DNA of 64,000 nt, taken from contig JALTLO010000141.1 in the NCBI GenBank assembly GCA_027001995.1, positions 41,753 to 105,752 on the forward strand, given 5' to 3'. Shown piece after piece: positions 1 to 64,000 of this stretch. The translations under genes were made by a program, and so were the position numbers. The notes beneath the pieces were generated by a model. That model had not been told where the DNA came from. It ran no database searches and saw only the letters and a list, made by a program, of their open reading frames with translations. The stretch is from Planctomycetota bacterium (lineage in GTDB: Bacteria; Planctomycetota; GCA-002687715; DRQF01). Position 1 is the first letter of the stretch. Each line of letters starts with the position of its first letter.

Positions 1-166
1 ACCCACTTCGGAGTTGGGCCCAGGAGTTGCAAGCGATCAGTCCCAACGTTGGTTTGCACAAAAAAATGCACTAAAACGTTGTGGGGCTTTTGTTTCCGCA
101 AGGAAGAACAACAGTCAAACTCGGGAAAATCAGACATACAAGTCTGTACATAGTGGAATATCCCTC

Positions 167-2386
167 ATGCCTGCAACTGTTTCATCGTCGGCCAGAACGA
201 ATCAACTGAAGGGTGGGCTGTTAACACCTGCGCCCCGGCACATGCCAACCTTGTTCACTCTCATCATCTTTTGGTGGGCCGCATGGATGTTGGCCCTGGT
301 TTTCTTGCCCTTTCTCGTCCACGCCCACCAAGACTCCTGGTGGTCTCTCCCCACCACTGTGGCCCTGATGTCTGCCATCATCGTGGTGTCTACGGGACAT
401 GGTGCCCTGGGTTACATCATGGGCTGCCGTACCGGAGGCAAAGTGATCAACTTCGTCTTGGGCGGACTCTTAGGTCCCATTGGCTTGGTCATTGTCCATC
501 TGATGACCAAAGACAAACCGGACCAACTTCCAGAGCCCTCCAAAGGGATCATGAAAACTCTCGATCGCTTGGCTTTCGCCTTAGGCAACCTTTGGTTTGG
601 CATCGCCCAGATCTTCCTCATGATCTGCTTTCTGATCCGCGCCACGATTTATGAGACAGAATTTGCCAGCCAAGGCAACGATGCAGCCTACGCTTCCTAT
701 TACAATAGCCCCATCTTTGGGCTCATCTTCCTCCTATTTTTCATGACTATTTACGCGGCGACCATGCGCAAGTACCCCTTCCGCTGGTCTCAAGCTGGAT
801 GGTTGGTGACCCACTTAGGTCTCCTCACCATGATGGTGGGTTGCATGGTCATGTATTGGGGAGGATTTAACGGTTTCGTCATGGTTCTCGAAGGTCACAC
901 CACTAGCTCGGCCTACAATGAGAAGGTCAACGACCTCGACATCGAGATTCCCAGCTTGGATTATCATGAGCTGCACCGTGTTTCCGTTGACTATGACCCG
1001 GAACAAGAAGACGTGGATCAAGAGATCCCCATCAAGATAAAGCACAATGGTTCATCTTACGATCTGAACATCAAGATCGATCGTTTCCTGTCCCGAGCCG
1101 AAAACTTCACAGAATTGCTTCCCTTAGAAAAGAACCAGATCAGTCCTTCTCGAGGACAAGCAGGGGTCCGCTTCAAACTCTCCCAAGGCGAAAAAAGCCG
1201 GGAAGACATTCTGCTGGAGAACACCAAGAACGGCAGTATGCCCTTAGGGATGTATCAATTCCAGGTACGCACTTACCCCCGCCAACACATCTTAGATTCC
1301 TTCGGCCATCGCTATGCACCAGACGACTTGAAACGAGGAAAACTCTTGGTCCGCAAAGACGGCCAAGTCATTGCTCAGGTGCCCGTCACCTTGGCATCCA
1401 CAGAGACTGCAGGCTCTGCTGGCCGCATGGTTCAAGGGGGCACAATCAAGCTCCCCAACGATGGACCAACCGTCACTGTTGAGCGTTATTACGCCACCTT
1501 GGGTTACGACAACAGCCAGATGGCCATGGACTCAGATCCGCGAACTGCGGTGAATCCAGCGGTTCTTGTTTCCATTGACGGCGCCAAGGGTCGAGAAGAA
1601 GTTCATGTACTCACAGCCCTTCCCTCCGTCACCCCTCAACCAAACGCCTACGGCTTAGAAGTCGAATATATCTGCACCGCAGAATTGGCTTTGAAACCGG
1701 GTTCGGCCATTTTTGCTTTGGGCCCCAACCAAAAGTGGTCTTTGACTCTCACCGGCAACGAAGGCACCCAACAATTCCCCTTGGAGATCGGCCGGAGTTA
1801 TCGCCTTCTCGATATCGACGTTACCCCTCTCCAGGTTTTGGCCCGTGCCACATCAGGTCAGTCCTGCCGCAAGTCGGATAGCTCCAACCCTTTCGCTGCC
1901 CTCCACGCCACCGTCACCCTGGACGGCGAGTCGCGAAAAATGTGGCTAACGAAAACAGGGCGCGCCAGGACACGTTTGTCAAATCATGAAATCGGTATCC
2001 AATACATCCCCAGAAAAGTACCCCTTGGATTCGAGATTAGTTGCTTAGATTTTCGCCACGAAAACTATGCCAACGATAGTCGCAAGGCGAAGACCTATGA
2101 ATCAAACTTAGTACTCCGTGATCCAAGAAACGGCGTCGAGGAAGCGGTCCTGGTGGATATGAACCATCCACTTTCCTATGCCGGTTACCAGTTTTTTAAC
2201 GGTTCGCCGGTTACCAATGAAGCCAGCCACGTCCGGGGTATTCAACTCACGGTGGGAAGAAACCCTGGATACGGCACCATCATCTTTGCTGGTATTCTGC
2301 TCTTCATTGGATTCATCATGGTCTTTTTCTTCAAGAAACGAATTCGCGACTGGGACATCAACCGCCGCAAAAAACAGAGCGCCTAA
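167..2386 (+). CDS. ccsB: Cytochrome c biogenesis protein, ResB/CcsB-like (system II)
   Basis: N-terminal TM helices with 'GWLVTHLGLL', large periplasmic domain, C-terminal 'VDMNHPLSYAGYQFF..RNPG' plus TM; directly upstream of ccsA. Start uncertain (ATG 167 chosen; track opens at 14). Confidence 0.8.
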   Translation: MPATVSSSARTNQLKGGLLTPAPRHMPTLFTLIIFWWAAWMLALVFLPFLVHAHQDSWWSLPTTVALMSAIIVVSTGHGALGYIMGCRTGGKVINFVLGGLLGPIGLVIVHLMTKDKPDQLPEPSKGIMKTLDRLAFALGNLWFGIAQIFLMICFLIRATIYETEFASQGNDAAYASYYNSPIFGLIFLLFFMTIYAATMRKYPFRWSQAGWLVTHLGLLTMMVGCMVMYWGGFNGFVMVLEGHTTSSAYNEKVNDLDIEIPSLDYHELHRVSVDYDPEQEDVDQEIPIKIKHNGSSYDLNIKIDRFLSRAENFTELLPLEKNQISPSRGQAGVRFKLSQGEKSREDILLENTKNGSMPLGMYQFQVRTYPRQHILDSFGHRYAPDDLKRGKLLVRKDGQVIAQVPVTLASTETAGSAGRMVQGGTIKLPNDGPTVTVERYYATLGYDNSQMAMDSDPRTAVNPAVLVSIDGAKGREEVHVLTALPSVTPQPNAYGLEVEYICTAELALKPGSAIFALGPNQKWSLTLTGNEGTQQFPLEIGRSYRLLDIDVTPLQVLARATSGQSCRKSDSSNPFAALHATVTLDGESRKMWLTKTGRARTRLSNHEIGIQYIPRKVPLGFEISCLDFRHENYANDSRKAKTYESNLVLRDPRNGVEEAVLVDMNHPLSYAGYQFFNGSPVTNEASHVRGIQLTVGRNPGYGTIIFAGILLFIGFIMVFFFKKRIRDWDINRRKKQSA

Positions 2387-2395
2387 GGAAGAATT

Positions 2396-4225
2396 ATGTC
2401 GAAGAAAAACAAACTCTACAGTGGCTTAGGAATCCTGGCAATTTCCTTCTGTTTGATCCTCATGATTGCCCTCATGGGACGATATGAAGCAACCAAGCGT
2501 TCATCCAAAGAGCAAAGCCAGCGCCAAGTGTTCGCCGAATTGGACGAAAAGCTCCATGATGCCGTTGAGAAACTCAAGCGGCTCCCTGTTCTCTACAAAG
2601 AACGGGTGCAACCCTTGGATACCCTGGCCCGGGGCGAGATTCGTCGTCTCTCCGGTCGTCGTGGTCTCTATGGCGCTGAAGGAGCCCTTGTTTTCTGCTC
2701 CATCGCATTCGACGACGACTTTGATTGGAAGAACACCCCTCTCTTCCTTGTGAGCCATGGCCGCAACAAGAAATTGCTAGGCATGGAGTCCACAGACAAG
2801 TTGGCCACGCTCAACCAGATCGCCGACTCAAAAGAATTCTGGGCCCTGTACCAAGAAAAACGAGCCAAATGGGCAGATAAGGCCAGTCGCGCCCCCCAAG
2901 TCGATTTTGAACTCTTTCGCTTGGCCGGCAATTCGACTCTCAAAGACACCCGATTCGCGGACGCATTCAAGATTGTACCGCCAACGGAGACCCAGGTTCT
3001 CTCTGAAAAGCCTGATCGGAACGATTGGCACTTAGTGAAAGATGCCCTCAGAGCGGGCCATGACAAGAAACTCGCCAACCAAATGCAGAAGGCTTTCCGC
3101 AAGCTGAAGACGTCTTGGCAGGAAAGAGACTCCGCGGGCATTATCGCTGCGGTAGACACTTTGCGAGAAACCGCCAGAGCCATGGAGCCAAAAGTGGGGC
3201 CAAACTTAGAGCTCACCGACGCGGCCATCGAGAACGAACTGTCCTACAACTCAATAAAACCCTTCACCAGAGCCTCTTGGTTCTTCGCCGTAGCCGCTGC
3301 CTTTGCGGTCTTCTCTATGGCATTTCATCTGAAGTGGTTGAGAGTCCTGGCCATCATCGTATCCATGGCAGGCTTAGGATTCTGCGTCTGGGGATTTTAC
3401 ATGCGCATCACTCTGGGATTCCAGATTGCTGTGACCAACCTCTATGAATCCATGATCGCAGTGGGATGTTTGAGCGTGTTGATGTTCCTCATCGTAGACT
3501 TGGTCCGGAAAACCAGTTGGGGACTTGCCTTCGGTGGCCTGACTGGATTCATGGTTCTGCAGATCGTCGATCTCAACTCCGTAAAATTCGATGATGGTAT
3601 CACCGGCCCCATGGCTGTGCTTGCCAACAACATCTGGATTCACATCCACGTCCCCGTTGTTATGAGTGCCTACTGCTTTTACGTCGTAGCGTTCCTCATG
3701 TCCCTCTTTGCCCTCCCTTGGATCCTCATCAAAAGGAATAAGGCGGATGAAGACCTGAAGGACATGCTCAAAATGAGTGACATTGCTGTAAACCTGGGCT
3801 CCGTCTTCATGCTCGCCGGGCTCATTCTGGGCGGTGTTTGGGCACAAGTTTCTTGGGGTCGTTTCTGGGGCTGGGATCCGAAAGAAACTTGGGGCCTCAT
3901 CCTATTCCTATGGTTCTTGGCTATTGTTCATGGTCGATTCACCAAGAAGATCAATGCTTTCTGGAATGCTTGGTTAGTGTTCTTGGGAGGAAACGTTCTC
4001 TTGTGGACTTACTATGGCACCAACGAACTTCTCAGTGGTCTTCACTCCTACGCCGGCGCGACTAGTGGTGAAGGATTCGTGGGCAACTTAGTCCATGAGA
4101 AGAACAGGTGGTTTGTCTGGACCTCTGGAACCATGTTTGCCATCTCGATCATCACTCTTTTGGCCTACTTGGCTATCACCAAGAAAAAGACTGCTGATAG
4201 AGACTTGGCAAAAGCTGTCCAGTGA
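2396..4225 (+). CDS. ccsA: Cytochrome c biogenesis heme lyase CcsA/ResC
   Basis: WWD motif 'WAQVSWGRFWGWDPKETW', 'IHVP' and 'GLHSYA' His ligands. Confidence 0.93.
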   Translation: MSKKNKLYSGLGILAISFCLILMIALMGRYEATKRSSKEQSQRQVFAELDEKLHDAVEKLKRLPVLYKERVQPLDTLARGEIRRLSGRRGLYGAEGALVFCSIAFDDDFDWKNTPLFLVSHGRNKKLLGMESTDKLATLNQIADSKEFWALYQEKRAKWADKASRAPQVDFELFRLAGNSTLKDTRFADAFKIVPPTETQVLSEKPDRNDWHLVKDALRAGHDKKLANQMQKAFRKLKTSWQERDSAGIIAAVDTLRETARAMEPKVGPNLELTDAAIENELSYNSIKPFTRASWFFAVAAAFAVFSMAFHLKWLRVLAIIVSMAGLGFCVWGFYMRITLGFQIAVTNLYESMIAVGCLSVLMFLIVDLVRKTSWGLAFGGLTGFMVLQIVDLNSVKFDDGITGPMAVLANNIWIHIHVPVVMSAYCFYVVAFLMSLFALPWILIKRNKADEDLKDMLKMSDIAVNLGSVFMLAGLILGGVWAQVSWGRFWGWDPKETWGLILFLWFLAIVHGRFTKKINAFWNAWLVFLGGNVLLWTYYGTNELLSGLHSYAGATSGEGFVGNLVHEKNRWFVWTSGTMFAISIITLLAYLAITKKKTADRDLAKAVQ

Positions 4226-4884
4226 GCTCGAAGCCAGCCAAAAACGATCAAGAGAAGAAACGGGTCAGCGCTATCTTAAGAGGGCTGACCCGGCTCTTCC
4301 CGGACCCCCAATGTGAACTGGATTACGAAACCACATACCAGTTGCTTATCGCGGTGATACTTTCCGCCCAATGCACAGATGTGCGGGTCAACATGGTAAC
4401 GCCTCCCCTGTTCGAAGCTTTCCCTGACGCCGAAGCGATGTCTCAAGCCACTCAAGAAGAGGTCGAAATCCTGGTGAAAAGCACGGGTTTCTTTCGCAAC
4501 AAAGCTAAGAACATCATCGCTGCTTCCCGCCGTATTGTTGAAGAATTCGATGGGGAAGTCCCGGCCGTCATGGACGACCTCTTGAGTCTGGCGGGGGTAG
4601 CGCGCAAGACTGCCAACGTCGTCTTAGGGGAGTGCTTTGGGATTGCCGAAGGGGTGGTCGTCGACACTCATGTAAGGCGTTTAAGCAATCTCTTGGGATT
4701 AGTGGATTCCCAAGACCCTAAACGCATTGAAAAAGAGCTGATGGCGCTCTTGCCCAAGAAACGGTGGATCAAGTTCTCTCATCAACTCATCCTCCATGGT
4801 CGCCGCACTTGCATCGCGAATCGTCCTAAGTGTGACCAATGCCCTCTTCTGAAGCACTGCCCCGGTGCCATGCAGAAAGATTAA
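4222..4884 (+). CDS. nth: Endonuclease III
   Basis: 'LLIAVILSAQCTD', HhH 'LAGVARKTANVV', 'VDTHV', C-terminal CxxxxxxCxxCxxxxxC Fe-S motif. Confidence 0.95.
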   Translation: MSSKPAKNDQEKKRVSAILRGLTRLFPDPQCELDYETTYQLLIAVILSAQCTDVRVNMVTPPLFEAFPDAEAMSQATQEEVEILVKSTGFFRNKAKNIIAASRRIVEEFDGEVPAVMDDLLSLAGVARKTANVVLGECFGIAEGVVVDTHVRRLSNLLGLVDSQDPKRIEKELMALLPKKRWIKFSHQLILHGRRTCIANRPKCDQCPLLKHCPGAMQKD

Positions 4885-4885
4885 C

Positions 4886-6466
4886 CTACTTCTTTTTGAT
4901 GCGCGCAAATGCCTTCTTCAAATCAAGTTCCACGATAGCCGTATCAATACCATCAAAATCTTCCCGAAAGGCGTAGTTAACCGGGAAGTTCCCAGCCTCT
5001 AACCAATGATAGTCTCGTCGGGCGTCCTTGGGCCAAAAAATGTAAAGCTTCGAGAACTGGTTTTGAGAGTCGTAGAGCTGTTGCATCACTCGTTCATAGA
5101 GATCGGGGTGAAAGACATTGCTTACCATGGTGAAATTCGCATAGAAGCGCTGAGAACAAAGGCCTGATGCAGAAAGAACAAGATCGTTCTTTTCAAAACG
5201 ATCATTCATTTCCAAAGCGACAGTCTTCGGGTGTTCCCTGCGGTGCTCGTCGTGAAAATTGATAGCGGTGACAAAACCACCCACCACCAAGACGATCAAA
5301 AGAAGATAGGCGAACATCGGCCGCAAACTCCACCTGCCCCCAGACCCAGCCAAACGTCCTAAAACAATGGCCGTGGTCAATGCGAAGGCGGGCGCCAGCA
5401 TGATTGGCCAAAATTCATGGACAAAAGCATGGCCGTATGCTGCCCCAAAAGGGATGGCTCCAGCAATCAACAGGACAAGAGCGAAACGAAGCTCCCGACT
5501 CTGCTTTCCTCGCTTCCACAGAAGCAAAAGCAACCCCAGAGCCGAGACCAGGAGAACTGGCATTTGAATGAGTTCGGTAAAATGCCCACCAACCCGCGAA
5601 AACCAAATTTGAACCGCCTTGTCAGGGTCGGTGATAAGAGACGGTCCATAGGTTTTTGTTTGTCCCAGCACTGAATTCTTAGTCATGACGAGAAAGTCGC
5701 CGATCTCTTCCATGGAATTGGTGGAGGCCAAAGCAATCCAAAGCCCGGTGGTCACGAGTGAAATCCCGAAGGGCAGTCCCACGTAGAAGAACCTCATCCA
5801 ACTCCGATCTCGAGAAAACAACAAGTCGATCCACAAAGCAATAACGACAAAATAGACATGCCAGTCCATCATTCCTGCCAAAAACCCCACAGCCAAGTAA
5901 GCCCATAGGGAAGCCCTGGACTTCCGCCTCAAATGTCGAAACCAAAAGTAAGCTGTAGGAATCAAGAAAGGCATGCAGAAGACAACCGGATCAGCCATAC
6001 GCATAAACTGAACGATCACCGGCAAGGAGGCAAAGATCATGGTGGCGATGGCGGCAACGGGGATGCCATAGATTCTTGCGAGAAAAACACGCATCGAAAG
6101 AAGAGTCAGAACCATGACCAACAGCATGGCAAAATTGATGCTCGCCTCTTGCCCCCCTAATAAGAGATAGGAGGGATAGAGCAAGAAATAGAGAGTTGGT
6201 GGATGGTTTACGTAGCGTTGATAATAGTCACCATCTCCGGCGTGGTGAATGGTTGACGGAATGCCTCCGACGTTGAAGTACCCATGACGCTCAAAGCCCC
6301 GACAAGAATAGCCACAGAAATTTCCGCTATTAAAACCAGCATGAGACCCGTCCCAAGGTTCATTGAGCCACAGACACTGCAATACGATGGCGAACAGCAC
6401 AACGCAAAGCAGGAGGAGATCGAAGAAATGAATCCTCCGGGGATTTCTTTCTTCCTTTGAATTCAA
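4886..6466 (-). CDS. ArnT/PMT-like (GT-C, glycosyltransferase family 39-like) membrane protein
   Basis: Multi-TM protein with 'YVNHPP' loop motif typical of GT-C enzymes. Confidence 0.65.
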   Translation of the reverse strand: MNSKEERNPRRIHFFDLLLLCVVLFAIVLQCLWLNEPWDGSHAGFNSGNFCGYSCRGFERHGYFNVGGIPSTIHHAGDGDYYQRYVNHPPTLYFLLYPSYLLLGGQEASINFAMLLVMVLTLLSMRVFLARIYGIPVAAIATMIFASLPVIVQFMRMADPVVFCMPFLIPTAYFWFRHLRRKSRASLWAYLAVGFLAGMMDWHVYFVVIALWIDLLFSRDRSWMRFFYVGLPFGISLVTTGLWIALASTNSMEEIGDFLVMTKNSVLGQTKTYGPSLITDPDKAVQIWFSRVGGHFTELIQMPVLLVSALGLLLLLWKRGKQSRELRFALVLLIAGAIPFGAAYGHAFVHEFWPIMLAPAFALTTAIVLGRLAGSGGRWSLRPMFAYLLLIVLVVGGFVTAINFHDEHRREHPKTVALEMNDRFEKNDLVLSASGLCSQRFYANFTMVSNVFHPDLYERVMQQLYDSQNQFSKLYIFWPKDARRDYHWLEAGNFPVNYAFREDFDGIDTAIVELDLKKAFARIKKK

Positions 6467-6578
6467 TTCCTTGGTGTTCAGGGCACAATCCTTGAGAAAG
6501 AGCTATGATACCAAGAATTGTAGAGGCAAATGTAGGTCGAGAACAAGCCCCATATGAGAACCTTGTCATCGACGGTGC

Positions 6579-8162
6579 CTAACGGTTTAGACGATCAACC
6601 CAGGCAAACTTCAAATCCGCGTTGGAAACATCGAAATAGCTGATTCGCCCGTTGTCTTGAGAGTCCAAGGCCAAGGACGTGTAATTCCCCGTCAATCCCC
6701 CAGAATCAACAGTCAGGATTTCCCAGCGTCCCTTTGTTCCATAGGCGAATTTCAAAGCCCCATTGCCAAAATAGCTCACCGCTGGATTTCCCCGAGAATC
6801 GAAAGCCAAGGAGCACCTTTGCCCCACGGTTCCTTCAGAATCGATGGTTGAGAAACTCCACTTTTTCCCTGTCCACCTGGCGAACTTCAGACTTTCATTC
6901 GTGAGGTCAAAGTAAGTAATGGCTGGATGCCCGGCTTGATCTAAAGCCAAAGAGCAATGCAGACCGACTTGCCCTTTGGTATCAATCGCTTGAATATTCC
7001 ATTTGCCCCCATCCCAGCGCGCGAACTTAAGATCCTGCTTTCCTTCGTCGAAGTAGCTGATCATCGGATACCCGTCTTTGTCAAGTTGCAAAGAAGTGTA
7101 GGTCCCCACATCACCTTTGGAATCAACCGTTTCAACTAACCATCTCTTCTGAGCAGAATCCCACCGAGCCAAACGCAAGTCTTGGTCTTCTTTGGCAAAA
7201 TAGCTGATCATAGGGTCACCGGCAGCCGTGTAAGCCAAGCTTGTCGCTTTGAATGCTTTTCCTTGGTCGTCAACAACCTCCACCTTCCATTTTTTGCCAT
7301 CATAGCGGGCAAAACGGATTTCAAAATTGCTGTTTCCCCCGCCATAACTCACCCCAAGCCTGCCCTGAGGTGAAAATCCAACAGATGGAGACCAGCCAGC
7401 CTCCTTCCTGTCGACGTAGGTAGACTTCCAGGCCTTCCCAGACCAAGTCATCACCAGCAAAGCCCCACGCCCATAGTCCTTGCAGGCAACAATAGGTCGA
7501 TCCTTGGCAGCAACTGTTACTGTGGTAAAAAAACCTACACTTCCTTTGGATGCCAAAGTTTCGGTTTTGACAACGGAATAACTCAAAGTTGAAGTGGAAG
7601 CAGACTTCTTCGTCTTACTTGGCCGTGAGAGGCTTTTGGGCTGGGTGCCTTTCACAGCTTGCTCGACTGCAGCGACCACGTGCTGAAACTTGGACTGGGT
7701 GTAGCCCAATTCTCTTAAGACAATCTTGTGCTTCCGGTCGAGGACGACAGTTCGAGGAATCACCCCTTGAATCGTTAGCTTCTTCAAAGCCTTCATTTGT
7801 GGATCACGCCACTGCGGGTAGGTAATCCCGTATTTCTTCGAGAAGTCCTTGAGCCGTTCAGGTCCGTCCATCACGGAAACACCTAAGACCACGAGCCCAT
7901 CATTTTTGTATGCCTGCCAGACCTGGCGTTCGACTTGCGGAGCTTCCGCAACGCAGGTGAGTCACGAGGAACCCCAAAAAAGGAGTAAGACGGGGCTGCC
8001 AAGAAACTCATCGAGGTTTCGTTGTTTCCCTGAAGAATCCGTCAACGACAGATTCGGGATGGGATCGCCTACTGAGACGATCCAACCCTCTGGGTCCGCG
8101 ATTTGAGATCGTGCATATCCGCTAACAATGACCATGAACAAAAGGGTTCGGATCAGATTCAT
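6579..8162 (-). CDS. Probable selenoprotein: secreted TlpA/AhpC-TSA-like redoxin (UxxC) fused to a ~7-repeat beta-propeller-like domain, 527 aa with UGA read-through
   Basis: Track ORFs 7962..8162 and 6579..7892 are in frame and separated only by TGA at 7964-7962, giving 'LLLFWGSS-U-LTC-VAEAP..GLVVLGVS..GVIPRTVVLD'; hairpin follows the UGA. Confidence 0.85.
6590..7570 (-). repeat. About seven ~46-aa protein repeats (likely beta-propeller blades)
   Basis: Repeated 'VD..G.VG..SLA.D..G.P.ISYFD....LKFARW.G..W' in the translation. Confidence 0.85.
7921..7958 (-). promoter_or_regulatory. Candidate bacterial SECIS element
   Basis: mRNA ACCTGCG-TTGCGGA-AGC-TCCGCAA-GTCGAACGC-CAGGT: perfect 7-bp upper stem, lower ACCTG/CAGGT stem, apical loop 17 nt after the UGA with G at its second position. 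Confidence 0.7.
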
Positions 8163-8232
8163 GACAGCCTCTCCTTGACCGAGCAGTTTGAGGCGCCACG
8201 AGAAGCCTCAAGAAAAAGGGCAACATCGCGAA

Positions 8233-9741
8233 TCAGTTGTTGCGCTCACCCACTTCAATCTTGAGATCGATTTCTTTGTCACCACGTTCAACCTTAACTG
8301 AGACAACCTTGCCAATCCTGAGCGTTGGCATGACTTCCATGTAGGCCGCAAAGCTGTCGATATTCTTGCCGTCGATTTCGACGATTAAGTCGTCAGCTTT
8401 TAGGCCACCTTTGTCCGCAAGCCCACCAGTCGTGACAAACTTGACAAGGGCTCCTTCAGCATCTGACTCGTAATCTGGCATGAAACCTAAGGCTGGACGA
8501 GAACCCGGAGGGTTAGCTGGCAGTTCTTCCTCTGCCTGAGGACTCTTCGTGGCAAAGCCGGTTATCCACTCATTGACTTGCAATGAGAATCCATCCGTCT
8601 TCATGGCCGATTCCATTTTCACCAAGAATCCTGGGACTTTGGAACAACTCCAACGTTTCTTGACGATGTCACCATCTGAGAGGTGCTTTTTGGTCAGGGT
8701 GACAATACAATTGAGAGTTTTATTGCCTACCTTCACTGGCTCTGACAGCTTCAGCAATCGTGACCGAGAAAGGAGCTTGCCGTCCACAGTAAGTTCCCAC
8801 TTCAGGGGCAATTCGATGCCCTCAGCAACCCAAGCTCTTTGAACGGACTTCCGGTTTTTCCCCCGAACTGTGGCCTGCCATTCTTTTTGAATCAGCCTTG
8901 CCCGATATTTTTTTCCATCGAATTGAACTTCCTCGAAGCCTTTGAAAGTCGAACTCACTTGGGTGGGCATGGGTTGCTTATCTGTTGGCTTAACACCGGA
9001 CTTCCTTTCAGGGCCAAACGGAAAAATATCATGGGGCCATTGTCCCAATGCTCGTACGCCAACAATAAACTCTGGAGCGGGAACCGGGAGAAGAGCCGAT
9101 TCGACGATCTTCTTTTGGGGATTCGTGTGCTTAATCTGAACTGCGGAAGGACTTTTTTTTCCGACAGTCATCCGGGAGTCGGAGTCCCAAGATTGCTCCT
9201 GATCATTGCCCACTGTCATCTTGTGATTGGTATGGACATCTACCCACGCACCTTGGGGAAAAGAGCTCCAGGGATGAAGGTTTTGCCCATGGACAGGTTT
9301 GGAAGTCACGGGACTGGATGTCGTCGTGGGTCTTGAGGACGGGGAGGGCATCTTTTTTGTTGGGCCCCAAGTGCGCACAAAACTCACGATTTTCCAGGTG
9401 TCGTTCACCGAGTAGGCATCTTTGATGGCTGGCATCACGTCATTGCCAGTTCTTAGCTTCCAAAAGACCGCCCCATCTGTTTGACCACCTAAGACTGACT
9501 TGAGATTCTTCGGCTTCCTCTTGAGTGCCCCGGCGGCGAAACCATCCCCGGCACCAGTTTTCCCGTGACAAATCGAACAGGCACGCATGTACATCTTCTT
9601 GCCTTCAGCCAATACTTCTGGGGAAGACTTAAGAGGGTTTTTCTTGGCAGCAGCTTCCGCAGGAGCCTTCCAACTATTTTGGGCAAGAGAAACCTGCGAC
9701 AAGGCGAGGAAGAGAATCGAGAGGCTTAGAACTATTCGCAT
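8233..9741 (-). CDS. Secreted c-type cytochrome - unknown domain - PDZ fusion protein
   Basis: Signal peptide, 'CSICH' heme motif with distal 'MP', C-terminal PDZ 'LGFMPDY..GGLADKGGLKADDLIVEIDG'. Confidence 0.8.
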   Translation of the reverse strand: MRIVLSLSILFLALSQVSLAQNSWKAPAEAAAKKNPLKSSPEVLAEGKKMYMRACSICHGKTGAGDGFAAGALKRKPKNLKSVLGGQTDGAVFWKLRTGNDVMPAIKDAYSVNDTWKIVSFVRTWGPTKKMPSPSSRPTTTSSPVTSKPVHGQNLHPWSSFPQGAWVDVHTNHKMTVGNDQEQSWDSDSRMTVGKKSPSAVQIKHTNPQKKIVESALLPVPAPEFIVGVRALGQWPHDIFPFGPERKSGVKPTDKQPMPTQVSSTFKGFEEVQFDGKKYRARLIQKEWQATVRGKNRKSVQRAWVAEGIELPLKWELTVDGKLLSRSRLLKLSEPVKVGNKTLNCIVTLTKKHLSDGDIVKKRWSCSKVPGFLVKMESAMKTDGFSLQVNEWITGFATKSPQAEEELPANPPGSRPALGFMPDYESDAEGALVKFVTTGGLADKGGLKADDLIVEIDGKNIDSFAAYMEVMPTLRIGKVVSVKVERGDKEIDLKIEVGERNN

Positions 9742-9771
9742 TTGACGTACCTTCTGTGATTCGATGGGGGT

Positions 9772-10245
9772 TTAATTGGAATCAAGGCTCCGAAGCCTTT
9801 TGGTTTGCTCTGGAGTCAACACATCCCTGACAACCAGAATGGAACCAACCCAAGACTTGAACTGTTTCGAACGCATGGCAGAAATTCGATCGGCCAGCTG
9901 AAGGACTTCTTGTTTGTCTGCGGGATATTGGGAAAGCAATTCCTGCAGTTGGGCAGATGATTCGTCGATCTCACGTGCCAAACGGGTACGCAACTCAAGA
10001 CTCGTCAAAGAGCAACTACGTATTTGCTTTCGCTGTTCTTCGCTGAGCTCAAGTAGCTCCAAAGTCGGACATGGATTGCCGCTATTGCCGGGTGCCAAAT
10101 GAAACGACCGCACAGAGTCGGTTTGAGACGCTGGTGCCTTGATTTCGTGCTCCGCCTTCTGCCCCCGATACCAGGACAAATTTGCATATGAACTTGCCAA
10201 GAGCGCTCCGAACAAGATCCAAGGGCCAAGAGATCGCATCATCAT
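9772..10245 (-). CDS. Spy/CpxP-like periplasmic sensor or chaperone
   Basis: N-terminal TM, 'LELSEEQRKQI' and 'VLTPEQ' LTxxQ motifs. Confidence 0.75.
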   Translation of the reverse strand: MMMRSLGPWILFGALLASSYANLSWYRGQKAEHEIKAPASQTDSVRSFHLAPGNSGNPCPTLELLELSEEQRKQIRSCSLTSLELRTRLAREIDESSAQLQELLSQYPADKQEVLQLADRISAMRSKQFKSWVGSILVVRDVLTPEQTKRLRSLDSN

Positions 10246-10766
10246 TACCTACCTCCTAAGAGCTCACTCATCAGCCGCCCTTCAGGTCTGCGGCGAAGAG
10301 CAATGAAATGAGATTCGAATGATCCGCCGAGCTCCAAGCTTGACTCGGATTCGATCACCAAAGATTGGAAAGTGGGAGCCACACCAACCGTACTCTCTGC
10401 TGGGGAGCTCAAAGCCGACTGCATCAGCCAAACCGATGACATCCCCAGAACCACTGCAGCGACTCGATAGAAAATAGGTGGCCATGGTGACTTAGGTGCC
10501 CGTGGATTCCTCTTGGCAGCCAATGCATTGGCGAGCACCATCGATCTCATCCCGACAGGGGCTGACTGGGATGACGCTCTGATTTGCCGCCCCAATTCAG
10601 CGATCACTTCAAAGTTCTCCCGACAGGGCGCACATGTGTCTCCATGCAATTGCATCTCAATTTGAGCAGCACTTGGAAGTTCTCCGTCAACGAAGGAGCT
10701 CAAATATTTGTTGTACTCATTGCAGTCCATTGAATGCCTGACATGTGGGATGTTGATTTCATCCAA
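10245..10766 (-). CDS. Anti-sigma factor with zf-HC2 (ZAS) domain
   Basis: 'C..Y..YLSSFVDGEL..HGDTCAPC' HxxxCxxC, one TM; follows the ECF sigma gene; alternative start 10730. Confidence 0.85.
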   Translation of the reverse strand: MDEINIPHVRHSMDCNEYNKYLSSFVDGELPSAAQIEMQLHGDTCAPCRENFEVIAELGRQIRASSQSAPVGMRSMVLANALAAKRNPRAPKSPWPPIFYRVAAVVLGMSSVWLMQSALSSPAESTVGVAPTFQSLVIESESSLELGGSFESHFIALRRRPEGRLMSELLGGR

Positions 10767-11388
10767 AGTTTAAGAAATTTATCCCGGATTTCTTCGCCAG
10801 AGCCAATAGACTCCCCCGAGCCCGGGTGAGGCGAGACGTCACCGTACCCGGCGGAACATCCAGGATTTCAGCCAATTGGCCATAACTCAGCCCTTCGATT
10901 TCACGCAAGACAAGCACCTGACGCTGGGAAGAAGGAAGCAGCTGCAGCAATTTGAAGAGTTCTGATTCGTCTTCGAGGGCAATGGTCTCCTCCACCGGGC
11001 CAGCCATACGGCTCTTCGATTCGAAAGATGTTGGGCCTGAAATCCGCCGTCGAGCGGTCTTGGCGCGAGCAAAATTGCGAGTGTGATTGGCAGCTAGCCT
11101 GAGAACCCAAGACGTAAAGTTCGCCTTCCCGGAAAACTTGTTTGCCTTTTCGAAGATGCGCATGAAAATTTCTTGAGTAGCATCTTCGGCATCACTTCGA
11201 TTTCCCAGTATGCCATGACAAACGCGAAAAATGCGATCGCCATAGACCCGAAAAACGAGATCCAGGGCTGAGATATCACCGGCCTTGAGGCGCAGAATTT
11301 CGTCATCTGAAATCGTCGATGGAATATGGGGGGAGCCGTCTGGCTCGCCGGGTTTAGTGCTCACTGGACCACCATCCCCACCAGGCAC
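10759..11388 (-). CDS. ECF RNA polymerase sigma-70 factor
   Basis: 'DAEDATQEIF', 'FTSWVLRLAAN', region 4 'LREIEGLSYGQLAEILDVPPGTVTSRLTRAR'. Confidence 0.93.
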   Translation of the reverse strand: MPGGDGGPVSTKPGEPDGSPHIPSTISDDEILRLKAGDISALDLVFRVYGDRIFRVCHGILGNRSDAEDATQEIFMRIFEKANKFSGKANFTSWVLRLAANHTRNFARAKTARRRISGPTSFESKSRMAGPVEETIALEDESELFKLLQLLPSSQRQVLVLREIEGLSYGQLAEILDVPPGTVTSRLTRARGSLLALAKKSGINFLNFG

Positions 11389-11538
11389 TCATGCATTCTC
11401 GCCTAGTTGCCAATTTTCGCATGTTGAGGTTTTCCATGGCCAATGATTCCATCGCTGTAAGTCAGTCCAGCCGAGGCTTTGGCGCACCGCTCTGTGCTGT
11501 CTCAGTGAAAAAAGCAAAGCACAAAGCGGTGAGCTCAG

Positions 11539-12492
11539 TCATTTCTTCCGAGGTTGTTGAACAACGATCATCGAAGAAATATTCGCAGAACCTTCCAAAG
11601 AAACCTTGGCGCTTCCATGGCCGGTCTTCAAATCACCAGCGGCAGTGACAGGGCCTTTGACCCCCACGCTTTGCACCCAAAGCGTATCCAGCGCAAGAAC
11701 TAATTGCCCACTGATGTCACTTTCAACTTTCAATCCTTTGGCTTCGATCTCCGATGAATCAATCTCAAGCTTGAGATCAAAGATAGCGCATGGGACTCCA
11801 AGTACTCGCTTCTTCTTAACGAGAGTCAAAGTCATAGAGCCAAAGTTATTCGACGAATCGTTGACTCCTAGCAGCCGCCGAACCGCTTCCTGGTCGACTT
11901 TCACATTCTCCCCCACCGCCATCTCCCGGGCACCGACAATTCGGTCCATCTCAAAGTAGGGGCTGAACAAGACACCACTCTTCAGGTTTTCGCCAAACTC
12001 CTTCTCGATCGCCGCCAGTTCTTCCTTCGTTGCATCTTCGTTTGAAGAATTTTTCGCGACGAGCGATCCCTTCGAGCAATCCAAGGTAAAGGTTTTACCA
12101 ACAAGAGGAAAGTCCTTGTTCTCGTTCGAATCACCAAGACTCGTCATGGACTTCTTGGTTTCTTTCATCGTCTTAAACGTGACTTTCGCCCGCACAATCC
12201 CTTTCTCATTAGCAGCGAGTACTTCGAAGATCGTGATGCGCTTCGACTTCTTGTCTTCCGATCTTTCCTGCACAGTTTCGCCCATCTCAAACACCTGCTT
12301 TGCGGTGCTATGAGAGTCACGGGCCATAGTGAGAGTCGCGCCTTTGGAGAGAATGGCTTTCTTGAATTTGAGCTGTTTTTGGCCAGCAGCAAGAGACGCC
12401 ATGCATGTGAATATGAGAAAAAGGACAACATGTTTGTTCGTATTGATTTGCATTTCGGACTCCATTCCGGGTGAATTTCGAAGCAGATTCAA
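11539..12492 (-). CDS. Secreted hypothetical protein, paralog of 27896..28819
   Basis: Signal peptide-like N-terminus; colinear similarity to the 27896..28819 product; start uncertain. Confidence 0.7.
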   Translation of the reverse strand: MNLLRNSPGMESEMQINTNKHVVLFLIFTCMASLAAGQKQLKFKKAILSKGATLTMARDSHSTAKQVFEMGETVQERSEDKKSKRITIFEVLAANEKGIVRAKVTFKTMKETKKSMTSLGDSNENKDFPLVGKTFTLDCSKGSLVAKNSSNEDATKEELAAIEKEFGENLKSGVLFSPYFEMDRIVGAREMAVGENVKVDQEAVRRLLGVNDSSNNFGSMTLTLVKKKRVLGVPCAIFDLKLEIDSSEIEAKGLKVESDISGQLVLALDTLWVQSVGVKGPVTAAGDLKTGHGSAKVSLEGSANISSMIVVQQPRKK

Positions 12493-12816
12493 CGACTTGC
12501 AACGTCCATTTGCAAGAGAGGAGTTTGGCTTTTGTCCAGCAAAGGGTCGAATCGCCTTTGTCTAGTAGGAGATTCCATAACGGATTTTCGAAACCCGTAT
12601 TCGAAGTGGAAACCCACCAAGGGCCTCACTTTAGGAGACCATGCGCGGCCCAACGCCCTTGTCCAAAATCCTCGATCTTGCAGGCTAAAAATTCCCGAGA
12701 AATTTCAGTCAGTCCCCATCCTTCACGACCTTGGGCAACTCACGTTGAAAATATCTTAGTCCACCTCCCTCAGCTTGGCGTCTACTAAGTGGACACCCCC
12801 TCCTTAGGAGATCCGC

Positions 12817-13248
12817 ATGCACAAAGTATTCATGATCGCTCTCATTCTGTGCGCCTCGAGCGCAACATCGGCCCAAGTGGGCGGCAGCTACGAACCATTA
12901 AAAGGCAAACGATTGAGCAGTTTTTTTCGCACCCAAGGACAAAGTGAAAAGGGCCACTATGTCTCCTTTTACATGCAGGGTAGCGCTATCCCTCTCAAGA
13001 AGTCCAGCAAGAGCAGAACACAAAAATTTACTTACAAGAAACTCCAGTTTGTCGTCGCCACCCATAATCCCTATTTCATGCAAACCAAGCGAAAGCTGAG
13101 TAAATCCGCCAAGGGGCAAATATTGGTGAAAGGCCGAGTGCGTCAAAGGCGAACTTCTGATCGCAAGATTACCCACTACTTATTCATCGACACCATGCAG
13201 AAGATCGGACGAAGGTCAAAAACGAAAAGGAAAAGAAAGAAATCCTGA
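12817..13248 (+). CDS. Basic secreted hypothetical protein
   Basis: RBS 'aggag' upstream, signal peptide, followed by a terminator. Confidence 0.65.
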   Translation: MHKVFMIALILCASSATSAQVGGSYEPLKGKRLSSFFRTQGQSEKGHYVSFYMQGSAIPLKKSSKSRTQKFTYKKLQFVVATHNPYFMQTKRKLSKSAKGQILVKGRVRQRRTSDRKITHYLFIDTMQKIGRRSKTKRKRKKS

Positions 13249-13340
13249 CCCGAAAATTGGGTTGGGGCCGTTCTTTCTATTGGCAAAAGATACCTCTCTC
13301 TTGGAGTTCTTATCCGTCGCGCAGGGCGGTCCGAACCCAA

Positions 13341-13382
13341 AAAGAAAAGCCCCGGCTCTTAGGAGCTGGGGCTTTTCTTTTG
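13341..13382. terminator. Bidirectional intrinsic terminator
   Basis: aaagaaaagccccggctc..gagctggggcttttcttt hairpin with A/T tracts between convergent genes. Confidence 0.85.
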
Positions 13383-13405
13383 TCAGTCTTCCTATAGAGA
13401 GTGAT

Positions 13406-14209
13406 TCAATTGGAATTCGACGCATTGCCGTTCGCGTTGGTCCCGTTCGCAGCCCCAAACATCGAACGCATTTGCTCCATCTGCTTGGTTTGTTTCTCTT
13501 GTTCCTGATTGAAGGTCTGGTATTGGCTCGGATCCAAATAACCCTGCACATCGTTGTCGACCTTCTTCATAGCCCCGTCAATCTGTGCAAAGGCCTCGAC
13601 CTTCTCTTGCTTCTTGGCGCTCGGATCCATGACAATGCCTAACGCCGGCATCACCGTGTCCATGGATTCCCGAACAGTTGTCTCGAATCGTTCAACTTGA
13701 TCAGGCCTTAAGTCGAGCTTCTTGATCGCCTTTTCCAGTTGTTTTTCCATTCTGGCTTTGATGAGCGGCGTCCAGCGTTTGCGTTCAGCTTTCCGCCGTA
13801 TCGCATCTTTCTTGGCCACAGCCTCTTCCACAACACGGCTCAACACATCTTCGATCGCAGCTTCTCCGCCTACGGACGCCAAGAGTTCGCTGCCTCCGAG
13901 CCCGCCTTGCTTGGAATTAAGCTTGGACACAGCGGACTTCAGATCTGCCACTTCCTTGCCATAGCGACGATCAAGTTCTTTCAACGCCGCGATTTCCAAA
14001 ACTGGAGACTCTCGGCGCTCTCGGGCCATTTCTTCCATTGTGTTCTCCAACTCAAGAAGTCGAGCCCGGGTGGCAGCCATCTCAGAAGCGTCGGAGGGAT
14101 CTCCCATGGCATCCAAATCGTGTTGATTCTCCATCAATAGGAATGCAGTTCCGGCACCGGAAAGACTCGCCACAAGGACACAAATCAAAACAAGAAAGGC
14201 GGGTTTCAT
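13406..14209 (-). CDS. Membrane-anchored coiled-coil hypothetical protein
   Basis: N-terminal hydrophobic anchor, helical repeats ('LDLRPDQ', 'LDPSQY'), RBS gagg. Confidence 0.7.
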   Translation of the reverse strand: MKPAFLVLICVLVASLSGAGTAFLLMENQHDLDAMGDPSDASEMAATRARLLELENTMEEMARERRESPVLEIAALKELDRRYGKEVADLKSAVSKLNSKQGGLGGSELLASVGGEAAIEDVLSRVVEEAVAKKDAIRRKAERKRWTPLIKARMEKQLEKAIKKLDLRPDQVERFETTVRESMDTVMPALGIVMDPSAKKQEKVEAFAQIDGAMKKVDNDVQGYLDPSQYQTFNQEQEKQTKQMEQMRSMFGAANGTNANGNASNSN

Positions 14210-14494
14210 CGAATTTCCTCAGTCAAAGGACTTTTCCAGTTCGTCGCCAAATGGAGACAGTCTCTGGGAACCAATGTCCTCATATTTGGACAGTTTCAGC
14301 CATGCTTCTCTGGCAAGATACTTTGCCAAGACGCACCGCAAGTCAGCATATAAGTCGTTAACCACCTCATTGGCCACGTGTTACGCCACAATCTGGATAG
14401 CAGGAATAAAAGATCTGAAATCGTTGGGCTATTGGTACGGAAGTTGTGTTGTAGAAAGGCGTTCCACCTGCTTCGGTGGAGACAAAACGAATCT

Positions 14495-14673
14495 GGTCTG
14501 AAGGGGAAAATCGCTTGCTCGGTGGACGGCATCAACAATTTGTAAATCATCCGCTCCATCAACGTATCGTGACCGACTTTCAACTGTCTTAGTTGTCGCC
14601 CAAGAAAGTCCCGAGCAAGAGACCATCCTAAGACTCGATTACGCGCACCCTCCCAGAGGGTGCGCTTTTTTTT
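14495..14673 (+). ncRNA. Candidate structured small RNA ending in an intrinsic terminator
   Basis: Long-range pairing cttgctcgg (14514-22) with ccgagcaag (14611-19) plus inner ggac/gtcc and caac/gttg pairs; + strand terminator with no convincing + strand CDS upstream. Confidence 0.4.
14643..14673 (+). terminator. Intrinsic terminator
   Basis: gcgcaccctc-cca-gagggtgcgc followed by T8. Confidence 0.88.
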
Positions 14674-14707
14674 GGGCCAAACCCGCACCGAACGCCTAAC
14701 CCCACCT

Positions 14708-16444
14708 TCAAGAAACTTGTGGGAGAGAAACGAAAAATGTCGATCCTTTGCCACAGGTACTGTCCAGCTCGATGCGACCTCCATGGGCAATGACACAGTT
14801 CTTGACAATGGCGAGGCCCAAACCTGTGCCCCCCACTTGTCGAGAACGGGCCGCATCAACGCGGTAGAAACGTTCGAAGATTCGATCTTGATGTTCAGCG
14901 GCGATGCCCTCGCCATCATCTTTCACCATGAAGGTGACGCAGCCATTCGTTTTGGTCAGGGCCACCTGAACTCGTCCACCAGCAGGGGTGTACTTCAGAG
15001 CATTCAAAATCAAGTTGTCAAAAACACTCTTAAGAGCTCTTCGGTCACCCAAGACGCGGACATCCTCTATGGGCTCCACCAACTCCAGAGAAACACCTTC
15101 GGTTTGAGAAGCCATGGTCAAAAGAGAAACACTTTCTCGGGCCAGGGCACCTAACTCGAGGGGTTCCATATTAAGATGTTCATCGCCGGCCTGAAGTCGG
15201 GAAAGCTCGAGGACATCGTTAATCAAGCCGTCTAAGCGCATGGCATTTTGAACGATGCGGCCAACAAATCGTTCTCGTACCTCAGCAGGCATCGATGGGT
15301 CACCTTGGATAGTCTCCGCCGCTCCTTGAATTGCGGTCAAAGGCGTCTTTAATTCGTGAGAAACATTAGCAACGAATTCTCGCCTCATGTTTTCCAAGCG
15401 GTGAATCGTGCTCACATCTGACAACAGGCAAACAGCGCCTTTTGTGCTCTTCATTTCGTCCCTCAGTGGCGCAATTTGGAGTTCTACCCAAAGCCCTACA
15501 GATTCAAATTCCAGTTGGGCAGAAACAAGAGTGCCGGAAGAGATTGCTGAGTCAATCTGCTCTTGAATCAATGGGCCACTGGAAAGTTGTTCCGTGGTGG
15601 ATGGGATTTCGCCATGGGCTTCCACCCCAAGTATCTTCTTAGCTGCTTCATTCATGAGAATGATCTTGTGGTCAAGATCAACGGCCATGAGGCCTTCGCC
15701 CATGCTTGCCAAGATCGTCTCTAACTCTTTCTTGTTGCGGGCGCCTTTCTGGATGCGGGCCATCAATTCAGCGGCGATGTCTTTCAGGGCTCGAACGCAC
15801 TCATTCAATTCCCAACTGGAAAGAATCGGTGGACGTTCTTCATGGGCACCAGCAGCCAAAGAGACGATGTAGTCACGCAAACGCTCGACTGAGGCTGCCT
15901 GATGTTTCGCCAAGAAAAACGTGCCGATAATCCCAAGGAAAAGGACAAGAGCCCCACCGATGAGCAAACTTCCTCGTACAGACTCACTTCTGGACAAGGC
16001 ATCGGCCAAAGAGATTTCTGTTCGCAGGAAACCGATGAGCTTCTCGTCCACCCGCAAAGATTGAACCAAAACAAGCGACGAAGCGGGCTCCCCCCGTGGA
16101 TGCCAACCTTCACCCTTCTCTCCTGCCATGCGAAATTCTTCACTGTCCAAGAGGGTCGGTCCCGGCGACTCTGAGAATTCTGCACTGGATATGAACTCCA
16201 CCGGCCCTTCCATGGCGAAATGCCCGAGCGTTTCACGTCCCGCTTCACTCAGTTCTCCATTCCGAATTTCGGGAATCAGGCGCTGTGCGCAAGACCGGAG
16301 CTGAGAGAATGCTATGGATCGCTCTGGCCCAAAAGCGCCAGCATCCTCGATCAAGAGCGCGATCACCCCGAACAATCCCACGACCATTATGAGGAGGGCA
16401 GAATAAGTCCTGGTCTGGCGGATGACTTCACGATCAATTCTCAT
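14708..16444 (-). CDS. phoR: PhoR-like sensor histidine kinase (HAMP-PAS-HisKA-HATPase)
   Basis: 'EFVANVSHELKTPLT', 'NALKYT', 'IFERFYRVD..RSR..GGTGLGLAIVK'. Confidence 0.88.
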   Translation of the reverse strand: MRIDREVIRQTRTYSALLIMVVGLFGVIALLIEDAGAFGPERSIAFSQLRSCAQRLIPEIRNGELSEAGRETLGHFAMEGPVEFISSAEFSESPGPTLLDSEEFRMAGEKGEGWHPRGEPASSLVLVQSLRVDEKLIGFLRTEISLADALSRSESVRGSLLIGGALVLFLGIIGTFFLAKHQAASVERLRDYIVSLAAGAHEERPPILSSWELNECVRALKDIAAELMARIQKGARNKKELETILASMGEGLMAVDLDHKIILMNEAAKKILGVEAHGEIPSTTEQLSSGPLIQEQIDSAISSGTLVSAQLEFESVGLWVELQIAPLRDEMKSTKGAVCLLSDVSTIHRLENMRREFVANVSHELKTPLTAIQGAAETIQGDPSMPAEVRERFVGRIVQNAMRLDGLINDVLELSRLQAGDEHLNMEPLELGALARESVSLLTMASQTEGVSLELVEPIEDVRVLGDRRALKSVFDNLILNALKYTPAGGRVQVALTKTNGCVTFMVKDDGEGIAAEHQDRIFERFYRVDAARSRQVGGTGLGLAIVKNCVIAHGGRIELDSTCGKGSTFFVSLPQVS

Positions 16445-17145
16445 CCCTGTCCCTTGCGCGGGGCAAATCGATAGCCCACGCCCCGCACAGTCTCAATCAC
16501 AGAACGCCGATCACCCAACTTCTTCCGAATCGTTTTGACATGAACATCAACGTTGCGATCCATAGGAAGCATGGGTTGCCCGATGGCTTTAGCGCTGATT
16601 TGTTCGCGACTGAAAACCCGCCCTGGCTGGGAAGCCAAGAGTTGGATGATCTTGAATTCCGTAGCAGTGAATTCAATCGTTTGACCATCAACTTGGATCT
16701 CATGGCGAACTGTGTCAATGAGGACACCATTAGCTTCCAGGCGCTCACCGCCACCACTATTGTTGCGGACACCAACCCGACGCAAGACGGCCGCCACCCG
16801 GGCCATAAGTTCTTTCGGCCGAAATGGCTTGGTGACATAGTCATCAGCGCCCAGTCCCAAACCAACAATAGCGTCGGATTCTTCGGCTTTGGCAGTGACC
16901 ATGATGATAGGGATGTCTTGGGTCAAGGAGTCGCGTCGTAATTCGGTGCAAATCTCTGTCCCGGAAAGTCCGGGGAGCATGAGATCGAGAAGAATGAGAT
17001 CCGGGTTTTTTTGCCGCGCCAATGCCAAACCTCCCTCCCCATCAAGGGCTTTGTAGCAGCGATATCCTTCGGCCTCCAAGTTGTAAACCAGGATTTCAAG
17101 AATGTCGATTTCGTCTTCTACGACCAGAATGGATTTCTTGCTCAT
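16441..17145 (-). CDS. phoB: PhoB/OmpR-family response regulator
   Basis: 'ILVVEDE..DLILLDLMLPG..GADDYVTKPF' and winged helix 'IETVRGVGY'; start reassigned to ATG 17145. Confidence 0.88.
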   Translation of the reverse strand: MSKKSILVVEDEIDILEILVYNLEAEGYRCYKALDGEGGLALARQKNPDLILLDLMLPGLSGTEICTELRRDSLTQDIPIIMVTAKAEESDAIVGLGLGADDYVTKPFRPKELMARVAAVLRRVGVRNNSGGGERLEANGVLIDTVRHEIQVDGQTIEFTATEFKIIQLLASQPGRVFSREQISAKAIGQPMLPMDRNVDVHVKTIRKKLGDRRSVIETVRGVGYRFAPRKGQG

Positions 17146-17334
17146 GCTTCGGTTCACCCGTGTCACATCAAAGAAGACTGATCCTTTCAGTCCCGTGTAA
17201 GGATAGAGTAAAGATGGGGTGAAATGTTGCCCCGAGCGTGTTTTCGCCAAGAAGTTGGCAAAATGTCATCAATCCTCTCGACCAAATCAGAGGGTGAGGG
17301 CCCCTCAGCCCCAAATTCCTGAGGGAAGTCTTCA

Positions 17335-17373
17335 ATTACCAGCATTTTTCTCAATATTTACCATTCATTCACA
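17335..17373 (+). promoter_or_regulatory. Possible Pho-box-like direct repeats
   Basis: attacc (17335), tttacc (17357), ttcaca (17368) in 11-bp register upstream of the porin gene. Confidence 0.35.
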
Positions 17374-17522
17374 AAGGAGTACTAACCTTCCCCCATGAAA
17401 CAGATGCATCGGCAAAGTTGCTTGTTTCCGTTACGTTTGCCAACGCATTACGGCAATTCTGACCAACAGAGAATTGAGCTCAAACAAGGGCCCAAACACT
17501 CCGAGAGCTTGAAGGAAGATCA

Positions 17523-18944
17523 ATGAAAATGAAGAACTTTTCGTGGGCCGTGGCCATTTCTCTCACCATCGTTGCTTCGTTGTCGGCACAAGAGCCAGAC
17601 ACAAGAGTTGATGAACTCTTACTACGGATCAAGACCCTCGAAAACCGCATCGTAGACTTGGAAGCCACAAGCTTGGAGAACCCAAGTACGGAATTGGAGA
17701 AACAACTCAATGCCCTCACCACTGGGGCCCTGGGAGACAACAACGAATTCACCTCCCGCTGGGGAAATACCAGACGATTCGAGACCCCAGACAAGGCTTT
17801 TCAGCTAAAAACTGGAGGCCGAATCATGAATGATTGGGTCTGGGGATTTCAGGACAATGACTATGAAAACGCCGTAATCTCGGATGCCGCTAATGCGCCC
17901 CTTGGCCGTTTCGCCGATGGAACAGAATTTCGTCGGGCTCGGCTCTACATCAGCGGCACCATTTACAGCCGCGTTGTTTTCAAGCTCGACTTCGGATTCG
18001 AAGGAGGCGATGCTGACTTCAAAGATGCCTACATTGGCCTCAAGAACATTCCATGGGTGGGAAAAATCCTCGTTGGACAATTCAAGATTCCTTTCGGTCT
18101 CGAGTACATGACAAGTTCTAAGCATATCACTTTCATGGAAAGAAGCATGGGTTCGGACGCCTTCATCGCAGACCGTGGTACCGGCCTCAAGTTCGTCAAC
18201 ACTGCCTTGGAAGATGATCGACTGAGCTGGTCCGTCTCCGTCTACCGGGAAGCCGATACATTCGGATCAACCAAAGTGCCTTCCGATGGCCAATACAACT
18301 TCGCCGCTCGTATAACCGCCTTACCCTGGTGGGAAAATGCTGGAAGACGCTACTTACACGTCGGTTTCGCCGCGAACTGGCGTAATCCAGCTCAACCAGG
18401 CAACGGCCTCTCTCAGGTACGCTACCGTTCGAAACCCGAAGTTCACCTATCTCCCCGCGTGGTCGATACTGGCAACTTCGAAGCAGAAAGCGCCCTCTTG
18501 TTGAACGCAGAGGTTGCCCTCGTTATCGACTCCTTCTCCCTGCAAGGAGAATTCTACTACGCCGACGTTTCCTCGAAGGCAGGAAACGATCCCACCTTCT
18601 CCGCGTTTAACGTCTACGCCAGCTATTTCCTTACTGGCGAGCATCGCATCTACAAGAAATCCGCTGGTGCCTTCAACCGTATCAAACCAATCCACAATTT
18701 CCTCGATGGTGAAGGTGGTATCGGTGCTTGGGAGATCGCCGCCCGATTCTCGATGATCGACCTCAACGATGGCAATATCAACGGTGGCGAAGCTTGGAAC
18801 ATCACTCTGGGGCTCACCTGGTATTTGAACCCCAATACCCAGGTGAAACTAAACTACATTTATACCAACCTGGACAATCAAGTGGCTGGGTCACAAGAAG
18901 GTGCAGCCCACATCATTGGCATGCGCTTCCAAATCGACTTCTAA
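17523..18944 (+). CDS. OprO/OprP-family phosphate-selective porin
   Basis: Signal peptide, 'GTEFRRARLY', 'GQFKIPFGLE', 'GAWEIAARFS', C-terminal Phe; divergent from phoBR. Confidence 0.9.
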   Translation: MKMKNFSWAVAISLTIVASLSAQEPDTRVDELLLRIKTLENRIVDLEATSLENPSTELEKQLNALTTGALGDNNEFTSRWGNTRRFETPDKAFQLKTGGRIMNDWVWGFQDNDYENAVISDAANAPLGRFADGTEFRRARLYISGTIYSRVVFKLDFGFEGGDADFKDAYIGLKNIPWVGKILVGQFKIPFGLEYMTSSKHITFMERSMGSDAFIADRGTGLKFVNTALEDDRLSWSVSVYREADTFGSTKVPSDGQYNFAARITALPWWENAGRRYLHVGFAANWRNPAQPGNGLSQVRYRSKPEVHLSPRVVDTGNFEAESALLLNAEVALVIDSFSLQGEFYYADVSSKAGNDPTFSAFNVYASYFLTGEHRIYKKSAGAFNRIKPIHNFLDGEGGIGAWEIAARFSMIDLNDGNINGGEAWNITLGLTWYLNPNTQVKLNYIYTNLDNQVAGSQEGAAHIIGMRFQIDF

Positions 18945-18965
18945 CTCAGCGGAATCGACCACATC

Positions 18966-19016
18966 AATCCGTGCAATGAAGGGCACCCCAAACGTCCTCT
19001 CATTGCACGGATTTTC
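18966..19016 (+). terminator. Hairpin/terminator after the porin gene
   Basis: 14-bp inverted repeat aatccgtgcaatga / tcattgcacggatt with a short T run. Confidence 0.65.
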
Positions 19017-19129
19017 CCGTGCTGGGGGGTGCGATTGAGGAAGTCAAGGAGGAAAGGGCTTCGGCTCCCTAAACTGGAAGCCAATTGGCCTAAAAAAATT
19101 TGACGTTCTCTGAAATTCCAACTATGGTT

Positions 19130-19277
19130 CTTAGACATGTTGGCAGTGCATTTCTCGCCCGAAGTCGGATAGATTTATTCCTTGGTGAGAGAATACGTTT
19201 TGTTCTTGGGAAATCGCTTTGAGCTCTTCTCAATTGTGGTCCAGTAAGTCTCGGAAACCGACTTCCTGAGAACTCAT
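19130..19277 (-). pseudogene. Degraded four-helix-bundle protein (23S rRNA IVP-like) remnant
   Basis: Minus strand reads 'MSSQEVGFRDLL', then in another frame 'SKRFPKNKTYSLTKE*..CTANMS', resembling the family pattern FRDL..FPKEE.YSLT.Q..ANIAE. Confidence 0.35.
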
Positions 19278-19575
19278 GCAACAGGAATCGGTAGACAGCT
19301 TGGGGTTTCATCCTCAGATTTTGAGTTTCTCGAGATCTCTTACAACTTAAAATGGACGCTCTCCCCTTTGGCCCAATGGCCTAAGGCACCCGAGGCAATT
19401 TTGCCTCCGCCTATGAAATTCACTCAGTAACGAACAAACGATTCACGCTTCCAGCATGATGCTGCCCCGAACAATTTGACACTGCCAAGACTCCCGAAAC
19501 GGTCATAGAGGCTCCCCAGCACCTCAACTCACGATCGGGTCTCTCTGCGTTTCATTCAACAAATGCACAAGAACA

Positions 19576-21207
19576 ATGGTCCCGAATGCAGGAATTACAA
19601 TGAACACCAACCATACACTCCATCCACTGAAGTACCTTAAAGACGACGTCCCGGCGAGCATCGTCGTCTTCTTGGTTGCCATGCCTCTGTGCTTGGGAAT
19701 CGCTTTGGCCTCTGGTGCCCCCCTATTATCTGGGCTCATTAGCGGCATCATCGGTGGTATCATTGTCGGCACTCTGAGCGGCTCACCTTTGGGGGTGAGT
19801 GGGCCTGCGGCAGGGTTGGCTGTCATCGTCCTGACCGCCATTGACAGTCTCGGTGGCTTCGAGATATTCCTCGTCTCTGTGATCATAGCCGGCATCATCC
19901 AGATTCTCATGGGTTTGGCAAAAGCGGGAACAATTGCCTATTTTTTCCCATCATCAGTCATTCATGGCATGTTGGCTGGTATCGGTGTCATCATTTTCCT
20001 GAAGCAAATCCCCCATGCCTTTGGTTATGACAGTGATCCAGAAGGTGATTTCGAGTTTCATCAGATTGACGGCCACAACACTTTTGAAACGATCTCTGAT
20101 GTTTTTAGCCACATAAGCCCGGGAGTGGTGGTCGTTGCGGCCGTCTCCTTGTTCATTTTAATTCTCTGGGGCAGCAAGAAGTTTCAATCCATGAGATTCA
20201 CTAAGCTCATCCAGGGTCCCCTGGTTGCCGTCGTGGTTGGAATCCTTCTCAATCTCGTCTGTCGGTCAATCCCCAGCCTCAGCATCAGCGCAAGTCACTT
20301 GGTGAGCGTTCCCATCTCCAATTCCGCAGATGAATTCTTTGGCCACTTCACCTTCCCCGATTGGAGTGCACTTTCCCAACTGGCGGTCTACGGCACCGCC
20401 ATTGTCATTGCCATCGTAGCCAGCCTTGAAACCCTCCTCTGCGTCGAAGCATCCGACAAGCAGGACAGCCTCAAACGCGTTACCCCGACGAATCGTGAGC
20501 TCCTGGCTCAAGGCGTTGGCAATATCGTCGCTGGTTGTGTTGGCGGCCTCCCTGTGACCCAGGTCATCGTCCGGAGTTCTGCTAACCAGCAATCTGGTGG
20601 CAAGACCAAAGCATCCACCATCATTCATGGTGTTCTCTTGCTGATCAGCGTAGTAGCCATTCCGAAACTGCTCAATCTCATTCCCTTAGGAGTTCTTGCA
20701 GCCATTCTCTTGGTAGTGGGCTACAAGCTCGCGCACCCAAAATTATTCAAGAAAATGTATCACGACGGCGCTGAACAATTCATCCCCTTCGTGGTGACCG
20801 TGGTAGGAATCGTCTTCACCGATCTCTTGATGGGAATCGCCATGGGCATGGTCGTGGCTATTCTGGTCATTTTGAAAAACAATTTTTCTGTCCCCTTCAC
20901 CGAGCACAGGGAGAATTTAGAAGGGGTGCAGAACATCAAGATCGTGCTTTCCGAAGATGTGACTTTCCTCAACAAGGCTTCAATCTTGAAAACACTCGAT
21001 CAGATCCCCGACGGAACTTCCGTTGTGATCGATGCAAGTAACGCGAAATTCATCCATTTTGACGTCATCGAGATTATCGACGACTTTGTCATTGCAGCCA
21101 AGGTTCGACAAATCGATGTCACCATCATCGATCTACACAAAAACAGACGAAGAAATCCAATGCGACACTTCGAACTGGCTACAGATAAGGAGGAAAAGAC
21201 CTCATGA
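19576..21207 (+). CDS. SulP/SLC26 anion (probably bicarbonate) transporter
   Basis: 'VVFLVAMPLCLGIALASG', 'GVSGPAAGL', 'GGLPVTQVIVRSSAN', STAS-like C-terminus; start 19576 or 19600. Confidence 0.92.
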   Translation: MVPNAGITMNTNHTLHPLKYLKDDVPASIVVFLVAMPLCLGIALASGAPLLSGLISGIIGGIIVGTLSGSPLGVSGPAAGLAVIVLTAIDSLGGFEIFLVSVIIAGIIQILMGLAKAGTIAYFFPSSVIHGMLAGIGVIIFLKQIPHAFGYDSDPEGDFEFHQIDGHNTFETISDVFSHISPGVVVVAAVSLFILILWGSKKFQSMRFTKLIQGPLVAVVVGILLNLVCRSIPSLSISASHLVSVPISNSADEFFGHFTFPDWSALSQLAVYGTAIVIAIVASLETLLCVEASDKQDSLKRVTPTNRELLAQGVGNIVAGCVGGLPVTQVIVRSSANQQSGGKTKASTIIHGVLLLISVVAIPKLLNLIPLGVLAAILLVVGYKLAHPKLFKKMYHDGAEQFIPFVVTVVGIVFTDLLMGIAMGMVVAILVILKNNFSVPFTEHRENLEGVQNIKIVLSEDVTFLNKASILKTLDQIPDGTSVVIDASNAKFIHFDVIEIIDDFVIAAKVRQIDVTIIDLHKNRRRNPMRHFELATDKEEKTS

Positions 21208-21815
21208 AAGTTCACACCAAGGTCACTCAAGAAAATCTGACACCAAAACTGGCCCACGAGATCTTACGGAAGGGTAATCTGCGTTTCATACAAAACCTAA
21301 AAGTGCAGAGAAACCTCCAAGAACAAGTCATAGAAACGAGTAGGGGGCAATACCCCTTCGCCATCATTCTCAGTTGCATTGATTCGCGTGTGCCTGCTGA
21401 ACTTGTCTTTGACCAGGGAATCGGAGACATTTTCAGCGTCCGTGTCGCCGGCAATATCGTCAACGAGGACATACTCGGGTCCATGGAATATGCTTGCAAG
21501 GTGGCCGGTTCTAAGATCGTCGTGGTCATGGGACACACACGGTGCGGCGCGGTGACTGCTGCCTGCGACAATCTTCAAATGGGTAACATCACTGCATTAC
21601 TCCGTAAGATTCGACCAGCGATAAAGACCATCGAATTCACCGAGAAAGACCCGACTGACGACGAAATCGAAGAAGTCGCCATTACCAACGTTCAAATGTC
21701 GATCGATCAAATTCGCCAGCAAAGCCCGATTTTGGATGAGATGGAAAAGGACGGAAAGATCGAGATTACTGGTGCGCTCTATTGCGTTACCAACGGCATC
21801 GTTGAGTTTCTTTAG
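21204..21815 (+). CDS. Beta-class carbonic anhydrase
   Basis: 'SCIDSRVP', 'RVAGN', 'GHTRCGAV' zinc ligands; overlaps the SulP stop. Confidence 0.94.
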   Translation: MKVHTKVTQENLTPKLAHEILRKGNLRFIQNLKVQRNLQEQVIETSRGQYPFAIILSCIDSRVPAELVFDQGIGDIFSVRVAGNIVNEDILGSMEYACKVAGSKIVVVMGHTRCGAVTAACDNLQMGNITALLRKIRPAIKTIEFTEKDPTDDEIEEVAITNVQMSIDQIRQQSPILDEMEKDGKIEITGALYCVTNGIVEFL

Positions 21816-21908
21816 TGGGTCCCCGGAAAAGTCAGCGGTTTGCCTCATCAAAGAGGCAAGAATCGGCGATAGACAAACCCTGGCGGCCTCAAGGTGGGGG
21901 CAAGGGGG

Positions 21909-22307
21909 TTAAGTCAAGTTTTCAGATCCGAAACTTCCGGGCAAGAGTTCTTCCAACGTGGTTGTCCGATAGGCACCAGATTCAGATGCCAAGTAGACCT
22001 TAAGCTCCTTGCCGAATTCCACCAAGAATTGCCGGCATGCCCCACACATAGAAGCCCCATCTTTGGTCACAACAGCAAGAGCTGAGAATTTTCGAACCCC
22101 AGCTCCCACAGCAGTCGTCGCCGCATTGCGTTCTGCGCAGATTGTCAGTCCATAGGACGCGTTCTCGACGTTGCAACCTGAAAATACTTGGCCGTCTTTT
22201 CCCAGGAGCGCTGCCCCAACTTGGTAGTGGCTGTAAGGACAGTGAGCATTCAGTCGCACTTTCTTAGCCACATCAATCAATTTCTCGGGAGTCATCATCG
22301 CGCTCAC
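21909..22307 (-). CDS. cdd: Cytidine deaminase
   Basis: 'GCNVENASYGLTICAER', 'CGACRQ'. Confidence 0.95.
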   Translation of the reverse strand: MSAMMTPEKLIDVAKKVRLNAHCPYSHYQVGAALLGKDGQVFSGCNVENASYGLTICAERNAATTAVGAGVRKFSALAVVTKDGASMCGACRQFLVEFGKELKVYLASESGAYRTTTLEELLPGSFGSENLT

Positions 22308-23123
22308 TTAGATCTTGGGCAAAAGGTCCAACAGATAGGAAATCAAGCGAGGGCCAGCGTCCAATCCAGCCTGCACCACTTCTTCGTGATTCAGCGGAGT
22401 AGGACTAATCCCAGCAGCTAGATTCGAAATCAATGAGAAGCCCAAAACACGGACCCCCATGTGCCGGGCCACGATGGCTTCGGGCACCGTTGACATACCA
22501 ACGGCATCGGCTCCTAAGACACGAAGCATCTTAATTTCGGCGGGAGTTTCGTACTGAGGCCCAGGACAAGACGCATAGACCCCGCGGCGCAAGACGTAGT
22601 TCGTTTCCTTGGCCACCGCTTCAGCAGCAGATCGTAGGTCCTGGTCGTAAACCCCAGTCATGTCCGGAAATCGCGGACCCCAAGCCTCAACATTTGGGCC
22701 ATAAAGTGGCGATGCATGATGAAGATTGAGGTGATCTTCGATGAGCATGATCTCGCCAGGACTCCAGGCTGAGTTCAAGCCACCGGCTGCATTCGTCAAG
22801 ATCAAGGTCTCGATGCCACAAAGTGCCATGAGACGAATTGGCAACACCACCTGAGAAAGATCGTAACCTTCATAGGCGTGGATGCGACCCTTCAGAAGCA
22901 AGACTTCGACGCCTGCGATTTGCCCGAGCAAGAAGGTTCCTTCATGCCCCTCCACCGTACTGGGAGGATAGTGTGGCAAAGTCGATGTGGGGATCGCTTG
23001 CGGATTCTCCAGGATCTCCGTGAGGCCCCCAAGACCAGAACCAAGAACAATTCCAATACGGGGCTGCCCACTGAGTTGCCCCTTAAGTGAAGAGGCTGCT
23101 GATTCGATTTCTTCTTTAAGCAT
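22308..23123 (-). CDS. punA: Purine nucleoside phosphorylase (trimeric, PunA/XapA type)
   Basis: 'GIVLGSGLG', 'GRIHAYEG', 'GPQYETPAE', 'GMSTVPE'; start reassigned to ATG 23123. Confidence 0.93.
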   Translation of the reverse strand: MLKEEIESAASSLKGQLSGQPRIGIVLGSGLGGLTEILENPQAIPTSTLPHYPPSTVEGHEGTFLLGQIAGVEVLLLKGRIHAYEGYDLSQVVLPIRLMALCGIETLILTNAAGGLNSAWSPGEIMLIEDHLNLHHASPLYGPNVEAWGPRFPDMTGVYDQDLRSAAEAVAKETNYVLRRGVYASCPGPQYETPAEIKMLRVLGADAVGMSTVPEAIVARHMGVRVLGFSLISNLAAGISPTPLNHEEVVQAGLDAGPRLISYLLDLLPKI

Positions 23124-24607
23124 CAATAGAACATTCCTGCAATAGAAGCAGTCATCCAAGAAGCCAATGCTCCCCCCAACATGGCGCGCATGGCCAAAGA
23201 GATGATCTCTGACCGGCGTTCTGGGGCCAAAGGCGAGATGCCACCGATTTGAATGCCAATAGAGGCAAAATTGGCAAAACCACAAAGAGCATAGGTGGCC
23301 ATAAACAAACTCCTTTTGCTCATGGCACCGGCAGCCCCAGCGACATTTTGCTCAATGGCCCCCTGAAGTTGTTGGTAAGCCAAGAATTCATTGACTCCGA
23401 TCTTCATCCCCAAGAGGGAACCAAATGAAGTGGCATCGGCCCATTCCACCCCCATGAGGAATGCCAAAGGAGCCAGGATATAACCGAAAACCATCTGAAG
23501 AGAGAGATTCTCCGCACCAATGAGATTGCCAATGCCTCCCAAACCATAGTTGATCAAGAACACCATGGCAGTGAAGGCCAAGAGCATGGCAAATACGTTC
23601 ATCCACAGATGCAAACCCTCGCTCGTGCCGGATGCAGCAGCATCAAGCAGATTATCGTGAGCTGGTTTGAATTCGCTATCCATACCAGCGCCGGTGGCGC
23701 TCTTTTCCGTCTCTGGAATGATCACCTTGGAAATAGCAAACGCTGCCGGTGCGGACATAACTGAGGCAATCAAGAGATGGGGAATGTACTCACTCCCTCC
23801 TCCCTCTGACAGCATGGCGATGTACACCGCCAAGACGCTTCCCGCGACAGTGGCGAAACCACCAGTCATCAAGCTCATCAACTCGGATTTTGTCATATCC
23901 GGAACAAATCTTCGAACCACTAAGGGAGCTTCCGTCTGGCCAACGAAGATGTTGGCAGCCATGGCCATGGATTCGGCCCCTGTGACCCCCAAGAGACGAT
24001 TCATGATTTTGGCAAGAAGCAAGATCACGTAATGCATGACTCGCAGGTGATAGAGAACGGACATAAGGCAAGAAAAGAAGATGATTGTTGGCAAAGCCTT
24101 GAAGGCTAAAGCGGGATAATTCTGATCCCCTGTCACCAAACCACCAAAAACAAGAGTCGCACCTTCCGTGGCAAACTCGAGGAGCTTGGTAATAAAAGTG
24201 GAGACTTTGTCAAAGAAATCGTAGCCGATGTCCCACTTAATGAGAAAGAGGCCCATCAAGATTTGCATAGCAACCGCACCCAAAACGAGCTTCCAGGGCA
24301 TCTTCTTGCGGTGCAAACTCATAAGCCAGGCAAGGCCAAGAAGCGTACTCAGGCCCATAAGACCGCGAAACACGGAGACAATGCTCCAGGGTTTCACAGG
24401 AGTGGGCTGATGAGCCGCCTCCGTCGGTATACTTCCGGCCTCAATCGTACTTCCGGTCTCATTTTGGCCAGCTCTTTCTTGACTCCAGACAGGAGGCACC
24501 AAAATGGCTAAAACGAGGGTAATCAGGGCCAATCTGGCCCCCCCTGAAAAACTCTGCATCAGCAATTCCCTTTCCCCTGGTGACAACTCGGGGCGGAATT
24601 CTATCAT
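23123..24607 (-). CDS. nupC: NupC/CNT concentrative nucleoside transporter
   Basis: 'NIFVGQTEAPL', 'GGFATVAGSV', 'ALCGFANFASIGIQIGG'; start 24607 or 24559. Confidence 0.93.
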   Translation of the reverse strand: MIEFRPELSPGERELLMQSFSGGARLALITLVLAILVPPVWSQERAGQNETGSTIEAGSIPTEAAHQPTPVKPWSIVSVFRGLMGLSTLLGLAWLMSLHRKKMPWKLVLGAVAMQILMGLFLIKWDIGYDFFDKVSTFITKLLEFATEGATLVFGGLVTGDQNYPALAFKALPTIIFFSCLMSVLYHLRVMHYVILLLAKIMNRLLGVTGAESMAMAANIFVGQTEAPLVVRRFVPDMTKSELMSLMTGGFATVAGSVLAVYIAMLSEGGGSEYIPHLLIASVMSAPAAFAISKVIIPETEKSATGAGMDSEFKPAHDNLLDAAASGTSEGLHLWMNVFAMLLAFTAMVFLINYGLGGIGNLIGAENLSLQMVFGYILAPLAFLMGVEWADATSFGSLLGMKIGVNEFLAYQQLQGAIEQNVAGAAGAMSKRSLFMATYALCGFANFASIGIQIGGISPLAPERRSEIISLAMRAMLGGALASWMTASIAGMFY

Positions 24608-24658
24608 GAGTGCGCCAGGGATGCCCCGTCCCCCAGGCCAGAAAACAAAGGAAAAGCA

Positions 24659-26047
24659 ATGAACCCGTCGATTTTTAGAGAATACGACATCCGAGGCCTT
24701 GTTGGAAAAGACCTGGATAGCGAAACCGTCCATCTTGTTGGCCAAGCATTTGGGACAAGACTCATCCGATCCGGCAAGAAAGCTGTGGTTCTTGGGCGAG
24801 ACGTCCGAGAATCCTCAACACAATTCGCCCGAGACTTAGCTGCTGGATTGCAATCGACGGGTTTGAACGTCTTTGACACTGGCGTGGTCCCGACACCAGT
24901 TCTCTACTATGCCATTATCAAACACAGCATGGATGGCGGACTCATGATCACGGGATCACACAATCCCGTGGCCTATAACGGCATCAAAATCTGTGAAGGG
25001 ACGTTAGCGATCTACGGTTCGTCAATCCAAGAATTGCTTGCCATGATTGAAGCGAAAGATTTCGTCACCGGAGAAGGCCAACTCAAGAGCCTGGAAGTGT
25101 TGGAGGACTATAAGAACCAACTTCTCGAACGCTTCCAATTCACCAAGAATACCACCGTCGTCGTCGACACGGGTAACGGAGTATCAGGTCCTTTGGTTGT
25201 GGAAGTTTTGGAGCGGGCAGGGCTTTCCGTAAGCGGCCTCTACATTGAACCAGACGGGACTTTCCCCAATCACTTACCCGACCCAGAAGTTCCCAAATAC
25301 ATGGCTGACCTCATGGCCAAAGTCGTCCAAGACAAAGCTGCTGTTGGCTTCGGGTTCGACGGAGACGGCGACCGCTTGGGGGTCATCAATGACCAAGGCA
25401 AGAAAATCAGCGCTGACTGGCTCTTGGCTCTCTTTGCCCGAGATCTCTTGGAACGCCATCCCAAGGGGATTGTGCGTTTCGACGTCAAGTGCAGTGACTA
25501 TTTATTCGAAGACGTCAGGAATCATGGTGGTGAGCCCATCATGGGACGAACCGGCCACTCAATTCTTAAGGCCGACATGAAAGAGCTGGACGCCATCATC
25601 GGCGGCGAGCTGTCAGGGCACATTGTCTATGGCCGCGAATACTTCTTGATCGACGATCCCCTTTATTGCGCTCTGAAAATCATCGAATTGATGGAGAAGC
25701 AAGAGAAGTCATCTTCTGGTCTCTTCGACTCGTTCCCGAAAACATTCAGCACAGCGGAGATCAAAGCTCCAGTGCCAGAAGACAAGAAATTCCAAGTAGT
25801 CAAAGACTTGGTTGATGTGTTCAGAAAAGAGAAAGACGTCATCACCATGGATGGTGGGCGTGTCGTTTACGAAGCCGGATGGGGATTGGTGCGAGCCAGC
25901 AACACCACGGCCAACCTCACCCTTCGGTTCGAAGCACGCTCAGCAAACGTCCTTTGTGAAATCGTTGATGACTTCCTCAAAAAGCTCTCCGCCTTTGACT
26001 TCATTGACCTCGACAACCTGAAGGAGGCTCGTTCCCAATGCGCTTAA
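24659..26047 (+). CDS. Phosphomannomutase/phosphoglucomutase (alpha-D-phosphohexomutase)
   Basis: 'IFREYDIRG', 'TGSHNP', 'FDGDGDR', 'GELSGH', 'RASNT'. Confidence 0.93.
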   Translation: MNPSIFREYDIRGLVGKDLDSETVHLVGQAFGTRLIRSGKKAVVLGRDVRESSTQFARDLAAGLQSTGLNVFDTGVVPTPVLYYAIIKHSMDGGLMITGSHNPVAYNGIKICEGTLAIYGSSIQELLAMIEAKDFVTGEGQLKSLEVLEDYKNQLLERFQFTKNTTVVVDTGNGVSGPLVVEVLERAGLSVSGLYIEPDGTFPNHLPDPEVPKYMADLMAKVVQDKAAVGFGFDGDGDRLGVINDQGKKISADWLLALFARDLLERHPKGIVRFDVKCSDYLFEDVRNHGGEPIMGRTGHSILKADMKELDAIIGGELSGHIVYGREYFLIDDPLYCALKIIELMEKQEKSSSGLFDSFPKTFSTAEIKAPVPEDKKFQVVKDLVDVFRKEKDVITMDGGRVVYEAGWGLVRASNTTANLTLRFEARSANVLCEIVDDFLKKLSAFDFIDLDNLKEARSQCA

Positions 26048-27834
26048 CTCTCTCTTTGATCCTCCTGAGTCTTGTCACGCAAACCCTGAAGGCCCAAGAC
26101 AACCTCATCGCTAACATGGCCAAAATTGAAGCCCGCGTTCTCCCCATGCCACCTTGGCCATGGGCGAAAGTCGATGGCCAAAAAGACGCCGATGTGCTTC
26201 GAAAGCTCCTTCCCCCGCAATCGGAAGAACGTTTTCTTTATGGTTGGAGGAGCCACCCAAGTTTGCACCCCCTATTTCGAAGGGAAGCTTGGGAGATCAT
26301 CGCAAACATCAAGTCTCCTCCTTCACTCAGGCAAGCCGCGGCCTACTTGATCATGCGTACCGCCACCGTCAAAGACCAAGACGCTCTCATTGAACAAATG
26401 AAAAAGGAAGAAGATGATGCCGTTGCAGGGCTTATGGTTCGGGCCATTGGGCGCGTAGGCATTCCTTTCACCTTAGACGCCATTGAAGATCAATTCGACG
26501 CCCGCGGCGACCTTACTTTTCGCACCCGTTGCCTGCGGGCCATTCCGGGAATTTTCTTGGCTGAAGACAAAGGCAACCCAGACGACAGCAAGCAACAAGC
26601 CCGCCGCTTGATCGAAAAGAAGTTTGCCCTCCGTCTCATCCTCAATGCAGTGAAGAGTGGCGAACAAGTCCTCAAACGGAGCGCCTTAGAATCCTTAGAT
26701 CGAATTGCGTCCAAGCTAAACTTGGAAGCGAATGGCAGACAGGGCCTTGCTCTTTTCCTCTACGCTGTGGCCACTGAAGATCCCTCCGACACTGTACGTA
26801 TAGTGGCCATGCAAGCCCTGGCAAAGATCATGCCCACCACCTACGAAACCCTGCTTCCAACCTTACGTCTCCACAAGAATTTCATTCTACGAGCCGGTTA
26901 TGCCAAACCTCTACTGCATGCCTCCTCAATTCCATTCGAAAATGCGAAGATATTCTTGTCAGATCGAGACGCTCGGGTTCGAGCTGCTGCCATCGAAGGT
27001 TTGATTGCCAGTGATCGCAAGGAAAGAAATGAGACCCTCCTCTCTTTGTTGAAGAAAGAAACTGACGAAGTGGCCTTGGCCTTGGCCCTTGACGGTTTAG
27101 CCAAAGGGAGTCCCCCGTCAAAGATGACCGCACCATGGCGGACAAGTTACCTTCGTGCCTATGCCATCATGCCCCCATCTCAGGCCGAGACCAAACAGAG
27201 CGTCTTAAAACTTGCCTTGAAAATCGGAGAAGAGAAAGACATTCAATTCTTGCAAGGCGTCATGACCCACGACCCCGAGTTGGCCATCCGGACAATGGCC
27301 CGTGCCATGTTGATCAAGTCTGGGATGAATGAGAAAGAGATAGCCAAGGTCAAACCCTTGGCCATCGACCTTGAGAAAGCAAAACGTGCTCTGGCAATGA
27401 GAGGCAACAAAGACTTAGAAGTCTACATCCACACGACACAGGGGACCATCACACTAAGTTTGCGGCCTGACAAAGCTCCTTATACTGTCTTGAATTTCAT
27501 CGACCTGGCCAAGTCAGGCTACTACGAAGGTATTCGATTCCACCGCGTGATCCCCGACTTTGTTGCCCAAGCTGGTTGTCCCCGCGGTGATGGTTGGGGA
27601 GGCCCAGGTTACACAATTCGCTGTGAGATCAATGACTTAACATTTGAGAGGGGAACTCTTGGCATGGCTTTGGCTGGACAGGACACGGGGGGCTCTCAGT
27701 GGTTTATTTGTCACAGTCCCACGCCCCACTTAGATGGGCGTTACACCATTTTCGGCAAAATGACCGATGGCTTTGATGTTCTGGATGCACTCACCCAAGA
27801 TGACATCATTGAGAGCGTCAAAGTGGTGGAGTGA
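26038..27834 (+). CDS. HEAT-repeat protein with C-terminal cyclophilin-type PPIase
   Basis: Signal peptide, HEAT-like repeats, 'FHRVIPDFVAQAG', 'GSQWFI..HLDGRYTIFG'. Confidence 0.88.
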   Translation: MRLTLSLILLSLVTQTLKAQDNLIANMAKIEARVLPMPPWPWAKVDGQKDADVLRKLLPPQSEERFLYGWRSHPSLHPLFRREAWEIIANIKSPPSLRQAAAYLIMRTATVKDQDALIEQMKKEEDDAVAGLMVRAIGRVGIPFTLDAIEDQFDARGDLTFRTRCLRAIPGIFLAEDKGNPDDSKQQARRLIEKKFALRLILNAVKSGEQVLKRSALESLDRIASKLNLEANGRQGLALFLYAVATEDPSDTVRIVAMQALAKIMPTTYETLLPTLRLHKNFILRAGYAKPLLHASSIPFENAKIFLSDRDARVRAAAIEGLIASDRKERNETLLSLLKKETDEVALALALDGLAKGSPPSKMTAPWRTSYLRAYAIMPPSQAETKQSVLKLALKIGEEKDIQFLQGVMTHDPELAIRTMARAMLIKSGMNEKEIAKVKPLAIDLEKAKRALAMRGNKDLEVYIHTTQGTITLSLRPDKAPYTVLNFIDLAKSGYYEGIRFHRVIPDFVAQAGCPRGDGWGGPGYTIRCEINDLTFERGTLGMALAGQDTGGSQWFICHSPTPHLDGRYTIFGKMTDGFDVLDALTQDDIIESVKVVE

Positions 27835-27853
27835 TTCCGACCTTCCTCCTCCG

Positions 27854-27888
27854 AGAAGAAGGCCCTCTCAAGTCGGGCCTTCTTCTTT
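27854..27888. terminator. Terminator between convergent genes
   Basis: agaagaaggccc / gggccttcttct inverted repeat. Confidence 0.75.
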
Positions 27889-27895
27889 GGAGAGG

Positions 27896-28819
27896 TTATT
27901 TCTTCTTGGGTAAGGTGAATGCCACCATCGCTGACATACTCACGGTACCGTCGATCACAACGCCAATTTCACCCTGGGGTCCCTTGACTGTGCCATTGCC
28001 TTTGATGGGCCCTTTTACTTCAGCTTTATAAGCCCAAAGATTCTTGATTCCAATGAGGAACTGACCATTGATGTCAGAGGTGACATCAAGTCCCCGAGCC
28101 TTCATACGGCTCATATCTAGCTCAAGCTTGACATCGAAAACGCCGCATTCGACGCCCAGAAAAGTCTTCTTCCCTTTGAGAGTCAAGGTAATTGAAGAGA
28201 AATTTTTGCCGCCGTCGCCAGCTCCGAAGATTTTATTGGCGTCGTCGCTGGAAACCTTGATGGTCTCTCCCATAAGGACTTCACGCTCACCAATGAGAGT
28301 TCCAATCCTCTTGAAAGGATCAACGAGGGTACCCTGCTCAACCTTTGACTTCAGGTCTTTTCGAAGAGCGGACATTTCCTTTTCAGAAATCTCTTCCCCA
28401 TCAACTGTGGTCGCTTTCACCGCTCCGTCCACCAAAGTGACCAGATAGGTCTTTTCCTCCAACGGTGATTGATCCGAACTCTCTCGCTCTTGCCCACCTT
28501 GATTCATCTTGGTGCTGCTAGAATTTTTCTTGTAGGCAATCTTTGCTTGGGTGACTCCTTTTTCGCCCACTGCCAAGACTGTAATCATCTTAATTGACTT
28601 CCCTTTGGAGTCTGCCGTCATGGTTTGAGGAGGCTGTCCGGGCATTGTAACCACTTGGGTTGTCTTGTTGGCTGTTGACCTAGCCACATTCATCACCGTG
28701 CCCTTGGTGACCATGGCCTTGGTGAATTTGATTTTCTCTTGCCCCAAGGCCGGAGAAACCAGCAGCGAAAGAAGCAAGAATGCTGAAGGAAGATGCCGGA
28801 TGCTCATAGGATTCTCCAA
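27896..28819 (-). CDS. Secreted hypothetical protein, paralog of 11539..12492
   Basis: Signal peptide 'SPALG-QE'; shared motifs such as 'LTL..KK..LGV.C..FD.KLE'. Confidence 0.75.
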   Translation of the reverse strand: MENPMSIRHLPSAFLLLSLLVSPALGQEKIKFTKAMVTKGTVMNVARSTANKTTQVVTMPGQPPQTMTADSKGKSIKMITVLAVGEKGVTQAKIAYKKNSSSTKMNQGGQERESSDQSPLEEKTYLVTLVDGAVKATTVDGEEISEKEMSALRKDLKSKVEQGTLVDPFKRIGTLIGEREVLMGETIKVSSDDANKIFGAGDGGKNFSSITLTLKGKKTFLGVECGVFDVKLELDMSRMKARGLDVTSDINGQFLIGIKNLWAYKAEVKGPIKGNGTVKGPQGEIGVVIDGTVSMSAMVAFTLPKKK

Positions 28820-28840
28820 TCGTCGTCGATAGGGTTAGGG

Positions 28841-29638
28841 CTAAAGGTCAGCCTGATAAAGTTCAACAAAGGTTTGAAGCGCAACATCAATGGCCGAATC
28901 TTCAGCTTCAATTTTGCGCGTCGGATCAATAAATTTGTTTGTCCTGCGATTGGCAAAAACAGTGCAAACCGCTCCAGCACGGAAACCCCGCATAGCACAG
29001 AGGGTAAAAAGAGCACTCGTTTCCATTTCCATGTTCTTGACGCCCATTCTTGCCAATTGTTCCGGCAAATCTGGCCAACGAGGCGGAAAACCAAGGCCTT
29101 CCCGACCTTGAGCCCCATAGAACCCAGGAGCAGTAGCGGTGATGCCGATATGGAAGTTCTTCTTCAGTCCTTGAGCAGCGGCCTTCAAAGCTGCCACAAC
29201 TTCGTAATGAGCGACTGCCGGAAAACCCTCATGGACGAAAAACGTTGACGTGTTCTCCAAACGCAGAGAAGCAGTAGAAACAACGAGATCTTCGATATTC
29301 ATGTCAGCCTGCAGACCTCCACAAGTGCCGACGCGAATAAACGTCGGATTCTCGACAAGCTGGCACAATTCGATGACAGCGATCTCTGTGTTGTCCGGGC
29401 CCATGCCAGTCGCCATCACGGTCAAAGGAATCCCTTGAAAAATTCCGCTATGAGTGACGTATTCTCGGTTTCGCACCGTGTGGTTCACTTGATCAAAACG
29501 CTTCGCGATACGCTCTGCTCGGGCCGGATCGCCGCAAGTCAAGATGTAAGGTGTCACCTCTTCAGCCGTTAGTCCAATGTGATATTGGCGGCCATCTTGA
29601 TCTTGAACGACTTCCGCAGATTCAAATCCCTCACTCAT
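28841..29638 (-). CDS. udp: Uridine phosphorylase
   Basis: 'QYHIGL', 'GDPARA', 'RVGTCG', 'FYGAQGR', 'NMEMETS'. Confidence 0.88.
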   Translation of the reverse strand: MSEGFESAEVVQDQDGRQYHIGLTAEEVTPYILTCGDPARAERIAKRFDQVNHTVRNREYVTHSGIFQGIPLTVMATGMGPDNTEIAVIELCQLVENPTFIRVGTCGGLQADMNIEDLVVSTASLRLENTSTFFVHEGFPAVAHYEVVAALKAAAQGLKKNFHIGITATAPGFYGAQGREGLGFPPRWPDLPEQLARMGVKNMEMETSALFTLCAMRGFRAGAVCTVFANRRTNKFIDPTRKIEAEDSAIDVALQTFVELYQADL

Positions 29639-29644
29639 TCTTGC

Positions 29645-30457
29645 CTACTCCGATACAATCTTGATCCCAGCACTAGCCCCGATACGGGTGGCACCAGCTC
29701 TAACCATTGTCAAGAGGTCTTCGCGATTGCGCACACCTCCAGACGCTTTCACCCCCAGAGCATTGCCAACGGTGCTACGCATCAGAGCCACATCGTCAGG
29801 AGTTGCTCCACCACCGGCAAACCCCGTGGATGTCTTGACGAAATCGGCTCCCGCATCCCGCGCCAAGCGGCAGGCCATCGCCTTTTCCTCATCAGTTAGA
29901 AGGCAAGTTTCAATAATGACCTTAACCAAACTACCTTGACGCCTTGCTCCGCAGACGGCGGCGATGTCGTTGCGCACATACTCCGCCTCTCCAGACTTCA
30001 AGCGTCCGACGTTAATCACCATGTCTAACTCGCGAGCGCCGTCATCTTGAGCCCGCCTTGCTTCGAAGGCTTTGACCTCGGGAGGTGTGGCACCCAAAGG
30101 AAATCCGATCACTGTACAAACCACCACCCCACTCCCGGCGAGTTTCCTGGCACAGTGGGAAACCCACGATGGATTGACGCAAACGGACTTAAATCGATGT
30201 TGCGCCGCTTCCGCGCAAAGCTCGTCAATTTGTTTCCTGGTGGCATCTGGTTTGAGAAGCGTATGGTCGATGAGCGCTCCTACCGTAGCTGCAACAGGAG
30301 CCCCACCGGGACGAATAGCCACACGATCAGCACCAGCACCAATGAGGTCGGCAATAGCAGATCCTCGGCTCATACGAGAAGCCTGTTCCTGCTCAATCTG
30401 AACCCGTCGATAAATCTCTTCGGTGAGCCTGTCAATGAGGCCGTCGCGGTCAAACAT
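29645..30457 (-). CDS. deoC: Deoxyribose-phosphate aldolase with N-terminal extension (putative encapsulation peptide)
   Basis: 'IDHTLLKP', 'VIGFPLG', 'FVKTSTGF', 'VKASGG', 'RIGAS'; extra N-terminal helix '[13 protein letters not shown]'; start 30457 or 30472. Confidence 0.95.
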
Positions 30458-30560
30458 CAAATTCCTCTTCATTGCCCCCAAATCTGGGGTTATTCACAGT
30501 CACGTATCCTACTGATTCTCACCAGAACCATCTACGAAGGCGATTGGCCTGTGCTGGTCC

Positions 30561-30833
30561 TTATTCGGAAAGTCGAAAATCATCGACGATGGCGATGACC
30601 AAACATTGGACCGGACACCTGGGATCTCCCAGGATAATGCGGGCTCCGCCACCTTCTTTCATAACCAAGCAAAGATCGCCTTTCCCAGCAGAGACGCGAT
30701 CGAGGGCCAAAAGCGGGGCCCCATCCACGCGGCCCCCTGCGTTCAGCGGCTGACAAATGAGAATGCGCCCCGTGGAGCCATCGAGAGTCGAAACAGATGC
30801 ATGAACGCTTCCTTCAATACGACAGAGCTTCAT
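30561..30833 (-). CDS. EutN/CcmL microcompartment pentamer (BMC-P)
   Basis: 'MKLCRIEGSVHAS..ALDRVSAGKGD..IAIVD'. Confidence 0.9.
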   Translation of the reverse strand: MKLCRIEGSVHASVSTLDGSTGRILICQPLNAGGRVDGAPLLALDRVSAGKGDLCLVMKEGGGARIILGDPRCPVQCLVIAIVDDFRLSE

Positions 30834-31123
30834 GAACTCTCTCCGCCAAAATCAATGCGGTCAACGATGCCAATAATGCCCGCATCAATCAGTGCAGTCT
30901 TGTATTGAGGGTTCTGGTCAACCCAAGGAAGAACCGCCTCATAAGCCGTGGTGTAGAAAACGATTTCGCCGAATCCAGCCCCAACCATGTCAACCGCAGC
31001 CAGGGGGGGGCCACAAGGAACTTTCGCCCCGTCAACAGGCTCAATGATGAGCATTTTTGCTGTGGCAACATGGGGGTCTTTCTGAGTGGCATGAACCGTG
31101 CCTATGACGCGGGCTAAGTGCAC
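30830..31123 (-). CDS. EutN/CcmL microcompartment pentamer (BMC-P)
   Basis: 'MHLARVIGTVHATQK..AVDMVGAGFGE..DAGIIGIVD'. Confidence 0.92.
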   Translation of the reverse strand: MHLARVIGTVHATQKDPHVATAKMLIIEPVDGAKVPCGPPLAAVDMVGAGFGEIVFYTTAYEAVLPWVDQNPQYKTALIDAGIIGIVDRIDFGGESS

Positions 31124-31882
31124 CTAACGCTCCAACTCGATAATCTTGTCAACTCGTCCTTGATGGCGGCCACCGGCAAATTCGGTCTTCAGGAAAACAG
31201 CAGTAATCGCTTTAGCAAGCAAGTCACCAATCACCCGGCCTCCCAAAGTCAAAACGTTAGCGTCATTGTGCTCGCGGGCGTTCTTGGCTTCGACGACGTT
31301 GCTACAGTGAGCCGCTCGCACCCCGGCAATCTTGTTGGCTGCCATGGCCGAACCGATACCAGCACCGTCGACAATGATTCCATGACAGAACTGCCCCTCG
31401 GCCACCCCCCGGGCGACCTTGGCTGCGAAGTCTGGATAATCAACAGCGTCTTCGCTGAAAGTGCCCAAATCGACGCAAGACATGTGGGCTTCCGATTCGA
31501 GGAATTGAATGAGTGATTCCTTCATAACAAAGCCGCCATGGTCCGAACCGATGCCGACTTGGGCTTGATGGCAGGCCCCACTGCTCTTTTGCAACGACTT
31601 CTTTATGCGACGAACCACCGCCGCTTCATCCGGAGTCATTTCCTCTTGGACGCCATAACGCGACATGGCATCTCGAGCAGAAGGGGTCACAAGAGCATGG
31701 GGGGCGACGAAAATCCCCCGGCCTTCCCGGTGAGCCTCCATGACTTCTAACTCAGTAATCAACTCCCGGCCGGCGTAGTTGGGCTCGTCTGCTAAGGGCT
31801 TTCGTTTGCTATCCGATTGGGACAAATCACGATCAACGACGTCTTCTACAATGGCGCGAATCCTGGATCGATCTAAGGTCAT
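31124..31882 (-). CDS. rpiB: Ribose-5-phosphate isomerase B with ~100-aa N-terminal extension
   Basis: 'GSDHGG', 'DYPDFA', 'GAGIGSAMAANK', 'AREHNDANVL', 'GGRHQGRV'; N-terminal helix 'RIRAIVEDVV'. Confidence 0.92.
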   Translation of the reverse strand: MTLDRSRIRAIVEDVVDRDLSQSDSKRKPLADEPNYAGRELITELEVMEAHREGRGIFVAPHALVTPSARDAMSRYGVQEEMTPDEAAVVRRIKKSLQKSSGACHQAQVGIGSDHGGFVMKESLIQFLESEAHMSCVDLGTFSEDAVDYPDFAAKVARGVAEGQFCHGIIVDGAGIGSAMAANKIAGVRAAHCSNVVEAKNAREHNDANVLTLGGRVIGDLLAKAITAVFLKTEFAGGRHQGRVDKIIELER

Positions 31883-32199
31883 GAAAGCGCCTCCGGATTC
31901 ACATGACGGGAATCAAACTCTTCCCAGTCACGTTCTTCAACATGGAAATCGTCGATAATTGCCATGATCACAGCGTCAACCGGCTTACCCTCCGTAAGGT
32001 CGGATTGCCTAGCCGATGAGCCTTGGGCGACCAAAACGAGCTCCCCAGGACCGGCTCCCACGCTGTCTACAGCAACAACGATGGAGGCAGAATGCTCCCG
32101 ATTGCTATCAATAGGGCTCACCGCCAGAAACTTCATCCGCTCAAGACGGCTGTCTTTCTGGGTAGCCCAAATTTCTCCGACAACTCTTGCAAGAAGCAT
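31879..32199 (-). CDS. EutN/CcmL microcompartment pentamer (BMC-P)
   Basis: 'MLLARVVGEIWATQKD..AVDSVGAGPGELVLVAQGSSAR..PVDAVIMAIID'. Confidence 0.95.
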   Translation of the reverse strand: MLLARVVGEIWATQKDSRLERMKFLAVSPIDSNREHSASIVVAVDSVGAGPGELVLVAQGSSARQSDLTEGKPVDAVIMAIIDDFHVEERDWEEFDSRHVNPEALS

Positions 32200-32284
32200 A
32201 TGGTGGACTCACTCGTTACGTTTATGACAGTACTCAGGTTAGAGTAATCGCCTCCTGAATCAAGACTCAGAAATTGGACCTCAA

Positions 32285-33241
32285 ATGACTCGCACCTTTA
32301 CCGGAACCTTGCGTCTCCAACTCGTCTGTCTAACCGCTTTCCTGGCCATTCTGCGCTTCTTGGCCGTGGAATGCGGCTCGATTCTCCATCAACTTCAATT
32401 GCCGAAATTCCTGGTAAAACTCCCAGAATGGCAATTCAAGTTCGCTCCACTGATTGATCGTGCCACTCTGATTGCCGCGACAGTGGTCCTTATTCTGCTG
32501 ATTCCCAAGCTCATTCAGACAAAGAGAGGCCAAGAAAAGTCCAAATTAGATGAGTCTTTGGCACTCAGTTTCTTACTTTTCTTAGGCATATTGGCCATCA
32601 ATTCCCTGTCAAAATCTTCCTGGTCCCTGGGACTCGCCCATGGCACGCTCACTTTTATATTCCTTCTTTCCGCCTTACGCTTGGCAAAATCACCTTTGTC
32701 TCACCGACACCGATGGCCCTTGCTAGCCCTGACGTTGTTCAGTGCGATTCCTTTGATCTGGCGCATCCTTTTAGATCTAGGATTGGGAGCCGGTTCTTCG
32801 CCCCTGGAATTGGTGCGCAACATCGCAGACACCACAGTCATCCTGAGCTGGGCGGCCCTGGTTCTCGCCATCAATCCGCCACGAGCCCGTCCCATGGCTT
32901 TTCTTCCCCTTGCAGTGGGAGGCGTTTTGCTTTGGCTGGCCATCACCTCATTCGATGATTTTCGCCATGTGCTCTCCTCGGTGACCGGACTTTGGTACAC
33001 CACTTTCGCCCCCCTTCCTATCAAGATTCTTGTTCCCACCGCCGCCATCAGCCTCATGGCGATTGCTGTTGGCAAGCGTCAAGGGACGATGGCCATAGGT
33101 TTGATCATCATCGCTGGGGCGGCACACCGATCCGGGCAAGTAACAGCTATTGTCTTGCAGGCTTTGGGACTCTTATTTTTATTGGTGTATGCCCGCAGAA
33201 AGAAGCACCAAGAAGGCGATCTATATCGGTTGCTTTCCTGA
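32285..33241 (+). CDS. Integral membrane hypothetical protein
   Basis: 318-aa ORF with many hydrophobic helices. Confidence 0.7.
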   Translation: MTRTFTGTLRLQLVCLTAFLAILRFLAVECGSILHQLQLPKFLVKLPEWQFKFAPLIDRATLIAATVVLILLIPKLIQTKRGQEKSKLDESLALSFLLFLGILAINSLSKSSWSLGLAHGTLTFIFLLSALRLAKSPLSHRHRWPLLALTLFSAIPLIWRILLDLGLGAGSSPLELVRNIADTTVILSWAALVLAINPPRARPMAFLPLAVGGVLLWLAITSFDDFRHVLSSVTGLWYTTFAPLPIKILVPTAAISLMAIAVGKRQGTMAIGLIIIAGAAHRSGQVTAIVLQALGLLFLLVYARRKKHQEGDLYRLLS

Positions 33242-33257
33242 TGCAATCAGGGAAGGC

Positions 33258-33719
33258 TCAACAATCAAAGCCACTGTCACTCATACCATCATCTGAGTCG
33301 ACGAATGAAGAAGCATCATCAACTTGATCCAGTACTTCCCGGGAAACATAAAGCTGTGACCTCGTCTTCAGGGCAATGATCATGGCATCACTTGCCCGCA
33401 GATCGAGTCTCACTTCATTGCGCTCTCCACCGTCTTCCCCCAATTCGGTCAAGAGCAAAGTCGCACAAAAAACATTTTCGATGATACTGGAAATGGCCAC
33501 CATGCGTACCTCGATATCAAAAGCACGAATCATGTTGACAATAACGTCATGGGAAAGGGGACGTTGAGAATCGATGCCTTTGAGCTCCCGATAGAGGGCC
33601 AAGACTTCAGGGCGGGCAACGAAAATAAGAAATGGTTTCTCTGCCGACCTCAAGATCACGGCATAGTAATTATCCGTGGTTGCAATGACCCGTTCGACAG
33701 TAACCTCAACAAGTTCCAT
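33258..33719 (-). CDS. Bifunctional nuclease family (DUF151) protein
   Basis: 'RPLSHD', 'F.ATL', 'DLRASDAMIIAL'. Confidence 0.88.
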   Translation of the reverse strand: MELVEVTVERVIATTDNYYAVILRSAEKPFLIFVARPEVLALYRELKGIDSQRPLSHDVIVNMIRAFDIEVRMVAISSIIENVFCATLLLTELGEDGGERNEVRLDLRASDAMIIALKTRSQLYVSREVLDQVDDASSFVDSDDGMSDSGFDC

Positions 33720-33829
33720 GGGTTGAGTCTAACTTGCTTCAGCCAGAGGTCAACATGTTGACAAGCAGGGTTTCGAAATGCAGCAATAGAAAAAGAGGTA
33801 CAAAGCAAATACGGTAGAATCACCCCAAC

Positions 33830-34462
33830 TCAACGGCGGATGACTACGGGGGTTCCAACAGGGATGTGCTCGAAGATCTCGTTGATATCACCGTTACTCA
33901 ATGCAATCCCGCCATTGGTCGATTTAGCCCCAAGGATCGCAAAGTAATTACCTTGAATGCCCAGCTCGCGACTAATCGACAGGTTTGTGGGTATCGCACT
34001 CCCATTGGCGACAGCATCGTAGTAGCGCTCGTATTCTGTACGGTTGATCAATCCCTGATCCCAAGCATTCTCGATGTCTTCCTCAGATGGAAAATTGAAC
34101 TGCAGGAACCTCGAACCATGAAATAACACAGACTCCCGAACCGACTTGCGCGTCACCCGATATTCGCCCAATGGCGTCGCTTTGCCGTCTTTATCGAGGG
34201 CACCTAAGAACTTGCCAGATCCAGTGGACACATCGTATCGCCGAATAACCACCTCGCCATCCTTGATGGTCAGAGTGGAGTCACTGACATCAACAAGGAT
34301 ATTCGGATCTTGCAAAGGTAAGGAAATACCCTTTTCACCGCAGGCGCGGATAAAACCGTCTCCGAAGACTGCCACCTCTTGGAGAAACAAGAGCACAAAC
34401 AATCCCGTGAAGATTGAAGCACCCACGCTTAGCTTAAAGAGGAATTTGAGTTTCTTGGACAT
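33830..34462 (-). CDS. YkuD-like L,D-transpeptidase fold protein, catalytic His/Cys absent
   Basis: 'VSTG..DGKATPLGEYRV', 'LGIQG..STNGGIALSNGDINEIFEHIPVGTPVVI'; N-terminal TM; start reassigned to 34462. Confidence 0.8.
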   Translation of the reverse strand: MSKKLKFLFKLSVGASIFTGLFVLLFLQEVAVFGDGFIRACGEKGISLPLQDPNILVDVSDSTLTIKDGEVVIRRYDVSTGSGKFLGALDKDGKATPLGEYRVTRKSVRESVLFHGSRFLQFNFPSEEDIENAWDQGLINRTEYERYYDAVANGSAIPTNLSISRELGIQGNYFAILGAKSTNGGIALSNGDINEIFEHIPVGTPVVIRR

Positions 34463-34569
34463 CCGAGTTGGCCCTGCCAGAGAGAGGAGACGCCCTCCCT
34501 TTTCGACAATTGCTAAGCTTTGCCATGAGCATGAATTTTCACCCAACCGCACCCAGGCCAAACCTTCAT

Positions 34570-35712
34570 TTAGAATCTGGAGAGATGCCCCACAGCAGCA
34601 ATAATGAGCCGGGTCACCTCTTCGATTTCTTCGGGTTTGAGCTCGGATCCGAGAGAGAATCTCAGGGCACCGTGGATGAAAGAATGGGGAACGCCCATGG
34701 CTTCCAAGACGTGGGAAGGCCCTTCGTCATGGGCCGTGCAAGCGGAGCCGCTGGCGCAGGCCAAGCCCTTTTGAGACAAGGTCAAGACAACGCCATGCCC
34801 CTCAATTTTGGGAAAACACACACTCAACGTATTCTCGTTTCGCTGAGCATCAGCCCCATTGATCAACATGTCAGGAAACTCTTGCCCCAGATTGGACTCT
34901 AATTCATCGCGCATTCGGCGTAAGCGCGGTCCCACATCAGGCCAAGTCGACGTAGCCACCTCCAAGGCGGCCGCCATGGCCATCACCCCAGAGACATTCT
35001 CCGTGCCACCTCTTCGCCCAGTCTCATGCTGCCCGCCCCAAATGAGAGGCCGCAAGCTCACACCCCGCCGTACATAGAGCCCACCAACTCCTTTGGGGGC
35101 ACCGAACTTGTGTCCAGAAAAAGACAAGAGGTCAACGGGCAAATCACCCAAACCCCCGAGTCCTTTGCCAACTTTCTGGGCCCCATCCACATGAAAAGGA
35201 ACACCGGCAGCCCGAGCTAAGTGACCAATCTTCTCGATGTCGAAAGTGACACCTGTTTCGTTGTTGGTCCACATCAGGCTCAAGATGGCCGTGTTGTCGT
35301 CCAAAGCCGCCTCAACTTCAGCGAGGTTCAATTGCCCGGCAGAATCTACCGCCAAGTAGCAAATGTCGTAACCTTGCTCCCCCAAATGCTTGGCAACATC
35401 CAAGGTCACAGCATGCTCCACCTGGGACGTCACCACCTTGCGACGCTCAGGGTGGGCACCCACGACTCCACGGATAGCCCAGTTGATTGACTCGGAAGCA
35501 CCACTGGTAAAAGTCAATTCATCTCCACGAATCCCAAGACAAGCTGCCATCATTTCCCTTGCGTCCTCGAAGTCACCTCGGACTTGCTCGGCTTCCAAAT
35601 AAAGACTGGAGGGATTCGCGTCCCTGTCGCCCAAGAATTCCAGCATGGCTTGGCGCGCTTTGGGATGAAGAGGAGCCGTGGCATTGTGATCAAGATAAAA
35701 ACGGGATCGCAT
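34570..35712 (-). CDS. Cysteine desulfurase (IscS/NifS type)
   Basis: 'YLDHNATAP', 'SGHKFGAPKGVG', 'SGSAC'. Confidence 0.93.
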   Translation of the reverse strand: MRSRFYLDHNATAPLHPKARQAMLEFLGDRDANPSSLYLEAEQVRGDFEDAREMMAACLGIRGDELTFTSGASESINWAIRGVVGAHPERRKVVTSQVEHAVTLDVAKHLGEQGYDICYLAVDSAGQLNLAEVEAALDDNTAILSLMWTNNETGVTFDIEKIGHLARAAGVPFHVDGAQKVGKGLGGLGDLPVDLLSFSGHKFGAPKGVGGLYVRRGVSLRPLIWGGQHETGRRGGTENVSGVMAMAAALEVATSTWPDVGPRLRRMRDELESNLGQEFPDMLINGADAQRNENTLSVCFPKIEGHGVVLTLSQKGLACASGSACTAHDEGPSHVLEAMGVPHSFIHGALRFSLGSELKPEEIEEVTRLIIAAVGHLSRF

Positions 35713-35727
35713 GAAGAGTCTCGGTTA

Positions 35728-35970
35728 TTAACCTCGGGATAGAATTCGCCGCAAGAACTTGGTCAAGAAACCGCGCCGTTGAGACTTATGCTCATCGATC
35801 AATTCTTGGATTTCGGGAAGGCATGTACGGCATCCTGTTCCAGCATTGCAAGAAGCCATAACTTGTTCCACGTTTTTGGCATCTATTTGGGCAATACAAG
35901 CCCTGACCGCCCCATACTTTACGTTGCGGCAATAGCAGAGCATCTTGGAATCAGAAGTTTCAGTGGCCAT
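35728..35970 (-). CDS. BFD-like [2Fe-2S]-binding protein
   Basis: 'CYC..V' and 'AGTGCRTC' motifs. Confidence 0.88.
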   Translation of the reverse strand: MATETSDSKMLCYCRNVKYGAVRACIAQIDAKNVEQVMASCNAGTGCRTCLPEIQELIDEHKSQRRGFLTKFLRRILSRG

Positions 35971-36041
35971 AAATCAGATTAACACCGAATTCTCACCTTC
36001 TCCCAGGTAATTCCAGAGGAGTCTTCCATACTCCCGATCTC

Positions 36042-37136
36042 TCAATCGGACGAAAACGCCCCACTCACCCGCATGATCCCCATGGCAATGCAACGCGCTG
36101 GGGCCACGACAGATTTCGCCGAGCGGTCGCAAACGTTCTTCAAGAGATCTTCGGACCCGCCGACCTGACGATGAACCTTGTCGATCTGCTTCCTTGCGAA
36201 CAACCAACCCTTGACGAATCGAGGAGCTTGGATGGCCCGATCTAATTCGCTGCTTGCGCAACGAATGACACAATAGGGTAAGAAATCCTGACCGACTTTC
36301 TCGAGCACCCGGGAAGAAACTGGCAATAAAGTGGCAGAGATCGACGCGGAATTCCATGCGGGTCGGTTCCCTGCGTATTGCTTCATGGTACCACCCAAAG
36401 CACTTACCAAAGTGCTCTCTTTGCGCGGGACGATCTGAATAACCAAGTTCGAGGAGCCAACATTCTCAGGAGTCAGGTCTTCCAAACACAAGACTCCCAC
36501 AATGAGGGTCTGTCTTGGAACGATTTGAGACAAGAAACCCAAATCCGCTGTAGATTTCCCCATGTGGATATACTCAAGATCAAAGGGCAAAGGCTCTGTT
36601 CGACCCACTGCCCGCCTCTGAATCAAGACGCGCATCACTTCCAAAGCCCCTGCGATTTCCATGGCTGTTGCGCCAACACCAGGCTCCCTCCTCCGAGGCA
36701 TAGCGCCGGTGAGCAAGATGAGCCTTTTTGAAGAGTCCTTACCACGCAAAAGAACAGACAAAGCTGGAGATTGAGTCGCAGAAGCACAGAGCTTCTCGGT
36801 GACAACGTATTTTCGAACCACTTTTGGGTCCAGGTCAGCCAAGGCCATGGACTCGGCGACGAAAATAGGTTCGAGAGCATCGATTGCCAACTTGCTCCGA
36901 ACTTGAGTGGCGAAAGGGAGGAGCGCCTCTTCAATCAACTTGGCTTTCCGCATTGCCTGTTGAGCAAAAATCTCTCCGGCAAGCCCCATCTCCAGGTCAT
37001 GTTTCTTGACCGATTTTGTCAGTGCGGCCGACACTGATTTCACCAAGGGATGTGGCTTCGCATTATTCAGAGAAGGAGAGTCGCCACAAGACGATAAGCA
37101 AAACACCATGAGCAACATGAAACGCTGCCACGACAT
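36042..37136 (-). CDS. Lipoprotein with degenerate M28 peptidase-like fold
   Basis: Lipobox 'LSSC'; 'RGKDSSKRLILLTGA..PGVGATAMEIAGALEVMRVL' resembles the M28 core; start reassigned to 37136. Confidence 0.5.
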   Translation of the reverse strand: MSWQRFMLLMVFCLSSCGDSPSLNNAKPHPLVKSVSAALTKSVKKHDLEMGLAGEIFAQQAMRKAKLIEEALLPFATQVRSKLAIDALEPIFVAESMALADLDPKVVRKYVVTEKLCASATQSPALSVLLRGKDSSKRLILLTGAMPRRREPGVGATAMEIAGALEVMRVLIQRRAVGRTEPLPFDLEYIHMGKSTADLGFLSQIVPRQTLIVGVLCLEDLTPENVGSSNLVIQIVPRKESTLVSALGGTMKQYAGNRPAWNSASISATLLPVSSRVLEKVGQDFLPYCVIRCASSELDRAIQAPRFVKGWLFARKQIDKVHRQVGGSEDLLKNVCDRSAKSVVAPARCIAMGIMRVSGAFSSD

Positions 37137-37348
37137 TCTTATTCGTCTGCAATCAAAGATCATGACGCAATCATTGCCTTTGCAAGAAATGAGTGATTGA
37201 CCAGTTTGCCCAGACTTCCCCGATCTCCAGGCGCCATGGACAAGGCGGACTACAGACAAGCGTAGCGAATTTTTGCCAATAATCGCAGCAGAAAGTCTGG
37301 CGAATTCTTCCCAGTGCCCAAAGCGCCTCCACAACCCCTCTATGCGGG

Positions 37349-39043
37349 TTAAGGCAAACAGAGGACATCCAGCTCATCATCAGGGAGCTGTCCCGACAAG
37401 AGTTCTATGAGACGCTGGCAACGACCAGCTTCTTCTTGGTCTTGATTCAAGATGAGTAAATTCAAGAGGATACGGTAATCACCAGGATAGGTTTTCTCCA
37501 AATCCAAAAGGAGCGCCATGGCCTCAGTCTTTGCATCGGTGACCACCAAAGCCCAACAAAGAAGCAAGGAATAACGAACGTCCGCCTCTTCCTCTTGGCA
37601 CCAAACTTGAGCCTGCTCCATGAGTTGCTCTGGCTTGCCAGATTTTCGCAGGGCCGCCAAGAATTCGACGCGGAGATTGGGGTAATCTGGATCTAATTCC
37701 AAAGCAGCCTTGTAGTCTTCTATGGCCTGATCGAAAGCACCGACTTCCAGCATGGCTTCCCCACGAATCTCCAATGCCATACCAAGACGATCTTCTTCCG
37801 GTAGTATTTCGAGAGAATCAACCATACGCGGCAAAGAATTCCTGGCATGCAAGTCTTCCATCATCTGCCGTCGATCTTCTGGCTTTGGGAAAGTACGATC
37901 AAAAGTGAGTAAGGGTAGAGGGACATTCACCATATCCGCCTGTTCTAAAGCGCGTAGCAGAAGATCCGAAGAAATAAGCTGATCCGTAGCCAACGTTTTT
38001 TGCTCCATCAATTCTCTCAGTAGAGCCGTCCGATAGAGCACGGCCCCCGCTGGAGGCAAGCCGTCGGCGGTCATAAGCAAAAGAGCATAGGGATTCTGAC
38101 AGGAACCTTCTGGCACCTGAAGGCAATGAGTTTCTAAGGCTTGAGTTTGGAGATCGAACTCAAGAGCCGCGCAAACGGCAAACCCAGCTTCTGGTTGATT
38201 GAGAAGAGCAGAGTTCAGCTGTTCCGCCCATCGGGGGCTCGGCGATTGCCCAGATTCAATGAAAATAACATGTTCTGTTTCGACGTGTTGCATGCCTTCA
38301 GTGAAAGCTGCCAGCTGCCCTGCACCCTGAGTGCGGATGAGAGCAGGCTGCGTCGGTGCTTGGGATGCCATGCCCCAAAGGTCATCAGGCAAACAACCTT
38401 CAGACTCTTTGCCGTCATCGAGAAACAGAACCAAGGACGGATAGACTGACTGGCGAAACAAAAGAGAGACCGCCAACTCATCGACGCCTACTGACTCATC
38501 GTTGACATAGCAAAGGACGGTGACTGGGAGAGGCTCATCGGCGACCTCCAATGAAAGCTCCCGTCCCATGGCCTTTCGTCTTCCAGCGATACTTAAGCGA
38601 TCCCCTTCTGCCCATCCGAAGTCCGGCAAGATTTCTCCCAAGGACACTTCCAAGATCCTCTGCAAGCGAATCATTTGGGCCTTAGATTCCAAGACGATAT
38701 CCACCAAGACAAAGCCATCATCGGCGACGCGGGACAAAGCTAAGTCCAAGAATTCTTCTGGATTTTCATGGGAAGGGATGTCGAATATCATCAGCGATGA
38801 GTGGATCTCCAAATCGCCGAGAGCACCCGGTGGGACCGGTTTGGCAAGACAACCCATCCTTGCCAATTCTTCGCAATCTTCAGTCATGATGTCTTCTGCC
38901 TCTCGAGAAACTGAGACATTCATCACGGAAGCGGCAACGCTGCAAAGCAAGTCGCTGCGTCTGGGTTCTACAAGTATGAGGTTGCCAAAGACTTCAGCAA
39001 CAATGAGAGCGGAGAGCATTTCATCTGGGTTATTCATGGCCAA
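37349..39043 (-). CDS. Degenerate GT2-like glycosyltransferase domain plus TPR repeats
   Basis: 'PVTVLCY..SLLFRQS..VLFLDDG', TPR 'AIEDYKAALELDPDY'. Confidence 0.6.
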   Translation of the reverse strand: MAMNNPDEMLSALIVAEVFGNLILVEPRRSDLLCSVAASVMNVSVSREAEDIMTEDCEELARMGCLAKPVPPGALGDLEIHSSLMIFDIPSHENPEEFLDLALSRVADDGFVLVDIVLESKAQMIRLQRILEVSLGEILPDFGWAEGDRLSIAGRRKAMGRELSLEVADEPLPVTVLCYVNDESVGVDELAVSLLFRQSVYPSLVLFLDDGKESEGCLPDDLWGMASQAPTQPALIRTQGAGQLAAFTEGMQHVETEHVIFIESGQSPSPRWAEQLNSALLNQPEAGFAVCAALEFDLQTQALETHCLQVPEGSCQNPYALLLMTADGLPPAGAVLYRTALLRELMEQKTLATDQLISSDLLLRALEQADMVNVPLPLLTFDRTFPKPEDRRQMMEDLHARNSLPRMVDSLEILPEEDRLGMALEIRGEAMLEVGAFDQAIEDYKAALELDPDYPNLRVEFLAALRKSGKPEQLMEQAQVWCQEEEADVRYSLLLCWALVVTDAKTEAMALLLDLEKTYPGDYRILLNLLILNQDQEEAGRCQRLIELLSGQLPDDELDVLCLP

Positions 39044-39097
39044 TCATAGCGCCCATAGGCCCAGGGCCCCAGCCCAATTGTCCATTCCGAGACGGAC

Positions 39098-40525
39098 TTA
39101 TGACAGCACTGGGACTTCCGCAGCTTTTTTCATTCGTTGCCCAATGACATCCAAAGCCGCCACTCGATAGGCTTCGGCCATCGTTGGGAAATTGAAGATG
39201 TTCTCAACGAAGGCATCAACGGTCCACCCAGAACTGACCGCGGCTTGCCCCATTTGGACCAGCTCCGTGGCACCTTCTCCAACAGATTCAACACCGAGGA
39301 GCTTCTGCCCACAACCATCGCAAATGAGACGAAGCAAGCCCGTGGTGTTACCGGCGATTTGCCCCCGGGCCAGCTCGGAAAACTTGGCCGTCCCAACAAT
39401 GCAGGAACCGGCTTCATCGACCACGGACTTTTCCGTTTGACCGTAAGACGCCAACTCAGGTAGAGAATAGATACCGATGGGGATCGTCTTCGCGAACTCA
39501 GCGGTCTCAAGACCCAATGCATGGCGCACTGCCCTTCGGCCTTGCTCCATGGCTGAAGCCGCTAAACTCGGTGGACCAATAACATCCCCCACACCGTAAA
39601 TATGGGGCATCGAGGTTTGTAAGTCATCATTGACTGGCAACAGGCCACGATCCGTCAAACTCAGTCCAGCAACTTCTAAATTCATGCCATCTAAATTCGC
39701 GACTCGCCCCAGAGCAAAGAGCAACTTCTCTGTCTTGATCACCCGCCCGCACGCCAAGGTCGTTTCCACCTGGGAAACACCATCAAAGACTGCAGAAGTC
39801 ACTTTAGAATTTCCGACCCAATGGCCCCCCATCTCTTCGAAGGCCTCGACGAAACCGTTGACCAATTCCGGAGACATAAAACCAAGGGGGGTGGGATAGC
39901 GATCGACTTGGTAAACGTCCACCCCCAGAGAGGCAAAAATAGAGGCATACTCGCTGGCGATCACACCGCCCCCCAGGACCGTCAAACTTTTCGGTAGATA
40001 CTCCAACGATAAGATAGAATCGCTATCGAGAAGATTCTCATGATCGATATCCATTTCTTGAGGATCACGGGGGCGAGAACCTGTACCAATGACAATCGTC
40101 TTGCCACGAATGGTCTCCAAGCACTTGCCAGGGGATTCCACCTCAATCTCGTGAGCAGAAAGGAAACGGGCTCGGCCGTGAATCATTTCGATTCCGTTGC
40201 GGAGGATCTGGTCTCGCATGTAGTGTTGATGAGCCACAACAACTTCATCCACTCTGGCCATCATCGTTGAAATCGGCAGAGAAAGGACAGCTTCACGGTC
40301 AATTAAACCTGTGTTGCCTCTTTGAATTCGGAGCAAAGAACTGGCGGTGTCGTGCAAAGTCTTGCTGGGAATCGTACCCCGCAAAACACAGGCACCTCCG
40401 GGCAGTCTTTCTCTTTCCACCAAAGCAACACTCTTGCCAGACTTGGACGCTTGAATCGCCGCTTTTTGTCCAGCTGGGCCACCACCAAGAATGACAAAGT
40501 CAAATGATCTCATGTTATTGGTCAT
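39098..40525 (-). CDS. sthA: Soluble pyridine nucleotide transhydrogenase
   Basis: 'GGGPAGQKAAIQA', 'GGACVLRGTIPSK' (single Cys), 'FNFPTMAEAYRVAA'. Confidence 0.9.
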   Translation of the reverse strand: MTNNMRSFDFVILGGGPAGQKAAIQASKSGKSVALVERERLPGGACVLRGTIPSKTLHDTASSLLRIQRGNTGLIDREAVLSLPISTMMARVDEVVVAHQHYMRDQILRNGIEMIHGRARFLSAHEIEVESPGKCLETIRGKTIVIGTGSRPRDPQEMDIDHENLLDSDSILSLEYLPKSLTVLGGGVIASEYASIFASLGVDVYQVDRYPTPLGFMSPELVNGFVEAFEEMGGHWVGNSKVTSAVFDGVSQVETTLACGRVIKTEKLLFALGRVANLDGMNLEVAGLSLTDRGLLPVNDDLQTSMPHIYGVGDVIGPPSLAASAMEQGRRAVRHALGLETAEFAKTIPIGIYSLPELASYGQTEKSVVDEAGSCIVGTAKFSELARGQIAGNTTGLLRLICDGCGQKLLGVESVGEGATELVQMGQAAVSSGWTVDAFVENIFNFPTMAEAYRVAALDVIGQRMKKAAEVPVLS

Positions 40526-41337
40526 CCCAGAGCCTCCACCAAGGCGACGATTTTTTCACTCTTGGCATCTAGTTTATCTATGTCTTCAGAATAAAGGTTG
40601 AGAGCCATACATGCCCCATCCGAAATCGAAGCTTCCTGCTCGATTTCAGGTTCGATTGCTCTAGCAGCGAGAAAATCTGCTAGAGCAACGGTCTGAACGA
40701 TGTCCTCCAGATCGCCAGCGTCTTTAGGTGTCTCAGCAAAACGAACGGAGGCGCAGAGTTTTTCCGGCAGTCCCCAATCTTCAAGAACAAAAGAACTTAC
40801 GGTGAACCGATGTTCAGCGATCGCCTGATGAATCTCAGCTTCGTTCGCTCCGGCTTTTTCCAACTCGAAAATGATGACGGGAGAACCAATCTCTCGCATC
40901 AATCCCGCCAAGAAGGCCACCTCAACATTACTCCGTCGAATGCGCGCAATTTCTTGGGCAAAAACACCCCGGGCCATGGCCCGCTTGAAAAGGCGACTAA
41001 CCAATTTCTTGTTCTTTCCAGGCTTGAAGACAGCCCCCTTGCAGGCCGCTGCCACCGCAAGATCTCGCACGGTGGATAGCCCCAAACGATTCACCGCCAG
41101 TTGCAAGGAAACAATGGGGACATCCGGAGCATACATGGCAGAATTCGCCATCCGTAGAACATGAGCCATGAGAGCCTGATCTTTCTTGATCGTCTCCGTA
41201 AGATCACGAACATCACAGTCAGGATCGGCGCAAATCGCCATCACTTGGTTGGCGATTTCTGGCAACAAGGGAACTTCAAAATCCCCATCTCTTAAGCGCT
41301 CAATAATTGTCTTGGTATCCACGACCACGCTGCCCAT
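40522..41337 (-). CDS. HDOD domain protein
   Basis: 'VPLLPEIA', 'DQAL..VLRMANSA.Y', 'AFLAGLMREIG', 'WGLP'. Confidence 0.9.
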   Translation of the reverse strand: MGSVVVDTKTIIERLRDGDFEVPLLPEIANQVMAICADPDCDVRDLTETIKKDQALMAHVLRMANSAMYAPDVPIVSLQLAVNRLGLSTVRDLAVAAACKGAVFKPGKNKKLVSRLFKRAMARGVFAQEIARIRRSNVEVAFLAGLMREIGSPVIIFELEKAGANEAEIHQAIAEHRFTVSSFVLEDWGLPEKLCASVRFAETPKDAGDLEDIVQTVALADFLAARAIEPEIEQEASISDGACMALNLYSEDIDKLDAKSEKIVALVEALG

Positions 41338-41444
41338 CTCCTCGGCTTTGGGGATTTCTAAGAGGCCGGTCCATTTCGATGGAGCTCAGCGCTTCGGGCA
41401 GGTAGAGGCCCAATCCCCGTGTCCTGGTTATCGGTTTTCGGGAC

Positions 41445-42260
41445 TTAGGAGATGAAGGTGGAAATGAGATAGACCAAACCGACAACAAACACGTAGGGAG
41501 CAAAAAGCCATAACTTACCGCTCTTAACCATCTTAAGTAAGATCGTTAAAGATAAAGAACCGACCCCAAATGCGGTCAAGAATCCAGCGCACAAAGACAT
41601 AGCTGGAACCGAACTATCAGCAATGTTCCGGCTGTGAAGAATCGCAGCACCTAAAACAGCGGGTATGGCCATGAGGAAGGAGAAAGTCCCCGCTTGCTCG
41701 CGGCCGCAGCCAACCAAGGTCCCCGTTGCAATGGTCGACCCCGAACGAGAAATGCCAGGAATGATGGCGATGGCCTGGGCAATCCCCATGATCAAGGCCG
41801 TCTTCAGTCCCACGTCTCTTGAGATGGCGGAAGCATTTCGCCCTTTCGTAGCCAGAAGAACACACCCAGTCACAAGGAGCATAGCAGCGGCCAAACGGGC
41901 GCTGCCAAAGGCCTCATCAATCTGATCTTTGAGTAAGAGGCCCACAAGGACCGTCGGAATCGTCGCAGGAATCAAGAGAAGCAAGTGCCGAAAGCCTTGG
42001 TTTTTGACGAAAGAAATCGGCCAAGTTTTCCTCTTCAAAAGGAGAGGAAGAGCCGCAACCACCTCCATGACAGCAGGTCGCATAACCAAGAGAATACTGG
42101 CCAGAGTTCCTAAGTGAACGACAACTTCAAATGCCGGGGACTCTGCCACCTCAAGACCCAAAAGATCACGAGCCAAAACCAAATGCCCAGATGAGCTCAC
42201 GGGCAGAAACTCGGTCAATCCTTGGACCAAACCTAAGACGATTGACTCAAAGAGCCCCAA
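41445..42260 (-). CDS. uppP: Undecaprenyl-diphosphate phosphatase
   Basis: 'QGLTEFLPVSSSGHL', 'PGISRSGST'; TTG start. Confidence 0.95.
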   Translation of the reverse strand: MGLFESIVLGLVQGLTEFLPVSSSGHLVLARDLLGLEVAESPAFEVVVHLGTLASILLVMRPAVMEVVAALPLLLKRKTWPISFVKNQGFRHLLLLIPATIPTVLVGLLLKDQIDEAFGSARLAAAMLLVTGCVLLATKGRNASAISRDVGLKTALIMGIAQAIAIIPGISRSGSTIATGTLVGCGREQAGTFSFLMAIPAVLGAAILHSRNIADSSVPAMSLCAGFLTAFGVGSLSLTILLKMVKSGKLWLFAPYVFVVGLVYLISTFIS

Positions 42261-43472
42261 TTAACAGCACTCCCCGGGTTCGCAGCATGATCCCCCGTCC
42301 AAGGCTTCTTGAAACTTCTTTTCCAGTTCTGAACTCAACCCGAGGTGTTCCGCTTTTGGCCCACAATCGAAGGGAATTTTCTTGGCTTCGTCTTCTAAGG
42401 CCGCTGTCACCATGAATTGACCAGCATAAGGAGCGCGCGTCAAAAGATTGGCGGTTTTCTCACAAACACGCTCCCACTTGCCACGGACAAAAACATGGCC
42501 ATCATCGTCAGCAACTTGGCTCATGGGACCTGTATAGAGAGCAGAACGGTAAGTTTCATAACATGGCCCGACTTTTCCCTTATAAGCACGAATCGTCACA
42601 GAATGAAAATTGATGTCCTCAACCCGTTGCCAAAAGTAACTCTTCACTTCGGTCATGCCATGGAATCCCACAGCGGCAAAGGCTTGGTGAAATTCATGCC
42701 ATTGGAAAGCCCCAGAGAGACAGCCTGTCCAAAGATTGTCATCCTTTTTCAGGTGCTCAGGGATAGGACGGTCGGCGACAATATCTGAAATGGCAACAGA
42801 ACCGGTCTTCTTGATGACCCGATAAATCTCTTGCATCAGTTGTTTCTTGCGATCGTCGTCCACCAGATTGAGGACGCAATTCGAAACCACCAAGTCGATA
42901 CTTTCGTCAGGAATCATGACACACTGCTCAAGAGCCTGCTCAATTTCTTCCAAGGCATCATAGCTATCGATCTTGCGGTCCTGCGTTAGGCGAGCAAAGT
43001 CGTCCAAATCAACCTTCAGGTTCTCGATCAGACCACGACGAAACTCCACCATCGGTTTGGGGAAGCCCAAATTAACCATGACTTCAGGAATCGCCGCCCG
43101 GGACTTTTCAAGCATGGCAGGGGTCTTGTCGATGCCAATAACTCGGCCGTTGGGGCCGACTTTCTTAGCGATCATGAACACGTGTTTTCCAGAGCCGCTG
43201 CCCAGATCTAAGACTGTTTGCCCTTCTTCCGCATAGACCGTCGGGTCGCCGCAGCCGTAGTCGATGTCCAGAATAGACTGAGGGATGTGGCTCAAAGCAG
43301 CAGCGTCGTAGTCGACCGGACAGCATAGCGCTTCCTCTGATACGTCCGCTGCGGCACCATAGCGTTCTTGAGTGGCATCCAAATCTCTTTGGAGATAGGC
43401 CACCTCTTTTTGGAACTGGTTCAGGCGTTCAATCCGCCGGGGGTCTAATGACTGAAAATCTTGGTTTGGCAT
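42261..43472 (-). CDS. ArsM-like SAM-dependent methyltransferase
   Basis: 'LCCPVDY', 'YGCGDP', 'LDLGSGSG', 'SNCVLNL', 'GCLSGA', Cys-rich C-terminus. Confidence 0.75.
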   Translation of the reverse strand: MPNQDFQSLDPRRIERLNQFQKEVAYLQRDLDATQERYGAAADVSEEALCCPVDYDAAALSHIPQSILDIDYGCGDPTVYAEEGQTVLDLGSGSGKHVFMIAKKVGPNGRVIGIDKTPAMLEKSRAAIPEVMVNLGFPKPMVEFRRGLIENLKVDLDDFARLTQDRKIDSYDALEEIEQALEQCVMIPDESIDLVVSNCVLNLVDDDRKKQLMQEIYRVIKKTGSVAISDIVADRPIPEHLKKDDNLWTGCLSGAFQWHEFHQAFAAVGFHGMTEVKSYFWQRVEDINFHSVTIRAYKGKVGPCYETYRSALYTGPMSQVADDDGHVFVRGKWERVCEKTANLLTRAPYAGQFMVTAALEDEAKKIPFDCGPKAEHLGLSSELEKKFQEALDGGSCCEPGECC

Positions 43473-43730
43473 GACTGGGTGCTCTTCAATTCGATTTCTT
43501 GCGGGCCGCTTTCGAGGTCCAAAGGCAGGTTAACGCCCTGATCGAGAAATGGAAGATTGGAATTCTGGCATGGACAGGGAGATGTCACCCCCTTGGCAAC
43601 AAAAACTCGTGGCTGCCCAGGCAGAATCCCATGCAGAGGTTTACCTCAAGGCATCTCGTGAACCGAGCAAATCGTCGTTAGGATGACCACCGTTTAGATA
43701 CCACAATCATTTCAAGATCATTCTGGTGAA

Positions 43731-45104
43731 TTGACCATGGCGAATATCCACGAATCCATCCTGTCCTGCATTGGCAACACGCCCCTCGTCCGACTCAACC
43801 GCGTGACAGACGGCATCGTCACCCCGGTTTATGGCAAATGCGAGTTCATGAACCCAGGGGGCAGCGTCAAAGATCGCATTGGTCTTCCCATCATCGAAGA
43901 CGCTGAAAAAAGAGGTGCCATTCGCCCAGGCGGAACGATTGTCGAAGCGACGAGTGGCAATACGGGGGTGGGTTTGGCCCTCGCCGCCGCTGTGAAAGGA
44001 TACAAGTGTATCTTCACTCTCCCTGACAAGATGAGCTTGGAGAAGATCCGTTTGCTCAAAGCTACGGGGGCAGAAGTCGTGGTCACACCAACAGTTGCGC
44101 CAGATCACCCCGAATATTACACGACGGTCGCCAAGAACATCGTGAAGCAAACTCCCAATTCGTACTTTGCCAATCAATTCTACAACCAGGTCAACCCGGA
44201 AGCTCACTACAAGTCCACGGGCCCCGAGATCTGGGAACAAACCAATGGCAAGATCGATGTCCTTGTCGGCGGCTCTGGAACTGGGGGAACCATCAGTGGC
44301 AGTGCCAAATTCCTCAAGGAAAAGAACCCGAACATCCGGGTCATCGGGGCAGACCCAGTGGGTTCACTCCTCAAAGGCTTTAAGGAAACCGGAGAGTTGG
44401 GGGAGGGTGAGATCTACAAGGTTGAGGGCATCGGCAATGACAAAATCCCCGAAACCACCTGGATGGAATATATCGACGCTTTCATCTCGGTGGATGACAA
44501 GCAGTCTTTCAACATGGCCCGTCGGGTCTCTCGAGAGGAAGGTCTGTTTGTCGGTGGCAGCTCTGGCTCTGCCGTAACTGCTGCCCTCCAAGTAGCTAAG
44601 GAGCTCAATGACCCCAACAAAATGGTGGTGGTCATCCTTCCTTCAACCGGCGAGCGCTACCTTTCCAAATTCCACAATGATGAGTGGATGCAAGAAAACC
44701 GTTTCATGGAAGCTGGGGCCATTGACGTCCGCCGTTTACTCAACCAGAAATCAGAATCAAACCGCGAATTGGTCTGCGTCGAGAGCAGCAAGAGCATCAA
44801 AGCTGTTTTGGAGCTGATGAGTGAAAAGCACATTTCGCAAATCCCCGTCATCGAGCATGGGGAAAGCGTCGGTTCTGTTCGGGAGTCTCGATTGATGGCT
44901 CTTATTATTGAAAAGAATGCTTCTCTGGATGATAGCATTAACCAGCACTTGGAAGCGCCCTTTCCCGTCATTGGCGCCAATGAAACGATTGAGTTTGTGG
45001 GCCGACTCTTAGGTCGAGACAACCATGCTCTCTTGGTGAGGAATGGACCGGAAATCACCGGCATCCTCACCCGCCATGATGTCATTCAAGCCATGAACGG
45101 CTAA
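43731..45104 (+). CDS. Cystathionine beta-synthase with C-terminal CBS pair
   Basis: 'IGNTPLV', 'NPGGSVKDRI', 'GSGTGGT', C-terminal CBS domains. Confidence 0.9.
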   Translation: MTMANIHESILSCIGNTPLVRLNRVTDGIVTPVYGKCEFMNPGGSVKDRIGLPIIEDAEKRGAIRPGGTIVEATSGNTGVGLALAAAVKGYKCIFTLPDKMSLEKIRLLKATGAEVVVTPTVAPDHPEYYTTVAKNIVKQTPNSYFANQFYNQVNPEAHYKSTGPEIWEQTNGKIDVLVGGSGTGGTISGSAKFLKEKNPNIRVIGADPVGSLLKGFKETGELGEGEIYKVEGIGNDKIPETTWMEYIDAFISVDDKQSFNMARRVSREEGLFVGGSSGSAVTAALQVAKELNDPNKMVVVILPSTGERYLSKFHNDEWMQENRFMEAGAIDVRRLLNQKSESNRELVCVESSKSIKAVLELMSEKHISQIPVIEHGESVGSVRESRLMALIIEKNASLDDSINQHLEAPFPVIGANETIEFVGRLLGRDNHALLVRNGPEITGILTRHDVIQAMNG

Positions 45105-45109
45105 CAGCG

Positions 45110-45532
45110 CTGACGAAATTGGGATGGCAGAGACGAAAGAACAAGCAGGAAAGGCCTTCGATCTTTTCATCGACAAATACAAAACAAAGTACCCCAAAGC
45201 TGCGAACTGCTTGGCAAAAGATCGGGACGTGCTCCTGACCTTTTACGACTTTCCTGCTGAGCACTGGGGTCACCTGCGAACAACGAACCCAATCGAATCG
45301 ACTTTCGCTACGATTCGATTGCGTCACAAGCGCACCAAAGGATCAGGATCAAGAAAGGCTTGTTTGGCAATGGTCTTCAAGCTGGCGCTTTGCGCCGAGA
45401 AGAAATGGAGAAAACTCAACGGTGCTGCCCAGCTCCTCAAACTGGTCGCTGGGCATCGTTTTATTGACGGGATTATTGAGGAGAGGAGCGCCGCCTAATT
45501 CAAATCTCAAACACAACTCTTGAACATATCTC
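45110..45532 (+). mobile_element. IS256-family remnant A: transposase C-terminus and right end
   Basis: 'FYDFPAEHWGHLRTTNPIESTFATIRLR'; ends with IR-like 'cacaactcttgaacatatctc'. Confidence 0.85.
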
Positions 45533-45822
45533 ATCAGCGCCTTCATGACCAACAGTCCCGCTTCACCGCAAAGTGCCTCAATGGCACCATGGGTTGCAGC
45601 GAGAATCTGAGGAATGGGAAAGGCAAGCTGGATGACGCCATCTTGCGCCGAGACTACGCGACCCGATTCCTTCGTTATTGGCTTTCTTCTGGACTTGGTC
45701 GTCTTCTTGCGGTACTTCTTCTTTGACACGGTGGTTCCTCCTTGGGTTTCTGGTTGTGATTCAACTCCAGGTTACCCGGAACCACCGATGTCATCTCATT
45801 TCAACGGAAATAGGGACATCCC
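45533..45822 (-). mobile_element. IS256-family remnant B: left end and transposase N-terminus, interrupted by remnant A
   Basis: End 'gggatgtccctatttccgttgaa', RBS aaggagg, GTG 45729, 'QLAFPIPQILA..GLLVMKALM' truncated at the end of remnant A. Confidence 0.6.
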
Positions 45823-45865
45823 CCCGACATGGGCTAGATCCGACACCAAGTGGCCAACCATTCGG

Positions 45866-46309
45866 CTAGCTCGCATGGCTATCATTTCCATCACTGGGCA
45901 GACTCGGTGTTTCCATGGATTGGGGCGCCTGAGTTCCAGCCGCTGGCTCTATGGTGCGCGTTGGCGACGGCGAATTGTTATCCCCCGTGGCAGGAATACC
46001 GGATTCCAGTTGCAGCTTTTCGTTGCCGGCTTGAACACGCTCTTTCATGAGGCGACCGGCTTTGAAATGCACAACCGATTTGCTGGGCACATCGACCCGC
46101 ACACCGGTACGTGGATTGCGCGCTTTGCGCGCGGCCCTTGTTTTGATTTCGAAGACTCCGAATTCCCGAAACTCGAGTCGATTTCCCTGCGCTAACTCGT
46201 CAATGATCTCGTCAATGAAAGATTGGATGATCCTCTTGATCACAACCTTCTTTTGGCCGGTCTTTTCCGAGATGCGGTAGGCCAGTTCTTTTTTAGTCAC
46301 CGTGGTCAT
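45866..46309 (-). CDS. HU/IHF-family DNA-binding protein with C-terminal tail
   Basis: 'TKKELA', 'EFREFGVF', 'ARNPRTG', 'FKAG'; start reassigned to 46309. Confidence 0.92.
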   Translation of the reverse strand: MTTVTKKELAYRISEKTGQKKVVIKRIIQSFIDEIIDELAQGNRLEFREFGVFEIKTRAARKARNPRTGVRVDVPSKSVVHFKAGRLMKERVQAGNEKLQLESGIPATGDNNSPSPTRTIEPAAGTQAPQSMETPSLPSDGNDSHAS

Positions 46310-46584
46310 GCATATCCTCCGCGGCGCGAAAGTTGGTTGGATGGCGGTCACATACCGCCCTGATCTTGGTCCGAACTTTCATAAGCCCTTGATATCAATA
46401 GCACTATACACGAGCACGCGCGGAGGGATCAATTGCCTTTGCAAAATTCTTGCAGAACATCGCTTCGGCCTGATTCACAGAAGTCCTTAGAGAATCGAGT
46501 TTTAGGGCAAATCGGGGTGATCTCAGCACCGCCCACGCCGAGCAGGATCGTTCTAAGTCAATGCAAATGTGAAACTTAATAATA

Positions 46585-47058
46585 TTACTGAAACCTGGAT
46601 CCAAAGAGACCTCGCCAAACATCTTCTGGGGATGCGGCTCCTAAAAGTGCCCGGCGAATCTGAGCATTCGTGAAAGATTCCACCGTTTCCGCCAAAAGAC
46701 CCAGGTGCTGAGCACGCCCACTTTCGTTGTCCGCGAACAACAACATGAGGACAAAGACCGCTGGCTGCCCATCCATGGAAGCAAATTCCAGCCCTTGAGG
46801 AATGATGGCCAAGGCACCCACAGTGTCGATATCTTGCCCAATCATGCCATGAGGGATGGCGATCCCATCCTGTAGCCCGGTACTCAGTTGGTTTTCACGA
46901 TCCAAGACCGCTTGCAGTAAAGCTCTCTGATCAACAAATTCTGCACCTGGAAACCCCTCAGCGATCCGGGTGACCATGATGGCCAAAAGCTCTTCTTTGC
47001 TGCCACAATTCGGTCGCAGAAGGATTCGGTTGGGGCTTAAGATATCGATCAAACTCAT
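46585..47058 (-). CDS. PTS EIIA-type (fructose/Ntr-like) protein
   Basis: 'DRENQLSTGLQDGIAIPHG', 'DGQP'. Confidence 0.88.
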   Translation of the reverse strand: MSLIDILSPNRILLRPNCGSKEELLAIMVTRIAEGFPGAEFVDQRALLQAVLDRENQLSTGLQDGIAIPHGMIGQDIDTVGALAIIPQGLEFASMDGQPAVFVLMLLFADNESGRAQHLGLLAETVESFTNAQIRRALLGAASPEDVWRGLFGSRFQ

Positions 47059-47403
47059 GAATTAGCGGATCCTCTTTTCGTGCTCAACAAAACATAGCAA
47101 AAAGAGGAGATACTCAACTTCCTTCGGTACAATCCCGATGAGAATAAATGTGACGAAACTCTAAACATATTGCGGATTTACCAAGTTCAGGGGAGGCGAA
47201 ACTGAACTGAATTCGTTACTGTCACAACGTGTTGGTGAAGGACAAAGCAGCCAACAAGGGAAAATCGCGACTGAAAGTTCTGATCTGGTTGGAATAGACC
47301 TGCTTCGGCGGCGTCTGACCTCGTTGAAGACATAGTTTTTCTAAGTCTCGTTCCCCAGTAGAATACGCCTCAAAGACCGGAATATCGGCGGAGACATTGT
47401 GAG

Positions 47404-49905
47404 ATGAAGATTTTTGGCGGCAGCACCGCTCTCCTCATGCTTGTTGTTGGTTTCTTGAGTTTGCCACTGATGGGGCAAGACGAAGGAGAATCGAACGAGC
47501 TTGCCACGAAGACAGACGACAACCGTTTTATCTTTGCTCTCTCAAAAGACGGCATGCCATTTGAGAAATTCGTTCAGTTAGCCTCCCAGCTCACTGGCAA
47601 AGCTTTTGTCTATGACAGTCGTCGTATCCAAAACAAGAAGATCAATATGATCGGCAAAAAGGTCTTGAAGCGAGAAGACTTGGTGTCTTTCCTTCAAGTG
47701 CTGTTCTACTCCCACGAGATGGCCATCGTGCCGGTGGGACCGCCGGAGACAGAAGTCTTGATGATTGAAGACATCAAGACCTCCCAATCGCTTAAACAAA
47801 AGGCGACCTTTGTCTCTCTGGAGGAGCTCGAACAAAAACGGCGGCGTGTTGGAGAAATCGTCGCGACAACGATTCGACTCCGCTATATCCCAGTAGAAAA
47901 AGCTCAAAGAGCGCTGGCAAATATCGTCACCGATCATCGTGCGGGGTTCGTCCACTCCATCGAAGAATCCAATTCCCTCTTGGTGGCTAACTTCGCACCC
48001 ACAGTTTGGGCCATCTACCAGATGATCCAGGCCATGGATGTCCCTGTCCCAGAAAATGAGTTGTATTTCGAGCAGCTCGCTTTGGAATACCATGTTGCAG
48101 AAGACTTGGCCCCCATTATCGAAAACTTGATCGAAGTACGGGCCGAAATCAGCAACAGCGGCGGTAGCCGATCATCTTCGAGCCGAAACCGGCGCCCCAC
48201 AAGTAGCGGTTCGAATCAGACGCCCGCACCCAAAATTATTGCCGACCCACGGAATAACACCTTGCTCGTCTACGCAGTGGACGAATACATGAGTGAGATC
48301 AAACGCTTGGTGCAACTCCTGGACACCGAAGTTTCAGAATCCGTCAGCAACATTCACTACTACGAGCTGAAAAACACCAACGCCGAAGACATCCAAGACG
48401 TCCTCACAGATTTACTCAGCAGCAGTAATAACCGGGGCACTCGGGGCTCAGGCTCTGGTGGTAGATCAAGCTCACGGTCCAACAGCCGATCCAACACCAA
48501 TCAAAACAATCAAAACGAAGTCAACATCGTTGCCGACCCCAACACCAATTCATTGTTGATCACCGCCACACGCAATCGCTTTGAAGAAATCGCCGACATC
48601 ATTGCCAAGCTCGACAAACGTCGGCCACAAGTCTTGGTTCAGGCAGCCATCGCCGAGTTGTCGGACAACGATTTAGAAAATATTGGTGTCGAAATTGCCC
48701 AGGTCGAAAACGGTAGCGATGGCCTTTTTGGCGTGAGTAACTTTGGCCTTTCCACCATCGAAGACCGCAATAGCGGCGCGACGGGAGGAACCGGAACTGG
48801 CGGCGGCAATGCCAACGGTGGCACAGCGACGGGCCTCAACATGTTGAGTGACCTTGTTCGTGTTCCCAATTTGGATGCCCAAGGTTTAGTCACCGGCGTT
48901 TTCACCAACTTTATCGAAGTGCCACTTTTGGTGCAGTTGTTCAAGCAAACAGTCAAAGGCAACTTGGTTTCCGTGCCATCTATCTTGGTGAACGACAACC
49001 AAGAAGCACACATCATCGTGGGCGATGAAATTCCCACAACGGCTACGAACCAGGGTCAGTTCAGTGACCAGACTTCTTTCACCGGTTACCAACCTGCGAA
49101 CCTGGAACTTTCGATTTCACCCACAATCTCCAACGACAACTACTTGAGGCTCAATATCTTCTTGCGCGTTCAAGCCTTTGTCGGAGTTCAGACCAACTCC
49201 AACGTGCCACCTCAGAGGTCAACGCGGGAGATTGAAACGAACATCACAGTCCAAAGTGGCCGCACAGTTGTGATCGGTGGACTCACCACCGACAACCTGC
49301 GCCAAACCGTGCAGGGAATTCCTCTTTTGTCGGACATCCCAGTCTTGGGTTACTTGTTCCGCAATACAGGAACCCAACATGAAAAAACAACCTTGTACGT
49401 CTTTATCACACCAACGATCCTCAATGACTTTGACGAACTCGAACGTATCTCCTATGAGCGCAAACTCGAAATCGCCAAGTTGGACGGCCAAGTCAACATC
49501 GTTGATCCGGATTTCCGACAGTTGGAATTGGATGATGAAGAAATTAACATCGAAGCAATCGAAGCATCAGGCCACTTGGATCTGCCCCAATACAAACCGA
49601 GCATTACTCTGACTGACCCCAATGCTGGAGCTAACGCCGAAGGCATACCGGTCAAGCCCGCCCGACCGCTCAAGAAGTCGAGTGATGAAGAAGGGGACGA
49701 TGAAGAAACCCAAGGGGACGGTGTCAAGGCAGGATCAGTTCCTGCGGGGGCCGATCTATTCTCAGCCCCGTTGACCATTGAAGACGACGCTACAACAATT
49801 GCGGCTCAGAGCAGCAAAGTCGACAAAATGAAGACTAAGGCCGCTACTGCTGGCAAGCGTTTAGCTGGTGCAAAGCCGAAACCAGCCACGTCTGGTGGGC
49901 TTTAG
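47404..49905 (+). CDS. gspD: Type II secretion secretin
   Basis: N-domains ('IIADPRNNTLLV', 'IVADPNTNSLLI'), 'RPQVLVQAAIAE', 'GIPLLSDIPVLGYLFR', 'LYVFITPTI'. Confidence 0.92.
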   Translation: MKIFGGSTALLMLVVGFLSLPLMGQDEGESNELATKTDDNRFIFALSKDGMPFEKFVQLASQLTGKAFVYDSRRIQNKKINMIGKKVLKREDLVSFLQVLFYSHEMAIVPVGPPETEVLMIEDIKTSQSLKQKATFVSLEELEQKRRRVGEIVATTIRLRYIPVEKAQRALANIVTDHRAGFVHSIEESNSLLVANFAPTVWAIYQMIQAMDVPVPENELYFEQLALEYHVAEDLAPIIENLIEVRAEISNSGGSRSSSSRNRRPTSSGSNQTPAPKIIADPRNNTLLVYAVDEYMSEIKRLVQLLDTEVSESVSNIHYYELKNTNAEDIQDVLTDLLSSSNNRGTRGSGSGGRSSSRSNSRSNTNQNNQNEVNIVADPNTNSLLITATRNRFEEIADIIAKLDKRRPQVLVQAAIAELSDNDLENIGVEIAQVENGSDGLFGVSNFGLSTIEDRNSGATGGTGTGGGNANGGTATGLNMLSDLVRVPNLDAQGLVTGVFTNFIEVPLLVQLFKQTVKGNLVSVPSILVNDNQEAHIIVGDEIPTTATNQGQFSDQTSFTGYQPANLELSISPTISNDNYLRLNIFLRVQAFVGVQTNSNVPPQRSTREIETNITVQSGRTVVIGGLTTDNLRQTVQGIPLLSDIPVLGYLFRNTGTQHEKTTLYVFITPTILNDFDELERISYERKLEIAKLDGQVNIVDPDFRQLELDDEEINIEAIEASGHLDLPQYKPSITLTDPNAGANAEGIPVKPARPLKKSSDEEGDDEETQGDGVKAGSVPAGADLFSAPLTIEDDATTIAAQSSKVDKMKTKAATAGKRLAGAKPKPATSGGL

Positions 49906-50031
49906 GTACACACTGTCGAAGTGAAGGAACGTTTCCATCACTTGGGCAAACTTGTTTTCGCGTTGCGTCACGGGTCTTTGGGCTCGTGGCGCCACGTTGC
50001 TAAAGATTGATGACCAGGGAGTCATGGGACA

Positions 50032-51741
50032 GTGAACACGCAGATCCTCGACATACTCGAAAATTCCGGGAAACTGGACGAACGTACACTTCAAGACTGT
50101 CTCCGTATCGAGAAAGACACCGGACAATCGTTAGACAAGATTGTCCAACGACGGGGAATCATGACGGAAGAGGAGTTCAACCGCCTCTACGCCGAAGCAG
50201 CCGGGATTCCTTTTAAGGATGTTCTGGCTGACACCAAGGTTCCTGAATCCTTCATCGATTGCATCCCACAGCAATTCGCCCGCAACTACACAGTCATCGG
50301 TCTCAAGTGCGATGGCGCGATCATGACCGTAGCGACTTGCAACCCACTCGACATTTATCCCATTGACGACATGGCTTCGATGCTCAATTTAGAGGTCGAT
50401 GCAATTGTTGCCCCCCGCAATGAGATCACCAACCTGATCAACCGGGCTTACCGGGGCAAGAACGAGGTTGTCGATGAAGTCATCGACGACTTAGAGGGCC
50501 AAGATTACGACGAAATTGCATCGATGGTTTCGGAGTCAGAAGATCTCCTCAACGTCGCCAACCGTGCGCCCATCATTCGCTTGGTCAATATGATCCTCTT
50601 CCAAGCTCTGAAGATGCGCGCTTCCGATGTCCACATCCAACCATTCGAAGACAAGGTGCAAATTCGTTATCGCATTGACGGCATCCTCTACGACATGGAA
50701 TCACCGCCCAAGAGCGTACAGGAAGCCATCGTTTCCCGGGTCAAGGTCATGGGCAAGATGGACATCGCCGAGCGCCGTATTCCCCAGGATGGTCGGGCCA
50801 GCATCAAGATTGGTGATTCCGAGGTCGATGTTCGTATTTCGTCGGTGCCCACCAACTTTGGCGAGCGTATTGTTATGCGTTTGCTCGACAAAAGCTCAGG
50901 AGTCTTCAAACTCGACGAATTGGGCTTCGATGTGAAGCAGCGGGAGTACATGGAAAAGATGCTCCACCTGAGTCATGGCATTGTCTTCGTGACCGGGCCA
51001 ACGGGATCAGGTAAGTCAACCACACTCTACGCCGTTCTCTCCGGTATCGATTCCACCGAGAAGAATGTCATCACCATTGAAGACCCCATCGAGTATCATC
51101 TTTCAACTATCAGCCAGATCCAAGTTGCTGAGAAAAAGGGACTCACTTTCGCCGCCGGTCTTCGTTCTCTTTTGCGTCAAGACCCGGACATCATGATGGT
51201 GGGCGAGGTGCGTGATGAGGAGACTGCTCGCATTTCAATTCAAGCGGCTCTCACCGGTCACTTGGTTTTCTCTACTCTACATACCAATGATGCCCCCGGT
51301 GCTGTGACCCGTATGGTTGACATTGGCATTGAGCCATTCTTGGTGGCTTCATCTTTGGTCATGATTATCGCTCAGCGACTTGTTCGTCGCATCTGCCCTG
51401 ACTGTAAAGAGCTTTATGAGCCCACGGAGGCCGATGCCAAGGAAATGGGTGAATTGCGGTTGAGTCAAGACATGCTCCCAGAAGGCCTTCTCCCCCGCGG
51501 GCGAGGCTGCGACATGTGCTACAACACGGGCTATCAAGGCCGTGTGGCGATCTACGAAATGCTTCCAATCAATGAGGAGATCAAGGTTCTCATCATCGAG
51601 CGAGCCAACGCCACAGAAGTCAAGCGGGCGGCCATTAAGGCTGGCATGCGAACTCTGCGGCAAGATGGTGTCGAAAAAGTTAAGTTAGGTCTCACCACCA
51701 TGGCGGAGATTATCCGCGTGACTCAAATGGACATCGAGTAA
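50032..51741 (+). CDS. gspE: Type II secretion ATPase
   Basis: 'GPTGSGKST', 'LRQDPDIMMVGEVRD', 'TGHLVFSTLHTND', CxxC..CxxC. Confidence 0.94.
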   Translation: MNTQILDILENSGKLDERTLQDCLRIEKDTGQSLDKIVQRRGIMTEEEFNRLYAEAAGIPFKDVLADTKVPESFIDCIPQQFARNYTVIGLKCDGAIMTVATCNPLDIYPIDDMASMLNLEVDAIVAPRNEITNLINRAYRGKNEVVDEVIDDLEGQDYDEIASMVSESEDLLNVANRAPIIRLVNMILFQALKMRASDVHIQPFEDKVQIRYRIDGILYDMESPPKSVQEAIVSRVKVMGKMDIAERRIPQDGRASIKIGDSEVDVRISSVPTNFGERIVMRLLDKSSGVFKLDELGFDVKQREYMEKMLHLSHGIVFVTGPTGSGKSTTLYAVLSGIDSTEKNVITIEDPIEYHLSTISQIQVAEKKGLTFAAGLRSLLRQDPDIMMVGEVRDEETARISIQAALTGHLVFSTLHTNDAPGAVTRMVDIGIEPFLVASSLVMIIAQRLVRRICPDCKELYEPTEADAKEMGELRLSQDMLPEGLLPRGRGCDMCYNTGYQGRVAIYEMLPINEEIKVLIIERANATEVKRAAIKAGMRTLRQDGVEKVKLGLTTMAEIIRVTQMDIE

Positions 51742-51744
51742 TCC

Positions 51745-52959
51745 ATGCCGATTTTTGAATATCGAGCCTATGACGAATCGGGCAATAGCCGTGTGGGTAT
51801 TGTCGACGCAGACACGCCCGCGGCGGCAAGAACAAAGTTGCGCCAGGACCGGGTTCATGTCTACGAAATTGAAGAACTCAACGATTCTAAAGGTACGGAC
51901 AAGAAAAAGAAAAAGATTCGCTTGCGCCGCGGTGCAATCACGGAGCTATCCATTGTCACCCGGCAGTTCGCCACCCTCCTGAACGCCGGTATCCCTGTTG
52001 TTGAGGCTCTCAAAGCCCTCATCGATCAGGTAGAAAGCCGTGACATTGAGCAAGTGTTTCGCGATGTAAGGGAGAAAGTCACCCAAGGCCAGACCATCGG
52101 CGAAGCCGTAGGCAACCACCCCGCTTTCTTCTCCAACCTATACATCAACATGATCAAGGCCGGTGAAGCCTCCGGCAACTTAGATGCCATTATGATTCGC
52201 TTGGCCGACTACATGCAAAAGCAGAATAAGATGCGCAATAAAGTCGGGGCGGCCATGGCTTACCCGGCGGTCATGGTTGGCGTTGGTATCATCGTGGTCA
52301 GTATCTTGCTCACCGTTGTCGTCCCGAAAATCGAAGAAATCTTCCGGGAATCGGAGGCTGCCCTGCCCCCAACAACCGAGCTCCTCATCGCAACCTCCGA
52401 CTTCTTGATCAATTATTGGTGGCTCCTCATTGGTTTCTTCGCCGCGATCTTCTTCTCCTTCAAAGCGTGGACACGCACGGAGAAAGGGATTGAGAAGTGG
52501 CACAAGATGCTCCTTCGCATGCCGATTTTTGGCATGTTGATGCGTAAACAAGCGATTTCACGATTCGCCACCACCATGGCAACCCTCTTGGCATCGGGTC
52601 TTCCTGTACTCAATGCCCTGAAAATTGTGCAAGAAGTCATTCAAAACCGAATACTGGCCAATGCCGTCGGCGACATCCACGAGTCCATCGTTGAAGGCTC
52701 GGATATCTCCACCCCTTTGGCCAAGACCGGCATCTTTCCTCCCATGGTTGGTTATATGATCGCTACCGGTGAGCAATCCGGTCAATTGGAAGAGATTCTT
52801 TTCAAAGTGGCAGAGGCCTACGACGAAGAAGTCGACATCGCCACCCAAAAGATGACATCATTGATGGAACCTCTTATTATTGTTGCACTTGCAGTCGTTG
52901 TTGGCTTCATCGTCATCTCGATTGTGCAACCCATGATCCAAATGAGCGGCATGAACTAA
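51745..52959 (+). CDS. gspF: Type II secretion inner-membrane platform protein
   Basis: 'TRQFATLLNAGIP', 'AGEASGNL', 'GEQSGQL', 'LMEP'. Confidence 0.94.
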   Translation: MPIFEYRAYDESGNSRVGIVDADTPAAARTKLRQDRVHVYEIEELNDSKGTDKKKKKIRLRRGAITELSIVTRQFATLLNAGIPVVEALKALIDQVESRDIEQVFRDVREKVTQGQTIGEAVGNHPAFFSNLYINMIKAGEASGNLDAIMIRLADYMQKQNKMRNKVGAAMAYPAVMVGVGIIVVSILLTVVVPKIEEIFRESEAALPPTTELLIATSDFLINYWWLLIGFFAAIFFSFKAWTRTEKGIEKWHKMLLRMPIFGMLMRKQAISRFATTMATLLASGLPVLNALKIVQEVIQNRILANAVGDIHESIVEGSDISTPLAKTGIFPPMVGYMIATGEQSGQLEEILFKVAEAYDEEVDIATQKMTSLMEPLIIVALAVVVGFIVISIVQPMIQMSGMN

Positions 52960-53092
52960 TCCTTTGCGGAAGGATTTGCCAAATTTTGCGTCTATAATGG
53001 TGCCTCAGCATTCCAAGTTGTACTCAATCATCTTGGAGATTGCCGAAGCGAAAACGGATGCCTTTCTCAAAGGCAAGTGATTCGAGAGAAAT

Positions 53093-53503
53093 ATGAACGT
53101 TCAAAAGCACGATCGTCAAAGTGGTTTTACCCTTGTCGAACTTATGGTTGTGGTAGTCATTCTGGGGCTCCTTGGAGGCATCGGTGCCGTCGCATTTCGT
53201 CAATTCGGCAAGGATGCCAAATTAGATTTGGCCGCCGTCAAATGCGCTGACCTGGAAAAGGCCATCGACAGCTTCACCATCCGGGAGGGCGACATTGACC
53301 CGGACGACATGTGGGATGAGATGCTTGACAAAAAGAAGATCAAGAAGCGGAAAGACATCAAAGATCCTTGGGGCGAAGAATTCGTTGTGCTCAAAGATGA
53401 CGACGGCAATTATTCGGTCATCTCCAAAGGGCCGGACAAACAAGAAGACACCGAAGATGATCTGGGTAGAAACGGTAAACTGAGCGAACAAGACGACTCC
53501 TGA
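53093..53503 (+). CDS. gspG: Major pseudopilin-like protein
   Basis: Prepilin site 'GFTLVELMVV', 'DPWG', 'SKGPD..TEDD'. Confidence 0.85.
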   Translation: MNVQKHDRQSGFTLVELMVVVVILGLLGGIGAVAFRQFGKDAKLDLAAVKCADLEKAIDSFTIREGDIDPDDMWDEMLDKKKIKKRKDIKDPWGEEFVVLKDDDGNYSVISKGPDKQEDTEDDLGRNGKLSEQDDS

Positions 53504-54162
53504 TGAAGATGATCGGCACAACAACAGAGATGCGAACACCTCTCGCAGGAGGTTTCACCTTGGTGGAACTTCTTGTCGTTGTTGCCATTTTAGGAATCGG
53601 AACAGGTTGGTCGGTGGTCGCTTTCAGTGGCGTGACCGAAGAACAAGAATTATCAACTGCCGTACGAGAAATGGTAGGAGTCTACCGTGAGCTCCGAGCC
53701 TTTGCAGTGAAAGAACGGCGAGACTGCTTCTTGGAGTTCGATATCGTCAAAGGCAAGTGGCGCCGACAGATCTACCCCACCAAAGACCGCATGGGTCGCT
53801 TCGTCCAGGTTTCCCGGGACGGAGAGTCGGAACTCCTCGACCGAGATTTCATCGAGGAGAAAATCGACCGCAAAGCTTGGTCCGATCTTCAGTCCTCGGT
53901 TTTCATCAAGGATATTCAAGCCCCAGGTCCTCAAGGGAACGACACATTCACCGAAGACTACTGGCTTCAATTCCGAACGGACGGCACGATCCCTCCCCAT
54001 ATCATTCACTTCAGTACCGCCAATGGTGAGTTGGAGCTGTCTTTAGAAGTGGAAGAAATCACCGGTCAGGTAACCGTCAAGCGAGGCTACGTTGAATTCT
54101 ATACCCCCAGGGAAGAAGACTTCGACATGATGGGAGGTGAAAACAATGATGAAGACAACTAA
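53503..54162 (+). CDS. Minor pseudopilin, GspH-like
   Basis: 'GFTLVELLVV', 'F..DG', 'ITGQV'; position after gspG. Confidence 0.75.
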   Translation: MKMIGTTTEMRTPLAGGFTLVELLVVVAILGIGTGWSVVAFSGVTEEQELSTAVREMVGVYRELRAFAVKERRDCFLEFDIVKGKWRRQIYPTKDRMGRFVQVSRDGESELLDRDFIEEKIDRKAWSDLQSSVFIKDIQAPGPQGNDTFTEDYWLQFRTDGTIPPHIIHFSTANGELELSLEVEEITGQVTVKRGYVEFYTPREEDFDMMGGENNDEDN

Positions 54163-54907
54163 GTCAACAAACCCTCAGTCCGGCATGACACTTCTTGAAG
54201 TCATGGTGGCCCTCATCATTGTTTCAACCACCGCTCTTCCATTGTTGGTGTCCCTAGGTGATGCCCATCGGCGCGTCACCCGCGCCAATATCAAGCGACA
54301 GATGAAGCAGCTTATGGAATACAAGCTGTCTCACATCCTTCTAGACCGCCCTGCGGAAGACAAAGACCCCATCTATGTTGATGGGGTCGAAGGCAACTTC
54401 GGTGAAGACTTTGAGCTGGCAGACAGCGAAGAGAAGGCTTACTTCTTTGACGAATCCCTTTACAACTACTCCTATCGCATCGACTCCCAAGAAATCGACT
54501 TAGGAAGTAGCGGCGGCATCACGGGCGATGAAGAAGGGGATCAGGACAACTCCACCAGATCAAGGCAAGACCCGGCTGGCGACCCCGGCTTAGGTTTGGG
54601 AGGAGCAGAAACGGAAGGGCAAGCCGAAGAATCGCAGGGGCAATTGCGCTACATCGTCACCTTGACCGTGCTATTTCGCAGCGGTAACGCCAACTTCGAT
54701 CAAGCCATGAGTGTTGTCACATACGTGCGGCACCCTCATGAAAGCGAGGCCATGACCGGCCCAGACTTGGGCCCAGGCGGAGGTGGAGGTCTCGGCGGTG
54801 GACAAGCTGGAACTGGTGCCAACACCAATGGCCAGCCTCGCCCAGGTACAAACAGCACACCGTCAAACTTGTTGACAGGTGGTGGTGGCGGCGGTGGTGG
54901 GAGATAG
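54137..54907 (+). CDS. Minor pseudopilin, GspI-like, with acidic and Gly-rich extensions
   Basis: 'GMTLLEVMVALII'; position in cluster; start may be a downstream ATG. Confidence 0.72.
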   Translation: MKTMMKTTKSTNPQSGMTLLEVMVALIIVSTTALPLLVSLGDAHRRVTRANIKRQMKQLMEYKLSHILLDRPAEDKDPIYVDGVEGNFGEDFELADSEEKAYFFDESLYNYSYRIDSQEIDLGSSGGITGDEEGDQDNSTRSRQDPAGDPGLGLGGAETEGQAEESQGQLRYIVTLTVLFRSGNANFDQAMSVVTYVRHPHESEAMTGPDLGPGGGGGLGGGQAGTGANTNGQPRPGTNSTPSNLLTGGGGGGGGR

Positions 54908-56011
54908 ATGACCATGACAATGCAATCCAAACAAAGCGGCTTCACGCTCATGGAACTCCTCATTGCCATTATGATCTCAGGCATGGTCTTCATGGGTGTT
55001 TTCACCGTGGTGCGAGCAGGTATCAACACCCAGATGTATGTGCGTGAAATGAGCGATGCTGGACGACAAGGCCCTGCCATCTTGAGCCAACTCCAAGACG
55101 ACCTGGAAAACGCCTACTTCTACAACATCGTTGAGAACAATTTCTTCCATGGCAAACAGGTCGACATTGGCAATGGCAACCGGGGTGATCAGCTCCATTT
55201 CATCACTTGCCGCCCATCTCTGTTGGATGATGAAGAAATCAGCGTCGTTGAGCCTCACAAAGCTATGCTGACGGAAGTGAGCTGGGTGCTGAAAGAAAAC
55301 CCCGATGATGACCGTTACTTCGAGTTACACCGCCGCGAGCAACCCATGGTGAACGACCGCCAGTTCTCTGGGGGTTACTTTCGCATGATTTCCGATCGAG
55401 TGGTGAGTTTCCGCGTCCAATATACGGGCTGGAAATTTGGTGGGGATGATCTGGAAACGCGCTTAGGGCAAGACCTCGCTGGTAACTCTTCCAGAGGGCG
55501 TGAAAGCTCAGAAGAAGATGGGGCCGAAGAAGAAGAGTCCTTGGAGTGGGATGACGAATGGGCATCCCGAGACCTGGGGGCCTTGCCAGTGGCAGTCAAG
55601 ATCGAGCTCGTCGTATCCCCAGATATCGACCAGGATGTTATGGACCGCATGAACCGTGATGGACGAGAACAAGAGTTAGACCGCTCTTACATCCATATCA
55701 TTCTCCTACCCCAATACCGCGAAGACAAAGGCAACATGCAAGCTACCTCCATCTGGGATGGCACTGTTGCCGAACCTTTCCAGCAAGGAGGCGGCGGTGG
55801 TATCGGCGGTGCTAACCGTGGGGGTGCCAATGGTCCAAACGGCGCACGTGCTGGAGGGCGCAACAATGGTGGACGAAGCGGAAACAATCCCAACGGAAGC
55901 GGGACCACCCCAACCAACTCCACCAGCAACCCATTCTTGAACATCATCCGTGGGGGCAGCAACAACGCTGGCGGTGCTAACCCCTTGGGTGTGCTACGGG
56001 GCGGCAATTAG
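54908..56011 (+). CDS. Minor pseudopilin, GspJ-like, with Gly/Asn-rich tail
   Basis: 'GFTLMELLIAI', 'W.DEW..LPVAVKIEL'. Confidence 0.78.
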   Translation: MTMTMQSKQSGFTLMELLIAIMISGMVFMGVFTVVRAGINTQMYVREMSDAGRQGPAILSQLQDDLENAYFYNIVENNFFHGKQVDIGNGNRGDQLHFITCRPSLLDDEEISVVEPHKAMLTEVSWVLKENPDDDRYFELHRREQPMVNDRQFSGGYFRMISDRVVSFRVQYTGWKFGGDDLETRLGQDLAGNSSRGRESSEEDGAEEEESLEWDDEWASRDLGALPVAVKIELVVSPDIDQDVMDRMNRDGREQELDRSYIHIILLPQYREDKGNMQATSIWDGTVAEPFQQGGGGGIGGANRGGANGPNGARAGGRNNGGRSGNNPNGSGTTPTNSTSNPFLNIIRGGSNNAGGANPLGVLRGGN

Positions 56012-56043
56012 TCAATCCCAAGACTTCCCCGACTTCCAAGCCT

Positions 56044-57321
56044 CTACTTTTTCTTCGGCTCCAAGAGACTTACCCCGCCCATGTAAGGTCGCAGAGCTTG
56101 TGGAATGTGGATACTGCCATCTTCTTGCTGATGGTTCTCAATCAAAGGAATCAAAACACGAGGGGAAGCAATGACAGTGTTGTTGAGGGTATGACAGAAA
56201 CGCACCTTGCCCTCTGCATCCCGATATCGCAATCCTAAGCGGCGCGACTGAAAATCATGAAAGCGGCTGGCACTATGAGTTTCGGAGAACGATTCCCGGG
56301 ATGGCATCCAGGTTTCGATGTCAAACTTTTGCACCTGCCCGCTACCCAAGTCACCCCCACAGACATTGACCACCCGATAAGGCAGCTCAAGCATTTGCAA
56401 GACTTCCTCCGAGTTCTTCAGGATCTCTTGATGAAACTGCTTCGAAATCTCCTCGTCATTGGGGCAAAGAATGACTTGTTCAATTTTTTGAAATTGGTGA
56501 ATGCGGTAAAGCCCTCGGGTATCCCGTCCCGCAGCCCCTGCTTCTCGGCGATAACAGTTGGACCAGCCACAAAGTTTCGTGGGCAATTCTGACATGTCCA
56601 AGATTTCACCGGCGCGGTAGGAAGTCAAAGGCACTTCGGCCGTGCCAATCAAAAAGAGGTCATCCCGTTCCGTGCAATAGGCTTGGTCTTCTCCACCAGG
56701 GAAATAGGCCGTTCCCTCCATAGCCTCTCGCCTCACCAAGTTGGGCACGATCATCGGAGAGAAACCCTTGGCCACCATATGGTCCATAGACATCCTGAGC
56801 ACTGAGAGTTCCAAGAGGGCTCCAGCATTTTTCAGAAAATAGGTGCGGCTCCCAGCAATACGGGCGGCACGCTCAAAGTCGAACATGTCATGCATTTGCC
56901 CCAGTTCGAGGTGATCACGTTGGTCGAAGTCAAAAGTAGGAATGGTTCCTTCAGATCGCATTTCGACGTTCTCTAAGTCGTCCTTGCCATCTGGGACTTC
57001 TGCTGCCGGTGGATTCGGCAAGGTCAACAAAAGCCTCTGCAATTCTTCGTCAAGAGACTTGACCTGAGACTCTATTGCCTTCTGCTCCGCTCCCAAAGCC
57101 TTCATGGCTTTGATCGTCTCCATCTTCTCGTCGCCTTGAAGTGAAGGAATCGCTTTCGTGGCTTTGTTTTGTTCAGCCTTCTTGGACTCTGATTCAGCCC
57201 GGAGCTTACGCACTTCACTATCCAACTTAAGAACCTGATCAACATCGCAAGCAATGTGCTTCTTGATAGCGCCATCACGAACGACGTCGGGATTTTGACG
57301 AACAAATTTCAGATCAAGCAT
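56044..57321 (-). CDS. serS: Serine--tRNA ligase
   Basis: 'LIGTAEVPL', 'YRREAGAAGRDTRGLYRIHQFQKIE', 'HTLNNT'. Confidence 0.97.
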   Translation of the reverse strand: MLDLKFVRQNPDVVRDGAIKKHIACDVDQVLKLDSEVRKLRAESESKKAEQNKATKAIPSLQGDEKMETIKAMKALGAEQKAIESQVKSLDEELQRLLLTLPNPPAAEVPDGKDDLENVEMRSEGTIPTFDFDQRDHLELGQMHDMFDFERAARIAGSRTYFLKNAGALLELSVLRMSMDHMVAKGFSPMIVPNLVRREAMEGTAYFPGGEDQAYCTERDDLFLIGTAEVPLTSYRAGEILDMSELPTKLCGWSNCYRREAGAAGRDTRGLYRIHQFQKIEQVILCPNDEEISKQFHQEILKNSEEVLQMLELPYRVVNVCGGDLGSGQVQKFDIETWMPSRESFSETHSASRFHDFQSRRLGLRYRDAEGKVRFCHTLNNTVIASPRVLIPLIENHQQEDGSIHIPQALRPYMGGVSLLEPKKK

Positions 57322-58114
57322 CGGCTAAGTTCTCCCAAGAACGGCATCGATTGAGAAATTCATTCAATCCCCGTTCTGATTGGTCATCCATGCGGAAGAC
57401 AATTCTTTCGGTCAAATAATGTTTTGCCAGGCTGTCCTTCAAACCAAAGCTTGAAGCCAACTCCCGGACAATGGACTCAATCTCTTCCATGCCGGTGTCC
57501 AAAGCGGCAAGAAACTTATTCGATAAATCAGGATGGCGAGTTAGAGTTTCATGACGCACTCCCCAAACAGCAAAAACGAAAGGCAACCCTGTGGCTTCCG
57601 TCCACGCCAAGCTGAGATCAATACATTCCCAAGGGCCTTGGGGCACCCGCAAGAGCGCCAAATCGCCGATGACCAAGATGCCATCAAATTGCTCCGCCCG
57701 TTCTTCATCCTCAAGCAAGGCCTTTGGTGATTCTTCAACAAACTCAAATCGTTCCCAAGGATGGCCTAAGAAACTAACCAAGTAGATTTTTGTCAGCATC
57801 TGAGACGTGCGAGAGTGAGGATCCAGGGCGATTCTGATTTTTCCTTGGCCCCTCTCAAGAACTCCGCTCTTCAGATAGAGCAAGACACTGTCAACGGCCC
57901 CATGGGCACCGATGCAAAGTCCTGGCAAGTAGGTCAAACGAGGGTCCTTAAGCAGGGTGACACAAGGCACTAAGCCCACATCCGCATCCCCAGACAAAAG
58001 AGCCTCTGCTGCTTCTGCAGGTGGCAGATCTCGAACCTCGAAGTCTTCCTGCGACCTCAAGCCCTCTACCAATGGCCTGGCATTAAAATAAGAAACAGCG
58101 GCAACCCGAATCAC
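57314..58114 (-). CDS. mqnA: Chorismate dehydratase (futalosine menaquinone pathway)
   Basis: 'VSYFNARPL', 'G.V.SV', 'SRTS', 'IGDLAL', 'TGLPFVFAVW'. Confidence 0.88.
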   Translation of the reverse strand: MIRVAAVSYFNARPLVEGLRSQEDFEVRDLPPAEAAEALLSGDADVGLVPCVTLLKDPRLTYLPGLCIGAHGAVDSVLLYLKSGVLERGQGKIRIALDPHSRTSQMLTKIYLVSFLGHPWERFEFVEESPKALLEDEERAEQFDGILVIGDLALLRVPQGPWECIDLSLAWTEATGLPFVFAVWGVRHETLTRHPDLSNKFLAALDTGMEEIESIVRELASSFGLKDSLAKHYLTERIVFRMDDQSERGLNEFLNRCRSWENLADA

Positions 58115-58206
58115 GTAAAAAACCCTTCCGAATCAAAATATGGGCTGGATTCACTCCCGTTATGACGAAATCACCCCTGGGGCAAAAGTAGGATGTGGCC
58201 TCTGTG

Positions 58207-58248
58207 AAAAAAAGAAACCCACAATTCACTGAATCGTGGGCTTCTTTT
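58207..58248 (-). terminator. Intrinsic terminator after the 58267..60411 gene
   Basis: Minus strand aagaagcccacgattc-agt-gaattgtgggtttc followed by a T tract. Confidence 0.8.
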
Positions 58249-58266
58249 GATTTCCAGCGAAGGTGG

Positions 58267-60411
58267 TTAATTCACCCGGGTCCAGGCGGAGACAATTTTG
58301 CCCAGAATCTTGTGGTCATAAACGAGCTGACCAACTCGTTTATCCTTGCTGCTGCCACAATTCTTGATGGTGATGTCCGTGGGGAACCAAAGATCGATCA
58401 TCTTCTGCCCTCTCGAATCGACCTTCATGTTTTTGCGCCCCAAGACCTTGCCCTTGCCGTTTTCTTTCCTGATGGTGACGGTCGGAGCTAGGCGATCTTG
58501 CTGGAAGTTAAAATAGACCTCTCCCATATTTCCGATCACTTCTATGTCTTGGCCTTTGACGACGATCTCACCGGGGGCATCCCCGGAGGAGAGATCGCAA
58601 TTCATGCGGAAGCCATTTTCCCCAGCCCCACCCAGATTCCAGGTATTGAGCTGACCACTTCGGGCCTCCATCTTACTCTTGCCACGACCAATCAAGATGT
58701 GTGATTGTTTCTTGCCCTTGCCAAGAGTGATGTATCCGAGGTGGACTGCATAGCGCCCTGGGGGAATCCACATAGGTTTGTCGATGGCCTTGGCGATATC
58801 AAAATAGGCTTCTGCGTCTTCACCGCTTCCTTGAACGATAAGAAAGTCTGGCCGGACGCCACTGGCGGTCTTGAAGTTCACACGAACCGGGGCCAGTGAT
58901 CCTTTGTAAGGACGGGACCGAACGAGGCCGGTACTTACACCAACCACTTTGAATTCGAATGGATATAGAGCACCATTCTCTTCCAAGAGAATGAAACGTC
59001 CGAGAGGTTCGATGCGCGCCTTCTTCCCTTTGCCAATCATGACCGCGTCAACACCGGTGTCCCGAAAAGATCCGTTGCCATTGCAATCAAGCAAGGTCAC
59101 TTTGTGACCGCGAACCGTGCCTTCAAGGCCCGTAGCTCCGAGCCATGCAATCAGTTTTTGGTTGGCAGAATTGGGGTCATTGTATTTCTTGCCAAAGAGC
59201 TTCAAGGATTCCGCACCGTAGTCCATCACCATGTTGGTAATCGTGCGGCTCTTGTCATCAGGATAGACGACCTTTTTCTTGAGCTTGATGAATTTCTGCT
59301 TCAGCTTTAGCTTCTTGGCAGACTTATCTTTCTTCCCTTTCAAATAGACCTTGCCGTCATAATGCATTTCTGCCCCAGGAAGGAAGTTCTTGACTGGAAC
59401 CGGATCTTTGTCCTTCTCAAGCAAGATGTACTGGAGGAAGGGATCTTTCCTGGGGTTGTTTGGACGGCAAACGGCGAAGTTGTAATAGGGCACCTTGATC
59501 TTGGTGAAGAGTGGAAGGGACTTTTCTTTGAATCCCTTGTCATCGACAAAAGTATATTCTGCGGAAGACGTGGGGGCCTTCGACGCCCCGACAGACTTCC
59601 CACCGGATTTCTCACTTCCCTCAGTGGGGATCTGATTCCGGGCGGCCAAAGCTTTGTCGTAAGCGACTTTGGCATCCGCCATGGATAACTTGGTATCGAT
59701 CAGCTCAGGAAATTCCACCTGACGTTTTTCGCGCATTTTGGTGATGGCATTATTGATGTCTGGAAAACGAGCAATGACACCGGCCTTTTGGGCTGGTCTT
59801 GAGGCGGTCTGGTACCAGTAGGCGCTGTTGAAATGGTTCCCGGCCTTGAGCCAACAGCGACCGACAAAATCTGCAGTTTCAGCCGTCAAGTAGTCGTCAC
59901 CCAGTTTCATATAACCCCGGGCAGCACGACTGTAGGCGGCGATAGCTTTGGACATGGCTTCTTCATTGCCGTCTGCGGCCCCATCGTTGTAGGCCACATA
60001 GCCTTCTTCCGCAGCCTTTCTTGCCTCCACATAGGCCTTGAGTTGTTCGGGCGTGTAAGCCGCGACTTTGAGGCGCCTCGCGGTCAGAAACTTATCATCA
60101 TGCTTAGTGCGGTAATTTGAGCTCAAATACTGCATATTGAGCATTTGCTTGTCGGCGGCTTCTGCATTGTTGGCAAGGCTGTACCCGACCCAGAGCTTCT
60201 CGTAGAGGAAGTAAGCGTAAAAGGCTGCGTCTTTGTTCTCGTCCACCATCTTGGCTTGCATTGAGAAATCGTTGGCATCTACGGCTTTCTCAAATGCGAC
60301 GCGAAAGACATCTGCCTGGCTTTGCGCCTGTATTTGGCTTACCCCAACTAAGAAGGCAAACAGGGCTGCCAGAAGGCTAGTCTTGAAAACGATTTGTCGT
60401 CGCATGGTCAT
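58267..60411 (-). CDS. Large secreted hypothetical protein (helical TPR-like N-half, beta-rich C-half)
   Basis: Signal peptide, RBS gaggag, 'DCNGNGSFRD' loop, own terminator. Confidence 0.75.
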   Translation of the reverse strand: MTMRRQIVFKTSLLAALFAFLVGVSQIQAQSQADVFRVAFEKAVDANDFSMQAKMVDENKDAAFYAYFLYEKLWVGYSLANNAEAADKQMLNMQYLSSNYRTKHDDKFLTARRLKVAAYTPEQLKAYVEARKAAEEGYVAYNDGAADGNEEAMSKAIAAYSRAARGYMKLGDDYLTAETADFVGRCWLKAGNHFNSAYWYQTASRPAQKAGVIARFPDINNAITKMREKRQVEFPELIDTKLSMADAKVAYDKALAARNQIPTEGSEKSGGKSVGASKAPTSSAEYTFVDDKGFKEKSLPLFTKIKVPYYNFAVCRPNNPRKDPFLQYILLEKDKDPVPVKNFLPGAEMHYDGKVYLKGKKDKSAKKLKLKQKFIKLKKKVVYPDDKSRTITNMVMDYGAESLKLFGKKYNDPNSANQKLIAWLGATGLEGTVRGHKVTLLDCNGNGSFRDTGVDAVMIGKGKKARIEPLGRFILLEENGALYPFEFKVVGVSTGLVRSRPYKGSLAPVRVNFKTASGVRPDFLIVQGSGEDAEAYFDIAKAIDKPMWIPPGRYAVHLGYITLGKGKKQSHILIGRGKSKMEARSGQLNTWNLGGAGENGFRMNCDLSSGDAPGEIVVKGQDIEVIGNMGEVYFNFQQDRLAPTVTIRKENGKGKVLGRKNMKVDSRGQKMIDLWFPTDITIKNCGSSKDKRVGQLVYDHKILGKIVSAWTRVN

Positions 60412-60565
60412 ACGATCTCCTCAATTTTTGAAACAACTTCAAAGTTGTTCACCACGACCTCACCCAGGAGGCCTCATTGCATTTGTCAGGTGCGCGATGC
60501 CCTTTTCACAAAGGAACGCTGGGGGCTGACATCATACTCGATTCGACCAAAAGTCGAACCGCAAA

Positions 60566-62170
60566 TCAGTCTTCCACAGAGCGGGCATATCGGCTGACAA
60601 GAGATTCCGCTGCTCGCCAACCGTCCACCGCGGCGCTTACAATTCCACCGGCATACCCAGCCCCCTCTCCCACTGGGTAGAGACCTTCGATGCTCACTGA
60701 CTCCAACGTTTCGGATTGCCGAAGAATTCTCACCGGGGCCGAAGATCGTGCCTCAGGCCCACAGAGGATAGCATCCGGATGAATAAATCCTCTCATTTGG
60801 CGATCAAAATGCCGTATGGCAGAGCGAATGCGCTCCATAACATAGGACGGAGCCAATGCTGCAATGTTGGCTGGAATCGCCCCAGATCGACAGCTTGTGG
60901 CGGGAAGGTCGTCAGAAAGGCGATTCTCGACAAAATCGTCCAAACGCTGGGCCGGTAGCAAAAACTGGCTCCCAGCAATCTCCGCGGCCCGTTTCTCGTA
61001 TTTTTCCTGCAAACGAAGACCCCCGAGGGGGCCCACTTCCTCGAAATCTTCAGGAAAAACCGTGGTAACCAAGCCGCTATTGGCGAATCCGGTGGAACGT
61101 CCAAAAGAGCTCATGCCATTGGTGTTGAAGTGAGCGGCGTCGTGGATGGCCGGGATAATTTCTCCCCCAGGGCACATGCAGAAAGAAAAGACTCCCTCGT
61201 TCTCCACTTGGGTGGCCAAGCGATAATCCGCAGGAGGCAAATCGACGTTTGTGCTTGCCGAACCATAAATACGCCGATCAATAAAGGACTGAGCATGCTC
61301 CACCCGAAATCCCATCTGGAAGGCCTTGGGTTCGAGATCAACCCCGACGCTCAGGAGGTGGGCATAGAAATCCCGGGCGCTATGGCCTGGGGCACAGATC
61401 AAAACCTTCGTTGGAATGTCCCCAGAATCCGTCGACACGCCAACCAATGAACCATTTTGAATCTTGAGCGCCCGCACACAGCAATCATAGCGAAAAGTTC
61501 CCCCTAAACTTTCGATCTCCCGGCGCAGTTTCGCCACCACGGCCCGAACTCGATCTGAGCCCAAATGGGGTCGATAGTAGTAGCCCACTGTATCCATGCC
61601 GGAATTCTTGCGGAATTCGTCCAACACCTCTTTCGCCCGAGGATCCTTGCTGCGGGACGTAAGCTTGCCGTCGCTAAAGGTGCCTGCTCCTCCCTCGCCA
61701 AACAGATAGTTGCTCTCAGGATTGAGCTTGTGGGAACGGTAGAATTCTTCGATCTGCCGGACCCGCATATTCATCTTCGAACCTCGGTCCACGATCAGGG
61801 GGCAATAACCCTCCCGGGCCAAAACCAAGGCGGCGAAAAGACCTGCTGGTCCCTGGCCGAGAACAACAGGGCGATGATCCAGTTGTTCACTCCCGGGTAC
61901 CAATGGTTCTAAGCGTGGTGTTTCAACCCAATGAACATTCTTGTTGTCCCGACCACGAGGACGTTGTTTCGCCTGCGGTTCGTCAATGAGGTGAATGTCA
62001 ACTGTATAAACGAATTCTGGGCTGCGGCGCCGCTTGTCCATGGATTGGCGCACCAACTCCATCGATTCAACATCACTTTCGGACAGCCCCGCAGCTTTCA
62101 GAGCCCGAAGCATAACGAGAGACTCATCGTCTGTGAGGGATAAGCGAATCTGGCTTACACGAAGTGGCAT
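60566..62170 (-). CDS. FAD-dependent oxidoreductase (uncharacterised family)
   Basis: 'GQGPAGLFAA', 'FGEGGAGTFSDGKL', 'FCMCPGG', 'GEGAGYAGGIVSAAVDG'. Confidence 0.9.
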   Translation of the reverse strand: MPLRVSQIRLSLTDDESLVMLRALKAAGLSESDVESMELVRQSMDKRRRSPEFVYTVDIHLIDEPQAKQRPRGRDNKNVHWVETPRLEPLVPGSEQLDHRPVVLGQGPAGLFAALVLAREGYCPLIVDRGSKMNMRVRQIEEFYRSHKLNPESNYLFGEGGAGTFSDGKLTSRSKDPRAKEVLDEFRKNSGMDTVGYYYRPHLGSDRVRAVVAKLRREIESLGGTFRYDCCVRALKIQNGSLVGVSTDSGDIPTKVLICAPGHSARDFYAHLLSVGVDLEPKAFQMGFRVEHAQSFIDRRIYGSASTNVDLPPADYRLATQVENEGVFSFCMCPGGEIIPAIHDAAHFNTNGMSSFGRSTGFANSGLVTTVFPEDFEEVGPLGGLRLQEKYEKRAAEIAGSQFLLPAQRLDDFVENRLSDDLPATSCRSGAIPANIAALAPSYVMERIRSAIRHFDRQMRGFIHPDAILCGPEARSSAPVRILRQSETLESVSIEGLYPVGEGAGYAGGIVSAAVDGWRAAESLVSRYARSVED

Positions 62171-62206
62171 GGCTGGAGTATACGCAGTTCTTGGGCTGGC
62201 TTCAGG

Positions 62207-63043
62207 TCAAGGTCGACTCTTGAGACGCTCGCTTTGCCGACGGAGGAAATCTCTTTCGCTTTCAGTCAACTCGCCCATGCCCTGCTCGCTGATTTTGGCC
62301 AAGATTCGGTCCATTTCCTTGTTGTCGGCTTGGCGACGGCTGGCTTCAATCTTGGCCACTTTTCGTTGGCGATTCTCGCGGGCAGCACGAAAGCGTAACT
62401 CAAATTGCGGCCAGAAAAGCCCATAAACAACACCAGCAGCAGCCCCCATGAAATGAACCCCGACGGCGGTCGATGTAGCTCTTTGGTAGGCGATCACATT
62501 CAAGAGGTCCATGCCAATGATGAAGGCCGCCATGGCCGCACCGCTCACCGTCACGATGATCATGTTGACTTGAGCCCTGGGGAATTTCGCACCAAAGACT
62601 GCCACCAACCCCATGATGGCCCCCGAAGCACCAATGACGGACCTGGGATTGGCATCGATAACCAGGGCCTCCAGGGGAAAACCGAAGGCAGCGATGGCTC
62701 CCAAAGAGAGATAGACCACAACGAAGCGCTTCCGCCCCAAGTGAGGCTCGAGCATACGGCCCATCATGTAGAGAAGAAGCATGTTCCAGAACAGATGACT
62801 GGGGCCACCGTGCAGGAAGAGATAAGTCAGATAGCGCCAAACCTGAAGGCCACGCCAATTTCGCCATTGAAAGGAGAAAATATCATTGATGAGAGCGGTG
62901 CCCCGGCCAGTCACAGACCCACCTAAGAGCCAAACTAACACGGAAACAGCCACGGTGATGATGATGAGCCAAGCGGTGGCGCTCCTTTGGGGTTTCCCAA
63001 AAAGAGGGCCTTCTTGAGCGTATTGTCGATCACTCCAGGACAT
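62207..63043 (-). CDS. Rhomboid-family intramembrane serine protease
   Basis: 'HLFWNM', 'GASGA', 'HFMGA'; C-terminal 'MDRILAKIS..G...LT..E'. Confidence 0.92.
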   Translation of the reverse strand: MSWSDRQYAQEGPLFGKPQRSATAWLIIITVAVSVLVWLLGGSVTGRGTALINDIFSFQWRNWRGLQVWRYLTYLFLHGGPSHLFWNMLLLYMMGRMLEPHLGRKRFVVVYLSLGAIAAFGFPLEALVIDANPRSVIGASGAIMGLVAVFGAKFPRAQVNMIIVTVSGAAMAAFIIGMDLLNVIAYQRATSTAVGVHFMGAAAGVVYGLFWPQFELRFRAARENRQRKVAKIEASRRQADNKEMDRILAKISEQGMGELTESERDFLRRQSERLKSRP

Positions 63044-63074
63044 ATTTCACTCTAAGATTCTGACTACAAACAAC

Positions 63075-63650
63075 TTAGGACTCGGCGTCGTCTTCGGAAG
63101 CATAACATGTTTCCTTTAATACGCCGATATAAGGCAAATTGCGGTAGAGATCGGCGAAATCCAGGCCATACCCCACGACAAAGAAATCATCGACATGAAA
63201 GCCGACGTAGTCCGCTTCAATTTCCACGACTCTGCGGGCTTTCTTGTCCAAAAGAACACAGGTGCGAATATCCCTAGCCCCTTTTTCTTCCAGTAATGTC
63301 TTGACCCGCTTCAAAGTGCGCCCGGTGTCGAGGATGTCGTCCAAAAGAAGAAGACGTTTGCCAGCAAAATCGATCTTGGGGAACATCTTGATGTCCACCA
63401 CCCCAGAAGAGCTGGTTCCCTCGCCATAGCTGGATGGCTGAATGAAATCGATGTCCAGTTTCAAGGGAATTTGACGCATGAGGTCGCTGATAAAAACAAC
63501 ACCGCCCTTGAGCAGGGCCATCAAGACCAAGTGATCACCTTCATAGTCTTTAGCAATCTCCGCGCCCAGGGTGGCAAGGCGATCGCGAATTTGTTCTTCC
63601 GTAAACAGGACCTCTTTGATGTCGTCGTGCATAGTGGCAAAGCTTTCCAT
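63075..63650 (-). CDS. hpt: Hypoxanthine phosphoribosyltransferase
   Basis: 'LLKGG', 'DDILDTGRTL', 'FVVGYGLD..YRNLPYI'. Confidence 0.95.
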   Translation of the reverse strand: MESFATMHDDIKEVLFTEEQIRDRLATLGAEIAKDYEGDHLVLMALLKGGVVFISDLMRQIPLKLDIDFIQPSSYGEGTSSSGVVDIKMFPKIDFAGKRLLLLDDILDTGRTLKRVKTLLEEKGARDIRTCVLLDKKARRVVEIEADYVGFHVDDFFVVGYGLDFADLYRNLPYIGVLKETCYASEDDAES

Positions 63651-63748
63651 CTGTCTTTCTGTGGCTGGCCATGGCCAGAGGATCTCTTGATGTTAGCGTA
63701 GCCTCGCTGGAGATAAAATCCACCGCCTACACTGAGGAGAGCAGAAAA

Positions 63749-64000
63749 ATGGCCGAAATCATCGACGGAAAAGCCATCGCGAAGGCCATTCGCCAAGGAG
63801 TTAAGTCCGGGGTTCACGAGCTCATTAGGCAATCTGGAGTGACCCCCAGCATTGTCGCCGTCGCTGTTGGCCATGATGATGCCAACGCTGCCTACACCCG
63901 CAGCCAGGGCAAGACCGCAGGAAGATTGGGCATCCAATATCGCTTGGACGAGCTGGCGGAAGATATCACCTTTGAAGGTCTGAGGGAGCATTTTGAAGCT
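63749..64000 (+). CDS. folD: Methylenetetrahydrofolate dehydrogenase/cyclohydrolase, 5' part (runs off the window)
   Basis: RBS gaggag; manual translation MAEIIDGKAIAKAIR..VTPSIVAVAVGHDDANAAY..LGI; absent from the ORF track. Confidence 0.85.
   Translation, partial: MAEIIDGKAIAKAIRQGVKSGVHELIRQSGVTPSIVAVAVGHDDANAAYTRSQGKTAGRLGIQYRLDELAEDITFEGLREHFEA

Follow-up and report, generated by a model that had tools for sequence, protein, structure and literature searches.

Redoxins that carry selenocysteine (Sec) in a UxxC motif, together with Prx-like members, are listed in a 2026 catalogue of 119 selenoprotein families, whose Table 1 names a 'Redoxin family protein' (PF08534), a 'Prx-like thiol:disulfide oxidoreductase' (PF00578), and a 'Thiol-disulfide isomerase-like' family (cd02966), and among the entries of that table no propeller fusion appears (PMC13188914). 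A 2008 study described thioredoxin-fold selenoproteins joined to other domains, and the fusion partners in its Fig. S1 include 'Unknown_1-3', which could hold the fusion considered here (PMC2398784). Extracellular selenoproteins are also on record (bioRxiv 10.1101/2022.07.06.499078). Moreover, a thioredoxin-like domain followed by an NHL beta-propeller is the plan of NHLRC2 and SOQ1 (PMC6107167; bioRxiv 10.1101/2024.11.01.621559), for which no Sec is reported in the sections of PMC6107167 consulted, and in DipZ (Rv2874) an extracytoplasmic thioredoxin-like domain with a Cys-Ile-Asn-Cys motif is followed by a binding module, a CBM (PMC7479077; 2hyx).

The locus described here lies in a 64,000-nucleotide stretch of DNA from a Planctomycetota bacterium (contig JALTLO010000141.1, positions 41,753 to 105,752 of the forward strand), referred to below as the window, where two apparently broken genes are almost certainly one gene for an exported fusion of a Sec-redoxin and a beta-propeller. 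As with the UxxC redoxin selenoproteins, it combines their Pfam domains and UxxC position with an in-frame UGA, a downstream hairpin, and a Sec-competent host; unlike them, it continues into a C-terminal seven-bladed propeller and reads S-S-U-L-T-C where (T/S)-W-C-G-P-C is usual. With the ResA/TlpA/CcmG reductases it shares the fold, the position of the active site, the proline loop, and predicted export, whereas an apparently cleaved signal in place of a membrane anchor, the Sec residue, the extra domain, and the absence of a conserved ccs link set it apart. Its domain order is that of NHLRC2/SOQ1 and, compared with DipZ, a propeller stands instead of the CBM.

The first-pass annotation did not recognize this architecture as described. 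This stands for the fusion itself, of which no description was found in the literature searched (the BSepDB main text, where the terms propeller, fusion, and Planctomycet are all absent, was covered, and the BSepDB database and supplements could hold it), but not for its components, since UxxC redoxin selenoproteins, their fusions, and the combination of a thioredoxin with a propeller are known. What would be new, judging from the sequences compared, is this rare pairing and the blade-wise conserved face of the propeller. The redox half is unremarkable, and the selenoprotein call is mainly a correction of annotation.

The reading frame and its redoxin domain

On the minus strand, 527 codons followed by TAG run from window position 8162 to 6579, and translation meets a single internal stop, the TGA at 7964-7962, within the motif FWGSS-[TGA]-LT-C-VAEAP. 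This agrees with the first-pass annotation, which had described two ORFs parted only by an in-frame TGA and a 527-aa product with Sec at codon 67. The features of the gene are the following:

6579..8162, minus strand: whole gene, 527 aa, with its lone in-frame TGA read as Sec
8168..8176, minus strand: purine-rich Shine-Dalgarno-like site, 5-13 nt 5' of the ATG; the sequence is observed, the function putative
8106..8162, minus strand: probable Sec-pathway signal peptide, residues 1-19, from hydropathy and a model helix at 2-16, judged by eye
7650..8090, minus strand: ResA/TlpA-type redoxin domain, residues ~25-171, from Pfam and from ResA structures by sequence and fold
7962..7964, minus strand: TGA codon 67, putative Sec, first position of U-L-T-C at the N-terminus of helix 68-88
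7953..7955, minus strand: Cys70, putative resolving residue, with a synonymous codon change in a 92%-identical relative
7935..7951, minus strand: candidate SECIS, a 7-bp stem with a 3-nt loop AGC, 17 nt after the UGA, -8.1 kcal/mol
7916..7927, minus strand: second, weaker hairpin, an alternative SECIS candidate, 4 bp with a GGUC loop, 38 nt after the UGA, -3.7 kcal/mol
7749..7760, minus strand: I-P-R-T loop with the thioredoxin-fold proline, Pro136; Pro in 41/49 other alignment rows
7575..7649, minus strand: Ser/Thr/Lys-rich linker, residues 172-196, 0/25 positions invariant, pLDDT <50 at 182-190
6591..7580, minus strand: seven-bladed beta-propeller, residues ~195-524, from repeats, model, and a blade-specific conserved face

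The N-terminus is signal-like, with a basic N-region, a hydrophobic core, and A-x-S ahead of Gln20, and it carries no lipobox Cys. Export of the product, as claimed in the earlier reading, seems very likely from the hydrophobic N-terminal stretch and the hydropathy profile, both judged by eye. A promoter and terminator scan stayed at chance level. Gene calling with table 11 splits the frame, as had been foreseen for standard annotation, into a 66-aa fragment (recorded as P0125), which in a search retrieved its own cluster only, and a 437-aa ORF starting from GTG 7892. Codons 67-90, both active-site residues included, fall outside both calls, and the active site is likewise missing from all fusion sequences that the protein collection yielded.

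The redoxin domain is recognized across the TGA by Pfam AhpC-TSA (72.2 bits with a cut-off of 26, residues 31-148) and by Pfam Redoxin (60.2 bits with a cut-off of 26.6), and ResA structures are matched by sequence at E 1e-12 and by fold at TM ~0.85. Together with these scores over the Pfam cut-offs, the domain displays the thioredoxin fold, a (C/U)xxC motif at a helix start, and the proline loop. The I-P-R-T residues of this loop (135-138) are invariant in 6/6 fusion proteins and, with the AhpC-TSA match that spans the TGA, bear out the proposal that the fold runs on unbroken past the codon. When homologs are aligned, the TGA lines up with the first Cys of CxxC in 144 of the 146 redoxin representatives in which the site could be aligned (148 were taken from a 50%-cluster library), and the 42 full-length homologs of the 50-sequence alignment all have Cys at columns 67 and 70. 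Because the AhpC-TSA match spans the TGA and its column holds Cys in 42/42 and 144/146 homologs, the placement of the TGA exceeds chance, and the nucleophilic redoxin position assigned to it is upheld. The TlpA/thioredoxin motif claimed at the same time holds with one small correction: the residue directly ahead of the Sec site is Ser where Trp is found in 38/42 homologs. The named NCBIfam redoxins all score under their cut-offs (ResA, NF002854, 68.1 vs. 170; WAxxUGC_long, 24.3 vs. 300; SelL_rel, 16.8 vs. 120).

Decoding of codon 67

The host genome contains the complete set of Sec genes named in the first-pass annotation, selA, selB, selC, and selD, with profile scores over cut-off of 455.9 bits for selA, 334.3 for selB, and 357.2 for selD, and with a tRNA-Sec that also passes and has the anticodon UCA. 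The genes selA, selD, and selC are adjacent, selD carries an in-frame TGA of its own, and selB is over cut-off in 23/23 genomes of the host class. A redoxin profile run over the TGA-read-through frames of the genome returned 18 redoxin-like frames, and the 8 best-scoring of these all have the TGA at the catalytic position, in seven UxxC genes, of which one has the site twice, plus a single TxxU peroxiredoxin. Most of the eight TGA redoxin-type genes have signal-like N-termini. Among the redoxin sites in loci of this genome and its relatives, 16 have TGA and 14 have Cys in the catalytic column. The host class thus looks selenoprotein-rich, and a literature search on this class found no paper. 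Screening for read-through TGAs by codon usage gave too much noise to be informative (80/5624 for TGA vs. 59/2540 for TAA and 47/2312 for TAG).

An opposing explanation is that the TGA is a true stop, produced by an assembly error or by a nonsense mutation in a CxxC gene, which would leave a pseudogene or a separate propeller. TGA is the commonest stop in the genome (681/1652 long ORFs), a single change converts TGC or TGT into TGA, and the gene is patchily distributed; nevertheless, this explanation is highly improbable in view of the contigs and homologs that cover the site. Contigs of other sequencing runs (contigs, not raw reads, with 3 of 4 runs usable) were compared over 7560-8260. In the study that is the possible source of the window DNA, a contig (run X2, record 3) is identical over 7881-8031, codon 67 included. 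From another study, a 6240-nt contig (X5 record 8) aligns over 606 nt with 47 differences (92% identity), and no change at 7962-7964 is among the differences listed, 14 more being unlisted. Codon 67 is taken as unchanged in this contig because the only T>G counted for X5 sits at 7626 and because differences of the same depth much closer to the contig end were listed; the codons of Leu68 and Cys70 both change synonymously there. In run X3, one unlisted T>G could in principle fall in codon 67. The check that had been suggested on codon 67 gives no listed change at this position in the contigs of other runs.

The listed differences fall at third codon positions in 12/15 cases upstream of the TGA (p 3e-4) and in 17/23 cases downstream of it (p 8e-5), with the upstream signal coming mostly from the signal peptide, as the mature codons 21-66 contribute only 4/6 (p = 0.10). 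Four more diverged contigs, three from X5 and one from X3, align only around the UGA and the hairpin. In a manual reading, their unaligned ends stay in frame, and one of them matches P0003.

The protein collection adds five clusters of fusion homologs (93, 63, 63, 60, and 59% identity), each with the C-terminal half of the redoxin and the propeller in one frame. All five are called from after residue 67, with starts at 98, 77, 90, 91, and 92, and the internal start differs in every homolog, which argues against a true stop as their shared boundary. From these calls past the site, a TGA may be deduced in all five, down to 59% identity. A full-length fusion with Cys at site 67, the type of close homolog that would speak for a recent mutation, was not found among the sequences searched. 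Within the fusion set, the redoxin half (35/73 positions invariant) is as conserved as the propeller, whereas the linker has 0/25. The earlier reading of codon 67 as Sec is therefore supported, and Sec insertion at this position is nearly certain from the sequence comparisons.

The hairpin evidence is of a different kind. The published bacterial SECIS model asks for a hairpin 16-37 nt after the UGA, with a G in the first two loop positions and a stability of -7.5 kcal/mol or lower (PMC13188914), and the candidate SECIS fits it, with G at loop position 2 and without the usual G[G/U] in the loop. The same test passes 39/1030 true TGA stops and 45/1499 Cys codons, a background of 3-4%, and at redoxin sites it passes 7/16 with TGA vs. 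1/14 with Cys (p 0.04). The test can be regarded as supportive, neither necessary nor decisive. The hairpin region is no more stable than shuffled sequences (z -0.18 to -1.09, and 0.64 for the longest stretch), and an Rfam scan of the region returned no match at E <= 10. As for the second hairpin, its GGUC loop resembles the hairpins of three other redoxins in the genome, and it is lost in one relative (X5 record 12, loose end read by hand).

The propeller and its conserved face

Modelled with a 50-sequence alignment (pLDDT 88.5, pTM 0.82), the protein is predicted to form a thioredoxin fold at residues ~25-171, with residue 67 at the start of helix 68-88, followed by a low-confidence linker and seven four-stranded blades. 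An earlier model from a shallow alignment, with a pTM of 0.67, left the redoxin unfolded; with both domains folded the pTM is 0.82, a value that is not a test of docking. The linker, proposed earlier as Ser/Lys-rich, contains 8 Ser, 4 Thr, and 4 Lys in its 25 residues, and the approximately seven blades proposed for the propeller are recovered as seven repeats of 45-49 aa, modelled as 28 strands.

The nearest PDB folds are seven-bladed lectins (PLL/PHL at E ~1e-16; BP39L at Z 32.3, rmsd 2.6, 310 aligned), with an identity of only 13-16%, while CylK (Z 31.9) scores on a par with BP39L, as Vgb lyase (Z 30.3) does with PLL (30.4). Because lectins, CylK, and Vgb lyase score alike, the fold comes without a functional assignment. 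The propeller repeat scores under the cut-offs of Pfam (BNR_4, PF15892, 21.3 vs. 27.3; DUF7253, 18.9 vs. 25.1), these two families match 14 and 15 of 27 relatives, respectively, at E <= 0.01, and there is no NHL match in the propeller at E <= 0.01. Searched against the PDB, a profile of 27 propellers found no clear relative and no PLL match at E <= 1 but did touch a fucose-binding lectin at E 0.12; its matches to designed TIM barrels were set aside as repeat artefacts. This genome contains the repeat at a single place. The repeat is a mobile module, 5-14 blades long, that is attached to sorting tails and to PKD, FN3, kinase, and other domains, and its family, which lacks a solved structure and an assigned function, mostly serves as a generic module of the cell surface.

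These fold matches raise the alternative that, in the same selenoprotein, the propeller is a PLL/PHL-type lectin that would anchor the reductase to envelope glycans in a DipZ-like manner, in agreement with the seven blades, the weak contact of the profile with the fucose-binding lectin, and a PMT-type glycosyltransferase-like gene (PMT_2) located next downstream on the same strand. This alternative seems improbable, however, considering the low identity and the ties with CylK and Vgb lyase. Moreover, the sugar sites of PLL lie at the junctions of neighbouring blades and recur all round the ring (PMC6943638), whereas the pattern of conserved positions in the fusion is another one, each blade conserving different residues.

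Each blade of the fusion proteins has its own invariant residues at the start of strand A and in the B-C loop, and these differ from one blade to the next. Face positions are invariant at 39/61 in five fusion sequences (P0002 was left out as near-identical) vs. 6/57 in five comparably diverged sorting-tail propellers taken as a control (mean identity 0.61 vs. 0.66 in the fusions), a comparison whose p-value overstates the difference, as the face columns were picked after the invariant residues were known and the five sequences are kin. Over all columns, 138/286 are invariant in the fusions vs. 106/265 in the control, and the opposite loops are no different (14/58 vs. 28/74). By standard propeller anatomy rather than from coordinates, we take the conserved positions to form one ("top") face around the channel mouth, lined by F211, F212, W257, K305, Y355, H402, R449, N493, and Y494. 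This conservation suggests a specific binding site rather than a generic scaffold, and a specific binding role of the propeller is fairly likely on the strength of the alignments.

How the face relates to the redoxin could be imagined in a closer form, that of a two-domain periplasmic selenoenzyme convergent on the NHLRC2/SOQ1 plan, in which the redoxin would be docked over the conserved face. The face (K305, H402, R449, and the aromatics) would then hold a small or anionic substrate for reduction by Sec67, and the missing Trp ahead of the active site would reflect the docking; if true, the fusion would represent an annotation-hidden class of substrate-targeted reductases and would offer a compact model for the NHLRC2 cleft. 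Such a docked arrangement is unlikely. The NHLRC2/SOQ1 structures 6gc1 and 7djk align over ~570 columns of the full model, but with 13% identity, an rmsd of 14-15 A, and a TM of 0.34-0.37, which points to a different arrangement, and they possess six NHL blades and CC(I/V)NC where the fusion has seven non-NHL blades and S-U-L-T-C. That the fusion works like NHLRC2/SOQ1 can be proposed, at most, by analogy.

Genomic setting and proposed activity

Upstream of the fusion gene and on the same strand lie genes for an ECF sigma factor, a zinc-finger anti-sigma factor, a Spy/metal-resistance-like protein, and, directly adjacent, a cytochrome c/PDZ protein, and resB-like and ccsB-like genes are found at 14-4225, 2.4 kb away. 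With ResA as the best NCBIfam match of the redoxin (68.1 bits), this setting could indicate a part in System II cytochrome c maturation, with the fusion as the ResA/CcsX reductant for the nearby resB-ccsB pair and the upstream cytochrome c. Nevertheless, that role appears quite improbable: the ResA score is far under its cut-off, ccsB is present in 23/23 genomes of the class whereas the fusion is present in 1/23 and in none of the other 22, and the core order in relatives, resB-ccsB-nth-[12817 gene]-[13406 gene], lacks the block that holds the fusion gene, so that this block looks inserted. In the relative genome G001, the ECF operon is located elsewhere and its cytochrome c/PDZ gene precedes transporter genes instead, and a thioredoxin-fold match occurs in 2/12 of the relatives' ccsB regions, neither of them closely related to the present protein. 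The cytochrome c reading was rejected on this synteny, with no conserved resB/ccsB linkage.

The same neighbourhood bears on a further alternative, namely that the propeller is an inert scaffold acquired by domain shuffling, or that the redoxin is a Sec peroxidase instead of a reductase. In its favour, the ECF sigma factor, anti-sigma factor, and Spy-like genes suggest envelope stress, there are weak Prx-type matches, and the repeat is frequently fused to sorting tails, PKD, FN3, kinases, and others. There is little probability in either version, since the conserved face is a feature of the fusion set alone and the motif is UxxC, not the TxxU of Prx, which the genome encodes elsewhere.

On balance, the fusion is best regarded, with reasonable though not high confidence and from sequence and prediction, as an exported thiol-disulfide reductase of the Sec/Cys type that draws its electrons from DsbD/CcdA and in which the propeller would bind a particular substrate or envelope partner. 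The ribosome would start at the ATG at 8162, and the hairpin just 3' of codon 67 would bind SelB, so that Sec-tRNA is delivered and reading continues to the TAG at 6581-6579. After export and removal of the signal peptide, the mature protein would operate as a ResA/TlpA-type thiol-disulfide reductase, whose exposed Sec67 would attack a substrate disulfide or other oxidised sulfur, with Cys70 resolving the mixed selenenylsulfide and a membrane carrier of the DsbD/CcdA type performing the re-reduction. The propeller would act as a specificity module, with the conserved aromatic/basic pocket and the B-C loops holding the substrate or partner near the redox site. Reductase chemistry with DsbD as the electron donor is likely, and a DsbD-family gene is present in the genome. 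DipZ carries a DsbD-like membrane part. A conserved face tethered to a Sec nucleophile would provide a concrete place to seek the substrate.

Both congeners searched (83% and 89% complete) lack the fusion gene. Neither a 400-genome sample of the phylum, with 3 candidates scored per genome, nor three other classes (4, 2, and 339 genomes, searched without a positive control) yielded it. The two halves do not meet elsewhere in the sets compared, as a redoxin accompanies 0/41 propeller loci and a blade is found in 0/148 redoxin representatives. No propeller locus was found in viral contigs, and the contig searches recovered one propeller-only locus in genome contigs and 10 in metagenome contigs.

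Further TGA-containing redoxin genes

In the host genome (G000), a redoxin profile applied to TGA-read-through frames locates a TGA at the catalytic position of seven more redoxin or peroxiredoxin genes, on contigs C43, C58, C68, C76, C105 (two), and C138, with clearly signal-like N-termini in five of the seven. Judging from its sequence, the C68 gene product probably contains two Sec residues, since it has two UxxC domains. Among the candidate SECIS loops of this genome, the form purine-G-U-pyrimidine is common (e.g., GGUC, AGUU, and AGUCU), at spacings of 19–34 nt; unlike many of them, the first hairpin of the fusion gene lacks such a loop.

A 101-aa Acidobacteriota protein labelled 'TlpA family' (cluster P0138, RMG51546.1) shows 46% identity, and its start falls directly after the CxxC position. 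It probably belongs to the same subfamily as the redoxin of the fusion gene, as a stand-alone Sec redoxin shortened by annotation.

TGA-ended frames of 57 codons also occur at C177:70300-71500 of the host genome, with similar frames on C150, C158, and C193. A selenoprotein reading of the C177 frames was rejected, because they are the antisense strand of a repeat protein without stops, which we take to be FG-GAP-like in look.

Gene block around the fusion gene

4886-12492, block between nth and the 12817 gene: glycosyltransferase-like gene, fusion gene, cytochrome c/PDZ, Spy-like, anti-sigma, ECF sigma, and 317-aa protein genes
8233-9741 (-), cytochrome c/PDZ gene of this block, 502-aa exported protein

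In relatives, nth and the 12817 gene lie side by side, and therefore this block is a probable insertion or relocation. The 502-aa product comprises a cytochrome c domain, an unassigned middle region of ~250 aa, and a PDZ domain, and its only full-length counterpart among the 23 class genomes is in G001.

Propeller repeats and other window genes

The repeat of the fusion is found in numerous 7-, 14-, and 21-blade proteins at loci L064-L091, which come from genomes of the phylum and belong mainly to families f35 and f50; redoxin was looked for in these proteins and is absent from all of them.

14-4225 (+), ResB-like and CcsB-like genes, then an endonuclease III-like gene (name by eye)
14708-16444 (-), histidine kinase (by eye)
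16441-17250 (-), response regulator (by eye)
17523-18944 (+), porin-like gene (by eye)

The ResB-like and CcsB-like genes represent System II cytochrome c maturation, and ccsB is present in all 23 class genomes. At L150 (G014:C7), a thioredoxin-like gene near locus position 18030 (+) is close to ccsB and carries CCINC, the NHLRC2/SOQ1 motif. The porin-like gene is divergent from the response regulator/histidine kinase pair, by eye a phosphate-regulon-like layout.
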